This document shows, piece by piece, positions 1 to 24,000 of a DNA stretch of 24,000 nucleotides; positions within the stretch are counted from its first letter, which is position 1, and each line of letters opens with the position of its first letter. Under the pieces are notes generated by a model. That model had not been told where the DNA came from. It worked only from the letters and a program-made list of their open reading frames with translations, and did no database searches. Origin of the DNA: an uncultured Actinobacillus sp. (GTDB taxonomy: Bacteria; Pseudomonadota; Gammaproteobacteria; Enterobacterales; Pasteurellaceae); contig CAUTMS010000001.1 in NCBI GenBank assembly GCA_963539805.1, forward strand, positions 118,993 through 142,992, in the 5' to 3' direction. The position numbers and the translations under genes are program-made.

Positions 1-1
1 C

Positions 2-973
2 GACAGCGCTTCTTTATTAGGCAAAAAACTGCCTCAATCAAGCTGGAATGCCATGTGGATCTTCTTCGGTGCGATTTTAGTGGTTGCGCTGTTAGGTTAT
101 TTTAAAGATCTGCGTCCGGCTTTCGATAAATCCGTACCGGCTCAGGTTGTTGAAATTGTGTCTGCCGATCAAACGGTGAAAAGCATCAACGTGAAAGACG
201 GTAAAATTGTTGCTACGGCGCAGGACGGCAAAGTGGCTATTGACGTAAAAGAAAATAAAGGCAAAACCAAAACCGCCTACAATGCGATTGAAATTTATAA
301 CGATAAAGGCGTGTTAGCACAAACCGTATCCGTACAGGATAATAATGTTGTGATTACCGCAGGCGATCAATCGGAAACCATCGCTAACGCCTCAATTGTA
401 TTGAAAGATACCATGAATAAAAAAACGAACCTAAGTATGGTTAACGTGATTCAAATTTTCATGTTGTTGGCCGGCGCGCTGATTGTCATTTTCACGAAAA
501 CCGATCCGGGTAAAATCAGTAAAAATGAAATCTTCCGTTCCGGTATGATTGCGTTAGTCGCCGTGTTTGGTATTTCCTGGATGGCGGAAACCATGTTTAC
601 GGTACATACTCCAATGATGAAAGCTGCGCTCGGTGATGTGGTGAAAGCGCACCCTTGGACTTATGCCGTGATGTTGTTATTGATTTCTAAATTCGTAAAC
701 TCACAGGCGGCCGCGTTAGTGGCGTTCGTTCCGTTGGCGTTAAGTATCGGTGTGGAACCGGCCGTTATTCTTGCGTTCGCTTCCGCTTGCTACGGTTACT
801 ATATTTTACCGACTTACCCGAGCGATTTGGCGGCAATCCAATTTGACCGCTCCGGCACGACGCATATCGGTAAATTTGTGATTAACCACAGTTTTATCAT
901 GGTCGGTTTAATCGGTGTGGTTACAGCATGTATTTTCGGTTATCTTTTCACAATGATGTACGGTTATCTTTAA
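2..973 (+). CDS. dcuB: Anaerobic C4-dicarboxylate transporter, DcuB family; 3' part only (5' end lies left of the window)
   Basis: The frame is open from nt 2, with no stop before the listed Met at 53. It aligns by eye with my recollection of E. coli DcuB: [72 protein letters not shown], ending MYG.L-stop. Confidence 0.85.
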
Positions 974-998
974 TCGATAGCGAAAAATAAAAGAAAAG

Positions 999-1025
999 TG
1001 CGGTCAAATTTGGCCGCATTTTTTT
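999..1025 (+). terminator. Rho-independent terminator after dcuB, built on a USS core (996-1004)
   Basis: Stem UGCGGUC (999-1005) pairs with GGCCGCA (1012-1018) with one G-U pair. Loop is AAAUUU, followed by a T7 run at 1019-1025. Confidence 0.7.
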
Positions 1026-1064
1026 GTGTCTGACGTTTCTAATCCCGGCGGAAATTTATGGGAA

Positions 1065-1073
1065 AAGTGCGGT
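1065..1073 (+). repeat. Uptake signal sequence core AAGTGCGGT
   Basis: Exact 9-mer match. Confidence 0.9.
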
Positions 1074-1097
1074 CGGATTCTTGAGAGTTTTTCGGGG

Positions 1098-1128
1098 AAA
1101 AATGCGCAAATCGAATGACGACTTGCGC
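1098..1128 (-). terminator. Candidate rho-independent terminator of the Cof-type hydrolase gene
   Basis: On the minus strand, GCGCAA (1128-1123) pairs with TTGCGC (1109-1104) across a 13-nt loop, followed by ATTTTT. Confidence 0.5.
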
Positions 1129-1140
1129 GGAATGAGGTAA

Positions 1141-1956
1141 TTAAGCTTCAATCAAGCCGGATTTCACCAGAAAATTGTATATCCCGTCTTGTTCGATGTG
1201 ATCCGTCACATAATCCGCCACGTCTTTCAGTTGCGGGTGCGCATTCCCCATCGCTACGCCGACACCGACGGTATTAAGCATTTCCAGATCGTTTAAGCCG
1301 TCACCGAAGGCCATCACGTTATCCATGGACAAACCGAAATAATCAACTACGGCGCGAATTCCCCGCGCTTTGGAACCTTCCGCATCAAATAGGTCGACAG
1401 AATCTTTGTCCCAACGCACTACGCGCAATCCGTCTAAAATTTGCGCATCCGCAATCAGCTGATCCTGCGTTTCGTCATAAAACGGCAGCAACTGGAAGAC
1501 TTCATTGGATTTAAAGTAATCTTTATCCACAATGTAATCCCGCAGAATAGGATCCAATGCCGATTTTTGTTGCGGAGTGATGCCGGAAACCGCAATTTTT
1601 TTATCGGAAACAAAAGCATATTCAATGCCGTGAGCGTCAAAAAAGTCCACTAGAACCTGAATTTTTGCGGTGGGAATGGTGTGTTTTTCGATAAAATGAT
1701 CTTTATAAACCGCTAATTGCCCGTTCATGGTGACAAACAAATCGATCGGTTCCTGCGCAAGCAATGCTCGGAGTTTTAGCGGCAAACTGCAACGGGAACG
1801 TCCGGTGGCAATGGCGGGAATAATGCCGTTGGCTTTCAATTTCCGGATTGCGGGTAAAACCGAATCGGGCAAGTAATCTTTGTGTTTCACGATAAGGGTT
1901 TCATCAATATCGAAAAAGACGATTTTAATTTTGTCGCGCAGGTTCGGTACCATCAT
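1141..1956 (-). CDS. Cof-type HAD-IIB family hydrolase (sugar-phosphate phosphatase-like)
   Basis: N-terminal HAD motif I is FFDIDETL. C-terminal motif FGDGLNDLEML..VG.GVAMGNA is typical of Cof/YidA-type phosphatases. 271 aa. Confidence 0.8.
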   Translation of the reverse strand: MMVPNLRDKIKIVFFDIDETLIVKHKDYLPDSVLPAIRKLKANGIIPAIATGRSRCSLPLKLRALLAQEPIDLFVTMNGQLAVYKDHFIEKHTIPTAKIQVLVDFFDAHGIEYAFVSDKKIAVSGITPQQKSALDPILRDYIVDKDYFKSNEVFQLLPFYDETQDQLIADAQILDGLRVVRWDKDSVDLFDAEGSKARGIRAVVDYFGLSMDNVMAFGDGLNDLEMLNTVGVGVAMGNAHPQLKDVADYVTDHIEQDGIYNFLVKSGLIEA

Positions 1957-2147
1957 AACGGCCTCGGAAAACGGATAAATGTAATCAAAAAATTTTCCGC
2001 AATTCTACACTATTTTGATAGGGTTTAGGTAATAGAATGAGGGGCATTATTTGCAGGAAATGTTTAACTCAATGGGATTATTGTTAAATCCGTATTTTTT
2101 GAAATACGCCGGAGATCTATTTTTGTTACGAAATTGCAACAAATTTG

Positions 2148-2156
2148 ACCGCACTT
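2148..2156 (-). repeat. Uptake signal sequence core (ACCGCACTT on + strand)
   Basis: Exact 9-mer match. Confidence 0.9.
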
Positions 2157-2202
2157 ATGCTAGGATGACGTTCCATTTGATTGTTTGTTTTGGGAGGGAA
2201 TT

Positions 2203-3372
2203 TTGCAATTTTTACAGCGTTTTTTAAAATTGGAATCGGCGCCGGGTATTCTATTGTTCATTTTTGCCATTTTGGCAATGATGTTAGCCAATTCGCCGTT
2301 AAAATCCCATTATTTTAATTTTCTGGATATTCCTATTGCCATACGGGTGAGTACTTTTGAAATCAATAAAACCTTAATTCACTGGGTGAATGATGGCTTC
2401 ATGGCGGTATTTTTTGTGTTGGTAGGCATGGAAGTGAAACGAGAAATGGCGGAAGGTTCGCTGGCAAGTTATCGACAAGCGATTTTCCCGGCGTTAGCCG
2501 CTGTGGGCGGTATGATTGTGCCGGCGTTAATTTATGCTTTTATTACCCGTTCTCACGCGGAACTGACAAGCGGGTGGGCGATTCCGATGGCAACGGACAT
2601 TGCCTTTGCTCTGGGAATTGTTGGGTTGCTCGGTTCGCGCGTTCCGTTGTCGCTCAAAGTGTTTTTGCTGGCGCTTGCCATTATTGACGACTTAGGCGCC
2701 ATTGTGGTGATTGCGCTGTTTTATTCGGAAGAATTAAGCATGCCGGCGTTGACGGTAGCCGTCTTTGCTATTGCCGGATTATTAACGTTAAACCGTTTGA
2801 GAATGGGACATCTGTGCGGTTATTTGTTGTTTGGCACCATTTTATGGGCGTCCGTGTTGAAATCCGGCGTACACGCTACATTGGCGGGGGTGATCATCGG
2901 TTTCTGCATTCCGTTGAAAGATCGCGAAGGCAATAGCCCGTTACATATTTTTGAACATGCGATGGCGCCTTGGTGTTCTTTTTTCATTTTACCGTTGTTT
3001 GCTTTCGCCAATGCGGGAGTCTCTCTGGGCACTGTGGATTGCAGTCTGGTTTTATCCGCTTTGCCGATGGGAATCGCGTTAGGTTTATTGATCGGCAAAC
3101 CTTTAGGCGTATTCGGGTTCAGTTTTCTGGCGGTGAAATCGGGGTTGGCAAAATTACCGGAAGGCACGAATTTCAAACAGATTTTTGCCATAGCCGTTTT
3201 ATGCGGTATCGGTTTTACAATGTCCATGTTCCTGGCCAGTCTGGCCTTTGAAGGCGCGAGTGACAGCGCCGTGAATACCCTTTCTCGTCTGGGCATTTTA
3301 CTGGGATCTTCTGCTTCCGCTCTCATCGGTTATCTGGTGCTGAAAGCCGTTACCCAACCGGTGAAAGATTGA
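2203..3372 (+). CDS. nhaA: Na+/H+ antiporter NhaA
   Basis: The N-terminus [24 protein letters not shown], the [21 protein letters not shown] segment and the [16 protein letters not shown] segment are hallmark NhaA sequences. I prefer the TTG at 2203, preceded by GGGAGGG at 2192-2198, over the track start at 2185. Confidence 0.9.
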
Positions 3373-3380
3373 GGTTGATA

Positions 3381-3409
3381 AAAAACACGAGTGCAGGCTC
3401 GTGTTTTTT
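3381..3409 (+). terminator. Rho-independent terminator of nhaA
   Basis: AAAAACACGAG (3381-3391) pairs with CTCGTGTTTTT (3398-3408) across the loop TGCAGG, with a T-run at the 3' side. Confidence 0.8.
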
Positions 3410-3483
3410 AATATTTATTTGATCTATTACATCCGTTTTAAAACAGAAAAGTTTATAATAACTTTTTTATTTTTGGATTTATC

Positions 3484-4047
3484 ATGTCTTATTATACATT
3501 GTGGGTGATAGCTTTCGGGCTGTCCATGGATGCATTCGCGGTTTCCGTCGGTAAAGGCCTCACGTTAACGGATTTCTGCCTGAAATCTGCGTTAAAAATT
3601 GCGTTCTGTTTCGGACTGTTCCAGGCGTTGATGCCACTGCTGGGATATTACGTGGGGTCGCATTTCAGCAGTTACATTACCGAATTTGATCATTGGATTG
3701 CCTTTGTGCTGCTGTGTGTAATCGGTATCAATATGATTAAAGAATCCTTCAGTGAAGATGACGGCGACGACGACCCGTTCGATTTCAGTTGGCGTCATTT
3801 AATCATGTTGGGCGTGGCAACCAGTATCGATGCGCTGGCCATGGGCATTTCCTTTGCTTTTTTGAACGTGAATGTGTGGCAAGCGGCCGCCGTGATCGGG
3901 AGTACTACGGCGATTCTTTCCGTATTCGGTTTGAAAGCGGGGCACTGGCTCGGCGACAGAATCCGCAAACAGGCGGAATTGTTAGGCGGCGCGGTTTTGA
4001 TCGCAATGGGGATAAAAGTGTTGATTGAACATCAGGTTTGGGGTTAA
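3484..4047 (+). CDS. mntP: Manganese efflux pump MntP (YebN family)
   Basis: The two-fold repeated motif LSMDAFAVS / TSIDALAMG and a length of 187 aa match the MntP family. Confidence 0.85.
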   Translation: MSYYTLWVIAFGLSMDAFAVSVGKGLTLTDFCLKSALKIAFCFGLFQALMPLLGYYVGSHFSSYITEFDHWIAFVLLCVIGINMIKESFSEDDGDDDPFDFSWRHLIMLGVATSIDALAMGISFAFLNVNVWQAAAVIGSTTAILSVFGLKAGHWLGDRIRKQAELLGGAVLIAMGIKVLIEHQVWG

Positions 4048-4064
4048 AAAACAGGCCAAAAATC

Positions 4065-4110
4065 GACCGCACTTTAACGGCATTTTAACTTGCGCGCCAA
4101 AAGTGCGGTC
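4065..4110. terminator. Inverted USS pair between convergent mntP and pnuC; candidate bidirectional terminator
   Basis: GACCGCACTT (4065-4074) and AAGTGCGGTC (4101-4110) are perfect reverse complements across a 26-nt loop. A T-run follows on the minus strand (GATTTTTGG). Confidence 0.5.
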
Positions 4111-4195
4111 AAAAAAATCGAAGTTTTTTTGAAATCGGCTATGCCGGATTTACTCCGCCGGGAAGCAAATTGTTTACAACACGGCGGATGAATTT

Positions 4196-4921
4196 TTAAT
4201 CGTTTTGATGGCGTTTTACCAACCGGGTCCAGTTGTAATAACCGTAAATGGAATTGCAGAAGTACATGATATACATCACCAACAGCGGCAGACTGGTGTT
4301 GCCCGTTTTGGAATACATGCCGATCCACAGTGCGATGGTGAGCGCATTCACGATAATCCATAACGCCCATTGTTCGCGATAACGCAACATCATCAAAACC
4401 TGCGCCACAATGGACATCACCACGGTAACGCCGTCCAGTTCGGGGAAGGCGCTGTTTAAATGAGTTAACAGCTTAATGTAGCTATAAGTGCCGATTAACA
4501 CCACGGCAATGACGATTAACCATTGTTTGAAGTTCAGCGCTTTGGCGATGACTTCTTCCACGCCGTCGCTATTCACTGTATTTTTGCTGGTCATATGTTT
4601 ACGCCACAAATAAAAACCGATAAATTGAACCGGTACGTATACCAGCAAATTCAGCTGCATTTCGCCGTAAAGCCCGAAAGTATAAGAGGTGTAAGCGTAA
4701 AGAGAGACGCTGATGAGCCCGAACAAATAGTTGCTGATTTTGCCTTTTCCCACAAATACCACGCATAGAATTCCCGTGATGGCGGCGATGGTGGCAATCC
4801 AGCCGTCGGGTTGAATGGCGAAAATAACCAGTTGAATCGTCAGGAAAAAGCACAGCCACAAGGCTTCGAATCTGGTCCAGCCGCCTAAAAATTCGTCTTT
4901 CAGTTTCGCGGTCAAGCTCAT
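4196..4921 (-). CDS. pnuC: Nicotinamide riboside transporter, PnuC family
   Basis: GKISNYLFGLISVSLY and VVMSIVAQVLMMLRYREQWALWIIVNAL parallel E. coli PnuC EKISNYFFGLINVTLF and MVLSIVAMILMTRKYVENWLLWVIINV. The start is set at the ATG at 4921, with AAGGAG 6 nt upstream (4933-4928). The track start at 4972 adds an unsupported 17 aa. Confidence 0.8.
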   Translation of the reverse strand: MSLTAKLKDEFLGGWTRFEALWLCFFLTIQLVIFAIQPDGWIATIAAITGILCVVFVGKGKISNYLFGLISVSLYAYTSYTFGLYGEMQLNLLVYVPVQFIGFYLWRKHMTSKNTVNSDGVEEVIAKALNFKQWLIVIAVVLIGTYSYIKLLTHLNSAFPELDGVTVVMSIVAQVLMMLRYREQWALWIIVNALTIALWIGMYSKTGNTSLPLLVMYIMYFCNSIYGYYNWTRLVKRHQND

Positions 4922-4970
4922 AACAGGCTCCTTGGAAATGAGGTAGGAATAAAAATCGATTGATTTTTGC

Positions 4971-4979
4971 ACCGCACTT
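4971..4979 (-). repeat. Uptake signal sequence core
   Basis: Exact ACCGCACTT. Confidence 0.9.
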
Positions 4980-5128
4980 TTTTTATGTCAAGGATAAATT
5001 ATATTTTTCGGAATTTAATTTAGTTTTATCGATTATTTGTAAAGCATATTATACATAAAAAGCGGTTTGATTTTGCCGGAAGACCCGTTAAAATAGCCGC
5101 TTTTTTGATATTGAACAGGTGAAATTCT

Positions 5129-8029
5129 ATGCCGTTTGCAATCGGTCAGCGTTGGATAAGCGAAAGCGAAAATAATCTGGGATTGGGAGTGATCACAGAG
5201 GTAAACAACCGCACCGTGACGATTTTCTTCCCCGCCGCCGAAGAGACGCGGATTTATGCTGCGGCCGGCGCACCGCTGACTCGCGTGCTGTTTAATGCGG
5301 GCGATACGGTCACTCACCGGCAAGGCTGGCAGGCGCAAGTGATGGAAATTACGGTCAATAATTTGACCGCACTTTATCGGGTTAAACGGCTGGATAACGG
5401 TGAAGAAGCGGTGTGGAAAGAAATGGATCTCGCCCATCAAATCCGCTTCAGCAAACCGCAGGATCGCCTGTTCGGCGGGCAAATCGATCGCAGCGACCGT
5501 TTTGCCTTGCGTTATCAGGCGTTATTGCATCAACAGGCGCAATTTCAATCTCCTTTGCGTGGCTTGCGCGGTATTCGGGCGGGATTAATTCCCCATCAGT
5601 TGCATATTGCGAAAGAAGTGGGGCAACGCCTTCATCCGCGCGTATTGCTGGCGGACGAAGTGGGATTAGGGAAAACCGTGGAAGCGGGCATGATTTTACA
5701 GCAACAAATTTTCGCCGGACGAGCGGACAGAGTGCTGATTATTGTGCCGGAAACCTTGCAACATCAATGGCTGCTGGAAATGTTGCGTCGTTTCAATTTG
5801 CATTTTTCCTTATTTGACGAAGAACGGGCGGCGGATTTTGCCGCGACGGAGGAGAGGGACGAACGTAATCCCTTCGACAGCGAAAATTTGATTATTTGTT
5901 CGCTGGATTGGCTGATTTCCCAGCCTAAACGAGGGGAACAGGCATTGCGGGCGCAATTCGATTTACTGATTGTCGACGAAGCGCATCACCTGGCATGGAC
6001 GCCGGAAGCCGTCAGTCCGGAATATCGGCTGGTTGAAGGTTTGGCGAAGCGGATTCCATCCGTCCTGCTGCTAACGGCGACACCGGAACAATTAGGTCAG
6101 CAAAGCCATTTTGCGCGTTTGAAATTATTGGATGCGGATCGTTTTTATGACTACGACGCGTTTGTTGCCGAACAACGGCATTATCGGCCGGTGGCGGAGG
6201 CGGTGCAAACCCTGTTGGCGGAGAAACCGTTAAGTGCGGCGGAAAAAAACGCGATTTCCGATTTATTGGCGGAACAGGATACGGAGCCGCTGTTTAACGC
6301 GTTGGACAGCCGGAATGAAGCGGAAAAAGCCTCGGCTCGTCAGGATCTGATCAGCAGTCTGATTGACCGCCACGGCACCAGCCGCGTGCTGTTCCGTAAT
6401 ACGCGCCGAGGCGTGAAAGGCTTTCCGCGTCGGGTTTATCACCAAATCAATCTGGCGCTGCCGAAACAATACGTTGAAGCCGTTACAGCGGCCTGTTTGT
6501 CAGGCGAAAATCCGGAACATGACTTGTTTTATCCGGAACCTCTGTTTTGCTATAAGGAACAGGGAAACAAATGGTGGAATTTCGATCCGCGCGTGGAATG
6601 GTTGATCACTTTTTTGAAAAATCATCGCAATGAAAAAGTGCTGGTGATTTGCCGACAGGCTCAAACGGCGATTCGACTGGAACAGGCGTTGCGCGAAAAA
6701 GAAGGTCTTCGCAGTGCGGTCTTCCATGAAAATTTATCCGTTATTGAGCGGGATCGTGCCGCCGCTTATTTTGCCGATCAGGAAAACGGCGCACAGGTTC
6801 TGTTAAGTTCCGCTATCGGTTCCGAAGGGCGAAACTTTCAGTTTGCCTGCCGTTTGGTGCTGTTTAATTTGCCGGAAAATCCGGATTTATTGGAACAATG
6901 TATCGGGCGCTTGGATCGTATCGGGCAACAGCGGGATGTCCAAATTTACGCGCTCTGTTTCGCGGATTCACCGCAAAGGGTGCTGACGGATTGGTATCAT
7001 CAAGGGTTAAATGCGTTTGAGGAAACCTGTCCGATGGGCGCGGCGTTATTTGAAAAGTGCGGTCAAAAATTGCGAAGTTTTTTGCAACATCCTACCGAAT
7101 CGGCGGGCTTTGATAGGTTCCTGAAGGAAACCGAGAAGCAGCGTTTACAGCTGAAAAGGGAACTGGAAGAGGGGCGCGATCGTTTGTTGGAACTGAATTC
7201 AAACGGCGGTGACGAGGCGCAACGGCTGGCCGAGGCGATTCGGGAGGAAGATTACGATACCGGGTTGGTAAATTTCGCCCTGAATCTGTTTGATGTTATC
7301 GGCGTGGAACAAGAAGATTCGGGCGAAAAATCCATTGTGATTACACCGACGGGCACCATGTTGATACCGGATTTTCCGGGGCTGAAGGAAGACGGCGTCA
7401 CGGTAACCTTTGATCGCGAGTTGGCATTAGCTAGGGAAGAACTGGAATTTTTAACCTGGGATCATCCGATGTTGCGTAACGGTATTGATTTAGTGGTTTC
7501 CGGCGATATCGGCAAAACGGCGGCGTCATTGCTGATTAACGATAAATTGCCGCCCGGCACGTTGCTGCTGGAATTGATTTATGTGGTGGAAAGTCAGGCG
7601 CCGAAAGGCTTGCAACTTAATCGTTTCTTACCGCCTACGCCGCTACGTTTGTTGCTGGACGGTAAAGGTCGGGATTTGGCGGCGCAAGTGAGTTTTAGCC
7701 GGTTGGAAAGGCAGTTAAAGCCAATGGATAAATATGCGGCGAATAAAATGGTGAAAATGGTCCGTCCGAATATCGGAAAAATGCTGGTCATGGCGGAACA
7801 ACAGGCTGCCGAGCGGGCAAAAGCGGTGATTGCAGAGGCGCAACAACAGGCGGATTCGGCGTTAAGCCATGAGCTTAATCGTCTGAACGGGCTAAAAAGT
7901 GTCAATAAAAATATTCGTCAGGACGAAATTGACAACCTGGAAACGCTTCGCATTCAATCTTTGTCGGCGCTGGCGAAGGCGAATTGGCGGCTGGACAGCT
8001 TACGCGTGATCGTGAGCAATAAATCGTGA
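5129..8029 (+). CDS. rapA: RNA polymerase-associated SNF2-family ATPase RapA (HepA)
   Basis: The N-terminus [21 protein letters not shown] is characteristic of RapA. Helicase motifs are present: [11 protein letters not shown], the DEAH box in LIVDEAHHL, and a C-terminal helicase domain. 966 aa. Confidence 0.95.
5366..5374 (-). repeat. Uptake signal sequence core (inside rapA)
   Basis: Exact ACCGCACTT. Confidence 0.9.
7055..7063 (+). repeat. Uptake signal sequence core (inside rapA)
   Basis: Exact AAGTGCGGT. Confidence 0.9.
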
Positions 8030-8183
8030 TTTTTTCATGTTGATGCTTTTAACCGGGATTTCCGTCATCTTGAGAAAATTGTGTTAAACGCTTTTTCACT
8101 TCATATGGCTTCTATATTTATTCAAAAAAACAGGTGAAAACTGAAGAATCTTTAATGTCGCATAATTTTATTTCTCAGGGTAT

Positions 8184-8197
8184 TGCAACCGTTTGCT
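8184..8197. promoter_or_regulatory. Candidate LacI/GalR-family (PurR-box-like) operator overlapping a candidate -35 of the TAXI-TRAP operon
   Basis: TGCAACCGTTTGCT matches 9 of the 10 specified positions of the generic TGnAAnCGnTTnCA operator pattern. It overlaps TTGCAA (8183-8188), which lies 18 nt upstream of TATATG (8207-8212). Confidence 0.3.
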
Positions 8198-8299
8198 TAA
8201 ATCTGATATATGTAGCAACACGCCGACGAGATATTTTCCGCTTCGTCGGCGCAAACACAATATAATCCGATTAAAAGCGCTTATCATGGAGTGCAGCCT

Positions 8300-9262
8300 A
8301 TGAAAAAATTATTCAAACTCTCTCTTGTTACTGGTATGGCTTTAGCGTCGCTAAATGTTCATGCCGAAGAAAAATTCATCACTATCGGGACCGGTGGTCA
8401 AACCGGCGTGTATTATGTGGTGGGTCAGTCTATTTGTCAGTTAGTGAATCGTGATACGGCGAAAACCGGCGTGAAATGTAATGCGCCTTCAACCGGCGCT
8501 TCCGTGGCGAATCTGAACGCCATTGCCGATCATCAAATGGACATGGGAATTGCCCAATCCGACTGGCAATATCACGCCTATAACGGTTCAAGTTCTTTTG
8601 AAGGTAAGAAAAACGAAAAATTACGTGCCGTTTTCTCGCTTCATCCGGAACCGTTTACATTAATGGTGCGTGATGATTCCGGTATTAAATCTTTTGACGA
8701 TCTGAAAGGCAAACGTGTGAATGTGGGCGATCCGGGCTCGGGCACCCGCGCCACCATGAATGTTATTCTGGCGGCTAAAGGCTGGACGGATAAGGATTTC
8801 AAAGTGGCTTCCGAATTAAAACCGGCGGAAATGGCCTCTGTAATGTGTGATAACAATCTGGACGCGATTACCTATAATGTGGGCCATCCGAACGGGGCGC
8901 TGAAAGAAGCGGCGGCTTCCTGCGATTCTCATTTGGTGCCGGTAACGGGCGAAGCCATCGATAAATTGGTGGCGGATCATTCTTACTATGCGAAAGCCGT
9001 GATTCCGGGCGAATTATACAAAGGCACTGACAATCCGGTGGAAACTTTCGGGGTGTATGCGACGTTGGTGACCTCCGAAGATGTGGATGCGGATAAAGTT
9101 TACGCGGTAGTGAAAGCGGTGTTCGATAATTTTGACCGTTTTAAACGCTTGCATCCGGCGTTTGCCAACCTGAAACAGGAAGAGATGATCACCAACGCCT
9201 TATCCGCACCTTTGCATGAAGGCGCCGTCCGTTATTACAAGGAACGTGGTTGGATTAAATAA
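8300..9262 (+). CDS. TAXI-family TRAP transporter solute receptor (periplasmic binding protein)
   Basis: Signal peptide MKKLFKLSLVTGMALASLNVHA followed by ITIGTGGQTGVYYVVG, typical of TAXI receptors. The start is set at the ATG at 8300, with GGAG at 8288-8291. Confidence 0.85.
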   Translation: MKKLFKLSLVTGMALASLNVHAEEKFITIGTGGQTGVYYVVGQSICQLVNRDTAKTGVKCNAPSTGASVANLNAIADHQMDMGIAQSDWQYHAYNGSSSFEGKKNEKLRAVFSLHPEPFTLMVRDDSGIKSFDDLKGKRVNVGDPGSGTRATMNVILAAKGWTDKDFKVASELKPAEMASVMCDNNLDAITYNVGHPNGALKEAAASCDSHLVPVTGEAIDKLVADHSYYAKAVIPGELYKGTDNPVETFGVYATLVTSEDVDADKVYAVVKAVFDNFDRFKRLHPAFANLKQEEMITNALSAPLHEGAVRYYKERGWIK

Positions 9263-9279
9263 AATCTCTCGTTTTTTTA

Positions 9280-9346
9280 ACCGCACTTTTTCTTGATTTC
9301 GGCGCGCTGTGCGTAGCTATCAACGTAAAAGTGCGGTCGTTTTTTT
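9280..9346 (+). terminator. Inverted USS pair plus T-run between the receptor and permease genes; candidate intercistronic attenuator/terminator
   Basis: ACCGCACTTTT (9280-9290) pairs with AAAAGTGCGGT (9327-9337) across a 36-nt loop, followed by a T7 run at 9340-9346. Confidence 0.5.
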
Positions 9347-9409
9347 GTTATTTTTTCTCCTTGTCGCTCGAATCGGCTACGGGGAGTGTTACTTGGAAGG
9401 AACCCGTCT

Positions 9410-12052
9410 ATGTCAGCAGATATGTCAGCCAAAAAATCGATTGATTATGATGATTTACAGGACATGGTGGCGTCAAATGATGCCGGGGGGCGCACGCCTC
9501 GCGGTTTTGCCAAAAAACTCATTGTTGTCACCGCTATTTTGTGGTCCGTTTTTCAACTTTATTACACTTCGCCGCTGCCTTATTGGTTGCAGGAAGTGCT
9601 AACCCATCACGGATGGGATATTAATGTGGTGGTGGACGACACCAAAGCGCGCTCTATTCATCTGGCGTTTGCTTTGTTTCTTGCTTATCTGTCGTTTCCG
9701 GCCTTCGCCACTTCGCCGAAGCAGCATATTCCGACGCTTGACTGGATTCTGGCGGTGAGCGGCGCATTTTTAGGGGCGTATTACCTGTTTTTCTACGAAG
9801 GACTAGTGAAACGTTTCGGTGCGCCTAATCTGCAGGATATTATTGCGGGCTGTTGCGGCGTGTTGTTATTGCTGGAGGCGACCCGTCGCAGTTTAGGTTT
9901 GCCGTTGGTGGTCATTGCCGTCGTGTTTTTGTTGTATAACTTTTTCGGCCAATATTTGCCGACGGATTGGATCATCAGTCATCGTTCCGGTTCACTGTCT
10001 CAAATTGTCAACCAGCAATGGATTACTACGGAAGGCGTGTTCGGCGTGGCATTAGGGGTTTCGACCAAATACGTGTTCCTGTTCGTGCTGTTCGGCGCAT
10101 TGCTGGATAAAGCGGGAGCGGGCAACTATTTTATCAAAACCGCTTTTGCTTATCTCGGACATTTAAGCGGCGGCCCGGCGAAAGCGGCGGTCGTATCTTC
10201 CGCTTTAACCGGCTTGGTTTCGGGCTCTTCCATTGCTAATGTGGTGACGACCGGAACCTTCACAATCCCAATGATGAAGCGCGTGGGCTTTACGCCGGAA
10301 AAAGCGGGTGCCGTTGAGGTCGCGTCTTCGGTAAACGGTCAGCTTATGCCGCCGGTCATGGGGGCCGCCGCCTTCCTGATGATCGAATACGTCAATATGC
10401 CTTACAGCGAATTGATTGTTCACGCCTTTTTGCCGGCGCTTATTTCGTATATCGCCTTGGTTTATATCGTCCATATTGAAGCCTGCAAAATGGGGCTGAA
10501 AGGCTTGCCGAGAACCGATCCGCCAAAACCTCTGCTGATGGTGCTGATTCGCGTGCTGGCGTCGTTTCTGGTGATTTGCGTAACCTATTTTATTCTCGAA
10601 TTTTGCCTCGGCTGGATTAAACGTGCGGCGCCCGATTTTTCGTTCCTGATTGTCAGTGTATTATTGTTCGCGGCGTATTTATTGCTGATTCGCCGTGTAG
10701 CCCGTTTTCCGGATTTAGAACCGGATGACCCGAATGCCAAAATCGCCGTCTTGCCGTCCGTGAAGCCGACGGTGAATGCCGGATTGCATTATTTGCTGCC
10801 GGTGGTAGTGCTGATGTGGTGTCTGATGATTGAACGTATGTCGCCGGGATTATCGGCGTTCTGGGGGACTTTGGCATTGGGCATGATTTTGTTGACACAG
10901 CGTCCGTTGCTCAGCCTGTTCCGAAAAAGTCACGAAAATCTGACCGCACTTTTCCGTCAGGGATTGCAAGAATTGGTTGACGGTTTGGAAACCGGCGCGC
11001 GGAATATGATCGGGATCGGTATTGCTACCGCCACCGCCGGTATTATCGTCGGTTCGGTGTCGTTGACGGGCTTCGGCGTACAGTTGGCGAGCATCATCGA
11101 ATATCTGTCCATGGGTAATATTTTGCTGATGTTGATTTTGGTGGCGATATTCAGTTTGATTCTCGGTATGGGATTACCGACCACGGCGAACTATATCGTA
11201 GTGTCTTCGCTGATGGCGTTGGTGATTGTTGAAGTGGGTAAACAAAACGGCCTTATCGTGCCGCTTATCGCCGTGCATATGTTCGTTTTCTATTTCGGGA
11301 TTATGGCGGATGTCACCCCGCCGGTGGGCCTGGCGTCCTTTGCCGCTGCGGCGATTTCGGGCGGCAGTCCGATTAAAACCGGGGTGGAAGCCTTTTATTA
11401 CAGCCTGCGTACCGCTATTTTGCCGTTCCTGTTCATCTTCAATACGGATTTATTGCTGATTGATGTGGGTTGGGCGAAAGGCATATTGGTTTTCGTTGTG
11501 GCGGTGATCGGGATTATGGCCTTTACCGCCGCCAGCATGGGATATTTCTTCCGTTTCAATAAACGTTGGGAAACCGTGTTGCTGCTATTTGCCGCGTTTA
11601 TGCTGTTTCGTCCGGGATTTTTCATGCAGCATATTTCGCCGACGGAGCGGTATATCGAACCGGCGAAACTGGTGCAGGAAATCGGACAAACGCCGGTGGG
11701 ACGAAACCTCACCCTTAAAGTGGCGGGTGTGAATCCTTACGGCAAGCCTATCGAATTTTATTCTCAACTTAGCGTACCGGAAGGAAAAACGGGCGAAGAA
11801 CGTTTGGAAAATCTCGGCCTGACCTTGCTGGATACCGGGGAAAAAATTGAAATCAACGGTGTTGAAACGCCAAAAATCCTGATTGATAATGTTACCCTCG
11901 ATTCGCCTGCGGCCAAAGCCGGCCTGAATTGGGATCAAACCATTATCGAAGTGGCGGTGCCGCAAAATTCTTTAGCGAAAGAATGGATGTTTATCCCCGC
12001 CTTGTTATTGATTGCGGGCATTGTCTGGAATCAGCGCCGCCGTCCGGAATAG
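9410..12052 (+). CDS. TRAP transporter fused permease (TAXI-associated 4TM/12TM fusion) with a C-terminal extra-membrane extension
   Basis: About 880 aa and highly hydrophobic. Motifs include GSSIANVVTTGTFTIPMMKR and GIMADVTPPVGLASFAAA. The start is set at the ATG at 9410, with GGAAGGA upstream. The last ~150 aa are soluble-like and end in one further TM helix. Confidence 0.85.
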   Translation: MSADMSAKKSIDYDDLQDMVASNDAGGRTPRGFAKKLIVVTAILWSVFQLYYTSPLPYWLQEVLTHHGWDINVVVDDTKARSIHLAFALFLAYLSFPAFATSPKQHIPTLDWILAVSGAFLGAYYLFFYEGLVKRFGAPNLQDIIAGCCGVLLLLEATRRSLGLPLVVIAVVFLLYNFFGQYLPTDWIISHRSGSLSQIVNQQWITTEGVFGVALGVSTKYVFLFVLFGALLDKAGAGNYFIKTAFAYLGHLSGGPAKAAVVSSALTGLVSGSSIANVVTTGTFTIPMMKRVGFTPEKAGAVEVASSVNGQLMPPVMGAAAFLMIEYVNMPYSELIVHAFLPALISYIALVYIVHIEACKMGLKGLPRTDPPKPLLMVLIRVLASFLVICVTYFILEFCLGWIKRAAPDFSFLIVSVLLFAAYLLLIRRVARFPDLEPDDPNAKIAVLPSVKPTVNAGLHYLLPVVVLMWCLMIERMSPGLSAFWGTLALGMILLTQRPLLSLFRKSHENLTALFRQGLQELVDGLETGARNMIGIGIATATAGIIVGSVSLTGFGVQLASIIEYLSMGNILLMLILVAIFSLILGMGLPTTANYIVVSSLMALVIVEVGKQNGLIVPLIAVHMFVFYFGIMADVTPPVGLASFAAAAISGGSPIKTGVEAFYYSLRTAILPFLFIFNTDLLLIDVGWAKGILVFVVAVIGIMAFTAASMGYFFRFNKRWETVLLLFAAFMLFRPGFFMQHISPTERYIEPAKLVQEIGQTPVGRNLTLKVAGVNPYGKPIEFYSQLSVPEGKTGEERLENLGLTLLDTGEKIEINGVETPKILIDNVTLDSPAAKAGLNWDQTIIEVAVPQNSLAKEWMFIPALLLIAGIVWNQRRRPE
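10943..10951 (-). repeat. Uptake signal sequence core (inside permease gene)
   Basis: Exact ACCGCACTT. Confidence 0.9.
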
Positions 12053-12061
12053 GAGCCGAAT

Positions 12062-12487
12062 ATGTATAAAAATTTACTGATTGCCATTGATTTAAATAAT
12101 CTTGATAGCGCGAAATATGTGGTGGACACTTGTTTGAAACTGACGGCGCACGAGGAGAATCCCGTATATCGGGTGGTGACGATTATCGAGCCGATGGACG
12201 ACAGCTTTATTTCCGCTTTTTTGCCGAAAAATTTTGATAAATCGGTGGTGGAAGAAGCCAACAAAGCGCTGCATACTTTTACGGAAGCCAGTTTCCCGAA
12301 AGGAGCAAAAGTGCAGCATATTGTAGCGCACGGCACGATTTACGAAGAAATCAATCGTATTGCAGAAGAGAAAAACGTGGATCTTATCGTGATGCTTGCC
12401 AGCAGCAAACCCAACGCCGCGGGTCTTAGCACCAATACGGTGAAAGTGGCGCGATTCTCGGATAAACCGATATTGGTTTTGCGTTAA
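12062..12487 (+). CDS. Universal stress protein (UspA family)
   Basis: 141 aa. It starts with the Usp-like N-terminal strand YKNLLIAIDL and has a C-terminal LIVMLAS...G...VKVARFSDKPILVL segment. AGGAG lies 6 nt upstream, and the gene starts 9 nt after the permease stop. Confidence 0.75.
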   Translation: MYKNLLIAIDLNNLDSAKYVVDTCLKLTAHEENPVYRVVTIIEPMDDSFISAFLPKNFDKSVVEEANKALHTFTEASFPKGAKVQHIVAHGTIYEEINRIAEEKNVDLIVMLASSKPNAAGLSTNTVKVARFSDKPILVLR

Positions 12488-12490
12488 TCC

Positions 12491-12530
12491 AAGTGCGGTC
12501 AAAAATTCTTTCGTTTTTTTGACCGCACTT
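12491..12530 (+). terminator. Inverted USS pair terminator after the usp gene
   Basis: A 15-bp perfect stem AAGTGCGGTCAAAAA (12491-12505) / TTTTTGACCGCACTT (12516-12530) with a 10-nt loop. Confidence 0.75.
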
Positions 12531-12585
12531 TTACTGATTTTCATCAAGCGTTTCCCGATAAGCGCAGTTTAAAAAGGACGTATTC

Positions 12586-12857
12586 ATGAAAAACTTTGCG
12601 AAATTTACCCTGTGGACGGGGGTGTTGTTAACGGCGTCGGTGCAGGCGAAAGGCTGGACGTACGATGATTTCCGCGCATGGTAACGGAATTGCCGAGTGA
12701 ACTTGCCGGTATGAACTGCCGCAATTATCCGGATGTAATCACTTACCGTGGCGATAATCCGAACGATATGTTCAAAGAAGGCGAGAACGAATACGAGATT
12801 GAGACCCATTTGGTGTCAGTCACCGGCGCAGAAACTGATAAGCTGATATGGAGATGA
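12586..12857 (+). pseudogene. Small secreted protein gene apparently split by a 1-nt frameshift (hand-translated ORFs 12586-12684 and 12678-12857)
   Basis: ORF1 reads MKNFAKFTLWTGVLLTASVQAKGWTYDDFRAW-stop, a signal peptide with VQA-K cleavage. ORF2 in the next frame reads MVTELPSELAGMNCRNYPDVITYRGDNPNDMFKEGENEYEIETHLVSVTGAETDKLIWR-stop and has no RBS of its own. Both fall below the ORF-track cutoff. Function unknown. Confidence 0.4.
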
Positions 12858-12858
12858 A

Positions 12859-13479
12859 ATGATGATCAAAAAAGTCGTAGAAGAATATCTAAATCAAATT
12901 CAGGTAGAAAAATATTCAATCATTATTATCAATCCTCTTGATGAGATATCTATTATTTCCAATCAGCCACAAGCCTGGGAACAGGATTTCATTAAAATGA
13001 AACTGCATTTGAGAAGTAATATAGTTTTAAAAGCGAAAGAAAAAATAACGCCGTTCTGGTGGTCGGCGGAAAGTGCGGATAATGAAGTATGTAGAAAATT
13101 AGTGGAAAAATATAAAATTCGCTGCGGAATTACCTTTGTCATGAAGATAAAATGTGAGCATGTTATTTTTACCTTATATTTTAATGAAAACGACCCAAAT
13201 TTTTTTAATTTATATCAAAAAGAAAAACACAGAATTTTGTTTGAGATCCTTAGTCTGTTTGAGGAAAATTATAAACGAGAGCCAATAGTTAGTCTCACTG
13301 GTAGAGAGAAAGAGGTGTTAGACCTGCTAAAAATAGGGAAGACATATTCGGAAATAGGAATGATTTTAGGGGTGACGGAAAGGACGGTCAGATTCCATAT
13401 CACCAATGTATTGGCTAAACTGGATGTTACTTCTGTGAAATATGCTATTGTGAAAGCTATGGTTGAAGGTATTATCTGA
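12859..13479 (+). CDS. LuxR-family transcriptional regulator: quorum-sensing-type N-terminal ligand-binding-like domain plus C-terminal GerE/LuxR HTH
   Basis: The C-terminus LTGREKEVLDLLKIGKTYSEIGMILGVTERTVRFHITNVLAKL is a LuxR-type HTH. It carries the invariant E150/L154/G160 spacing (TraR E178/L182/G188). The N-terminus keeps the spacing W40-x3-F44-x8-S53-N54-x13-W68, which equals TraR W57-Y61-D70-P71-W85. Confidence 0.8.
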   Translation: MMIKKVVEEYLNQIQVEKYSIIIINPLDEISIISNQPQAWEQDFIKMKLHLRSNIVLKAKEKITPFWWSAESADNEVCRKLVEKYKIRCGITFVMKIKCEHVIFTLYFNENDPNFFNLYQKEKHRILFEILSLFEENYKREPIVSLTGREKEVLDLLKIGKTYSEIGMILGVTERTVRFHITNVLAKLDVTSVKYAIVKAMVEGII

Positions 13480-13491
13480 TAGTCTCAATAT

Positions 13492-13533
13492 AATAAGAGG
13501 TAAACCCTTTTACTACGGGAATTGCCTCTTATT
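13492..13533. terminator. Candidate bidirectional hairpin between the convergent luxR-family gene and the operon end
   Basis: AATAAGAGG (13492-13500) pairs with CCTCTTATT (13525-13533). The loop is long at 24 nt, so this is only a moderate candidate. Confidence 0.4.
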
Positions 13534-13537
13534 ATGA

Positions 13538-13984
13538 TTACTTTTTAAAATTTATGATTATTGCCCCGATAATAACAAAAATTACACCGGTAACGCGAGC
13601 AACGGATATTGAATGTACCGGTACGTTAAGTAAACCGAATTTATCAATTACTAATGCTGCGATAACCTGCCCTGCTACCACTAAAACCAGAAAATTAGCA
13701 GCGCCGATAAGCGGTATGGCGAATGTCCCAATTACAAGAAATGCAACACCCATAGCCCCACCTAACCATGCCCACCACGGAGCGCTTAAGATTGTGTCGT
13801 TTGGTAACGGAGCCTTGAAGATAAGAATAAGAAACACCATGAGAACGATACTTACCAGAGCGGAAACCAGAGATGCCGTTACCGGGTTTCCCAGAATTTT
13901 CGATAATTCCGCGTTAGCGCCTCCCTGTATAGGTAATGCAACCCCTGCCAGAAAGGCACAGATTAAACTAATAACGTATTGCAT
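13538..13984 (-). CDS. Small DMT-superfamily inner-membrane transporter (YdcZ/DUF606-like); putative exporter
   Basis: 148 aa and entirely hydrophobic, with 4-5 predicted helices. The N-terminus LAGVALPIQGGANAELSKILGNPVTASLVS resembles the YdcZ family. The start is set at the ATG at 13984, with AAGGA upstream, 11 nt after the HAD stop. Confidence 0.55.
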   Translation of the reverse strand: MQYVISLICAFLAGVALPIQGGANAELSKILGNPVTASLVSALVSIVLMVFLILIFKAPLPNDTILSAPWWAWLGGAMGVAFLVIGTFAIPLIGAANFLVLVVAGQVIAALVIDKFGLLNVPVHSISVARVTGVIFVIIGAIIINFKK

Positions 13985-13995
13985 ATTTCTAATCC

Positions 13996-14688
13996 TTACC
14001 ATAAGCTGGAATTTAATAAACATCTATCAACCCGAAGGATAATATCTTTTGTAATATCAGTGAATTTATTTACCATGCATTTAACACCAGTATTTATCAT
14101 TTCTTCCCGCTGAAAATTATGCGGCATTGATGCAGGAACACCAATAAAACCGGTATTTAATGCTTTACACACTTCAGCTACTCGGTTTATATCATCAATG
14201 AACACAACTTCATCAAAGTTTAATTTGAATTCTTCTTTTACGATTTCAAATACACCGGGGCGGAAAGCATTGATATCAATATAAGGCTTATCTTTGTCAA
14301 AATATTTCGCATAGGGTGCTAAAAAACGATCAAAACTATACTCTTTATTTCGCCCACCATAACAGGTTAGTTTTGCTCCCGTGCTATTTAATAACGCTAA
14401 TGTTGATTCAATACCAGCGCGAACCTGTACTGGATGATCTTTAATATACTGTTCTCGTATTTTAAAGAAATCTTTAATGACTTTTTCACCGGAGTAAGGA
14501 AGTTTACAGGCAAGTGCCAGATTATGACCGGCTGTGATTTGAGGTGAACCCCATACGCTACGTTCAATTAACGGCGTATATTCTACACCCAGAGATTCAA
14601 CAAATATTTTTATTGCCGGACTGTATGTGTCATTTAGCACAACTCCGTCACTATCAATAGCAAAAAGTTTAATTTTTTTCAATTTCAT
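13996..14688 (-). CDS. HAD-superfamily hydrolase (putative phosphatase)
   Basis: Motif I FAIDSDGVV has the DxD nucleophile pair at D12/D14, and motif IV is VVFIDDIN. 230 aa. AAGGA RBS, 11 nt after the ketosynthase stop. Confidence 0.7.
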   Translation of the reverse strand: MKLKKIKLFAIDSDGVVLNDTYSPAIKIFVESLGVEYTPLIERSVWGSPQITAGHNLALACKLPYSGEKVIKDFFKIREQYIKDHPVQVRAGIESTLALLNSTGAKLTCYGGRNKEYSFDRFLAPYAKYFDKDKPYIDINAFRPGVFEIVKEEFKLNFDEVVFIDDINRVAEVCKALNTGFIGVPASMPHNFQREEMINTGVKCMVNKFTDITKDIILRVDRCLLNSSLW

Positions 14689-14699
14689 AGAATTATCCT

Positions 14700-15917
14700 T
14701 TATTCATATTTAGAAAAGATTAAGGCGGCATTTTGGCCACCAAATCCAACAGAAGTACTGAGTACATTTTTCACATGAATATCACTGATCGTATTAGTGG
14801 CAATTTTAACTTTTATTTCTTTATCAATGTTTCTTAAACCTGCAACTGGTGGAATTTTATTATTTACGATTTTTAATATCGAGAACACGGCCTCTATTGC
14901 ACCTGAGGCTGCCAAACTATGTCCTGTAACCCCCTTTGTTGACGTCACATAAGCACTTTTACCAAAAAAATCATATAGAACTTTTCCCTCAATACGATCA
15001 TTAAGTAGTGTTGATGTGCCATGTGCATTGATACACTGAATATCGGTAGATTCCAGTACGGCATCGTTTAAGGCTGCACAGATGGATACTGAAAGCCCAG
15101 AACCATTAGGTGATGGTGATGTAATATGATATGAATCATTAGCTGAACCATATCCAGCTACTGAAGCATAAATTTTCGCTTTACGATCTAAAGCCGATGT
15201 TTCTTTCTCTAGGACAAGCATTGCTGCACCCTCTGAAATAACAAAGCCATCTCTTTCATTATCAAAGGGCCGTGATGAATAGGCTAGATTAGTATTTTTA
15301 GAAAGGGCTCCGATCTTTGTAAAGGAGGATACAACCAGCGGCGTTATAGGTGCTTCACTTCCGCCAGCAAGAACAATATCACATATCCCATTTTCTATGA
15401 GATATTTGCCCATCCCAATAGAATCAGTTCCAGATGCACATGCCGTTCCGATAAGATAAGTTGGTCCTTTTATACCGAGTTCAATAGCAATATTTCCAGT
15501 TGCCATACTTCCCATTGTAGAAAGTAAATATAACGAACCTATAGTGCCAACTCCTTCGTTATATGCTCTTTTGTTTAATTTCTCAACAGAAGTGACACCT
15601 GCCAGTGAATTACCTAAAATGACCCCGACTTTAACGGTTTTATTATCAATATCTAACTTTGCGTCTTCAATGGCTTTTTTTGCTGCATAGAGAGCATATT
15701 GAATAAACGGATCAATTCTCCATATCAGTGATTTATTCAAGCAATCTGAGGGAGTAAAATTTTTGATAGGGCAGGACCATGATACGTCAAGAGTATTCAA
15801 ACGATTATCAATGATCGTCATACTTTTTCCTTTAATCAGATTTTCCCAACACTCGTCAGGAGTAAGGCCGGCAGAAGAAATAATTCCCATACCGGTAACA
15901 ACAACTTTATGTTTCAT
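14700..15917 (-). CDS. Beta-ketoacyl-ACP synthase, FabF/FabB-like (KAS I/II type)
   Basis: The N-terminus is KVVVTGMGIISSAG. The catalytic triad context is intact: GTACASG (Cys), NAHGTST (His) and TGHSLAASG (His). The start is set at the ATG at 15917, with AAAGGTG upstream. Confidence 0.85.
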   Translation of the reverse strand: MKHKVVVTGMGIISSAGLTPDECWENLIKGKSMTIIDNRLNTLDVSWSCPIKNFTPSDCLNKSLIWRIDPFIQYALYAAKKAIEDAKLDIDNKTVKVGVILGNSLAGVTSVEKLNKRAYNEGVGTIGSLYLLSTMGSMATGNIAIELGIKGPTYLIGTACASGTDSIGMGKYLIENGICDIVLAGGSEAPITPLVVSSFTKIGALSKNTNLAYSSRPFDNERDGFVISEGAAMLVLEKETSALDRKAKIYASVAGYGSANDSYHITSPSPNGSGLSVSICAALNDAVLESTDIQCINAHGTSTLLNDRIEGKVLYDFFGKSAYVTSTKGVTGHSLAASGAIEAVFSILKIVNNKIPPVAGLRNIDKEIKVKIATNTISDIHVKNVLSTSVGFGGQNAALIFSKYE

Positions 15918-15935
15918 GTTATGCACCTTTCAATC

Positions 15936-16157
15936 CTATTTTTTCAGCTCTTTTACTCTCTTACTTATTGTTTGTAATGTGTCATTGTTAACTAAAGACA
16001 AACTACCTTCGGATAAACCAAATTCTCGTTCAATTTCTATTTGAAATTCAACTATGCATATTGAATCTAGTCCTATGCTTTCGAGTGGTTCGTCATTTTT
16101 AATATTATTTTCTGACACACCAAAAGTTTCAGTTAATATTGTTTCTAATTTTTCCAT
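15936..16157 (-). CDS. Acyl carrier protein (dedicated, discrete)
   Basis: 73 aa and acidic. It has the phosphopantetheine attachment motif GLDSI (Ser32). Its start overlaps the upstream gene's stop by 13 nt. Confidence 0.8.
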   Translation of the reverse strand: MEKLETILTETFGVSENNIKNDEPLESIGLDSICIVEFQIEIEREFGLSEGSLSLVNNDTLQTISKRVKELKK

Positions 16158-17053
16158 ATATTCCTCTCGATCTTTAATTTTAAACTTGCCATAATAGATT
16201 CATTTTGAAGTACATTGACATTAAAAAAATATATGTCTTTATATAAAGATACCTTTTGAATTTTAACAATTGCAGGTATATTGATTTCGACGTAATTAAA
16301 AAAATCTCCATCAATTTCAGTAGGTATGAAGTATCCTATATTTTCATGCATCTTCGATAAATAGTAATAGCATAATTGTTTCGCAGCCTCAGTTAAGTTC
16401 ATCCCCGTTATATGATCCTGTTCATGATCATTAAATGATTTATTATTTTTATTAATGTTAATAATAGTACTGATATAAGGGGGAGTATCATGTAAACGTG
16501 TCAAAATCACATTCCTTGTTGAGTTATAGCATACGCTCTCAGGTTGTAAATTCTCTTTTAATTCTATTTGTTGAGGACTGGTTTGAATATTTTTGCGGAT
16601 TAATTTATAGCTGGCAGAACTCACATATGTAACATTTATTTTTATTTCACTTATTACTCTGTCATTTTTACTGAAAATAATGTTAAATACATTTTTTGTC
16701 ATTTTTTGGTTAATAGAATTTTTAGTAAAAATATCTACTTTAATATTATTGGAATTTCTCAATGGGGTTATATTATAATTAATAGACCAATTTCTAAGTA
16801 GAAATTTTGAATCTAAACATATACCAAATTCTTTATGAGACAAATATGTTTCAATCTGCCGAGCGCACTCTAATAAATAAAGAGGATTTATAAACCCTAT
16901 TGAAGCGTTAAAATCGGAATAAAATGGGTGATCATTTATTACACGACAATCGGATTGAAATCTTTTATTTGAAACTCGTAAAATATTTTCGATAAACACT
17001 TCACTATCATTTAATTTATGAGTGTATAATTTCAAATCTTTTAAATTTTCCAC
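16145..17053 (-). CDS. AfsA-like protein (two A-factor-biosynthesis hotdog repeats); predicted beta-ketoacyl-ACP:DHAP acyltransferase / butenolide synthase
   Basis: 302 aa, the same size as AfsA/ScbA/MmfL. Repeat 1 has DHPFY (41-45) and NPLYLLECARQ (56-66). Repeat 2 has NDHEQDHITGMNLTEAAKQ (208-226). These match the AfsA repeat signatures DHPFF...DPLL..EA.RQ and NDHVPGMLLLEAARQ as I recall them. GTG start at 17053 with AAGGAGG 5 nt upstream. Confidence 0.7.
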   Translation of the reverse strand: MENLKDLKLYTHKLNDSEVFIENILRVSNKRFQSDCRVINDHPFYSDFNASIGFINPLYLLECARQIETYLSHKEFGICLDSKFLLRNWSINYNITPLRNSNNIKVDIFTKNSINQKMTKNVFNIIFSKNDRVISEIKINVTYVSSASYKLIRKNIQTSPQQIELKENLQPESVCYNSTRNVILTRLHDTPPYISTIININKNNKSFNDHEQDHITGMNLTEAAKQLCYYYLSKMHENIGYFIPTEIDGDFFNYVEINIPAIVKIQKVSLYKDIYFFNVNVLQNESIMASLKLKIERNIWKN

Positions 17054-17099
17054 AGTTCCTCCTTTTAGTTTTATTAAATACCTATTAATGAGTAATGAA

Positions 17100-17119
17100 A
17101 ACTGTCAGTTTTGACAGGT
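17100..17119 (-). promoter_or_regulatory. lux-box-like dyad upstream of the AfsA-like operon
   Basis: The minus strand reads ACCTGTCAAAACTGACAGTT. It contains a perfect inverted repeat, CTGTCA (17102-17107) and TGACAG (17112-17117), and fits the CTG-N10-CAG architecture. It is identical at 13/20 positions to the V. fischeri lux box ACCTGTAGGATCGTACAGGT as I recall it. A 5/6 match to the -10 hexamer, TTTAAT (17078-17073), places the dyad centre near -43. Confidence 0.5.
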
Positions 17120-17186
17120 TAGACAGTAAAGAGTATTTATAAACCTTAGCATGAGAATGTTTGTGCATTTTGATGATTACATGTAA

Positions 17187-17426
17187 GGAACGGATAATCC
17201 GGTGGAAACTTTCGGGGTTTACGCCACGTTGGTGACCTCGGAAGAGGTGCCGGCGGATAAAGTGTATGCCGTGGTAAAGGCGGTTTTTGACAATTTCGAT
17301 CGTTTCAAACGCACTCACCCGGCGTTCGCTCATCTTAGCAAGGAAGAGATGATTCATAATGCTTTGTCGGCGCCGTTACATGAGGGCGCGGCACGTTATT
17401 ATCGCGAACAGGGTTGGCTAAAATAA
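17187..17426 (+). pseudogene. 3' remnant (last 79 codons) of a second TAXI-family TRAP solute-receptor gene
   Basis: [21 protein letters not shown]...YYREQGWLK-stop is collinear with residues encoded at 9023-9262 of the intact receptor gene. 63 of 74 residues are identical over the track ORF. An in-frame TAA sits at 17184-17186 and no 5' part is present. Confidence 0.85.
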
Positions 17427-17464
17427 TTCTGACGGTATAATGTCAGGCATTTTGTGGTCGCAAT

Positions 17465-17490
17465 CGTGTTTTTTCCGACGAAAAAACACG
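17465..17490 (+). terminator. Hairpin terminator downstream of the TAXI remnant
   Basis: CGTGTTTTTT (17465-17474) pairs with AAAAAACACG (17481-17490) across the loop CCGACG, followed by ATTTTACTTTTT. Confidence 0.6.
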
Positions 17491-17508
17491 ATTTTACTTT
17501 TTATTATT

Positions 17509-18168
17509 ATGGCATTAATTGAATACAATCCGCCTCAAACACTTTATTTGAACGTTGTTTATCACGATAATCACATGCTTGTGCTGAATAAACCCAGCGG
17601 GCTGCTGTCCGTACCGGGTAATCAGCCGCAGTATTATGACAGCGCCATGAGCCGGGTGAAAGAAAAATACGGATTTTGCGAACCCGCTCACCGCCTGGAT
17701 ATGGCAACCAGCGGCATTATTCTGTTCGCCATGAGCAAACTGGCGGACAGCGAGCTGAAACGTCAGTTTCGCGAACGGCAAACGAAAAAATTTTATCAGG
17801 CGTTGGTGTGGGGACATGTTAAACCGGACAACGGTACGGTAAATTTGCCGCTGATTTGCGATTGGGAAAACCGCCCGCGCCAGCGCATCGATTTCAATTC
17901 GGGCAAAAGTGCGGTCACAAAATTTGAAGTTTTAGAACGTTTGCCGAATAACAGCACGCGGGTGAAGTTAACGCCGATTACCGGTCGTTCCCATCAGTTG
18001 CGGCTGCATATGCTGGCGTTAGGACATCCTATTTTAGGCGATAAGTTTTATGCTCCTCCGCAGGCGAAAGCCATGGCGCCGCGTTTGTATCTGCATGCGG
18101 AAAGTTTAACCGTTACGCATCCGGTTACGGGGGAATCCATGACCTTTTATTGTCCTGCGGATTTTTAA
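17509..18168 (+). CDS. rluA: 23S rRNA/tRNA pseudouridine synthase RluA
   Basis: Close collinear match to E. coli RluA: NPPQ, VLNKPSGLLSVPG, HRLDMATSG, ELKRQFRER, LPLICDWENRP, PITGRSHQLRLHMLALGHPILGD, ending PADF. The start is set at the ATG at 17509. Confidence 0.9.
   Translation: MALIEYNPPQTLYLNVVYHDNHMLVLNKPSGLLSVPGNQPQYYDSAMSRVKEKYGFCEPAHRLDMATSGIILFAMSKLADSELKRQFRERQTKKFYQALVWGHVKPDNGTVNLPLICDWENRPRQRIDFNSGKSAVTKFEVLERLPNNSTRVKLTPITGRSHQLRLHMLALGHPILGDKFYAPPQAKAMAPRLYLHAESLTVTHPVTGESMTFYCPADF
17907..17915 (+). repeat. Uptake signal sequence core (inside rluA)
   Basis: Exact AAGTGCGGT. Confidence 0.9.
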
Positions 18169-18193
18169 TTAAAGAAACGGACGCGTGTGCGAA

Positions 18194-19252
18194 TTAAAAA
18201 CCTAATTGCCGCAGTTGCGCAATAACCGCATCCGCCCGAATTTCCGCCATTAAATTCGGCGTTTTCAGTTTGGTCGCCCAAGGCAGTTCGGCGGAAGCTT
18301 TGCCGAATTCCTTGCGGGCATTTTGTTCGTAAACGGACACCACGTTCGCCAAGTTATGATAAGGCCCGGTGCGCCAAGGGTTATGATAAGCGTATAAACC
18401 GATAACCGGCGTACCCGTCATGGTGGCAATGTGTGCCGGCCCGCTATCCGGCGCGATAACCGCATCCGCTTGTGCGATCAGCGCAACCAATTCCGCTAAA
18501 CTGGTTTTTCCGCAAGCGTTTGTCGGCTGAAAATCGCAAAGTGCGGTGATTTTTTCCATCATTTTTATTTCGCGAGGCGCCGCCGAACCGCAAAGCACGA
18601 CATGCATGTTGCGGGAATGGGCATAATTCGCCACCGTTGCATAACCTTCCGGCGACCAGTCTTTTTCCGCTTTGCTTGAACAAGGGGCGATAACCAGATT
18701 TTTCTGATTTACACTTAAAAACGACCGCACTTTTTCATTGGCCTGCGGCGGTAGGGTTAATGACCAACGCGGGGCGAACGGCGGTACGCCGATTTCCTGC
18801 GCAAAGGCCATAAAACCGTCGAGCACGTGAGGATTCCGCGGATCCTGAATTCGATGATTAACAAAAAATCTCTGTCCTTCCCGGCTGCGTTTTTCGCCGA
18901 AACCGATTTTATATTTGGCTTTTATACCTAAGGACAGCACAGACGCCCGTACTGCGGTCTGCATATTGAGCAATGCGTCAAACCGTTGATTTTTCAGTTT
19001 TTTCCATAAAGCCAACACGCCTTTCCAACCGCTTTTTTTGTCGTACACTTCAAAATGAATGCCCGTTGACACGGCGGATAACAAAGCGTTTTCCGCTTTT
19101 CCGACGATCCAGGTTATCTCGCATTTCGGATAAAACCGTTGAATTTCCTGCACTACGGCTAAAGCGTGGGTAACGTCGCCGATAGCGGAAAGGCGCAGGA
19201 TACATAGGGATTCGGGCGGATTGTCGGAACTGAATAACGGTTTGTGAGGCAT
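18194..19252 (-). CDS. Glycosyltransferase family 9 (LPS heptosyltransferase, OpsX/RfaC-like)
   Basis: The N-terminal ILRLSAIGDVTHAL motif and the C-terminal APDSGPAHIA motif are typical of GT9 heptosyltransferases. It is divergent from kdkA, an arrangement I recall from Haemophilus influenzae (opsX-kdkA). Confidence 0.75.
   Translation of the reverse strand: MPHKPLFSSDNPPESLCILRLSAIGDVTHALAVVQEIQRFYPKCEITWIVGKAENALLSAVSTGIHFEVYDKKSGWKGVLALWKKLKNQRFDALLNMQTAVRASVLSLGIKAKYKIGFGEKRSREGQRFFVNHRIQDPRNPHVLDGFMAFAQEIGVPPFAPRWSLTLPPQANEKVRSFLSVNQKNLVIAPCSSKAEKDWSPEGYATVANYAHSRNMHVVLCGSAAPREIKMMEKITALCDFQPTNACGKTSLAELVALIAQADAVIAPDSGPAHIATMTGTPVIGLYAYHNPWRTGPYHNLANVVSVYEQNARKEFGKASAELPWATKLKTPNLMAEIRADAVIAQLRQLGF
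18539..18547 (+). repeat. Uptake signal sequence core
   Basis: Exact AAGTGCGGT. Confidence 0.9.
18724..18732 (-). repeat. Uptake signal sequence core
   Basis: Exact ACCGCACTT. Confidence 0.9.
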
Positions 19253-19325
19253 AAGGCTTCCTAATATTTTGCGGTTGACGATTATTTTAAAGTAGAATAA
19301 CGCGATATGCTACAAGGAGTTGAAA

Positions 19326-20063
19326 ATGCTCGAAGTTCGACAAAACCATTGTTTTTATCTGTTTAACTGGAATGAACCTTATGAGGAACAGAGCCGTTTT
19401 TTTTCGCCCGAATTCTGGCGGGAACAGGATCGCATCCAGGGGTCGGCGAAGGGGCGGGGAACCACATGGTTTTTGCGGACTGCCGATTTGTTTGGCGTAA
19501 ATGCCGCCTTGCGTCATTATTATCGCGGCGGCTTTTGGGGCAAAATCAATAAAGATCGTTATACTTTCACTTCATTGGAACGAACCCGTAGTTTTGCGGA
19601 ATTCCGTTTGTTGCAGCGTCTTCATCAGGCGGGACTGCCGGTGCCGAAGCCGTTGGCGGCGAAAGTGGAAAAGCTGCCTTTAGGCGGATACCGGGCGGAT
19701 ATTCTGACGGAAAAGATCGAAAATGCCCGAGATTTGACCGCACTTTTACAAACGCAAACCTTGTCGGACGATGCCTGGCGCCAGATTGGCGGGTTGATTC
19801 GTCGTTTACATGATTTACAAATTTGTCATACGGATTTAAACGCGCATAATATTTTGGTGCAACAGTCTGACGTGCAGGAAAAATATTGGCTGTTGGATTT
19901 CGATAAGTGCGGTCAAAAATCGGGCGATTTTTGGAAAGCGCAAAATCTGGCGCGTTTGAAACGTTCTTTTTTGAAAGAAACGGCACGGATGGGAATTCGT
20001 TTTACGGAGGCGAATTGGGCGACGCTGCTGCAAGGTTACGAAGTTAAATCTTTGCAGGCATAA
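19326..20063 (+). CDS. kdkA: 3-deoxy-D-manno-octulosonic acid (Kdo) kinase
   Basis: About 245 aa. It has YYRGG..GK and the kinase catalytic loop CHTDLNAHNILV. Its position next to the heptosyltransferase is conserved. ATG at 19326 with AAGGAG 6 nt upstream. Confidence 0.8.
   Translation: MLEVRQNHCFYLFNWNEPYEEQSRFFSPEFWREQDRIQGSAKGRGTTWFLRTADLFGVNAALRHYYRGGFWGKINKDRYTFTSLERTRSFAEFRLLQRLHQAGLPVPKPLAAKVEKLPLGGYRADILTEKIENARDLTALLQTQTLSDDAWRQIGGLIRRLHDLQICHTDLNAHNILVQQSDVQEKYWLLDFDKCGQKSGDFWKAQNLARLKRSFLKETARMGIRFTEANWATLLQGYEVKSLQA
19737..19745 (-). repeat. Uptake signal sequence core (inside kdkA)
   Basis: Exact ACCGCACTT. Confidence 0.9.
19905..19913 (+). repeat. Uptake signal sequence core (inside kdkA)
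   Basis: Exact AAGTGCGGT. Confidence 0.9.
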
Positions 20064-20087
20064 AAAACTCTACCGCTAGGGTAGAGT
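20062..20087 (-). terminator. Hairpin terminator between convergent kdkA and hupA (T-run on the hupA side)
   Basis: ACTCTACC (20067-20074) pairs with GGTAGAGT (20080-20087) across a 5-nt loop. AAAAA at 20062-20066 gives a T-run on the minus strand. Confidence 0.7.
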
Positions 20088-20110
20088 CTTGAAATCCGTC
20101 AGATCGAAGA

Positions 20111-20386
20111 TTAGCCGTTAACTTCGTCTTTTAATGCTTTACCTGCTACGAATGCAGGAGCTTTTGATGCAGCGATTTTGATTTCGGCACCGGTTTGCGG
20201 GTTACGACCGACACGTGCTTTACGTGCGTTCACTTTGAATGTACCAAAGCCGATTAATTGTACTGCTTCGCCTTTTTTCAAGCTTGCAGTGATTGCGTTT
20301 AAAGTTGCTTCTAATGCTGCTTTTGCATCTTTTTTCGTTAAGCTTGCCGCACTTGCAATAGCATCAATTAAATCCGTTTTGTTCAT
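20111..20386 (-). CDS. hupA: DNA-binding protein HU
   Basis: 91 aa. [11 protein letters not shown]...GFGTFKV..R.AR.GRNPQTG..I.I....P.F..GKALKD matches HU. Synteny with yjaG-hemE-nudC is as in E. coli. Confidence 0.9.
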
Positions 20387-20536
20387 AAATGAGTACCTTC
20401 TTTATTGTATTTGAACTTAGTTCTTTACCTGGTGGGGTAAAGTCTTAACATTAAGTTATAACTGTTGAACAGCATGCATAGCTTAATCTAACTTTTCCAG
20501 AAAGCAAAGCGTAATTATGCAATTTTTTGTAAATTT

Positions 20537-21121
20537 TTAGATTTCAATCCCAATATTTGAAACTCCGGTCGTCCGGATTTCATTTTTCAGGTCTAAAATT
20601 ACGTCAATATTGCGTTCTTCGTATTCGTTTAAAGTCCGGTAGATTTGCCATTGCACATCCAACTCGTCTGTAATTTCGACCGCATTTTTTAAATCTTGTT
20701 CATTAAAATTTCGATTTTCTTGCGTTTCCAACACAGTAATGACGGTTTGAATGGAAAGCTGACTGACGCGAACCGCATGTTCCAGACAGAAACCCGCAAT
20801 CAGACCGTGCAGCAGTTCGGACAAGGCTTCGCAGGCATCTAATGCGGGCACCACGCCGAAGAATTCATAATCGTTGACATCGGGAATAATCTTTTCCAGT
20901 TTTTCCAGTTGGTTTTCGAAATTAATTTTTGCGCCTTTTACAGTGAGGGATTCCCACACCAGGTTCAAAATATTTTGGTAAATTTTGGCATTTTCCGCTT
21001 GTTCGGTAACCTGGCAGAACAGCTGATAATTCGGATACATCCGTTCGCACAGACATGCCATGAACGTGAGGTGCTGCCAGGTTTCAAAATGTTCCAGCCG
21101 TTTGTGAATCGGATTTCTCAT
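20537..21121 (-). CDS. yjaG: YjaG family protein (DUF416)
   Basis: 194 aa. The N-terminus ...LE.WQHLTFMACLCERMYPNY.LF resembles YjaG, and its position between hemE and hupA is conserved. Confidence 0.7.
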   Translation of the reverse strand: MRNPIHKRLEHFETWQHLTFMACLCERMYPNYQLFCQVTEQAENAKIYQNILNLVWESLTVKGAKINFENQLEKLEKIIPDVNDYEFFGVVPALDACEALSELLHGLIAGFCLEHAVRVSQLSIQTVITVLETQENRNFNEQDLKNAVEITDELDVQWQIYRTLNEYEERNIDVILDLKNEIRTTGVSNIGIEI

Positions 21122-21130
21122 AGTGCGTCC

Positions 21131-22195
21131 TTATTGATGATAGGCTTTGGAATATTCATGAACGGCATCCACGAAGATTTTCGGGCTTTCCACCGGTACA
21201 TCCTGATGAATGCCGTGCCCCAGATTGAACACATGCCCGCTGCCGTTGCCAAAATCCGCTAAAATAGATCGCACTTCCTGTTGAATATGTTCCGGCTGCG
21301 CATATAAAACCGAAGGATCCATATTGCCCTGCAGCGCCACTTTATGGCCGATTCTGGCTTTTGCTTCCGCTAAGTTGACCGTCCAATCCACACCGACGGC
21401 GTCACAACCGCTGTTTGCGATTTGTTCCAACCACAAACCGCCGCCTTTGGTGAAAAGGGTAACCGGCACTTTGCGTCCTTCGTTTTCGGGGATTAAACCG
21501 GCGACGATTTTTTGCATATATTGCAGGGAAAAATCAAGATAATCGCGATACGCCAGCACACCGCCCCAGGTGTCGAACAGCATCACCGCTTGCGCACCGG
21601 CTTTAATTTGGGCGTTCAGATACAAAATTACCGCTTCGCTGACTTTTTCCAGCAATTTATGCAAGGTTTGCGGATCGGTGTACATCATTTTTTTAATTTT
21701 GGTGAAGGTTTTGCTGGAGCCGCCTTCTACCATGTAAGTGGCTAATGTCCACGGACTGCCGGAAAAGCCGATTAACGGCACCTCGCCGTGCAGTTCGCGA
21801 CGAATGGTACGCACCGCGTTCATCACGTATTGTAATTCCGTTTCGGGATCCGGAATCGGCAGGTTTTTCACCATTGCCGCATTTTCGACAGGACGGGCGA
21901 ATTTCGGCCCTTCGCCTGCGCCGAAGCTTAAACCGAGTCCCATGGCGTCCGGCACGGTTAAAATATCGGAAAACAAAATGGCGGCATCCAGATCGTAACG
22001 GCGTAGCGGTTGCAGCGTGACTTCACAGGCCAACTCCGCGTTGCGGCATAAAGACATAAAATCGCCCACCTGTGCGCGGGTGGCTTTATATTCCGGCAGA
22101 TAACGTCCCGCCTGACGCATCATCCATACCGGCGTGCAATCTACCGGTTCGCGCAATAAGGCGCGGAGGTAACGATCGTTTTTTAATCGGCTCAT
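21131..22195 (-). CDS. hemE: Uroporphyrinogen decarboxylase
   Basis: [32 protein letters not shown] is the canonical HemE N-terminus. 354 aa. Confidence 0.95.
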
Positions 22196-22217
22196 GCTGT
22201 TTCCTTAAAAAATCTTC

Positions 22218-22253
22218 AAAAAACTGACCGCACTTTGCGGTAAAGCGCGGTCA
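22218..22253 (-). terminator. USS-based hairpin terminator after nudC
   Basis: TGACCGCACTT (22225-22235) pairs with AAGCGCGGTCA (22243-22253) with one mismatch and a 7-nt loop. A T6 run follows on the minus strand (22223-22218). Confidence 0.6.
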
Positions 22254-22283
22254 TTATAAAGGGAATTTTGAGGGTTTGCGATC

Positions 22284-23084
22284 TTATTCTTTTATTTCCG
22301 CCCGGCGGCAGATGTTTAAGGTCGCGTGGATTAATTTTAGCGCAATCGTGCCTTCCGGCGGCAGTTCTGGCAAGGGTTGATCGCAATGGAACCAGCGGGC
22401 GTCATGCAGTTCTTCTTCCTGTAAACGGATTTCTCCGCTGTCGTAATCCGCCAGAAACCCCACCATTTGCGAATTCGGGAACGCCCAGGGCTGGCTGCCG
22501 AAATAACGAATGTTTTTTACTTTCAGCCCGGTTTCCTCAAATACTTCCCGTTCCACGGTTTGTTCAAAACTTTCGCCGATTTCTACAAAACCCGCCAGCG
22601 TGGTATACATGCCGGTGCCGCCGTTTTTCGGCATATGGCGGGTGTGGTTCGCCAGCAAAATTTCTTTGCCTTTGCGCACCGCTACGATAATGGAGGGACA
22701 AATCACGGGATAACTGCGATAACCGCAAGCCTGACATTGAACCGCCCATTCGTCGCTCGCCATTTCGGTTTTGTGCCCGCATTTGCCGCAACGTCGATGG
22801 GTTTTCAGGAAATAATTCAGTTCTACGCCGCGGTTAAGCAGATAGAATTTTTCTTCGGAAAGGCGCAACAGCGCGCGCAAAGCCGTCCATTCCCGTTGTT
22901 CGGCGGGATCTTCTTCCACCACAAATAAGGGATGGCCGTCCCATTCGCCGATTCGGGTGGCGTGGCGATGACTTAAATTTAACGATTCTGCGGTGCCGAA
23001 AGGCAGATTGTTGTCGGGAAAATAAATGTCCTGATCCACATGAATCAGCCAGAATCCGCAGTCCCGGGTTTGAATTGCGTTCAT
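22284..23084 (-). CDS. nudC: NAD+ diphosphatase / NADH pyrophosphatase NudC
   Basis: Zinc ribbon CGKCGH...CQACG followed by the Nudix box GFVEIGESFEQTVEREVFEETG and the SQPWAFP motif. 266 aa. Adjacent to hemE, as in E. coli. Confidence 0.9.
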   Translation of the reverse strand: MNAIQTRDCGFWLIHVDQDIYFPDNNLPFGTAESLNLSHRHATRIGEWDGHPLFVVEEDPAEQREWTALRALLRLSEEKFYLLNRGVELNYFLKTHRRCGKCGHKTEMASDEWAVQCQACGYRSYPVICPSIIVAVRKGKEILLANHTRHMPKNGGTGMYTTLAGFVEIGESFEQTVEREVFEETGLKVKNIRYFGSQPWAFPNSQMVGFLADYDSGEIRLQEEELHDARWFHCDQPLPELPPEGTIALKLIHATLNICRRAEIKE

Positions 23085-23102
23085 AAAATCCTCATAAAAC
23101 TG

Positions 23103-23111
23103 ACCGCACTT
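23103..23111 (-). repeat. Uptake signal sequence core
   Basis: Exact ACCGCACTT. Confidence 0.9.
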
Positions 23112-23335
23112 TTGAAGTTAGTGTGGGTAAACGGGCGTTTATTTTTCGTAAAAGGTTGTGAAGAACGTTCGATTTTGTCAACGGTTCGCGGGAATTTTAC
23201 GGAAAATAAACATGCTGATTTATTATAGTCCTATTTTTATTCCGACTGAATCCTTTCAAATTTATTGGTGCTTAATTTTTAAATAAATATTATAATTGTT
23301 AAAATTTTGTTTAATTTATCTTGATGGGAAACTTT

Positions 23336-24000
23336 ATGAAAAACATTGTCATTGTCGGAGGCGGCGCCGGCGGATTAGAGCTGGCGACTTTTTTAGGACA
23401 TAAACTGGGCCGTAAATCTCGCGCCAGCGTCACGTTGGTGGATCGTAACCAAACTCATCTGTGGAAGCCGTTATTGCACGAAGTAGCCACCGGCGTGCTG
23501 GATGCGGAAACCGATGCGGTGAGTTATCGTGCGCACGCTTATAATCACGGCTTTCATTTTGAACAAGGTTCGATTAATCGAATCGATCGCACCAATAAAT
23601 ATGTAGAACTGGCGCCCGTGTACGGACAGGACGGCGATATGATTGTGGTGGCGCGCCGTATTCCTTACGATTATTTGGTGTTGGCCATCGGCAGTAAATC
23701 CAACGATTTCAAAACCAAAGGCGTGGCGGAAAACTGTATTTTCCTGGATTCGCCGGATCAGGCATTGCGTTTTCAGCATAAAATGCTGGAACTGTTTCTG
23801 AAGTTTTCTGAAAACAACGCCCTGGCGGAAATCGGCGAAGACGACAGCAAGCAGTCTTTAGTGCAGGAAGACAAAGTTAATATCGCTATCGTAGGCGGCG
23901 GCGCTACCGGCGTGGAATTGTCCGCCGAATTATTCAATGCCACTCAGCATTTGTCTTCTTACGGTTACGGCAAAATCGACGCCGGACATTTGCAGGTGAC
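23336..24000 (+). CDS. ndh: Type II NADH dehydrogenase Ndh, 5' part (continues past the window end)
   Basis: Hand translation from the ATG at 23336 gives [27 protein letters not shown]...[19 protein letters not shown]...[18 protein letters not shown]. This is collinear with E. coli Ndh. The frame has no stop through nt 24000, so it is absent from the ORF track. Confidence 0.9.

Follow-up and report, generated by a model that had tools for sequence, protein, structure and literature searches.

The segment 12797-17184 of the window (the whole stretch of DNA analysed, 24,000 nucleotides from an uncultured Actinobacillus sp.) is best explained as a cell-cell signalling cassette that is self-contained and horizontally mobile. 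Quite probably, if far from certainly, it specifies an autoinducing circuit with a butenolide- or furan-type signal and a LuxR-type receptor instead of a TetR-type one, in which the product of an AfsA-type operon would be the ligand of the receptor encoded beside it. The signalling cassette that the preliminary description had proposed is supported by the conserved pairing of LuxR-type and AfsA-like genes, a lux-type box, a non-AHL receptor signature and the orthology of the HAD protein.

Boundaries and host locus

The island (approximately 4.39 kb) was delimited by blastn against an empty-site strain, low GC content and the lack of USS. It lies between usp and rluA, inserted in a second TAXI solute-binding gene that it partly replaces; in the empty-site strain L015 this gene is intact (315 aa, at 8525-9472). 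Window positions 11901-12660 and 17185-17700 match L015 at 95% in blastn, and no match to L015 was obtained for 12797-17184. Remnants of the 5' part of the TAXI gene (12583-12796, plus strand, by blastn against L015) consist of a part up to 12660 with a 95% match to L015 (there up to 8602), and of 12641-12796, which matches L015 8979-9135 at 80% only. The 3' stub (17185-17426, plus strand) matches L015 at 95% from 9231 onward and contains a 74-aa ORF (17202-17426) with PF16868 (NMT1_3) recorded on its product. The right edge had been placed at 17186, within 2 nt of the boundary obtained from island-free strains (17184), and the predicted presence/absence at the usp-rluA locus was found in Exercitatus varius (Bisgaard Taxon 10/6), strains of which are polymorphic for the island. 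The GC fraction is 0.27-0.42 across 13001-17000 and 0.46-0.52 in the adjacent flanks. Hin-type USS (AAGTGCGGT) occur 20 times in the whole window and are absent between 12531 and 17906, with about 4.5 expected in the island at flank density (Poisson P of about 0.01). The low GC content and the USS gap bear out the foreign composition claimed for this 4.4-kb segment.

Gene organization and synthase operon

All six ORFs were located at the coordinates first given for them, and with ATG starts the operon junctions are as described, a 13-nt overlap followed by gaps of 18, 11 and 11 nt; the ATG starts of the DMT gene (13984) and the ketosynthase (KS) gene (15917) were also chosen by independent gene callers. 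The expected Pfam matches were obtained for AfsA, PF00550, PF00109/PF02801, PF04657, PF03472 and PF00196, whereas HAD models matched only below the gathering score.

The AfsA-like double-hotdog synthase (302 aa; 16145-17053, minus strand) matches PF03756 in two stretches (E 1.4e-28), the significant AfsA-domain match that had been anticipated. It appears to be a divergent family member rather than a ScbA/BarX orthologue, because its score against NF041195 ScbA/BarX (116.6 bits) is under the NCBIfam equivalog cutoff of 200; the identity to characterised-type ScbA/BarX proteins is only 21-27%. One Streptomyces ScbA/BarX protein (24% identity, E 6e-26) has the motif DHxxDH(I/V)xGMxLxEAA(K/R)Q in common with it. 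The acceptor substrate could differ from that of the A-factor pathway, and Pseudomonas StoB has been proposed to use GAP (PMC7154651). The dedicated acyl carrier protein (ACP; 73 aa; 15936-16157, minus strand; PF00550, E 7.4e-9) has its phosphopantetheine-attachment serine in LDS, as read from the translation. The FabF-like beta-ketoacyl-ACP synthase (14700-15917, minus strand) is 405 aa long from the ATG at 15917, in an ORF that extends to 15926; it matches PF00109 (E 8e-44), PF02801 (E 9e-27) and the NCBIfam KAS II subfamily PRK07314 (393 bits, over the cutoff of 387), and its translation shows a Cys-His-His triad and the motifs ACASG, AHGTST and GHSLAASG. The DMT_YdcZ-family protein (148 aa; 13538-13984, minus strand; PF04657, E 2.1e-37), a putative inner-membrane exporter, starts at the ATG at 13984 in an ORF that extends to 14023.

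No other gene of the cassette is as conserved as that of the HAD-superfamily protein (230 aa; 13996-14688, minus strand). Its motifs I (D12-S-D14) and IV (D165-D166) do not vary, and the PF00702 match (E 3.5e-4) scores 21.5 against a gathering score of 26.4. Streptomyces proteins labelled 'HAD family phosphatase' match it over the full length with 33-44% identity and E-values down to 4e-52, and their genes are located in cassettes with ScbA/BarX and ScbR; the island protein is orthologous to these HADs. It is a putative butenolide-phosphate phosphatase; the score below gathering and the Asn that the Streptomyces homologues have at the nucleophile position make the phosphatase activity of the subfamily less than secure.

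The convergent luxR and DMT genes are 58 bp apart, and an 11-bp perfect inverted repeat (ATAATAAGAGG / CCTCTTATTAT; 13490-13535) was read directly from the sequence between them. It is a possible bidirectional terminator, which a terminator scan passed over because its loop is 24 nt. All six genes are intact and under purifying selection, with dN/dS between two E. varius variants of 0.04-0.25 (0.04 for the DMT gene, 0.09 for luxR).

The LuxR-type regulator and its probable operator

The regulator (206 aa; 12859-13479, plus strand) has an N-terminal autoinducer-binding-type domain (PF03472, 28.2 bits, cutoff 23) and a C-terminal GerE HTH (PF00196, E 7.5e-15). For its AF2 model (pLDDT 88.4) the best 50 PDB matches were all QS LuxR receptors. 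The residues E150, L154 and G160 have the same spacing as the DNA-binding residues E178, L182 and G188 of TraR. The protein belongs to a discrete clade: between its members and other LuxRs the E-values jump from 1e-43 to 4e-10. In AHL receptors the Asp of the WYDPWG motif binds the AHL amide. The corresponding positions of the island protein are W40, F44, S53, N54, W68 and E100, and W-F-S-x-W-(D/E/N/A) stands in place of AHL-binding WYDPWG in 32 of 32 clade members, with WYDPWG in the same columns of three outgroups. The Asp position is thus Ser throughout the clade, Pro71 and Gly113 are also replaced, and the binding site reads as non-AHL in signature.

A lux-box-like operator (ACCTGTCAAAACTGACAGTT; 17100-17119, minus strand), identified by sequence and conserved across genera, is a 20-bp palindrome (CTGTCA-N4/5-GACAG, core CTG-N10-CAG) with its centre some 56 nt ahead of the afsA start codon. 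The pattern CTGTCANNNNNGACAG has a single match in the window, against 0.10 expected. Each cassette locus has exactly one box, which always precedes afsA, and none was found in empty-site loci; no other block is conserved when the upstream regions are aligned across genera. In one Klebsiella locus the box also precedes a porin. An A/T-rich -10-like element (TATTTAAT; 17073-17080, minus strand), a candidate promoter element by its sequence, lies 19 nt downstream of the box, the centre of which is about 30 nt upstream of it, and an equivalent element is found at the same distance in other genera. The box would thus take the place of the -35 in the afsA promoter. Class-II activation by LuxR, LasR and TraR has the box at the -35 position, a spacing that the island box shares. 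A simple sigma-70 scan did not call the -10-like element, and no call is expected because the promoter is read as activator-dependent and without a -35. Judged from the box, the LuxR-type protein probably controls the afsA operon, which does not make the operon product its ligand. Together with the T-run that follows it, the palindrome also has a terminator-like score.

Distribution

Citrobacter, Klebsiella, Phytobacter, Serratia, Salmonella diarizonae and Vibrio mimicus carry the same cassette, always with a convergent LuxR gene and mostly on mobile elements, among them ICEs and islands. In every locus long enough to tell, luxR converges on an AfsA-ACP-KS-HAD-transporter operon; loci were reached both from AfsA and from LuxR, and the pairing held either way. 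It is conserved across three gammaproteobacterial families (Pasteurellaceae, Enterobacterales and Vibrionaceae in the loci compared), with all components diverging in the same rank order, and the cassette is a mobile gammaproteobacterial unit not peculiar to Pasteurellaceae. In Pasteurellaceae the cassette takes a reduced form, with a DMT in place of an MFS exporter and without the extra split transketolase of the enteric and Vibrio cassettes; this transketolase needs explaining and counts against the signalling-cassette explanation.

Proposed circuit and alternatives

The FabF-like KS would condense an acyl starter and malonyl on the dedicated ACP to a beta-ketoacyl-ACP, the 3-keto group of which would persist because no reductase or dehydratase is encoded. 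The AfsA-like enzyme would transfer the acyl group to a triose phosphate hydroxyl (DHAP in the A-factor pathway), spontaneous intramolecular aldol/Knoevenagel closure would give a butenolide phosphate, and the HAD enzyme would remove the phosphate. The DMT protein would then export the 2-acyl-3-hydroxymethyl-butenolide or a furan rearrangement product. The Asp-Pro pair of AHL receptors holds the AHL amide; the pocket of the LuxR-type protein, which keeps two AHL-receptor tryptophans without this pair, would bind the product, and the ligand-bound dimer on the lux-type box would activate the afsA operon in positive feedback. The analysis shows which genes are present and in what order, their domains and the receptor fold, the island nature of the segment, the conserved LuxR-operon pairing, the box with its geometry, the changed binding-site signature and the purifying selection; we infer all chemical steps, the identity of the product, its being the LuxR ligand, and activation over repression. 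The logic of the scheme follows a published summary of the A-factor pathway (PMC11877004). With no reductase among the six island genes, a butenolide or furan is likelier than a saturated gamma-butyrolactone, which narrows the butenolide/gamma-butyrolactone class first suggested, the molecule itself being a prediction.

Alternatively, the operon may make a bioactive butenolide (antimicrobial or host-directed, comparable to styrolides/acaterin or to the killing factor of Ruegeria pomeroyi), with LuxR as pathway-specific regulator, autoinduction secondary and a main role other than communication. Pseudomonas AfsA-like enzymes make styrolide/acaterin butenolides (PMC7154651), a Ruegeria AfsA cluster is required to kill competitors (bioRxiv 10.1101/766410), the exporter is dedicated and the Klebsiella porin is box-preceded, and travel on ICEs and islands resembles that of fitness cargo. 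This reading is nevertheless considered unlikely: the cassette is minimal, without tailoring enzymes or a separate immunity gene, in size and logic it corresponds to pairs of a signal synthase and a receptor, the ligand-binding domain of its receptor is complete and bears a pocket signature that is clade-specific and invariant, and the synthase operon is the only conserved box target.

Improbable, too, is a LuxR solo that eavesdrops on a cue from outside (foreign AHLs or a compound of the host), switches the operon on and does not have the operon product as its ligand, even if solos for exogenous signals, such as SdiA and those of plant-associated bacteria, are common (PMC10134790, PMC4414361). 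The replacement of Asp, Pro71 and Gly113 argues against AHL sensing, and a niche-specific external cue is argued against by the fact that receptor and synthase are strictly inherited together and diverge together in hosts from very different niches (respiratory tract, gut, water).

Some LuxR homologues (EsaR/ExpR) occupy DNA in the ligand-free state and come off it when ligand binds, and a clade member carries the label 'ExpR' in one source; a circuit of de-repression by a ligand-independent or ligand-released repressor is, however, very improbable with a box at the -35 place that does not overlap the -10-like element. Almost no credence is given to membrane lipid or LPS modification (acyl-DHAP-type lipid chemistry) or to a decaying relic. 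In principle, lipid synthesis could be fed by a KS, an ACP and a hotdog protein of acyltransferase-like type, and the heptosyltransferase and Kdo kinase genes of the LPS core are close by. These LPS genes are, however, native flank also present in island-free strains, the HAD partner is that of Streptomyces ScbA/ScbR signalling cassettes, exporter and ligand-type receptor are conserved along with the operon, and the genes are intact at the dN/dS given above.

Comparison with known systems

The signalling cassette resembles the Streptomyces hormone systems (AfsA-ArpA, ScbA-ScbR, MmfL/MmfP/MmfH-MmfR) in its AfsA-family double-hotdog synthase, its HAD gene, its compact synthase and receptor layout and the likely chemistry, from beta-ketoacyl-ACP and triose phosphate to a butenolide phosphate that is dephosphorylated (PMC11877004). 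It differs in gammaproteobacterial hosts, the low AfsA identity, a LuxR-type instead of a TetR-type receptor, its own KS, ACP and exporter, and the lack of a BprA- or SDR-type reductase and of an MmfH homologue. With LuxI/LuxR AHL quorum sensing it shares the receptor fold, the 20-bp lux-type palindrome at class-II distance upstream of the synthase operon, an acyl-ACP-fed synthase and a predicted positive feedback; it has no LuxI, WYDPWG is reduced to two Trp, typical LuxR homologues exceed its receptor in length by about 30 aa, and the predicted signal has neither homoserine lactone nor amide.

Photorhabdus PpyS/PluR (photopyrones) and DarABC/PauR (dialkylresorcinols) likewise pair LuxR-type receptors of altered WYDPWG with non-LuxI, ketosynthase-based synthases of endogenous non-AHL signals (PMC4414361). 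There the chemistry is pyrone or resorcinol formation rather than AfsA-type esterification/aldol, and PluR (TYDQCS) and PauR (TYDQYI) keep Y and D, whereas the island clade keeps two W and loses D; the island receptor, unlike these, has the synthase operon as conserved target in a circuit mobile across families.

AfsA homologues outside Streptomyces are also known from Pseudomonas styrolide/acaterin clusters, which are larger biosynthetic clusters, from the Ruegeria DSS-3 megaplasmid, where the afsA cluster of R. pomeroyi is autoregulated in that afsA is needed for its transcription (bioRxiv 10.1101/766410), and from Rhodococcus. Creamer et al. reported gammaproteobacterial AfsA homologues with HAD and MFS neighbours (PMC8209734). 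In Rhodococcus erythropolis a LuxR-family regulator activates scbA (PMC13454427), a partial precedent in which the TetR-type ScbR stays the receptor and the LuxR-like protein is not described as having an autoinducer-binding domain. A LuxR with such a domain is not described as receptor in any of these AfsA papers, and 'LuxR' does not occur in Creamer et al. or the Ruegeria preprint. The view that the architecture is undescribed has held in so far as no description of an AfsA-type operon with a LuxR-type receptor was found in the searchable literature. In this apparently undescribed pairing, a Streptomyces-type hormone enzyme set is joined to a Gram-negative type of QS receptor.

Genomic setting of the island

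The proteins encoded on either side of the island have exact-sequence matches in Exercitatus varius (= Bisgaard Taxon 10/6, Pasteurellaceae). The preliminary description had reported a compositionally foreign unit of six genes, and the ORF calls of the window confirmed their coordinates: a luxR-type gene (12859-13479, plus strand) converges on a minus-strand operon coding for an AfsA-like protein (16145-17053), an acyl carrier protein (ACP, 15936-16157), a ketosynthase (KS, 14700-15917), a HAD protein (13996-14688) and a DMT transporter (13538-13984). The junctions are as tight as described, with a 13-nt AfsA/ACP overlap followed by gaps of 18, 11 and 11 nt; these figures use ATG starts that were also picked by independent gene callers (KS of 405 aa from 15917, DMT transporter of 148 aa from 13984). 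The foreign composition was likewise borne out, the GC content being 0.27-0.42 over 13001-17000 vs. 0.46-0.52 in the adjoining flanks. The window contains 20 Hin-type uptake signal sequences (USS, AAGTGCGGT), none of them between 12531 and 17906; at the density seen in the flanks, the island should contain about 4.5, and the count is 0.

Among contigs encoding an identical Usp protein, six have, in the interval from usp to rluA, an intact TAXI-family gene for a solute-binding protein of 315 aa. In four loci and in the window the island occupies the same site, and the TAXI gene is reduced there to a C-terminal stub of 74-84 aa. Compared with the empty-site E. varius locus L015 using blastn, window positions 11901-12660 matched L015 7840-8602 (95%), 12641-12796 matched L015 8979-9135 (only 80%) and 17185-17700 matched L015 9231-9747 (95%), and the ends of these matches place the island at about 12797-17184. 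The proposed presence or absence of the unit at the usp-rluA locus thus holds among strains, but the event was not a plain insertion between these two genes: the island varies among strains and combines an insertion with a deletion inside a second TAXI gene. Just upstream of usp, a complete TRAP transporter of the TAXI type is encoded, consisting of a solute receptor (8291-9262) and a fused permease of 888 aa (9386-12052), so that the gene destroyed by the island was a second TAXI solute receptor beside it. Rfam and tRNA scans of the window detected no RNA genes, and integration was therefore not linked to a tRNA.

The TAXI remnant (12641-12796) is more diverged from the island-free allele than the DNA on either side of the island. 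It is possible that the island arrived by homologous recombination (e.g., natural transformation) together with flanking DNA of a more diverged donor. An inverted USS pair (AAGTGCGGTC...GACCGCACTT) at 12491-12530, directly after usp, is the last native sequence feature ahead of the TAXI remnant and might fold as a terminator hairpin. Comparison of the window with another E. varius variant, whose proteins are 88-96% identical in amino-acid sequence, gave dN/dS values of 0.04-0.25 for all six genes, similar to those of flanking housekeeping genes.

Predicted synthesis genes

The Pfam domains predicted for the six proteins were recovered, i.e., AfsA in two stretches, PP-binding, N- and C-terminal ketoacyl-synt, DMT_YdcZ, and Autoind_bind with GerE. 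The predicted HAD match was seen too, but with scores under the gathering threshold (PF00702, 21.5 bits vs. 26.4; PF13419, 18.4 vs. 23.8), the sole such case in the cassette.

The AfsA-like protein consists of two tandem AfsA hotdog repeats (PF03756, 100 bits vs. a cutoff of 24, E 1.4e-28) and has the motif DHxxDH(I/V)xGMxLxEAA(K/R)Q in common with Streptomyces ScbA/BarX. It aligns with the latter over its full length at 21-27% identity and scores 116.6 bits against NCBIfam NF041195 (ScbA/BarX), under the equivalog cutoff of 200 bits; it is therefore a divergent member of the family and not an equivalog. The KS (PF00109 and PF02801) shows in translation the Cys-His-His motifs of elongating KAS II enzymes. 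It passed PRK07314 (393 bits vs. a cutoff of 387) and failed the fabF equivalog TIGR03150 (403 vs. 494 bits), which marks it as a specialised paralogue. The ACP carries the serine of an LDS motif.

The HAD protein is the best-conserved product of the cassette (67-96% identity), and its motif I (D12-S-D14) and motif IV (D165-D166) are invariant in eight cassette homologues. An annotated HAD family phosphatase matches it at 41% identity (E 2e-61). The AlphaFold2 model built from the single sequence is unusable (pLDDT 35), so that motifs and homology carry the assignment; sequence searches of the PDB with the HAD and the AfsA-like protein returned no matches. Unexpectedly, the HAD protein is also 33-44% identical (E down to 4e-52) to proteins that are encoded on Streptomyces plasmids and bear the annotation HAD family phosphatase. 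In both Streptomyces regions inspected (L024 and L025), the genes for these proteins lie inside canonical cassettes with a ScbA/BarX synthase, an SDR or glucose dehydrogenase and a ScbR-family TetR receptor. The synthase-HAD pair is therefore common to both kinds of cassette, with the receptor family swapped. The Streptomyces homologues (L024 6007-6726; L025 5989-6720) read N-I-D at motif I, the nucleophile position being Asn, vs. the canonical D-S-D of the gammaproteobacterial proteins, for which reason a phosphatase role of this HAD subfamily is only putative.

LuxR-type receptor

The regulator combines an N-terminal autoinducer-binding domain (PF03472, 28.2 bits, cutoff 23) with a C-terminal GerE helix-turn-helix (PF00196, 54.7 bits), and its profile matches QscR at E 2e-17. 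Its AlphaFold2 model is confident (pLDDT 88.4), and the best 50 Foldseek matches of the model in the PDB are all quorum-sensing LuxR receptors (QscR, TraR, LasR, RhlR, SdiA, CviR and YenR; E down to 6e-14). Residues E150, L154 and G160 are spaced (+4/+6) like E178, L182 and G188 of TraR, and E150 and G160 are invariant in a 35-sequence alignment.

The six positions of the WYDPWG motif, as defined for AHL sensors (PMC4414361), are occupied by W40, F44, S53, N54, W68 and E100 according to HMMER comparison with LasR, QscR and YenR and to the 35-sequence alignment. All 32 members of the LuxR clade read W-F-S-x-W-(D/E/N/A). Three outgroup LuxR proteins have WYDPWG at these columns, a result that validates the alignment. 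The pocket of the clade thus retains both Trp residues and has lost the Asp-Pro pair. In TraR, the Asp of this motif hydrogen-bonds the amide of the AHL; judged from the residues, the loss would fit a lactone- or furan-type ligand that has no amide.

Predicted lux-type operator

The minus strand at 17119-17100, upstream of afsA, reads ACCTGTCAAAACTGACAGTT, with the CTG-N10-CAG core known from the lux box of Vibrio fischeri (ACCTGTAGGATCGTACAGGT). The pattern CTGTCANNNNNGACAG occurs once in the window vs. 0.10 occurrences expected. Each locus with a cassette had the box exactly once, always directly upstream of afsA, and the six empty-site loci had none; it is also found in the Phytobacter and Klebsiella sp. 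I138 cassettes, and the copy in a Serratia MAG has one mismatch. When the upstream regions of eight loci were aligned, it was the sole conserved block in otherwise diverged sequence. At 19-20 nt downstream of the box there is an A/T-rich -10-like element, the centre of the box lying about 30 nt upstream of that element and occupying the place of the -35. This position is the geometry of class-II activation by LuxR, LasR and TraR. The site at 17100-17119 is accordingly put forward as a predicted, conserved lux-type LuxR operator.

A terminator scan also scored the palindrome at 17102-17117 as a hairpin of terminator type. Its stem is only 6 bp long, no co-directional upstream gene of the island would need termination, and the site keeps its distance to afsA and the -10-like element in genomic surroundings that are unrelated to one another; termination was therefore rejected as the primary reading in favour of the operator.

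Klebsiella sp. I138 has a second box (CCCTGTCGAAACTGACAGTT, plus strand, L027 7375-7390) about 90 nt upstream of a gene for a 424-aa Gram-negative porin (7478-8752), which stands between a phage-type integrase and the afsA operon. The porin is a possible additional member of the regulon within that island.

Distribution and variants of the cassette

The cassette is not peculiar to Pasteurellaceae. Protein-database matches comprised AfsA-like homologues (33-55% identity) and LuxR homologues (40-68% identity) from sources named as Klebsiella, Citrobacter braakii, Salmonella enterica subsp. diarizonae, Serratia fonticola and Vibrio mimicus, and a species-level contig scan added Phytobacter sp. 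V69 and Klebsiella sp. I138. As that scan, run with an AfsA alignment, used very stringent patterns and returned three loci only, the distribution is taken from the protein-database matches. Every locus that was long enough, whether reached from AfsA or from LuxR, had the order AfsA-ACP-KS-HAD-transporter with a convergent LuxR of 204-210 aa. All components diverge together, with one and the same rank order. The LuxR clade stands apart from other LuxR proteins, E-values jumping from 1e-43 to 4e-10, and the AfsA clade is tiny, with about 9 of 852 family representatives better than E 1e-55 in a set of 1.84 billion proteins.

Two forms were distinguished. The Pasteurellaceae form has a DMT_YdcZ exporter and no transketolase. 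The enteric/Vibrio form has an MFS exporter and, between exporter and LuxR, a split transketolase (PF00456 and PF02779), as in the enteric, Vibrio and Serratia cassettes (L001 12213-13871; L003 12298-13956; L011 9636-11300). The split transketolase might provide a C2 unit or a different sugar phosphate as acceptor, and given its presence in one form only the two variants may make different molecules. Outside Pasteurellaceae, phage-type integrases, AlpA, T4SS genes or IS elements adjoin the cassette. Among PLSDB plasmids it was found on no proteobacterial replicon, the matches being from Streptomyces only.

A relative from the bee-gut genus Gilliamella was rejected as a member of the LuxR-coupled clade, since its AfsA identity is 30% and only AfsA, ACP and an MFS transporter are present. 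At that locus (L028 8863-11738) there is no KS, HAD or LuxR, and a LysR regulator and an IS integrase are nearby; LuxR coupling is therefore a property of the closer clade. In L012, whose LuxR protein bears a Salmonella diarizonae source name at NCBI, the gene for the MFS exporter (11291-12426) is probably a pseudogene because it is split into ORFs of 251 and 68 aa; the remainder of the cassette appears intact. In a metagenomic variant (L009 8001-8741, and L010), the AfsA ORF as called has only 246 aa, and its start is 247 nt downstream of the box, so either the start was miscalled or the N-terminal part is disrupted.

Comparison with known systems

Regarding AHL-based LuxI/LuxR systems, these have WYDPWG where the window LuxR has W-F-S-N-W-E, and they have an adjacent cognate LuxI, whereas no LuxI-type gene was found among the window ORFs or in any cassette locus. 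Regarding the actinomycete gamma-butyrolactone systems (AfsA/ArpA), a TetR-family ArpA/ScbR receptor accompanies the synthase there, as do the ScbR genes of L024 and L025, whereas neither the island nor the related cassettes contain a TetR gene. Those systems also reach a saturated lactone by means of BprA or an SDR, and L024 and L025 carry SDR or glucose dehydrogenase genes; in contrast, the Pfam scan detected no oxidoreductase in the cassette. Regarding the methylenomycin-furan system (MmfL/MmfP/MmfH-MmfR), the same scan detected no third biosynthetic enzyme in the cassette. Since the defining features of both the AHL systems (WYDPWG and LuxI) and the actinomycete systems (TetR receptor and reductase) are missing, the cassette belongs to neither; it is best filed as a signalling circuit of a synthase and a LuxR-type receptor in which AfsA chemistry replaces LuxI.

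AfsA homologues in Gammaproteobacteria have already been noted in a report that never mentions LuxR (PMC8209734), and a survey of proteobacterial LuxR solos contained none of six cassette-related terms looked for in it. Partial precedents are the styrolide and acaterin butenolides of Pseudomonas, made by the AfsA-like StoB (PMC7154651), the autoregulated AfsA cluster of Ruegeria pomeroyi (bioRxiv 10.1101/766410) and a Rhodococcus LuxR-family activator of scbA that acts beside a normal ScbR receptor (PMC13454427); PpyS/PluR and DarABC/PauR provide a conceptual one (PMC4414361). The pairing of an AfsA-type synthase with a LuxR that has an autoinducer-binding domain did not turn up in full-text searches of open-access papers, a report in a subscription journal being possible.

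Proposed circuit

The proposed chemistry is modelled on the A-factor pathway, the transfer of the beta-ketoacyl group from ACP to DHAP by AfsA being known from S. griseus (PMC11877004). KS and ACP would provide a beta-ketoacyl-ACP, from which the AfsA-like enzyme would esterify the beta-ketoacyl group onto a triose phosphate. Spontaneous ring closure would then yield a butenolide phosphate, the HAD protein would take off the phosphate, and the DMT transporter would export the product. The LuxR-type receptor would bind this product and then activate the afsA operon from the lux-type box. As the cassette has no reductase, a butenolide or furan is a likelier product than a saturated butyrolactone. 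The preliminary interpretation as a signalling cassette is supported and was strengthened by three independent lines, the cross-family pairing, the conserved operator and the clade-specific pocket signature; the product, and its role as ligand of the receptor, are predictions.

With confidence that is evenly balanced, we propose that the cassettes represent an unrecognised class of Gram-negative quorum sensing, with a butenolide- or furan-type autoinducer made by AfsA chemistry of the Streptomyces kind and a dedicated LuxR with a W-F-S-x-W-D/E pocket, the entire circuit being carried as a plug-in unit between Pasteurellaceae, Enterobacterales (Klebsiella, Citrobacter, Salmonella diarizonae, Serratia and Phytobacter) and Vibrio by islands and ICEs.

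Significance

For the study of LuxR solos, the cassettes define an orphan clade that comes with a candidate cognate synthase, a predicted operator and a pocket motif by which it can be recognised, which makes the question directly testable. Being compact, self-contained and mobile in nature, the circuit could also be put to use in synthetic biology as an orthogonal signalling module. If correct, the reading would join two traditions usually taught apart, the butyrolactone hormones and TetR receptors of actinomycetes and the AHLs and LuxR receptors of proteobacteria. The circuit, if correct, would also bring a new signal chemistry to Gram-negative quorum sensing, clinically relevant Enterobacterales included, and likewise to Pasteurellaceae, a family generally described as having LuxS/AI-2 only.

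Follow-up and report, generated by a model that had tools for sequence, protein, structure and literature searches.

A LuxR-family protein encoded in a 24,000-nucleotide stretch of DNA from an uncultured Actinobacillus sp. (hereafter the window) lacks the residues through which related receptors contact the amide of acyl-homoserine lactones (AHLs), and its gene converges on an operon that begins with an AfsA-family gene and carries a conserved lux-box-like dyad. Because these features occur together, we propose an undescribed lactone signalling circuit, in which the protein is probably a receptor and activator that has been retuned from AHLs to a lactone without an amide, an AfsA-made molecule resembling a butenolide or butyrolactone, and that activates the operon for the synthesis of this molecule. 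A ligand of this amide-less type had been suggested from the pocket residues in a preliminary description of the window, and this reading gains independent support from the AfsA-family gene at the start of the convergent operon, which would most likely make the lactone sensed by the receptor. In the literature searched, no description of an AfsA enzyme paired with a LuxR-type (PF03472) protein in Proteobacteria was found, nor any report that the present receptor responds to an endogenous non-AHL molecule. The coordinates of the features are collected in Table 1.

Table 1 Features of the receptor locus, in window coordinates
Feature	Position	Strand	Remarks
LuxR-type receptor/regulator, 206 aa	12859..13479	+	autoinducer-binding fold and GerE HTH
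YdcZ-type DMT inner-membrane transporter	13538..14023	-	last operon gene, convergent with the regulator
HAD-superfamily hydrolase, 230 aa	13996..14688	-	DxD nucleophile motif D12-S-D14
FabF-like beta-ketoacyl-ACP synthase (KAS), 408 aa	14700..15926	-	Cys-His-His motifs ACASG, AHGTST, GHSLAASG
Dedicated acyl carrier protein (ACP), 73 aa	15936..16157	-	LGLDS phosphopantetheine-attachment motif
AfsA-family butenolide/gamma-butyrolactone synthase homologue, 302 aa, two hotdog halves	16145..17053	-	first operon gene
-10-like hexamer TTTAAT	17073..17078	-	starts 21 nt after the box
lux-box-like 20-bp dyad ACCTGTCAAAACTGACAGTT (CTG-N10-CAG)	17100..17119	-	predicted operator of the LuxR-type protein
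Low-GC island holding the whole module	approx. 12859..17200	.	between usp and rluA

The receptor gene starts with an ATG that has GGAG 5 nt upstream. Its assignment to the LuxR type, made in the preliminary description, is borne out by Pfam, where both domains score above their cut-offs: Autoind_bind (PF03472) covers residues 10–101 (28.2 bits against a gathering cut-off of 23) and GerE covers residues 145–199 (54.7 bits). Structure prediction, which had been proposed there, gave the autoinducer-binding fold: the AlphaFold model (pLDDT 87.2, pTM 0.72) contains a complete five-strand alpha/beta/alpha ligand-binding fold at the N-terminus, spanning about residues 1–137, and its best PDB matches in Foldseek are the AHL receptors QscR, LasR, TraR, RhlR, SdiA and CviR (E 4e-14 to 1e-8). 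Similarly, a profile built from 34 sequences of the receptor family retrieves QscR at E 7e-20. The absence of a LuxI-type synthase, stated in the same description, also holds, as no LuxI-type domain (PF00765) was found in any large open reading frame of the window, nor among the genes called in the syntenic loci described below. Additionally, we considered whether the receptor gene is a truncated pseudogene whose N-terminus lies in open reading frame 12678–12857 upstream; this is ruled out by the homologues, 34 of 34 having ~204–217 aa and the same start; the region upstream of the receptor gene is a pseudogene that is decaying separately.

Three of the six ligand-domain invariants of AHL receptors (W57, Y61, D70, P71, W85 and G113) are kept in the receptor, whose signature reads W40-F44-S53-N54-W68-G90 as against W-Y-D-P-W-G. 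The spacing given for this signature from a hand alignment, W-x3-F-x8-S-N-x13-W, is the same by direct count and agrees with ungapped alignments, both by phmmer and with the 34-sequence family profile, in which it falls on W62/Y66/D75/P76/W90 of QscR and on W60/D73/W88 of LasR. An alignment with YenR places it on the corresponding W, Y, D, P and W, a comparison of CviR with the family profile puts the family Ser on the Asp of ‘hDPI’, and G90 aligns with the conserved Gly that is G113 in TraR. The DNA-binding invariants E150, L154 and G160 (equivalent to E178, L182 and G188) are present as had been claimed, E150 and G160 being invariant in the family and the L154 position being occupied by L, M, I or A. 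Also lost is the Tyr that contacts the amide carbonyl (Y53 in TraR, Y56 in LasR), which is Q36 here and L, M or I in relatives. In TraR and LasR, the equivalent of W40 hydrogen-bonds the lactone carbonyl, and the roles we assign to residues of the receptor pocket are transferred from TraR, LasR and QscR and would hold by analogy with them. The register of strand beta-5 shifts by one or two residues between alignments, placing either T105 or Y107 opposite LasR S129.

Among the 34 aligned homologues, which are 40–93% identical, W40, F44, S53, W68 and G90 are invariant, as are S20 and Y107, a pattern that points to a pocket under purifying selection, not one in decay; position 54 is variable (N, E, D or H). 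In a search of 1.84 billion representative proteins, W-F-S-x-W was present in each member of the subfamily, and the canonical WYDPW in 79 of the 95 next-best full-length LuxR-type neighbours. Overall, 36 of 36 close homologues have W-F-S-x-W, and so do 4 additional representatives. WYDPW is also kept in remoter relatives from Martelella, Pectobacterium and Aquamicrobium (24–35% identity). Since the nearest canonical relatives keep WYDPW, the change to WFSxW is derived and coincides with the link to afsA. Altered signature residues are common among LuxR solos, and D70 and Y61 are substituted in many solos that have no known ligand (PMC4338825); for this reason most weight in our argument is carried by the genomic context.

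The minus-strand operon on which the receptor gene converges encodes, in order, AfsA, the ACP, the FabF-like KAS, the HAD hydrolase and the YdcZ transporter, and the island that holds them has a GC content of 27–38% against 44–52% in the flanks. The afsA gene starts with GTG, with AGGAGG 4 nt before it. Its product matches PF03756 in two stretches (E 1.4e-28) and NF041195 (ScbA/BarX) over the full length (E 1.2e-33) with 116.6 bits, which is below the equivalog cut-off of 200 and makes it a member of the family rather than an established equivalog; it is 26% identical to the nearest Streptomyces protein, and on account of these two values its chemistry could differ. The ACP is annotated as PP-binding in syntenic loci. 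For the HAD hydrolase, whose DxD motif was read straight from the sequence, the Pfam HAD matches are weak and below cut-off and the PDB holds no sequence relative, and neither this protein nor YdcZ has an NCBIfam match. Neither the island nor the syntenic loci with afsA encode a TetR-family receptor (ArpA/ScbR-type, TetR_N), and the sole regulator in afsA-carrying islands is the LuxR-type protein.

The promoter-proximal end of the dyad lies 46 nt upstream of the afsA GTG. The dyad had been pointed out before as a possible binding site; it exists at that place, and the window, for which 0.08 matches are expected, has no other. It is kept upstream of afsA in all afsA-carrying loci with flanking DNA that is not conserved, and in seven loci a -10-like hexamer with 4–5 of 6 matches to TATAAT follows at the same spacing (+/- 1 nt). 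Based on the spacing of this hexamer, which sets the inferred start site, the centre of the box would be at about -43, a class II activator position.

In at least nine loci, which belong to several genera, the regulator is syntenic with the afsA-ACP-KAS-HAD-transporter genes. The module is present in the window, Exercitatus varius (two assemblies), Salmonella enterica diarizonae, Serratia fonticola and Klebsiella sp. I138, and also in K. aerogenes, Citrobacter braakii, a Serratia MAG and E. coli A38. Across loci, the identities of the regulator, taken pairwise, correlate with those of AfsA (r 0.93), KAS (0.98) and HAD (0.94). With identities ranging over 40–93% for the regulator, 30–89% for AfsA, 54–96% for KAS and 65–96% for HAD, no other pair in the module co-diverges as fast as the regulator and AfsA, and their faster divergence relative to KAS and HAD is as expected of a receptor and its synthase. 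In five of six loci that lack afsA (L002, L088, L089, L091 and L092), the regulator stands beside an MFS or YdcZ transporter, and in four of the six (L002, L088, L089 and L091) the dyad is found directly upstream of the transporter gene; the transporters are non-homologous between lineages, yet occupy the same slot of the locus. A search of genome contigs with the single receptor protein as query gave no match, and the same search with the family alignment gave 80 loci, most of which contained HTH-only matches (Nitrospira and others) and were set aside. PLSDB plasmids contained no homologue at E <= 1e-20.

From the pocket, the operon and the dyad, we infer the identity of the ligand, the direction of regulation and autoinduction. 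The biosynthetic part takes as its template the A-factor pathway, reportedly worked out by Kato and colleagues in 2007. The FabF-like KAS and the dedicated ACP would build a beta-ketoacyl-ACP as the donor for AfsA, which would move the acyl group onto a C3 sugar phosphate such as DHAP; the resulting ester would cyclise to a butenolide phosphate, from which the HAD enzyme would strip the phosphate. Since the operon has no gene for a BprA-type reductase, the default product would be a 2-acyl-3-hydroxymethyl-butenolide, which a housekeeping reductase might turn into a butyrolactone, and the YdcZ transporter (MFS in enterobacteria) would carry the product across the inner membrane. In the receptor, which keeps W40 and W68, the former would contact the lactone carbonyl by analogy, and both putative amide contacts are replaced (D70 by S53, Y53 by Q36). 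The ligand-bound receptor would then dimerise on the dyad near -43 of the afsA promoter and activate the operon, closing a positive autoinduction loop as in LuxR/LuxI, a prediction that rests on the conserved lux box of the synthase operon.

Other readings of the locus were weighed against this retuned receptor. The regulator could bind the dyad and activate the afsA operon independently of any ligand, or in response to some other cue, its altered pocket reflecting lost ligand binding. LuxR-family proteins of this kind are documented, for example CarR, MalR and CepR2, which act by their own expression level (PMC10134790), and the ligand-binding domain here is short (~135 aa), with Pfam covering profile positions 12–113 of 149 only. 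We nevertheless regard such an activator as unlikely, because W40, F44, S53, W68, G90, S20 and Y107 stay invariant across homologues of 40–93% identity, the fold is complete and confidently predicted, and the regulator diverges fastest together with AfsA. Less probable again is that the operon makes mainly a bioactive or toxic butenolide against which the receptor induces export and self-protection, the loci lacking afsA then being cassettes acquired for resistance or eavesdropping. As units of regulator and transporter persist without afsA, it could be a toxin rather than a signal that is handled; the five of six afsA-less loci with a transporter next to the regulator, the four with a box before it and the non-homologous transporters that share a slot across lineages all fit this, as does the bifunctional nature of the PPY and DAR signals (PMC10134790). 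Against a toxin stand the box before the synthase gene, which would give a feed-forward loop typical of autoinducers, and the minimal biosynthetic set, which fits signal-type AfsA pathways, and the key claim that the receptor senses the operon product is in any case common to this reading and to the signalling circuit.

A solo resembling SdiA, sensing exogenous AHLs or another external cue and regulating the neighbouring operon incidentally, would agree with a fold and DNA-binding domain nearest to those of AHL receptors (QscR at E 7e-20; Foldseek) and with an operator of canonical lux-box form. The residue pattern, however, argues against a response to AHLs, since the amide contacts are replaced (D70 by an invariant Ser, Y53 by Q, L or M) and Y61 is F, and the nearest canonical relatives keep WYDPW, with the change coinciding with the afsA link; we therefore consider such a solo very improbable. 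Least easy to credit is the suggestion that the dyad has no relation to the regulator and forms an RNA hairpin or a terminator, or is a palindrome that arose by chance. It does appear terminator-like in a consensus scan, with a 6-bp stem containing 3 G-C pairs and then a T-rich tail, but a terminator is ruled out by its position and conservation pattern: on neither strand does a gene end upstream of it, its half-sites are conserved as sequence without compensatory changes while the flanks have diverged across genera, and it accompanies the regulator gene even without afsA and occurs twice in the islands of Klebsiella and E. coli.

With its altered motif, the absence of LuxI and nearby biosynthetic genes for a candidate ligand, the receptor is a candidate class C LuxR solo. 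To this class, whose members sense endogenous non-AHL ligands, belong PluR/PpyS (photopyrones) and PauR/DarABC (dialkylresorcinols) from Photorhabdus (Bez et al. 2023, PMC10134790). In common with PluR and PauR it has PF03472, an altered WYDPWG motif, no LuxI and a nearby non-LuxI synthase making the presumed ligand. The motif is WFSNWG here against TYDQCS and TYDQYI in PluR and PauR, and the change runs in the opposite direction, the present receptor keeping the lactone-contacting Trp and losing the Asp. Also, the synthase belongs to the AfsA pathway rather than being a ketosynthase, and autoinduction is predicted here from the lux box on the synthase operon, whereas the PluR and PauR systems operate without autoinduction (PMC10134790). 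With TraR, LasR, QscR, SdiA and CviR the receptor shares the two-domain fold and W57, W85, G113, E178, L182 and G188; unlike these AHL receptors, it has Y61F, D70S and P71N, has lost Y53 and is ~30 aa shorter. The predicted 20-bp operator (CTG-N10-CAG), placed near -43 in the promoter of the synthase, and the linkage of receptor and synthase are common to canonical LuxR/LuxI pairs, but the linked synthase here is of the AfsA type, with no luxI.

The AfsA-family enzyme of two hotdog halves is a feature in common with A-factor and gamma-butyrolactone systems (AfsA/ScbA), and the predicted HAD phosphatase partner resembles MmfP of the MmfL/MmfP/MmfR furan system; genes for KAS, ACP and hydrolases also lie near actinobacterial AfsA homologues (PMC8209734). 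The receptor here is LuxR-type, whereas actinomycete AfsA/ScbA systems use the TetR-family ArpA/ScbR, and the locus further differs from them in having no BprA-type reductase, in its Gammaproteobacteria hosts and in an AfsA that is ~26% identical to the Streptomyces homologues. In the Pseudomonas StoB/AcaA pathways (styrolides, acaterin), an AfsA-like enzyme forms a butenolide by condensation of a C3 sugar phosphate with a 3-oxo thioester (Klapper et al. 2020, PMC7154651). These clusters, like the present locus, place an AfsA-like enzyme in a Gram-negative bacterium, but they contain short-chain reductases, no linked LuxR-type receptor is reported for them, and signalling was merely suggested (PMC7154651). 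In Rhodococcus erythropolis, a LuxR-family activator encoded upstream of scbA acts on the promoter of an AfsA-type synthase; that system is actinobacterial and also has a TetR-type ScbR, and its regulator is described only as LuxR-family (PMC13454427). AHL receptors responsive to Streptomyces butyrolactones are announced by the title of Liu et al. 2021, as cited in PMC13220807.

If true, the circuit would contain the first receptor of the LuxR type to recognise a signal derived from AfsA, and would be the first LuxR circuit not based on AHLs for which autoinduction is predicted. It would join two classic worlds of lactone signalling, the LuxR receptors of Gram-negative bacteria and the AfsA synthases of actinomycetes, and quorum sensing in enterobacteria and Pasteurellaceae would gain a new class of signal. 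To our knowledge, pocket-altered LuxR solos are very common, with known ligands for only a handful; here, the question of receptor and ligand is directly testable, because a candidate ligand pathway (AfsA), an operator and a regulon can all be read from the genome. The same parts would form an orthogonal set of receptor, promoter and synthase for synthetic biology, and the clean switch from W-Y-D-P-W to W-F-S-x-W between sister clades is a natural experiment on how the specificity of the LuxR pocket changes.

The module frequently adjoins conjugation and integrase genes. We give about even chances to a broader reading, that of a mobile quorum-sensing module of Gammaproteobacteria with an AfsA-made autoinducer, a WFSxWG receptor, lux-box control of the synthase operon (and of an enterobacterial porin), ICE-like spread, and derivatives consisting of receptor and transporter that eavesdrop. 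The hosts among which the ICE-like island would have spread are Pasteurellaceae, Salmonella, Klebsiella, Citrobacter, Serratia and, rarely, E. coli, and the circuit, if true, would be an example of one carried by integrative elements into Salmonella, Klebsiella and E. coli. In Klebsiella and E. coli, a porin gene on the island has a second copy of the dyad upstream of it, and the observed count of two dyads in these islands was reached in 0 of 200 shuffles. In the ICE-borne copies, a search around the T4SS genes for further boxes, a sign of TraR-like transfer control, gave none within 8 kb. In the enterobacterial versions of the module, an MFS transporter stands in place of YdcZ, and these versions also carry an additional split transketolase.

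The regulator belongs to the LuxR quorum-sensing fold family. Its gene, preceded by a GGAG Shine-Dalgarno sequence 5 nt ahead of the ATG, encodes a GerE/LuxR helix-turn-helix (HTH) domain (residues 145–199, 54.7 bits) and a PF03472 autoinducer-binding domain (residues 10–101, 28.2 bits; gathering score 23), as detected with Pfam. An AlphaFold2 model built from the family alignment (pLDDT 87.2, pTM 0.72) combines a complete five-stranded alpha/beta/alpha ligand-binding fold with a C-terminal DNA-binding domain of four helices, and its best PDB matches in Foldseek are QscR, LasR, TraR, RhlR, SdiA and CviR (E 4e-14 to 1e-8).

The same protein fails the signature test for acyl-homoserine lactone (AHL) receptors. 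Direct counting along the sequence places W40, F44, S53, N54 and W68 in the ligand domain, with the spacing given in the preliminary description, and E150, L154 and G160, named there as DNA-binding invariants, in the HTH. In ungapped phmmer alignments, the signature residues fall on QscR W62/Y66/D75/P76/W90, on LasR W60/D73/W88 and on the equivalent YenR residues; a 34-member family profile returns the same mapping on QscR (E 7e-20) and LasR, and sets the family Ser on the Asp of ‘hDPI’ in CviR. G90 occupies the conserved Gly position (TraR G113), while Q36, which is L/M/I in relatives, aligns with the Tyr whose partner in AHL receptors is the amide carbonyl (TraR Y53, LasR Y56). Because residue mapping and fold matches agree, the hand alignment underlying the preliminary description was correct, and its assignment of an autoinducer-binding fold is borne out by both domain profile and predicted structure.

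The regulator belongs to a small, discrete subfamily (~204–217 aa, 40–93% identical to the window protein) with members from metagenomes and from Exercitatus varius (a Pasteurellaceae species, Bisgaard taxon 10; 93% identity), Salmonella enterica subsp. diarizonae, Serratia fonticola, Citrobacter braakii and Klebsiella. W40, F44, S53, P65, W68 and G90 are invariant in 34/34 aligned subfamily sequences, in which position 54 varies between N, E, D and H. We searched 1.84 billion representative proteins with the family profile and re-aligned the matches to it. All subfamily members, including four extra 50%-identity representatives, have W-F-S-x-W together with S20 and Y107, whereas among the 95 full-length LuxR-type proteins ranked next, 79 carry the canonical W-Y-D-P-W, as do remoter homologues from Martelella, Pectobacterium and Aquamicrobium (24–35% identity, 232–245 aa). 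This contrast argues that the WFSxW substitutions are a derived change, selectively maintained within one clade, and not the drift of a decaying solo.

Between usp and rluA lies a low-GC island (27–38% GC versus 44–52% in the flanks), with the regulator gene at its left edge; this gene is convergent with a five-gene minus-strand operon. The full length of the AfsA homologue is covered by its match to the ScbA/BarX gamma-butyrolactone synthase model (E 1.2e-33), whose 116.6 bits fall short of the equivalog cut-off of 200. A domain search of the large ORFs found no LuxI-type domain in the window, upholding an absence noted earlier, and no TetR/ArpA-type receptor is encoded there.

Features of the regulator–afsA module in the window
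Feature	Position	Strand	Details
LuxR-type regulator	12859-13479	+	206 aa ORF
YdcZ-type DMT transporter	13538-14023	-	operon member
HAD hydrolase	13996-14688	-	DxD nucleophile motif
FabF-like KAS	14700-15926	-	Cys-His-His motifs
ACP	15936-16157	-	73 aa
afsA	16145-17053	-	PF03756, two hotdog stretches, E 1.4e-28
-10-like hexamer	17073-17078	-	TTTAAT
dyad	17100-17119	- (afsA strand)	ACCTGTCAAAACTGACAGTT; 20-bp CTG-N10-CAG palindrome, lux-box form

Two Exercitatus varius assemblies carry the regulator and afsA-ACP-KAS-HAD-transporter genes in a layout identical with that of the window, and the module also occurs in Salmonella diarizonae, Serratia fonticola, Klebsiella sp. I138, a Serratia MAG, K. 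aerogenes, C. braakii and 2 of 5,426 complete E. coli genomes (including A38), and in none of the PLSDB plasmids searched; PGAP labels the regulator just ‘helix-turn-helix transcriptional regulator’. Enterobacterial versions have an MFS transporter instead of YdcZ, plus a split transketolase that the Pasteurellaceae version lacks and that could act on the product or change which sugar phosphate is the acceptor; the signal may therefore differ among lineages. Its separate N- and C-terminal subunits are encoded between MFS transporter and regulator (~8640–10300 in loci L083–L087, L090 and L093). Several enterobacterial modules adjoin genes for type IV secretion, for integrases or for both, and so lie on ICE-like islands. 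In Salmonella diarizonae, K. aerogenes and C. braakii, the module ends an ICE-like element (VirB4, TrbL, TrbC, SLT, AlpA; 1–7700 in L083/L084, L087 and L090), with a tyrosine integrase also within the flank in the first two; E. coli A38 has an integrase only (L093 14321–15592). When eight loci are compared pair by pair, identities of the regulator correlate with those of AfsA (r 0.93), KAS (0.98) and HAD (0.94), with regulator and AfsA diverging fastest; this co-divergence is what one would expect of a receptor/synthase pair inherited as one unit.

The dyad named in the preliminary description is present, and no other such site occurs in the window, where 0.08 would be expected; it resembles the V. 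fischeri lux box ACCTGTAGGATCGTACAGGT. Every afsA-carrying locus examined has the motif nCCTGTCA-N4-yGACAGTT upstream of afsA, and the intergenic DNA flanking it is not conserved across these loci. Because the -10-like hexamer follows at a fixed 20–21 nt, the box centre would lie near -43 of the predicted afsA transcription start; LuxR, TraR and LasR, as class II activators, have their box at about this position. The consensus scan also flags the dyad as terminator-like, a reading we rejected since its position marks no gene end and its half-sites keep their sequence without compensatory changes, for which reasons a protein-binding site appears the better reading. That the dyad is an irrelevant hairpin is scarcely credible, and the regulator very probably controls the afsA operon through it.

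Four loci (Vibrio salinus and three metagenomic contigs; L002 8650, L088 9995, L089 9147, L091 4182) are without afsA, ACP, KAS and HAD and keep the WFSxW regulator, a transporter and the box, here directly upstream of the MFS or YdcZ transporter gene. No box was found in the available DNA of two further afsA-less loci, L006 (Kushneria) and L092. These receptor-and-transporter remnants, which arose repeatedly and independently, may serve as cassettes for eavesdropping or efflux.

For the biosynthetic steps, the A-factor pathway worked out by Kato and colleagues in 2007 is reportedly the established template. KAS and ACP would supply a beta-ketoacyl-ACP, which AfsA would esterify to a C3 sugar phosphate, the ester cyclising to a butenolide phosphate; the HAD enzyme would remove the phosphate and the transporter would export the product. 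Because no BprA-type reductase is present among the operon genes, the default product would be a 2-acyl-3-hydroxymethyl-butenolide. Ligand-bound receptor would sit on the box and activate afsA, creating an autoinduction loop.

In AHL receptors, the conserved Trp hydrogen-bonds the lactone carbonyl, and Asp and Tyr are the amide contacts. The regulator retains the lactone-carbonyl Trp and the packing Trp, and both amide contacts are gone (Asp to Ser; Tyr to Gln/Leu/Met), a pocket pattern that, judged from aligned residues, fits a lactone without an amide; retained AHL sensing is very improbable. The amide-free lactone or butenolide put forward in the preliminary description is supported as a putative ligand by independent comparative evidence, and we consider it reasonably likely that the regulator senses such a lactone from the afsA operon and activates the operon via the dyad. 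The invariant pocket residues speak against a cluster activator that works without ligand, in the manner of CarR or MalR, and this alternative seems unlikely. Sensing of a bioactive butenolide so as to induce efflux is favoured by the receptor-plus-transporter remnants and still implies that the receptor senses the operon product, but we regard it as quite unlikely.

Among known systems, the class C LuxR solos PluR/PpyS and PauR/DarABC are functionally closest to the regulator/afsA system. PluR and PauR sense endogenous non-AHL molecules and have the motifs TYDQCS and TYDQYI; according to a 2023 review, their synthase genes are outside receptor control, so that there is no autoinduction (PMC10134790). 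Unlike these, the window system keeps the Trp, has lost the Asp, and combines an AfsA-type synthase with a box on the synthase operon. Phylogenetic work has recorded gammaproteobacterial AfsA homologues (Citrobacter koseri, Dickeya) with no accompanying receptor (PMC8209734), Pseudomonas butenolides are made via AfsA-like StoB/AcaA (PMC7154651), and in Rhodococcus a LuxR-family protein activates scbA in a system that also has a TetR receptor (PMC13454427). Many motif variants, D70S among them, appear in surveys of LuxR solos, none tied to AfsA (PMC4338825; PMC10134790). We found no description of an AfsA–LuxR pairing in the literature searched, and an earlier account may exist elsewhere. We would classify the regulator within a new subgroup of class C-like LuxR receptors for non-AHL ligands, partnered by an AfsA pathway; this pairing gives a directly testable ligand hypothesis.

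The Klebsiella sp. I138 and E. coli A38 modules additionally hold an island-encoded porin gene with a second dyad copy upstream (L001 16136–16155, porin 14776–16050; L093 14147–14162, porin 12785–13864), which suggests that their regulon includes an outer-membrane channel; the window island has no porin gene. No extra boxes were found near the type IV secretion genes of ICE-borne module copies.

Exactly on the right border of the window island, a 74-codon ORF (17202–17426, +) duplicates, at 84% identity, the C-terminal 74 residues of a TAXI/NMT1_3 TRAP solute receptor (gene 8291–9262), and was probably left behind when the island arrived by recombination or insertion. At 12587–12857 (+) lies a small secreted-protein gene remnant without a Pfam match, in which a signal peptide, MKNFAKFTLWTGVLLTASVQA, is followed by a frameshift into ORF 12678–12857, whose stop is 1 nt ahead of the luxR-type ATG; a premature stop and a 78-nt deletion in its Exercitatus varius counterpart indicate a decaying pseudogene. 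Between the convergent regulator and ydcZ stop codons, an 11-nt inverted repeat with a 24-nt spacer (ATAATAAGAGG ... CCTCTTATTAT, 13490–13535) may be a bidirectional terminator or other site.

Follow-up and report, generated by a model that had tools for sequence, protein, structure and literature searches.

The stretch of DNA analysed here (24,000 nucleotides of a Pasteurellaceae chromosome, referred to as the window) contains an AT-rich island of 4.2 kb with a GC content of 34%, against 47-48% in the flanks, which holds none of the 20 copies of the uptake signal sequence (USS) of the window. The island comprises an afsA-like gene, genes for an acyl carrier protein (ACP), a FabF-like beta-ketoacyl-ACP synthase (KAS), a HAD phosphatase and a YdcZ exporter, and a luxR-family gene. 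The genes of the operon are tightly packed or overlapping on one strand with afsA in first position, and luxR is convergent with them. This gene set will be called the cassette. At the left border the last host-type sequence is an inverted pair of Hin-type USSs (AAGTGCGGT, 12491..12530), which forms the Usp terminator. The right border carries as a scar a remnant of 74 codons of a TAXI-TRAP solute-binding protein gene (17202..17426, plus strand). It matches the last 74 aa encoded by the intact copy at 8291-9262 with 84% identity and is present in the Exercitatus varius loci as well. Convincing att-like direct repeats were not found at the borders, and Rfam and tRNA scans of the window revealed no RNA genes. 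Judged from the sequence, the afsA-like gene is located in a horizontally acquired island.

The afsA-like gene (16145..17053, minus strand) starts with GTG, has AAGGAGG 5 nt upstream and encodes a protein of 302 aa, exactly where the preliminary description of this DNA had placed it. The product is predicted to be a double-hotdog beta-ketoacyl-ACP:DHAP acyltransferase (butenolide phosphate synthase). The G+C content of the gene is 26.4% compared with 47-48% in the flanks. The extreme AT-richness noted previously is thus real; it does not stem from long residence in a low-GC lineage, because the gene is part of a horizontally acquired island. Both repeat motifs quoted at the time were found in the translation, DHPFY...LLECARQ at residues 41-66 and NDHEQDHITGMNLTEAAKQ at 208-226. 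Pfam family PF03756 matched the protein as two tandem repeats with E=1.4e-28 (100 bits, cutoff 24), a resemblance to AfsA that goes far beyond chance. The NCBIfam model NF041195 (ScbA/BarX) aligned with residues 10-285 and scored 116.6 bits, which is below its equivalog cutoff of 200. The name ScbA/BarX is therefore not warranted, and the protein is best regarded as a separate subfamily. As the identity to the Streptomyces enzymes is only 18-27% and the NF041195 score is below the cutoff, substrate and product could differ from those of Streptomyces.

Mutation of ScbA has identified E78, R81, R174, E240 and R243 as essential residues (PMC13454427). In an alignment of the 302-aa protein with five PGAP-annotated ScbA/BarX proteins, E62, R65, R153 and E222 were invariant. 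The fifth essential position is K225 across the cassette clade and Arg elsewhere, a conservative replacement; these residues were mapped to the ScbA numbering by motif, ScbA itself being outside the alignment. As far as can be told from sequence, the 302-aa protein is a genuine member of the AfsA family. The presence of such a protein outside the actinomycetes is true and not new. Creamer et al. (2021; PMC8209734) reported PF03756 from 12 phyla, and 21% of their matches were proteobacterial, with Citrobacter, Dickeya and Pseudomonas represented; genetic evidence showed an AfsA-domain gene to be functional in Ruegeria pomeroyi (Sharpe et al., 2020; PMC7426152). In RefSeq the cassette proteins are labelled 'AfsA-related hotdog domain-containing protein'. 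Of the unrecognised Gram-negative lineage proposed in the preliminary description, the non-actinomycete host holds and the lack of recognition does not.

The AlphaFold model of the AfsA-like protein (pLDDT 89.7, pTM 0.91) consists of two helix-in-sheet units, in which a sheet is wrapped around each of the central helices 57-74 and 217-235. The model is a confident one for the double-hotdog fold, in agreement with what had been proposed from the repeats. With this model Foldseek retrieved double-hotdog thioesterases and dehydratases (E~1e-11), the nearest solved structures being acyl-ACP thioesterases, TesB and PKS/FAS dehydratases. A PDB sequence search with the AfsA profile gave spurious matches only (E>=0.02). 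Since the PDB contains no AfsA structure for comparison, structure cannot tell AfsA from other double hotdogs. These neighbours, together with the R->K replacement at a residue reported as essential in ScbA, would also suit a thioesterase or dehydratase that acts on an ACP-bound beta-ketoacyl chain, for instance by releasing a beta-keto acid or a methyl ketone, with an unrelated role for the HAD protein. However, the sequence profiles indicate AfsA and no other hotdog family; up to E=1 the Pfam search gave no match of the protein to the FabA/FabZ, thioesterase or AvrD families. The HAD partner, described below, argues in the same direction, and we consider the thioesterase or dehydratase explanation most unlikely.

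The ACP (15936..16157, minus strand; 73 aa, GLDS motif, PF00550 E=7.4e-9) has a start that overlaps the afsA stop by 13 nt, and its gene directly follows afsA in every cassette locus. The next gene (14700..15917, minus strand) encodes a FabF-like beta-ketoacyl-ACP synthase II of 405 aa with PF00109 and PF02801, which scored 393 bits with NCBIfam PRK07314 (cutoff 387). Its Cys-His-His motifs GTACASG, AHGTST and GHSLAASG can be read from the translation, and the identity between hosts is 62-71%. The KAS is predicted to make the beta-ketoacyl-ACP substrate for AfsA. The HAD-superfamily phosphatase (13996..14688, minus strand; 230 aa) gave weak Pfam HAD matches below the cutoff (E=3.5e-4), and its orthologue is named 'HAD family hydrolase' in RefSeq. 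Motif I (FAIDSDGV, both Asp) and the acidic pair of motif IV (FIDD) are invariant in 8 orthologues with 70-81% identity. In a PDB profile search the best match was the sugar-phosphate phosphatase TM_1254 (E=0.0067) with the DxD aligned. The only relatives of the HAD protein in the plasmid database are 'HAD family phosphatase' genes in Streptomyces gamma-butyrolactone (GBL) loci (6/6 sampled), with 33-44% identity and E values down to 1e-52. These homologues adjoin ScbR in 6/6 and ScbA/BarX in 5/6 of the sampled loci. A phosphatase of this family makes sense only with a phosphorylated, that is, DHAP-derived, intermediate. The HAD protein is predicted to dephosphorylate butenolide phosphate. The last gene of the operon (13538..13984, minus strand) encodes a YdcZ-type DMT inner-membrane exporter of 148 aa (PF04657, E=2.1e-37); in the enteric and Vibrio cassettes an MFS transporter occupies its position. 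Where luxR and ydcZ converge, an inverted repeat (13490..13535) lies between their stop codons; its 14-nt arms are 93% complementary, and it is a candidate bidirectional terminator.

Upstream of afsA a lux-box-like perfect palindrome, CTGTCAAAACTGACAG (CTG-N10-CAG; 17102..17117), was found, which is predicted to be the LuxR operator of the afsA operon. The palindrome, CTGTCA-N4-TGACAG, is unique in the window even when up to 2 mismatches are allowed. In 14/14 cassette loci it precedes afsA, whereas about 0.05 occurrences would be expected there by chance according to our estimate. A -10-like hexamer, TTTAAT (17073..17078, minus strand), can be read 23 nt downstream of the box core and lies 22-23 nt from the box in the Citrobacter, Vibrio, Klebsiella and Phytobacter loci also. 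Because of this spacing the centre of the box would be at about -43 of the predicted afsA promoter and would overlap the -35 region. A terminator scan flagged the same palindrome as a 6-bp stem with a 4-nt loop followed by TTTTC, as would be seen with an intrinsic terminator or structural hairpin instead of a protein operator. It is located, however, upstream of the operon and on the strand of the operon, where there is no gene to terminate. The sequences of its arms are conserved, and the copies of Serratia and Salmonella have a one-sided T->C without a compensatory change. In addition, the palindrome is missing at a Gilliamella locus that has no LuxR, and a second copy occurs in the intergenic region between an integrase and a porin gene in E. 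coli A38 and Klebsiella sp. I138. On account of position, arm conservation, co-absence with LuxR and the second copy the terminator was rejected as hardly credible.

The protein expected to bind this operator is encoded at 12859..13479 (plus strand). It is a LuxR-family receptor of 205-206 aa with an autoinducer-binding domain (PF03472, 28.2 bits, cutoff 23) and a GerE HTH (PF00196, E=7.5e-15, 54.7 bits). The model (pLDDT 87.9) gave QscR, LasR, RhlR, SdiA, TraR and CviR as best Foldseek matches (E=1e-14 to 1e-9), and as modelled the cassette LuxR has the fold of an AHL receptor. In TraR, D70 is the Asp that binds the AHL amide. When the cassette protein was aligned to TraR, W57, W85 and G113 were found to be kept, whereas Y53 is replaced by Q, Y61 by F, D70 by S and P71 by N. 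In the LuxR of the window the six AHL-sensor residues (TraR W57, Y61, D70, P71, W85 and G113) consequently read W F S N W G. Across the cassette clade WYDPWG has changed to WF S(N/E/H) WG and Y53 to Q, L or M, with D70->S invariant, while bridging LuxRs in the same alignment retain Y, D and P. Because the six conserved AHL-sensor residues are incomplete and D70 is Ser throughout the clade, the cassette LuxR is considered not to be a canonical AHL receptor.

No match to Autoind_synth, indicative of a LuxI-type synthase, was obtained among the ORFs of at least 100 aa in the window or in the cassettes. A TetR gene of the ArpA/ScbR type is absent from the cassette in every host examined, and a LuxR-family gene is found instead. 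The lack of LuxI, the fold and the retained W57, W85 and G113 could be taken to mean that the receptor is an SdiA-type eavesdropper on the AHLs of other species, the AfsA product being an output and not the LuxR ligand. Against this, the residue for the AHL amide, D70, is Ser in every member of the clade, and Y53 and Y61 are replaced too; similar substitutions mark the non-AHL receptors PluR and PauR (PMC10134790). Moreover, in the loci examined the receptor never occurs without the synthase. An eavesdropping function is therefore regarded as very unlikely. A second target of LuxR was not evident in the window. Liu and co-workers are said to have found in 2021 that AHL receptors can respond to Streptomyces GBLs.

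The cassette was found in Klebsiella, Citrobacter, Salmonella diarizonae, Serratia fonticola, Vibrio mimicus and E. coli, often on ICEs. In E. coli it is present in 2/5,426 genomes, and a scan of the GTDB species representatives yielded 3 loci only. The gene order afsA-ACP-KAS-HAD-exporter(-TK-TK)-luxR is identical in Exercitatus, Citrobacter, Vibrio, Klebsiella and K. aerogenes as well as in Salmonella diarizonae, Serratia fonticola, E. coli and two unassigned contigs; three of these loci were retrieved via LuxR alone. The enteric and Vibrio cassettes carry a split transketolase (TK-TK). As this is unaccounted for by the mechanism proposed below, their product may differ from that of the Pasteurellaceae. 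The Gilliamella locus, one of the 3 from the GTDB scan, was rejected as a member, its arrangement being a different one, reduced to afsA-ACP-MFS without KAS, HAD, LuxR or box. A plasmid origin was likewise rejected: when 72,556 plasmids were searched by tblastn with the AfsA protein, matches were confined to Streptomyces and Kitasatospora (21-27% identity), which implies that the enteric cassettes are chromosomal or ICE-borne and not on known plasmids. The view of a single ORF taken in the preliminary description had missed the conserved operon, the LuxR with its altered pocket and the conserved lux-box.

We regard it as probable that the cassette encodes a self-inducing butenolide/butyrolactone signal circuit in which a LuxR receptor takes the place of TetR. 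In such a circuit the KAS would condense a fatty-acyl primer with malonyl-ACP on the ACP of the cassette, giving a beta-ketoacyl-ACP that is kept from FabG. For S. griseus AfsA, acyl transfer to DHAP and cyclization to butenolide phosphate are established. The AfsA-like protein would move the beta-ketoacyl group onto the DHAP hydroxyl, after which intramolecular aldol condensation of the ester would yield butenolide phosphate, and the HAD phosphatase would remove the phosphate. Since a BprA/ScbB-type reductase is absent from the cassette, a 2-acyl-3-hydroxymethyl-butenolide is the most likely compound to be released; if host reductases act on it, a butyrolactone could result. The product would be exported by YdcZ, or by the MFS transporter in the enteric versions. 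LuxR would then bind the lactone rather than an AHL, in keeping with a lactone-ring Trp that is kept and an AHL-amide Asp and Tyr that are lost. From the CTGTCA-N4-TGACAG box near -43 it would activate the afsA operon, which would close a positive autoinduction loop like that of luxI/luxR. The cassette would thus be GBL chemistry of Streptomyces combined with a proteobacterial LuxR in place of a TetR-type ArpA/ScbR, carried as mobile cargo.

It could be argued that the product is a bioactive secondary metabolite, such as an antimicrobial butenolide directed at competitors, and not a density signal, and that LuxR is a pathway-specific activator, possibly ligand-independent like CarR. The dedicated exporter would fit this, as would the presence of some cassettes on ICEs alongside transporters and porins. 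Ligand-independent LuxR solos are known (PMC10134790), and the AfsA-domain cluster of Ruegeria pomeroyi is needed for the diffusible killing of competitors (PMC7426152). The enzyme set is minimal, however, as tailoring enzymes are absent from the Pasteurellaceae version, and a receptor with an intact ligand-binding fold has been kept in every copy. Furthermore, the predicted operator on the synthase promoter is a hallmark of autoinduction, and the Ruegeria afsA, too, is required before its cluster can be transcribed (PMC7426152), so that one role does not shut out the other. We therefore think a purely metabolic role rather unlikely.

The signal circuit shares with Streptomyces AfsA/ScbA/BarX the tandem PF03756 double hotdog with E-x-x-R-Q in both central helices, K225 standing for the second Arg, and the linker Arg, and with the Streptomyces GBL loci a HAD phosphatase of the same family and the adjacency of synthase and receptor genes. 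Apart from the sequence divergence of the synthase mentioned above, it differs from them in its receptor, which is of the LuxR family and a predicted activator with a lux-box instead of a TetR-family repressor such as ArpA/ScbR. It brings an ACP and a KAS of its own; Streptomyces uses fatty-acid synthase instead. In contrast to Streptomyces GBL loci it lacks an SDR or ene-reductase, and it is found in a Gram-negative host and on a mobile element. The MmfL/MmfH/MmfP system for methylenomycin furans (AHFCA) on SCP1 of S. coelicolor is likewise carried by a mobile replicon, and it resembles the cassette in that an AfsA homologue is accompanied by a phosphatase and by a receptor linked to the cluster. 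MmfR, however, is of the TetR family, and an MmfH-like oxidoreductase is missing from the cassette, which makes a furan less likely as the product than a butenolide.

Among LuxR systems, the cassette receptor resembles the 'class C' LuxR solos, which sense endogenous non-AHL signals, in having an altered pocket motif and a non-LuxI biosynthetic operon next to it. PpyS/PluR and DarABC/PauR of Photorhabdus likewise pair an altered WYDPWG motif with an adjacent non-LuxI operon that includes ketosynthase chemistry (PMC10134790). The Photorhabdus motifs are TYDQCS and TYDQYI, against WFSNWG with the lactone-contacting Trp kept in the cassette LuxR, and pyrones and dialkylresorcinols are made there in contrast to the predicted AfsA/DHAP-derived lactone. 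With LuxI/LuxR the cassette has in common the two-domain receptor fold and a CTG-N10-CAG palindrome that lies near -42.5 on the promoter of the synthase gene, which would give an architecture of positive feedback. It differs in the absence of LuxI, the loss of the residues that contact the AHL amide and a receptor that is about 30 residues shorter at the N-terminus. The megaplasmid cluster SPOA0339-0344 of Ruegeria pomeroyi DSS-3 is comparable in that a Gram-negative AfsA-domain gene was acquired horizontally and is needed for the transcription of its own cluster (PMC7426152). Going by its description, it is set apart by another gene set and by the killing of competitors, and LuxR is mentioned 0 times in that paper (PMC7426152).

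In the open-access papers and bioRxiv, a survey of LuxR solos among them, no description was found of a cassette that combines AfsA with an autoinducer-domain LuxR, and it looks like an undescribed hybrid quorum-sensing system. We see about an even chance for the wider proposal that in this form of Gram-negative quorum sensing LuxR senses a butenolide or gamma-butyrolactone made by AfsA, so that the core of the Streptomyces GBL pathway (AfsA and HAD) has been joined to a proteobacterial receptor and lux-box, and that this private channel has spread on ICEs and islands in Pasteurellaceae, Enterobacterales (including Klebsiella, Salmonella and E. coli) and Vibrio. The AHL/LuxR systems of Gram-negatives and the gamma-butyrolactone/TetR systems of actinomycetes have been treated as separate, and the cassette would unite them in a natural hybrid. 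It is a compact testable system of six genes, with synthase, carrier, phosphatase, exporter, receptor and operator, and synthetic biology might use the pair of receptor and box as an orthogonal inducible switch. The strong link of the HAD protein to the Streptomyces GBL loci points to the enzyme for the dephosphorylation step of the classical GBL pathway. If the proposal is true, LuxR receptors would have a new class of ligands, a clade of 'LuxR solos' from Enterobacterales of clinical relevance would be assigned a function, and a complete signal-receptor pair would be moving between bacterial families on conjugative elements.

The open reading frame of the preliminary description was recovered on the minus strand (17053-16145), where it starts with GTG behind an AAGGAGG and encodes 302 aa. 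Translation placed both AfsA-like motifs at the residues given for them, and the reported AT-richness held (26.4% G+C against 47-48% in the window flanks). A Pfam search detected two PF03756 AfsA repeats in the protein (E=1.4e-28; 100 bits against a cutoff of 24) and reported no other family up to E=1, which bears out its assignment to the AfsA family. The NCBIfam ScbA/BarX model aligned end to end but scored 116.6 bits, below the equivalog cutoff of 200. The enzyme is thus a PF03756 member with a predicted mode of action like that of AfsA/ScbA, but it is not a ScbA/BarX equivalog. A confident AlphaFold model with 14 homologues as input (pLDDT 89.7, pTM 0.91) contained two helix-in-sheet hotdog units, and its closest PDB matches were double-hotdog acyl-ACP thioesterases, TesB and FAS/PKS dehydratases. 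A solved structure of any AfsA relative was not found in the PDB search, as is also stated in PMC13454427; the family call therefore rests on sequence. By mutation, E78, R81, R174, E240 and R243 of ScbA are essential (PMC13454427). When the protein was aligned with five RefSeq-annotated ScbA/BarX proteins, E62, R65, R153 and E222 were invariant and matched the first four of these, and the position of R243 was Lys throughout the AfsA clade of this cassette. A hotdog activity that does not involve DHAP is very improbable for a protein with this profile match, even with thioesterases and dehydratases as the nearest structures.

The gene is the first of a compact minus-strand operon. It is followed by genes for an ACP (16157-15936), whose start overlaps the afsA stop, a FabF-like beta-ketoacyl-ACP synthase II (KAS; 15917-14700) with Cys-His-His motifs, a 230-aa HAD protein (14688-13996) and a predicted YdcZ-type exporter (13984-13538). 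A convergent LuxR-family gene (12859-13479) faces the operon, and the whole block has a G+C content of 34%. The Haemophilus-type uptake signal AAGTGCGGT occurs 20 times in the window versus 0.18 expected by chance (e.g. at 996, 4066, 9280, 12491, 17907 and 23103), frequently as inverted pairs behind genes, and thus shows the host to be a naturally competent Pasteurellaceae of the Hin-USS type. Between 12531 and 17906 the signal is absent, versus about one per kb outside and an estimated five expected inside, which indicates that the island is foreign. The host is close to Bisgaard Taxon 10, now Exercitatus varius, which carries the same island at the same site (AfsA 88% and LuxR 93% identical). 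A 74-codon ORF on the plus strand (17202-17426) matches, at 84% identity, the C-terminal end of the TAXI-TRAP binding-protein gene that is intact at 8291-9262. The ORF is a truncated paralogue left at the right border of the island, and occurs in Exercitatus varius too. Further on, a perfect 14-bp inverted repeat with a 4-nt loop (17462-17493) lies within the 5' end of the longest RluA-like ORF (17440-18168). Since in related contigs this gene is called from a later start (219 aa), the hairpin is probably intergenic, and it may serve the truncated binding-protein gene as terminator.

The same gene order, afsA-ACP-KAS-HAD-transporter-luxR, is found in Citrobacter braakii, Vibrio mimicus, Klebsiella sp. 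I138, K. aerogenes and Salmonella enterica subsp. diarizonae, and likewise in Serratia fonticola, E. coli A38, E. coli BCE049 and two unassigned contigs. With the LuxR protein as sole query three loci were retrieved, all three with the AfsA operon. In the enteric and Vibrio cassettes an MFS pump takes the place of YdcZ, and luxR is preceded by an inserted split transketolase. The latter consists of two genes (N-terminal and pyrimidine-binding halves) between the MFS gene and luxR (retrieved loci L006, L008 and L011-L016); the Pasteurellaceae cassette is without it. The enteric cassettes are located between a tyrosine integrase and AlpA/DUF2857/VirB4-TrbL genes and are thereby recognisable as ICE cargo, and that of V. 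mimicus adjoins TraU/TraN and IS elements. In every host examined the G+C content of the cassette (31-41%) is lower than that of the 5 kb upstream (42-54%). Identity to the window proteins across hosts is highest for HAD (70-81%) and KAS (62-71%) and lowest for AfsA (42-52%) and LuxR (51-67%). The cassette is a conserved, mobile unit.

The HAD protein was weakly detected by Pfam. Its motif I (FAIDSDGV) and motif IV (FIDD) are invariant among orthologues, and a profile of these best matched the sugar-phosphate phosphatase TM_1254 with the DxD aligned. By tblastn against 72,556 plasmids, relatives were found in Streptomyces only (21 records, 33-44% identity over the full length, E down to 1e-52). 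In all six records examined (L017-L022) the gene resides within a gamma-butyrolactone (GBL) locus, with a ScbR-family receptor adjacent in each and ScbA/BarX within 2 kb in five. Two genes of the cassette, afsA and that of the HAD protein, thus have their counterparts in the GBL core of Streptomyces. This correspondence supports a phosphorylated, DHAP-derived intermediate in the putative pathway. The distinct phosphatase family of the GBL loci is a candidate enzyme for dephosphorylation in the classical GBL pathway. In these six records an SDR/glucose-1-dehydrogenase-type reductase is usually found beside the HAD gene; the reductases are absent from the cassette. The GBL locus of Streptomyces sp. 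NBC_00334 has a 'transketolase' gene (L020 6331-7185) 1.6 kb from its HAD gene.

The LuxR protein (206 aa) has an autoinducer-binding domain above the Pfam cutoff and a GerE HTH. Its model (pLDDT 87.9) superposes on full-length QscR, LasR, RhlR, SdiA, TraR and CviR (E=1e-14 to 1e-9). In TraR and LasR structures the AHL amide is held by D70 and Y53, and the lactone carbonyl is contacted by W57. The protein was aligned with TraR (sequence checked as 100% identical to Ti-plasmid traR) and with bridging LuxR homologues. In TraR numbering, W57, W85 and G113 are kept in the cassette LuxR clade, Y53 is replaced by Q/L/M, Y61 by F, D70 by an invariant Ser and P71 by N/E/H; the bridging homologues retain Y, D and P. 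Retention of the lactone contact with loss of the amide contacts is what would be expected in a pocket for an amide-free lactone. Eavesdropping on AHLs, for which the overall fold would be suited, is quite improbable for a receptor with these substitutions. A lactone ligand is plausible, because AHL receptors reportedly respond to Streptomyces GBLs (Liu et al. 2021). Similar motif changes occur in the non-AHL receptors PluR and PauR (PMC10134790).

At 48 nt upstream of the afsA start lies the perfect palindrome CTGTCAAAACTGACAG (17102-17117), which has the CTG-N10-CAG form of lux-type boxes and, at up to two mismatches, has no second match in the window. All 14 cassette loci have CTGTCA-N4-YGACAG upstream of afsA (about 0.05 chance matches estimated); among the loci searched only that of Gilliamella is without it, and also without LuxR. 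A TTTAAT hexamer follows the box at 23 nt in the window; in the Citrobacter, Vibrio, Klebsiella and Phytobacter loci the hexamer is 22-23 nt away. This spacing would place the box centre near -43, at the class II activator position, that of the lux box. A palindrome could also be read as a terminator, but in the copies from Serratia and Salmonella one arm has a T->C that the other arm does not compensate. This speaks for a protein site and against a hairpin, and a terminator is extremely improbable. In E. coli A38 and Klebsiella sp. I138 a second box is found in the integrase-porin intergenic region, upstream of the porin gene (extra boxes: 6375-6390 in the Klebsiella locus L004; 7456-7471 and 2829-2844 in the E. 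coli locus L016). This hints at a further LuxR target, and the porin may belong to the LuxR regulon. A third copy, elsewhere on the E. coli A38 element, has one mismatch. In V. mimicus (L008 8001-8978, 325 aa) and K. aerogenes (L013 14629-15663, 344 aa) the database calls of the AfsA homologue are over-extended at the N-terminus and enclose the conserved box; the alignment favours a start about 30-40 codons later.

With moderate confidence we favour a self-inducing lactone circuit, in which LuxR would sense the product of KAS, ACP, AfsA and HAD, exported by YdcZ, and activate the afsA operon. KAS and ACP would yield a sequestered beta-ketoacyl-ACP, from which AfsA would move the beta-ketoacyl group onto DHAP. 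The acyl-DHAP ester would cyclise to a butenolide phosphate, the HAD protein would remove the phosphate and YdcZ would export the product. Binding of the latter to LuxR would activate the operon from the box and so close a positive loop. Of this picture, the analysis shows the family memberships, the linkage of the genes, the substitutions in the pocket, the conservation of the palindrome and the foreign nature of the island, whereas the substrate, the product, the identity of the ligand and the activation are inferred. In Ruegeria pomeroyi a killing phenotype, like the transcription of the gene's own cluster, depends on an AfsA-domain gene (Sharpe et al. 2020, PMC7426152). That the cassette makes a bioactive metabolite, with LuxR as its pathway-specific regulator, is possible but unlikely. 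The cassette carrying the proposed lactone circuit lacks a TetR receptor and so is not a GBL system of the Streptomyces type. Nor is it an AHL system, since these combine LuxI with a WYDPWG receptor, and the cassette has no LuxI and its receptor has lost that signature.

The AfsA-like identification of the preliminary description is confirmed by the PF03756 match, and the family is indeed present in this Gram-negative host; the lineage is not, as had been proposed, unrecognised. PF03756 occurs in 12 phyla, with 21% of matches in Proteobacteria and Citrobacter, Dickeya and Pseudomonas named (Creamer et al. 2021, PMC8209734), and RefSeq calls the orthologues "AfsA-related hotdog domain-containing protein". 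The clade of this cassette is small: an exhaustive HMMER scan of 1.84 billion cluster representatives returned 254 matches at E<=1e-3, of which only 9 reached E<=1e-30, three loci were found among 185,579 species-representative genomes, and the cassette is present in 2 of 5,426 complete E. coli genomes. The bee-gut symbiont Gilliamella sp. Pra-s52 (L005 7863-10738) has a more distant homologue (30% identity) in a reduced afsA-ACP-MFS arrangement without KAS, HAD, LuxR or box, adjoining a LysR regulator and an IS integrase; AfsA use within the Gammaproteobacteria may thus include a second lineage, separate from that of the cassette. No description of an AfsA-LuxR pairing was found in open-access papers and bioRxiv, and an earlier account may exist elsewhere. 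The cassette fits the concept of "class C" LuxR solos, receptors of endogenous non-AHL signals, among which PluR and PauR are the only ones known to be characterised. The 2023 survey defining the LuxR-solo classes (PMC10134790) makes no mention of AfsA, hotdog, ketoacyl, transketolase or butyrolactone. The AfsA-LuxR cassette is directly testable.

Follow-up and report, generated by a model that had tools for sequence, protein, structure and literature searches.

A lux-box-like dyad at the promoter of an AfsA-like synthase operon: candidate operator of a LuxR-family receptor on mobile islands of Gammaproteobacteria

Organization of the locus

The window, which is the whole 24-kb stretch of DNA that was analyzed, contains an islet in which an AfsA-like synthase operon is transcribed from the minus strand, towards a convergent gene for a LuxR-family regulator (approximately 205 aa in its family). 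The features of the islet are the following:

12859..13479, plus strand, LuxR-family quorum-sensing-type receptor of 206 aa, proposed to bind the dyad (Pfam Autoind_bind and GerE)
13538..14023, minus strand, DMT/YdcZ-type inner-membrane exporter, last gene of the operon (Pfam DMT_YdcZ, 129 bits)
13996..14688, minus strand, HAD-family hydrolase of 230 aa, putative butenolide-phosphate phosphatase (weak Pfam HAD matches)
14700..15926, minus strand, beta-ketoacyl-ACP synthase (KAS) of 405-408 aa (Pfam ketoacyl-synt N and C domains)
15936..16157, minus strand, acyl carrier protein (ACP) of 73 aa (Pfam PP-binding)
16145..17053, minus strand, AfsA-like double-hotdog synthase of 302 aa, first gene of the operon (Pfam AfsA, 100 bits, in two stretches)
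17058..17064, minus strand, Shine-Dalgarno sequence AAGGAGG, 4 nt ahead of the GTG start at 17053-17051
17066, minus strand, predicted transcription start, approximately 7 nt past the -10, placed by promoter geometry only
17073..17078, minus strand, -10-like hexamer TTTAAT (5/6), 21 nt past the 20-mer
17096..17101, minus strand, weak -35-like hexamer TTTTCA (4/6 versus TTGACA), adjoining the dyad and 17 nt from the -10
17100..17119, minus strand, lux-box-like candidate operator ACCTGTCAAAACTGACAGTT, read directly, unique in the window and conserved

The AfsA-like protein matches ScbA/BarX homologues, and its full-length identity to a Streptomyces AfsA-related protein is 26%; the two have the motifs LLECARQxETY and EAA(K/R)Q in common. 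Its ECARQ and EAAKQ align with ECARQ and EAARQ of the Streptomyces protein, with arginine replaced by lysine in repeat 2. The double hotdog with the catalytic E-x-x-R motifs in both repeats that is expected of an AfsA protein is therefore found here, the essential residues being those listed in PMC13454427. In the plasmid database, the only homologues were Streptomyces ScbA/BarX proteins of approximately 25% identity. Among the proteins of the operon, the HAD hydrolase is conserved best (identities of 67-81% with the enteric, Vibrio, and Serratia loci), and by analogy with the AfsA pathway it probably acts as a butenolide-phosphate phosphatase. The exporter is called as a protein of 148 aa in the orthologous loci. 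The place that a LuxI-type synthase holds in a canonical LuxI/LuxR system is taken here by the operon for AfsA, ACP, KAS, HAD, and exporter. Neither the islet nor any of the orthologous islands has a TetR-family gene, which would encode the receptor in an ArpA/ScbR system, and the regulator slot is occupied by the LuxR-family gene.

Promoter layout and candidate operator

Direct reading of the window places the dyad ACCTGTCAAAACTGACAGTT at 17119-17100 of the minus strand, exactly where the original prediction had put it, and the perfect CTGTCA/TGACAG arms that had been described are present in a core that is a perfect 16-bp palindrome (CTGTCA-AAAC-TGACAG, 17117-17102). When extended, the arms match at 7/8 positions (ACCTGTCA versus AACTGTCA). 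With its perfect 6-bp arms, ACCTGTCAAAACTGACAGTT has the 18-22-bp dyad and the CTG-N10-CAG frame of a lux-type box, and it departs from the V. fischeri lux-box frame ACCTGT-N8-ACAGGT at one of the 12 specified positions. There is no second copy in the 24-kb window, even with two mismatches allowed. An additional half-site, ACTGTCT, lies upstream of the dyad at 17127-17121; as a functional element it was discounted, given that it is specific to the window and is not conserved even in Bisgaard Taxon 10/6.

Taken from a single sequence, the dyad is suggestive, with a probability of chance occurrence that is only moderately low. The whole window contains 13 perfect 6-4-6 inverted repeats, and in shuffled copies of the 133-nt region, a perfect 6-4-6 inverted repeat of any kind is expected with a probability of approximately 0.07 per copy and CTG-N10-CAG with approximately 0.007. 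For this reason, the significance of the dyad derives from its conservation across relatives and not from its rarity in one sequence.

The other elements of the promoter that had been predicted, TTTAAT at 17078-17073, 21 nt beyond the 20-mer, and the AAGGAGG ribosome binding site (17064-17058) followed by GTG, are found as claimed, and the start context ACTGTG with its GTG start is conserved in the orthologues. Two further claims hold in part. The dyad centre, which had been given as -43, falls at -43.5 in the window and at -42.5 in the enteric orthologues if the start is taken 7 nt after the -10, at the predicted position 17066. The statement that no recognisable -35 is present applies to the enteric orthologues, where the -35 position matches TTGACA at only about 2/6, and not to the window, where TTTTCA reaches 4/6 at the ideal 17-nt spacing. 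No consensus sigma-70 promoter was detected on the minus strand of the intergenic region that holds the dyad. The fact that the -35 is not conserved in the enteric orthologues fits a promoter that needs an activator, while the 4/6 match at ideal spacing makes some basal, activator-independent transcription possible in the window.

This layout also bears on an inverted logic of the EsaR/ExpR/SmaR kind, in which the same regulator would bind the same operator when free of ligand and be released by the product of the operon, which would give negative feedback or homeostasis, either through repression by occlusion of the -35 or through activation only at low signal. Bound at the dyad, which adjoins or overlaps the -35 position, the regulator could obstruct RNA polymerase, and the -35 of the window is a 4/6 match at perfect spacing. 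EsaR-type operators that repress lie over the -10 or between the -35 and the -10, unlike this dyad with its predicted centre at -42.5, and the enteric promoters, with their poor -35, would be very weak without an activator.

Conservation of the dyad among afsA promoters

For the comparison, 14 distinct afsA promoters of this family were used; they come from Pasteurellaceae, Escherichia, Klebsiella, Citrobacter, Phytobacter, Salmonella, Serratia, and Vibrio, and identities reach down to 38% for AfsA and 40% for LuxR. CTGTC-N6-GACAG is kept in all 14, which are not fully independent samples because the orthologous islands share ancestry, and a single arm substitution is seen in one of them, the most distant member of the family. 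Counted as distinct promoter variants, the dyad is conserved in 16, from 8 genera. Its mean pairwise identity is 0.88, versus 0.33 for the 40-nt upstream flank and 0.43 for the spacer, and its alignment has 11 invariant columns; the half-sites are thus selectively conserved relative to their flanks, as expected of a lux-type box. An unbiased count of k-mers gave CCTGTCA (12/14) and GACAGTT (11/14) as the commonest words, followed by TTTAAT (10/14).

In all the orthologous promoters, the dyad lies 22-23 nt from a -10-like hexamer (TTTAAT, TTTACT, TATAAA, TACTAA, or TATCCT), while its distance to the start codon varies. A scan of genome contigs for the locus returned only three loci. Two exact matches to the box in a pattern scan of IMG/VR lie on unrelated GC-rich contigs and were treated as chance or unrelated, and near-matches within the transketolase gene (TTGTCACTGATGACAG) are conserved coding sequence and not promoters.

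An inverted repeat of this kind could also act as a nucleic-acid hairpin (intrinsic terminator, insulator, or 5' RNA element) or as a recombination or att site of the islet. The terminator scan lists the dyad as a 6-bp stem followed by TTTT, and the region folds somewhat better than its shuffles. The z-score is only -2.2, however, for a stem of 6 bp with three G-C pairs; no gene of the minus strand ends upstream of the dyad, and the dyad lies upstream of the predicted transcription start. Rfam gave no relevant match for the region. Compensatory covariation is lacking as well, given that no pair has changed on both sides and four of the five departures break pairing, and a structural hairpin is therefore not favoured. 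The att site was rejected given that the distance of the dyad is fixed to the -10 and not to the island ends, and that a copy precedes a porin gene. Taken together, this whole group of explanations is extremely improbable.

It has long been noted that lux boxes are similar to LexA sites, and the dyad satisfies the minimal gammaproteobacterial motif CTGT-N8-ACAG. Under this reading, the LexA of the host would repress the operon and DNA damage would induce it, an arrangement known from many mobile elements, and the islands are indeed mobile, with integrases, insertion at tRNA-Asn, and T4SS neighbours. Nonetheless, the LexA consensus is TACTGTAT...ACAGTA, whereas in the dyad, the C at position 5 and the G at position 12 are invariant (CTGTC...GACAG), and neither its core (CAAAACTG / CAGAATTG) nor its CC/TT flanks agree with TACTGTATATATATACAGTA, which is TA-rich in the core and has TA on either side. 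The predicted location of the dyad at -42.5, and not over the -10 or +1, also argues against LexA, and so does the loss of the box exactly where a LysR gene replaces luxR in sister clusters. SOS control is for these reasons very unlikely.

Co-occurrence of the dyad with the LuxR-family regulator

The box is present in every locus with a luxR orthologue, and in three look-ups that started from LuxR, the operon and the box were recovered each time. The sister clusters, in which afsA-ACP-KAS-HAD is accompanied by a convergent LysR regulator, are without the box, and at the afsA locus of Gilliamella a LysR gene is found, with neither LuxR nor the box. A regulator with Autoind_bind and GerE-HTH domains is thus co-inherited with the box, as a lux-type box would call for. 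A second module of box plus -10 lies ahead of a porin gene in Klebsiella sp. I138, E. coli A38, and a metagenome contig, which suggests a portable promoter-operator unit. The conserved targets of the box are only the biosynthetic operon and, in some islands, this porin. No box with up to two mismatches was found upstream of luxR in any locus examined, which led to the rejection of luxR autoregulation through the box and means that the loop, if any, acts only via the synthase.

By sequence and structural model, the regulator is a bona fide quorum-sensing-type LuxR receptor. Its best sequence match in the PDB is QscR (E = 1e-12), and its AF2 model (pLDDT 87) has QscR, TraR, LasR, RhlR, and SdiA as top Foldseek matches. 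The recognition helix ERTVRFH is invariant in the clade alignment, which matches the invariant half-sites of the dyad. The pocket residues, which were mapped via the QscR alignment and the clade alignment, are W40, F44, S53, and W68, and they depart from the six residues of the canonical AHL pocket (W57, Y61, D70, P71, W85, and G113 in TraR). Both tryptophans are kept as W40 and W68, Y61 is replaced by an invariant F44 and D70 by an invariant S53, P71 is variable, and G90 is tentatively assigned to the position of G113. The fact that the AHL-contacting Asp70 is an invariant serine fits a non-AHL ligand, which is plausibly the butenolide-like product of the operon.

The properties of the receptor also weigh on the inverted logic considered above for the promoter. 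Its ligand-binding domain resembles that of YenR, a member of the EsaR group, and the convergent arrangement of receptor and synthase genes seen here is a hallmark of the ligand-released EsaR/ExpR group, which acts without ligand. The best match of the full-length protein in both sequence and structure is QscR, however, which binds DNA in its ligand-bound state. Together with the position of the dyad, this makes release by the ligand an unlikely mode of action. The convergent luxR/synthase topology is discussed in PMC13454427.

An equally unlikely explanation is that the regulator, acting at the same operator, behaves like a LuxR 'solo' that senses a host or foreign signal, with the operon as its regulated output (e.g., an antimicrobial or host-directed butenolide) and no self-induction. 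The short list of conserved targets, which leaves no downstream regulon visible, would agree with this. LuxR-linked biosynthetic clusters are common (PMC5872303), and the AfsA/HAD cluster of Chromobacterium is an output of AHL quorum sensing (PMC12114271). Against this, receptor and operon are strictly inherited together across families as a single mobile unit, in the manner of cognate synthase/receptor pairs. The Asp that binds the AHL amide has also been lost from the pocket, and no LuxI-type (Autoind_synth) gene is listed among the neighbours within 8-9 kb in any locus.

Proposed mechanism and significance

The identification of the dyad as candidate operator of the LuxR-family regulator is well supported by comparative sequence evidence. 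The lux-type operator at the class-II position of the synthase promoter that had originally been predicted is supported, at the level of sequence, by the conserved dyad and spacing, the co-occurrence with LuxR, the re-use of the box before the porin gene, and the kinship of the regulator with quorum-sensing LuxR receptors. Activation and positive feedback at the dyad are inferred. The preferred reading, that the dyad is the operator through which the LuxR-family receptor of the islet activates the synthase operon in a positive autoinduction loop, is given a probability of about 0.6.

Under this reading, a dimer of the receptor would bind CCTGTCA-N4-TGACAGTT, centred at approximately -43 and adjoining the weak -35, and would bring RNA polymerase to the TTTAAT promoter in the way that LuxR acts at the lux box, so that the afsA-ACP-KAS-HAD-exporter operon is turned on. 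KAS and ACP would then supply a beta-ketoacyl-ACP, which AfsA would condense with DHAP, and HAD would dephosphorylate the condensation product. The molecule made and exported is predicted to be a butenolide or to resemble a gamma-butyrolactone, the expected form being a lactone of the 2-acyl-3-hydroxymethyl-butenolide type, and its binding to the altered pocket of the receptor (Asp70 to Ser, Tyr61 to Phe) would close the loop.

A wider proposal, for which the odds are somewhat below even, is that the dyad serves as the cis-element in a mobile, self-contained quorum-sensing 'language' of Gammaproteobacteria that has so far gone undescribed, one with an AfsA-made butenolide or gamma-butyrolactone-like autoinducer, a LuxR receptor with the pocket motif W-F-S-x-W-G, and autoinduction of the synthase. 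The KAS-ACP-AfsA-HAD pathway would be of the actinomycete type, with or without a split transketolase, and the porin would be co-induced in some islands. The spread of the module among E. coli, Klebsiella, Citrobacter, Salmonella, Serratia, Vibrio, and Pasteurellaceae would be by way of tRNA-Asn/integrase islands and T4SS elements.

The module is carried by approximately 0.35% of complete E. coli genomes, and its presence on mobile islands of clinically and veterinary relevant genera would mean that an apparently undescribed circuit of cell-to-cell signalling is moving between gut and animal-associated bacteria. Carriers of the island include E. coli A38 (NZ_CP028738) and BCE049 (NZ_CP042250), Klebsiella sp. 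I138 (NZ_CP180447), and assemblies of Bisgaard Taxon 10/6. Discussion of LuxR-type receptors centres almost always on AHLs, and that of AfsA-type signals on TetR-type receptors of actinomycetes. The combination of a lux-type operator, an AfsA operon, and a LuxR receptor with its Asp replaced would, if true, join both paradigms, and would add to the pyrones and dialkylresorcinols of Photorhabdus a third class of endogenous non-AHL LuxR circuit. A search of the literature found no description of an AfsA-synthase/LuxR-receptor circuit in Gammaproteobacteria, and the box sequence was likewise not found. From a practical point of view, a reporter of the afsA promoter with the 205-aa regulator is a potential biosensor for purification of the signal, and the 16-bp consensus permits prediction of the regulon in complete genomes.

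Comparison with known systems

The closest likeness in layout is with the lux box of V. fischeri (ACCTGTAGGATCGTACAGGT, LuxR-PluxI, centred at -42.5). Both are 20-bp elements with the CTG-N10-CAG frame and are identical at 11/12 outer positions; both lie beside or over a weak -35, in the islet a putative one, approximately 22 nt from the -10, and in both, a two-domain LuxR-type receptor has a signal-synthase operon as its target, which for the islet is predicted. The inner half-sites are different (CTGTCA/TGACAG in the islet versus CTGTAG/GTACAG), as is the right flank (TT versus GG). Moreover, LuxI is replaced by AfsA-ACP-KAS-HAD, the receptor of the islet lacks the AHL-binding Asp70 and Tyr61, and its gene is convergent at the far end of the operon, whereas the luxR of V. 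fischeri is divergent from the box.

Lux-type boxes 'generally overlap the -35' (PMC1766932), and this is the case for the cep box of Burkholderia cenocepacia cepI (CCCTGTAAGAGTTACCAGTT), which overlaps the -35 of the synthase gene and was footprinted with CepR (PMC1766932). It is identical to the enteric form of the box (CCCTGTCAGAATTGACAGTT) at 16/20 positions, including the CCCTGT start and the CAGTT end. The cep box is, however, an imperfect repeat that serves a receptor of an AHL (C8-HSL), whereas the arms in the islet are perfect and the receptor is non-canonical. The CviR box of Chromobacterium (CTGNCCNNNNGGNCAG, cited in PMC12114271) is, like the dyad, a 16-bp palindrome with CTG-N10-CAG geometry, and differs in its inner bases (NCC/GGN versus TCA/TGA in the islet). 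The AfsA-related/HAD cluster of C. subtsugae is strongly induced by quorum sensing (PMC12114271), but CviR, whose partner is CviI, is a receptor for AHLs, and in that system the AfsA cluster figures as an output and not as the cognate synthase.

With the AfsA/ArpA and ScbA/ScbR systems of actinobacteria, the islet has in common a homologous AfsA-type synthase with both catalytic motifs and an adjacent, dedicated receptor gene. The actinobacterial receptor is a TetR-family repressor that acts on ARE sites and is released by the signal, whereas the islet has a LuxR-type receptor and a lux-type box; unlike the actinobacterial systems, the operon of the islet has no BprA-type reductase. The nearest actinobacterial parallel is the LuxR-like activator of scbA reported for Rhodococcus in 2026 (PMC13454427). 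Among proteobacteria, AfsA homologues in Citrobacter and Dickeya were merely listed (PMC8209734), and the megaplasmid of Ruegeria pomeroyi DSS-3 carries a horizontally acquired, GBL-like AfsA-domain cluster whose transcription depends on afsA by 4- to 60-fold (PMC7426152). That cluster is similar to the islet in being an AfsA-domain cluster of a proteobacterium, and it displays positive self-regulation; it differs in its gene set and regulators, with LuxR unmentioned and no operator defined, and in being linked to a killing phenotype (PMC7426152).

As for the logic of the circuit, the islet is comparable to two systems of Photorhabdus. Both PpyS/PluR, which works with pyrones, and DarABC/PauR, which works with dialkylresorcinols, pair a non-LuxI, ketosynthase-based signal pathway with a LuxR-type receptor in which AHL-pocket residues are substituted (see PMC4414361). 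A pairing of this kind is proposed for the islet. What sets the islet apart from Photorhabdus is its synthase chemistry (an AfsA hotdog with KAS, ACP, and HAD), the pocket motif W-F-S-x-W-G, its location on mobile islands across several families, and the candidate operator at the promoter of the synthase.

Dyad and promoter in the window

The minus strand of the dyad region reads ...tttactgtctaACCTGTCAAAACTGACAGTTttcattactcattaataggtaTTTAATaaaactaaAAGGAGGaactGTG..., and a direct reading of the sequence gives the dyad, the palindrome, TTTAAT, AAGGAGG and GTG among the following features.

17119-17100, minus strand: dyad, 20-mer
17117-17102, minus strand: perfect 16-bp palindrome, CTGTCA-AAAC-TGACAG
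17101-17096, minus strand: -35-like TTTTCA, abutting the dyad, 17 nt from TTTAAT, consensus match 4/6
17078-17073, minus strand: -10-like TTTAAT
17064-17058, minus strand: AAGGAGG
17053-17051, minus strand: GTG
17202-17426, plus strand: right junction, C-terminal remnant (74 codons) of a TRAP-transporter binding protein of the TAXI type
12587-12857, plus strand: left junction, fragmentary ORFs of normal GC that reach the luxR ATG
Islet, minus strand: AfsA-like synthase, ACP, beta-ketoacyl synthase (KAS), HAD hydrolase and DMT/YdcZ exporter
Islet, plus strand: protein of 206 aa that combines an Autoind_bind with a GerE (LuxR-type HTH) domain, convergent with the operon

Re-reading confirmed the dyad of the original prediction exactly, in sequence and coordinates, as well as its position for TTTAAT and the AAGGAGG and GTG that follow. 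Its statement that no recognisable -35 is present has to be softened to a weak -35, given that TTTTCA matches the consensus at four of six positions. The stretch 17054-17201 is, as had been proposed, the only sizeable non-coding stretch inside the islet, since both junctions, when examined, proved to be a TAXI remnant on the right and fragmentary coding sequence on the left.

The islet (roughly 12.86-17.2 kb) has a G+C of 27-40% in a window of about 48%, and the host is a Pasteurellaceae bacterium near 'Bisgaard Taxon 10/6', whose copy of this islet occupies the same site. The TAXI remnant is 85% identical in amino acids and 76% in nucleotides to the C-terminus of an intact paralogue (9038-9259). 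Because the fragmentary ORFs extend to the luxR ATG, the islet supplies no upstream region for this gene, whose transcription may originate in host sequence. A perfect hairpin with a 14-bp stem (17462-17493, AATCGTGTTTTTTC / GAAAAAACACGATT) and T-runs on either side is located between the TAXI remnant and the gene of an RluA-type pseudouridine synthase. Since the longest ORF call for rluA (17440-18168) includes this hairpin, rluA probably starts further downstream; its orthologue is annotated with 219 aa.

Only one site in the window matches CTGTCA-N4-TGACAG, also when two mismatches are allowed, versus 0.21 expected, and the dyad differs from the lux-box frame ACCTGT-N8-ACAGGT by one mismatch. 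The whole window contains 13 perfect 6-4-6 inverted repeats; in shuffled copies of the 133-nt AT-rich region such a repeat arises in 7% and CTG-N10-CAG in 0.7%. Taken from one sequence alone, the dyad is modest evidence. With the predicted +1 set 7 nt after the -10, its centre is at -43.5 in the window and at -42.5 in the enteric promoters.

A 22-nt direct repeat (20/22 match) has one copy immediately upstream of the dyad (17127-17148, TAAAGAGTATTTATAAACCTTA) and the other within afsA (16878-16899, TAAAGAGGATTTATAAACCCTA), and several orthologues also have a TTTATAAAT-like element, 15-30 nt upstream of their dyad. The repeat could be a UP-element-like A+T tract, a second site, or chance. The half-site-like ACTGTCT (17121-17127, minus strand), 9 nt upstream of the dyad, is absent from Bisgaard Taxon 10/6 and all other orthologues.

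Conservation of the dyad among related loci

For promoter comparison, protein homologues of AfsA and of the regulator were traced back to their contigs. The same module, in which afsA-ACP-KAS-HAD-transporter converges with a luxR-family gene coding for about 205 aa, also occurs in Phytobacter, Klebsiella, Citrobacter, Escherichia, Salmonella, Serratia fonticola, a Serratia MAG, Vibrio mimicus and several metagenome contigs, with identities to the window proteins as low as 38% for AfsA and 40% for LuxR. In the enteric and Vibrio islands a split transketolase is added.

CTGTC-N6-GACAG is present in the afsA promoter of every module locus, in the most distant member as a form with a single arm substitution (CTGTCAAAACTGCCAG), and the variants among orthologous promoters include CCTGTCAGAAYTGACAGTT, CCTGTCAGAAGCGACAGTT, AACTGTCATAAACGACAGTT and ACCTGTCAAAACTGCCAGCT. 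A -10-like hexamer (TTTAAT, TTTACT, TATAAA, TACTAA or TATCCT) follows 22 or 23 nt after the box, whereas the spacing between box and start codon varies. The promoter profile conserves the dyad, the preceding C, the following TT and the AAAG..GTTTAAT region, and nothing else; mean pairwise identity is 0.88 in the dyad, versus 0.33 in the 40 nt upstream and 0.43 in the spacer. A count of shared words made without the motif as prior returned CCTGTCA (12/14 orthologues), GACAGTT (11/14) and TTTAAT (10/14) as the words of the window upstream region common to most orthologues. Conserved dyad and -10 spacing, together with co-occurrence with luxR, lend strong comparative support to the interpretation of the dyad as a lux-type operator.

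Among 16 box variants no pair is altered on both sides and four of five departures break pairing; it is the sequence of the dyad, not its pairing, that is under conservation. A terminator scan does list the dyad, but the stem is only 6 bp, no same-strand gene ends upstream, and the dyad lies upstream of the predicted TSS; a hairpin or terminator was thus rejected. An Rfam search of the dyad region found nothing.

In one metagenomic lineage (L014 7872-8741, L015 and L022) a frameshift splits afsA into ORFs of 72 and 246 aa, but luxR and the box (CTGTCAGAAACGACAG) are both intact. The Pasteurellaceae islet ends with the DMT/YdcZ exporter (13538-14023) and has no transketolase, whereas the enteric, Vibrio and Serratia islands carry an MFS transporter and the N and Pyr halves of a transketolase (e.g., locus L010, 11066-13871), a difference that may reflect a different sugar-phosphate acceptor or product. 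Two GC-rich viral contigs of IMG/VR contain exact matches to CCTGTCARAAYTGACAGTT (L036 7174-7192 and L037 4603-4621) with no afsA or luxR context around them; they are explained either by chance or as sites for LuxR-type regulators unrelated to this one.

The LuxR-family protein as candidate binder

The box is present at all loci with a luxR orthologue, and look-ups that started from the regulator (Serratia fonticola, Salmonella diarizonae and the 40%-identical protein of the Serratia MAG) returned operon and box in three of three. In two sister clusters (L027 7968-15185 and L030 734-7749; afsA-ACP-KAS-HAD-aldo/keto reductase-MFS-PHP, AfsA 27-28% identical) a convergent LysR-type regulator takes the position of LuxR, and a Gilliamella locus (L003 9863-14443) combines afsA (30% identical) with genes for an MFS transporter and a LysR regulator. 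LuxR and the dyad are missing from all three, indicating that regulator type and operator were swapped together. This joint loss is the strongest point against a LexA box, whose CTGT-N8-ACAG the dyad does satisfy; the invariant C5/G12, the CC/TT flanks and the -42.5 position also speak against LexA, a highly improbable reading.

A second box (CTGTCGAAACTGACAG or CTGTCAGAACTGACAG), followed after 22 nt by TTTAAT, precedes a Porin_4 gene within three islands, between the island integrase and afsA.

L002 8375-8390: Klebsiella sp. I138
L019 1642-1657: metagenome contig
L038 7067-7082: E. coli A38

The porin gene is likely a second member of the regulon, possibly for passage of the signal. This duplication, and the fixed relation of the dyad to the -10, rule out an att site. 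The module is itself mobile: it occurs in 19 of 5,426 complete E. coli genomes, always on the chromosome, and adjoins tRNA-Asn on a tyrosine-integrase island in E. coli BCE049 (L039 4988-6496). Two further hosts have it beside T4SS genes, which are of the VirB/Trb kind in Salmonella diarizonae (L034 1-8689) and include TraN/TraU, accompanied by IS elements, in V. mimicus (L009 1-6508).

The LuxR-family protein is a genuine quorum-sensing-type receptor. Autoind_bind and GerE both score above the Pfam cut-offs, the best PDB sequence match is QscR (residues 31-205, E = 1e-12), and the AlphaFold2 model (pLDDT 87) finds exclusively QscR, TraR, LasR, RhlR, SdiA, YenR and CviR in Foldseek. The recognition helix ERTVRFHxxN is invariant across 24 clade members, in accordance with the invariant CTGTC/GACAG half-sites. 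Co-occurrence, the LysR-type negative controls and the re-use of box plus -10 in front of a porin gene point to the dyad as the probable operator of this regulator, with a probability of about 85%.

Proposed ligand and feedback

Pocket residues, numbered as in TraR, were mapped via the QscR alignment onto the clade alignment. Both Trp residues, W57 and W85, are retained (as W40 and W68); Y61 is replaced by an invariant Phe (F44) and D70 by an invariant Ser (S53), and P71 is variable. In TraR, D70 hydrogen-bonds the AHL amide. These substitutions make it unlikely that the receptor senses AHLs, and neighbour listings within 8-9 kb of the module loci contain no LuxI-type gene.

Both catalytic motifs are present in AfsA: its ECARQ and EAAKQ align with ECARQ and EAARQ in a homologue from Streptomyces (essential residues as given in PMC13454427). 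KAS and ACP would supply the beta-ketoacyl-ACP and HAD would act as phosphatase, with a transporter next in the operon, which thus seems to hold the requirements for an AfsA-type product. Given that the operon has no BprA-type reductase, a butenolide is the simplest guess, rather than a reduced butyrolactone.

The strict co-inheritance of receptor and operon suggests that the operon product may be the ligand of the receptor; a solo-type receptor that senses an exogenous cue is rather unlikely. It is also improbable that the apo-protein binds the dyad and is released by ligand, as in EsaR: the convergent topology of luxR and operon hints at this mode and the ligand-binding domain is similar to that of YenR, but the -42.5 placement speaks for activation, as does the -35, which is very weak in most orthologues. 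The complete positive-feedback model is moderately favoured. A self-activating AfsA cluster is known from another proteobacterium, Ruegeria pomeroyi (PMC7426152). The circuit is directly testable by a simple reporter.

Comparison with known systems

Judged from its sequence, the dyad has what characterizes a lux-type box and would be expected to work like one, and it is a new addition to this class of cis-elements. It is identical at 11 of 12 outer positions to the V. fischeri lux box (ACCTGTAGGATCGTACAGGT, sequence confirmed in the literature), and shares the 16-bp CTG-N10-CAG geometry with the CviR box. The enteric variant is identical at 16 of 20 positions to the footprinted cep box of cepI, and boxes of the lux type 'generally overlap the -35' (PMC1766932). 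A search of the literature for the three box variants gave no hits. A term search found AfsA unmentioned in two surveys, of LuxR solos and of LuxR-BGC links, and gammaproteobacterial AfsA homologues appear in a catalogue, uncharacterised and without a LuxR link (PMC8209734).

The circuit differs from the LuxI/LuxR AHL family in synthase and pocket, and from the actinobacterial AfsA/TetR-receptor family in its receptor, and belongs to neither. To our knowledge, its nearest functional analogues are PpyS/PluR and DarABC/PauR of Photorhabdus (see also PMC4414361), and it appears to be a form of LuxR-type signalling undescribed so far.
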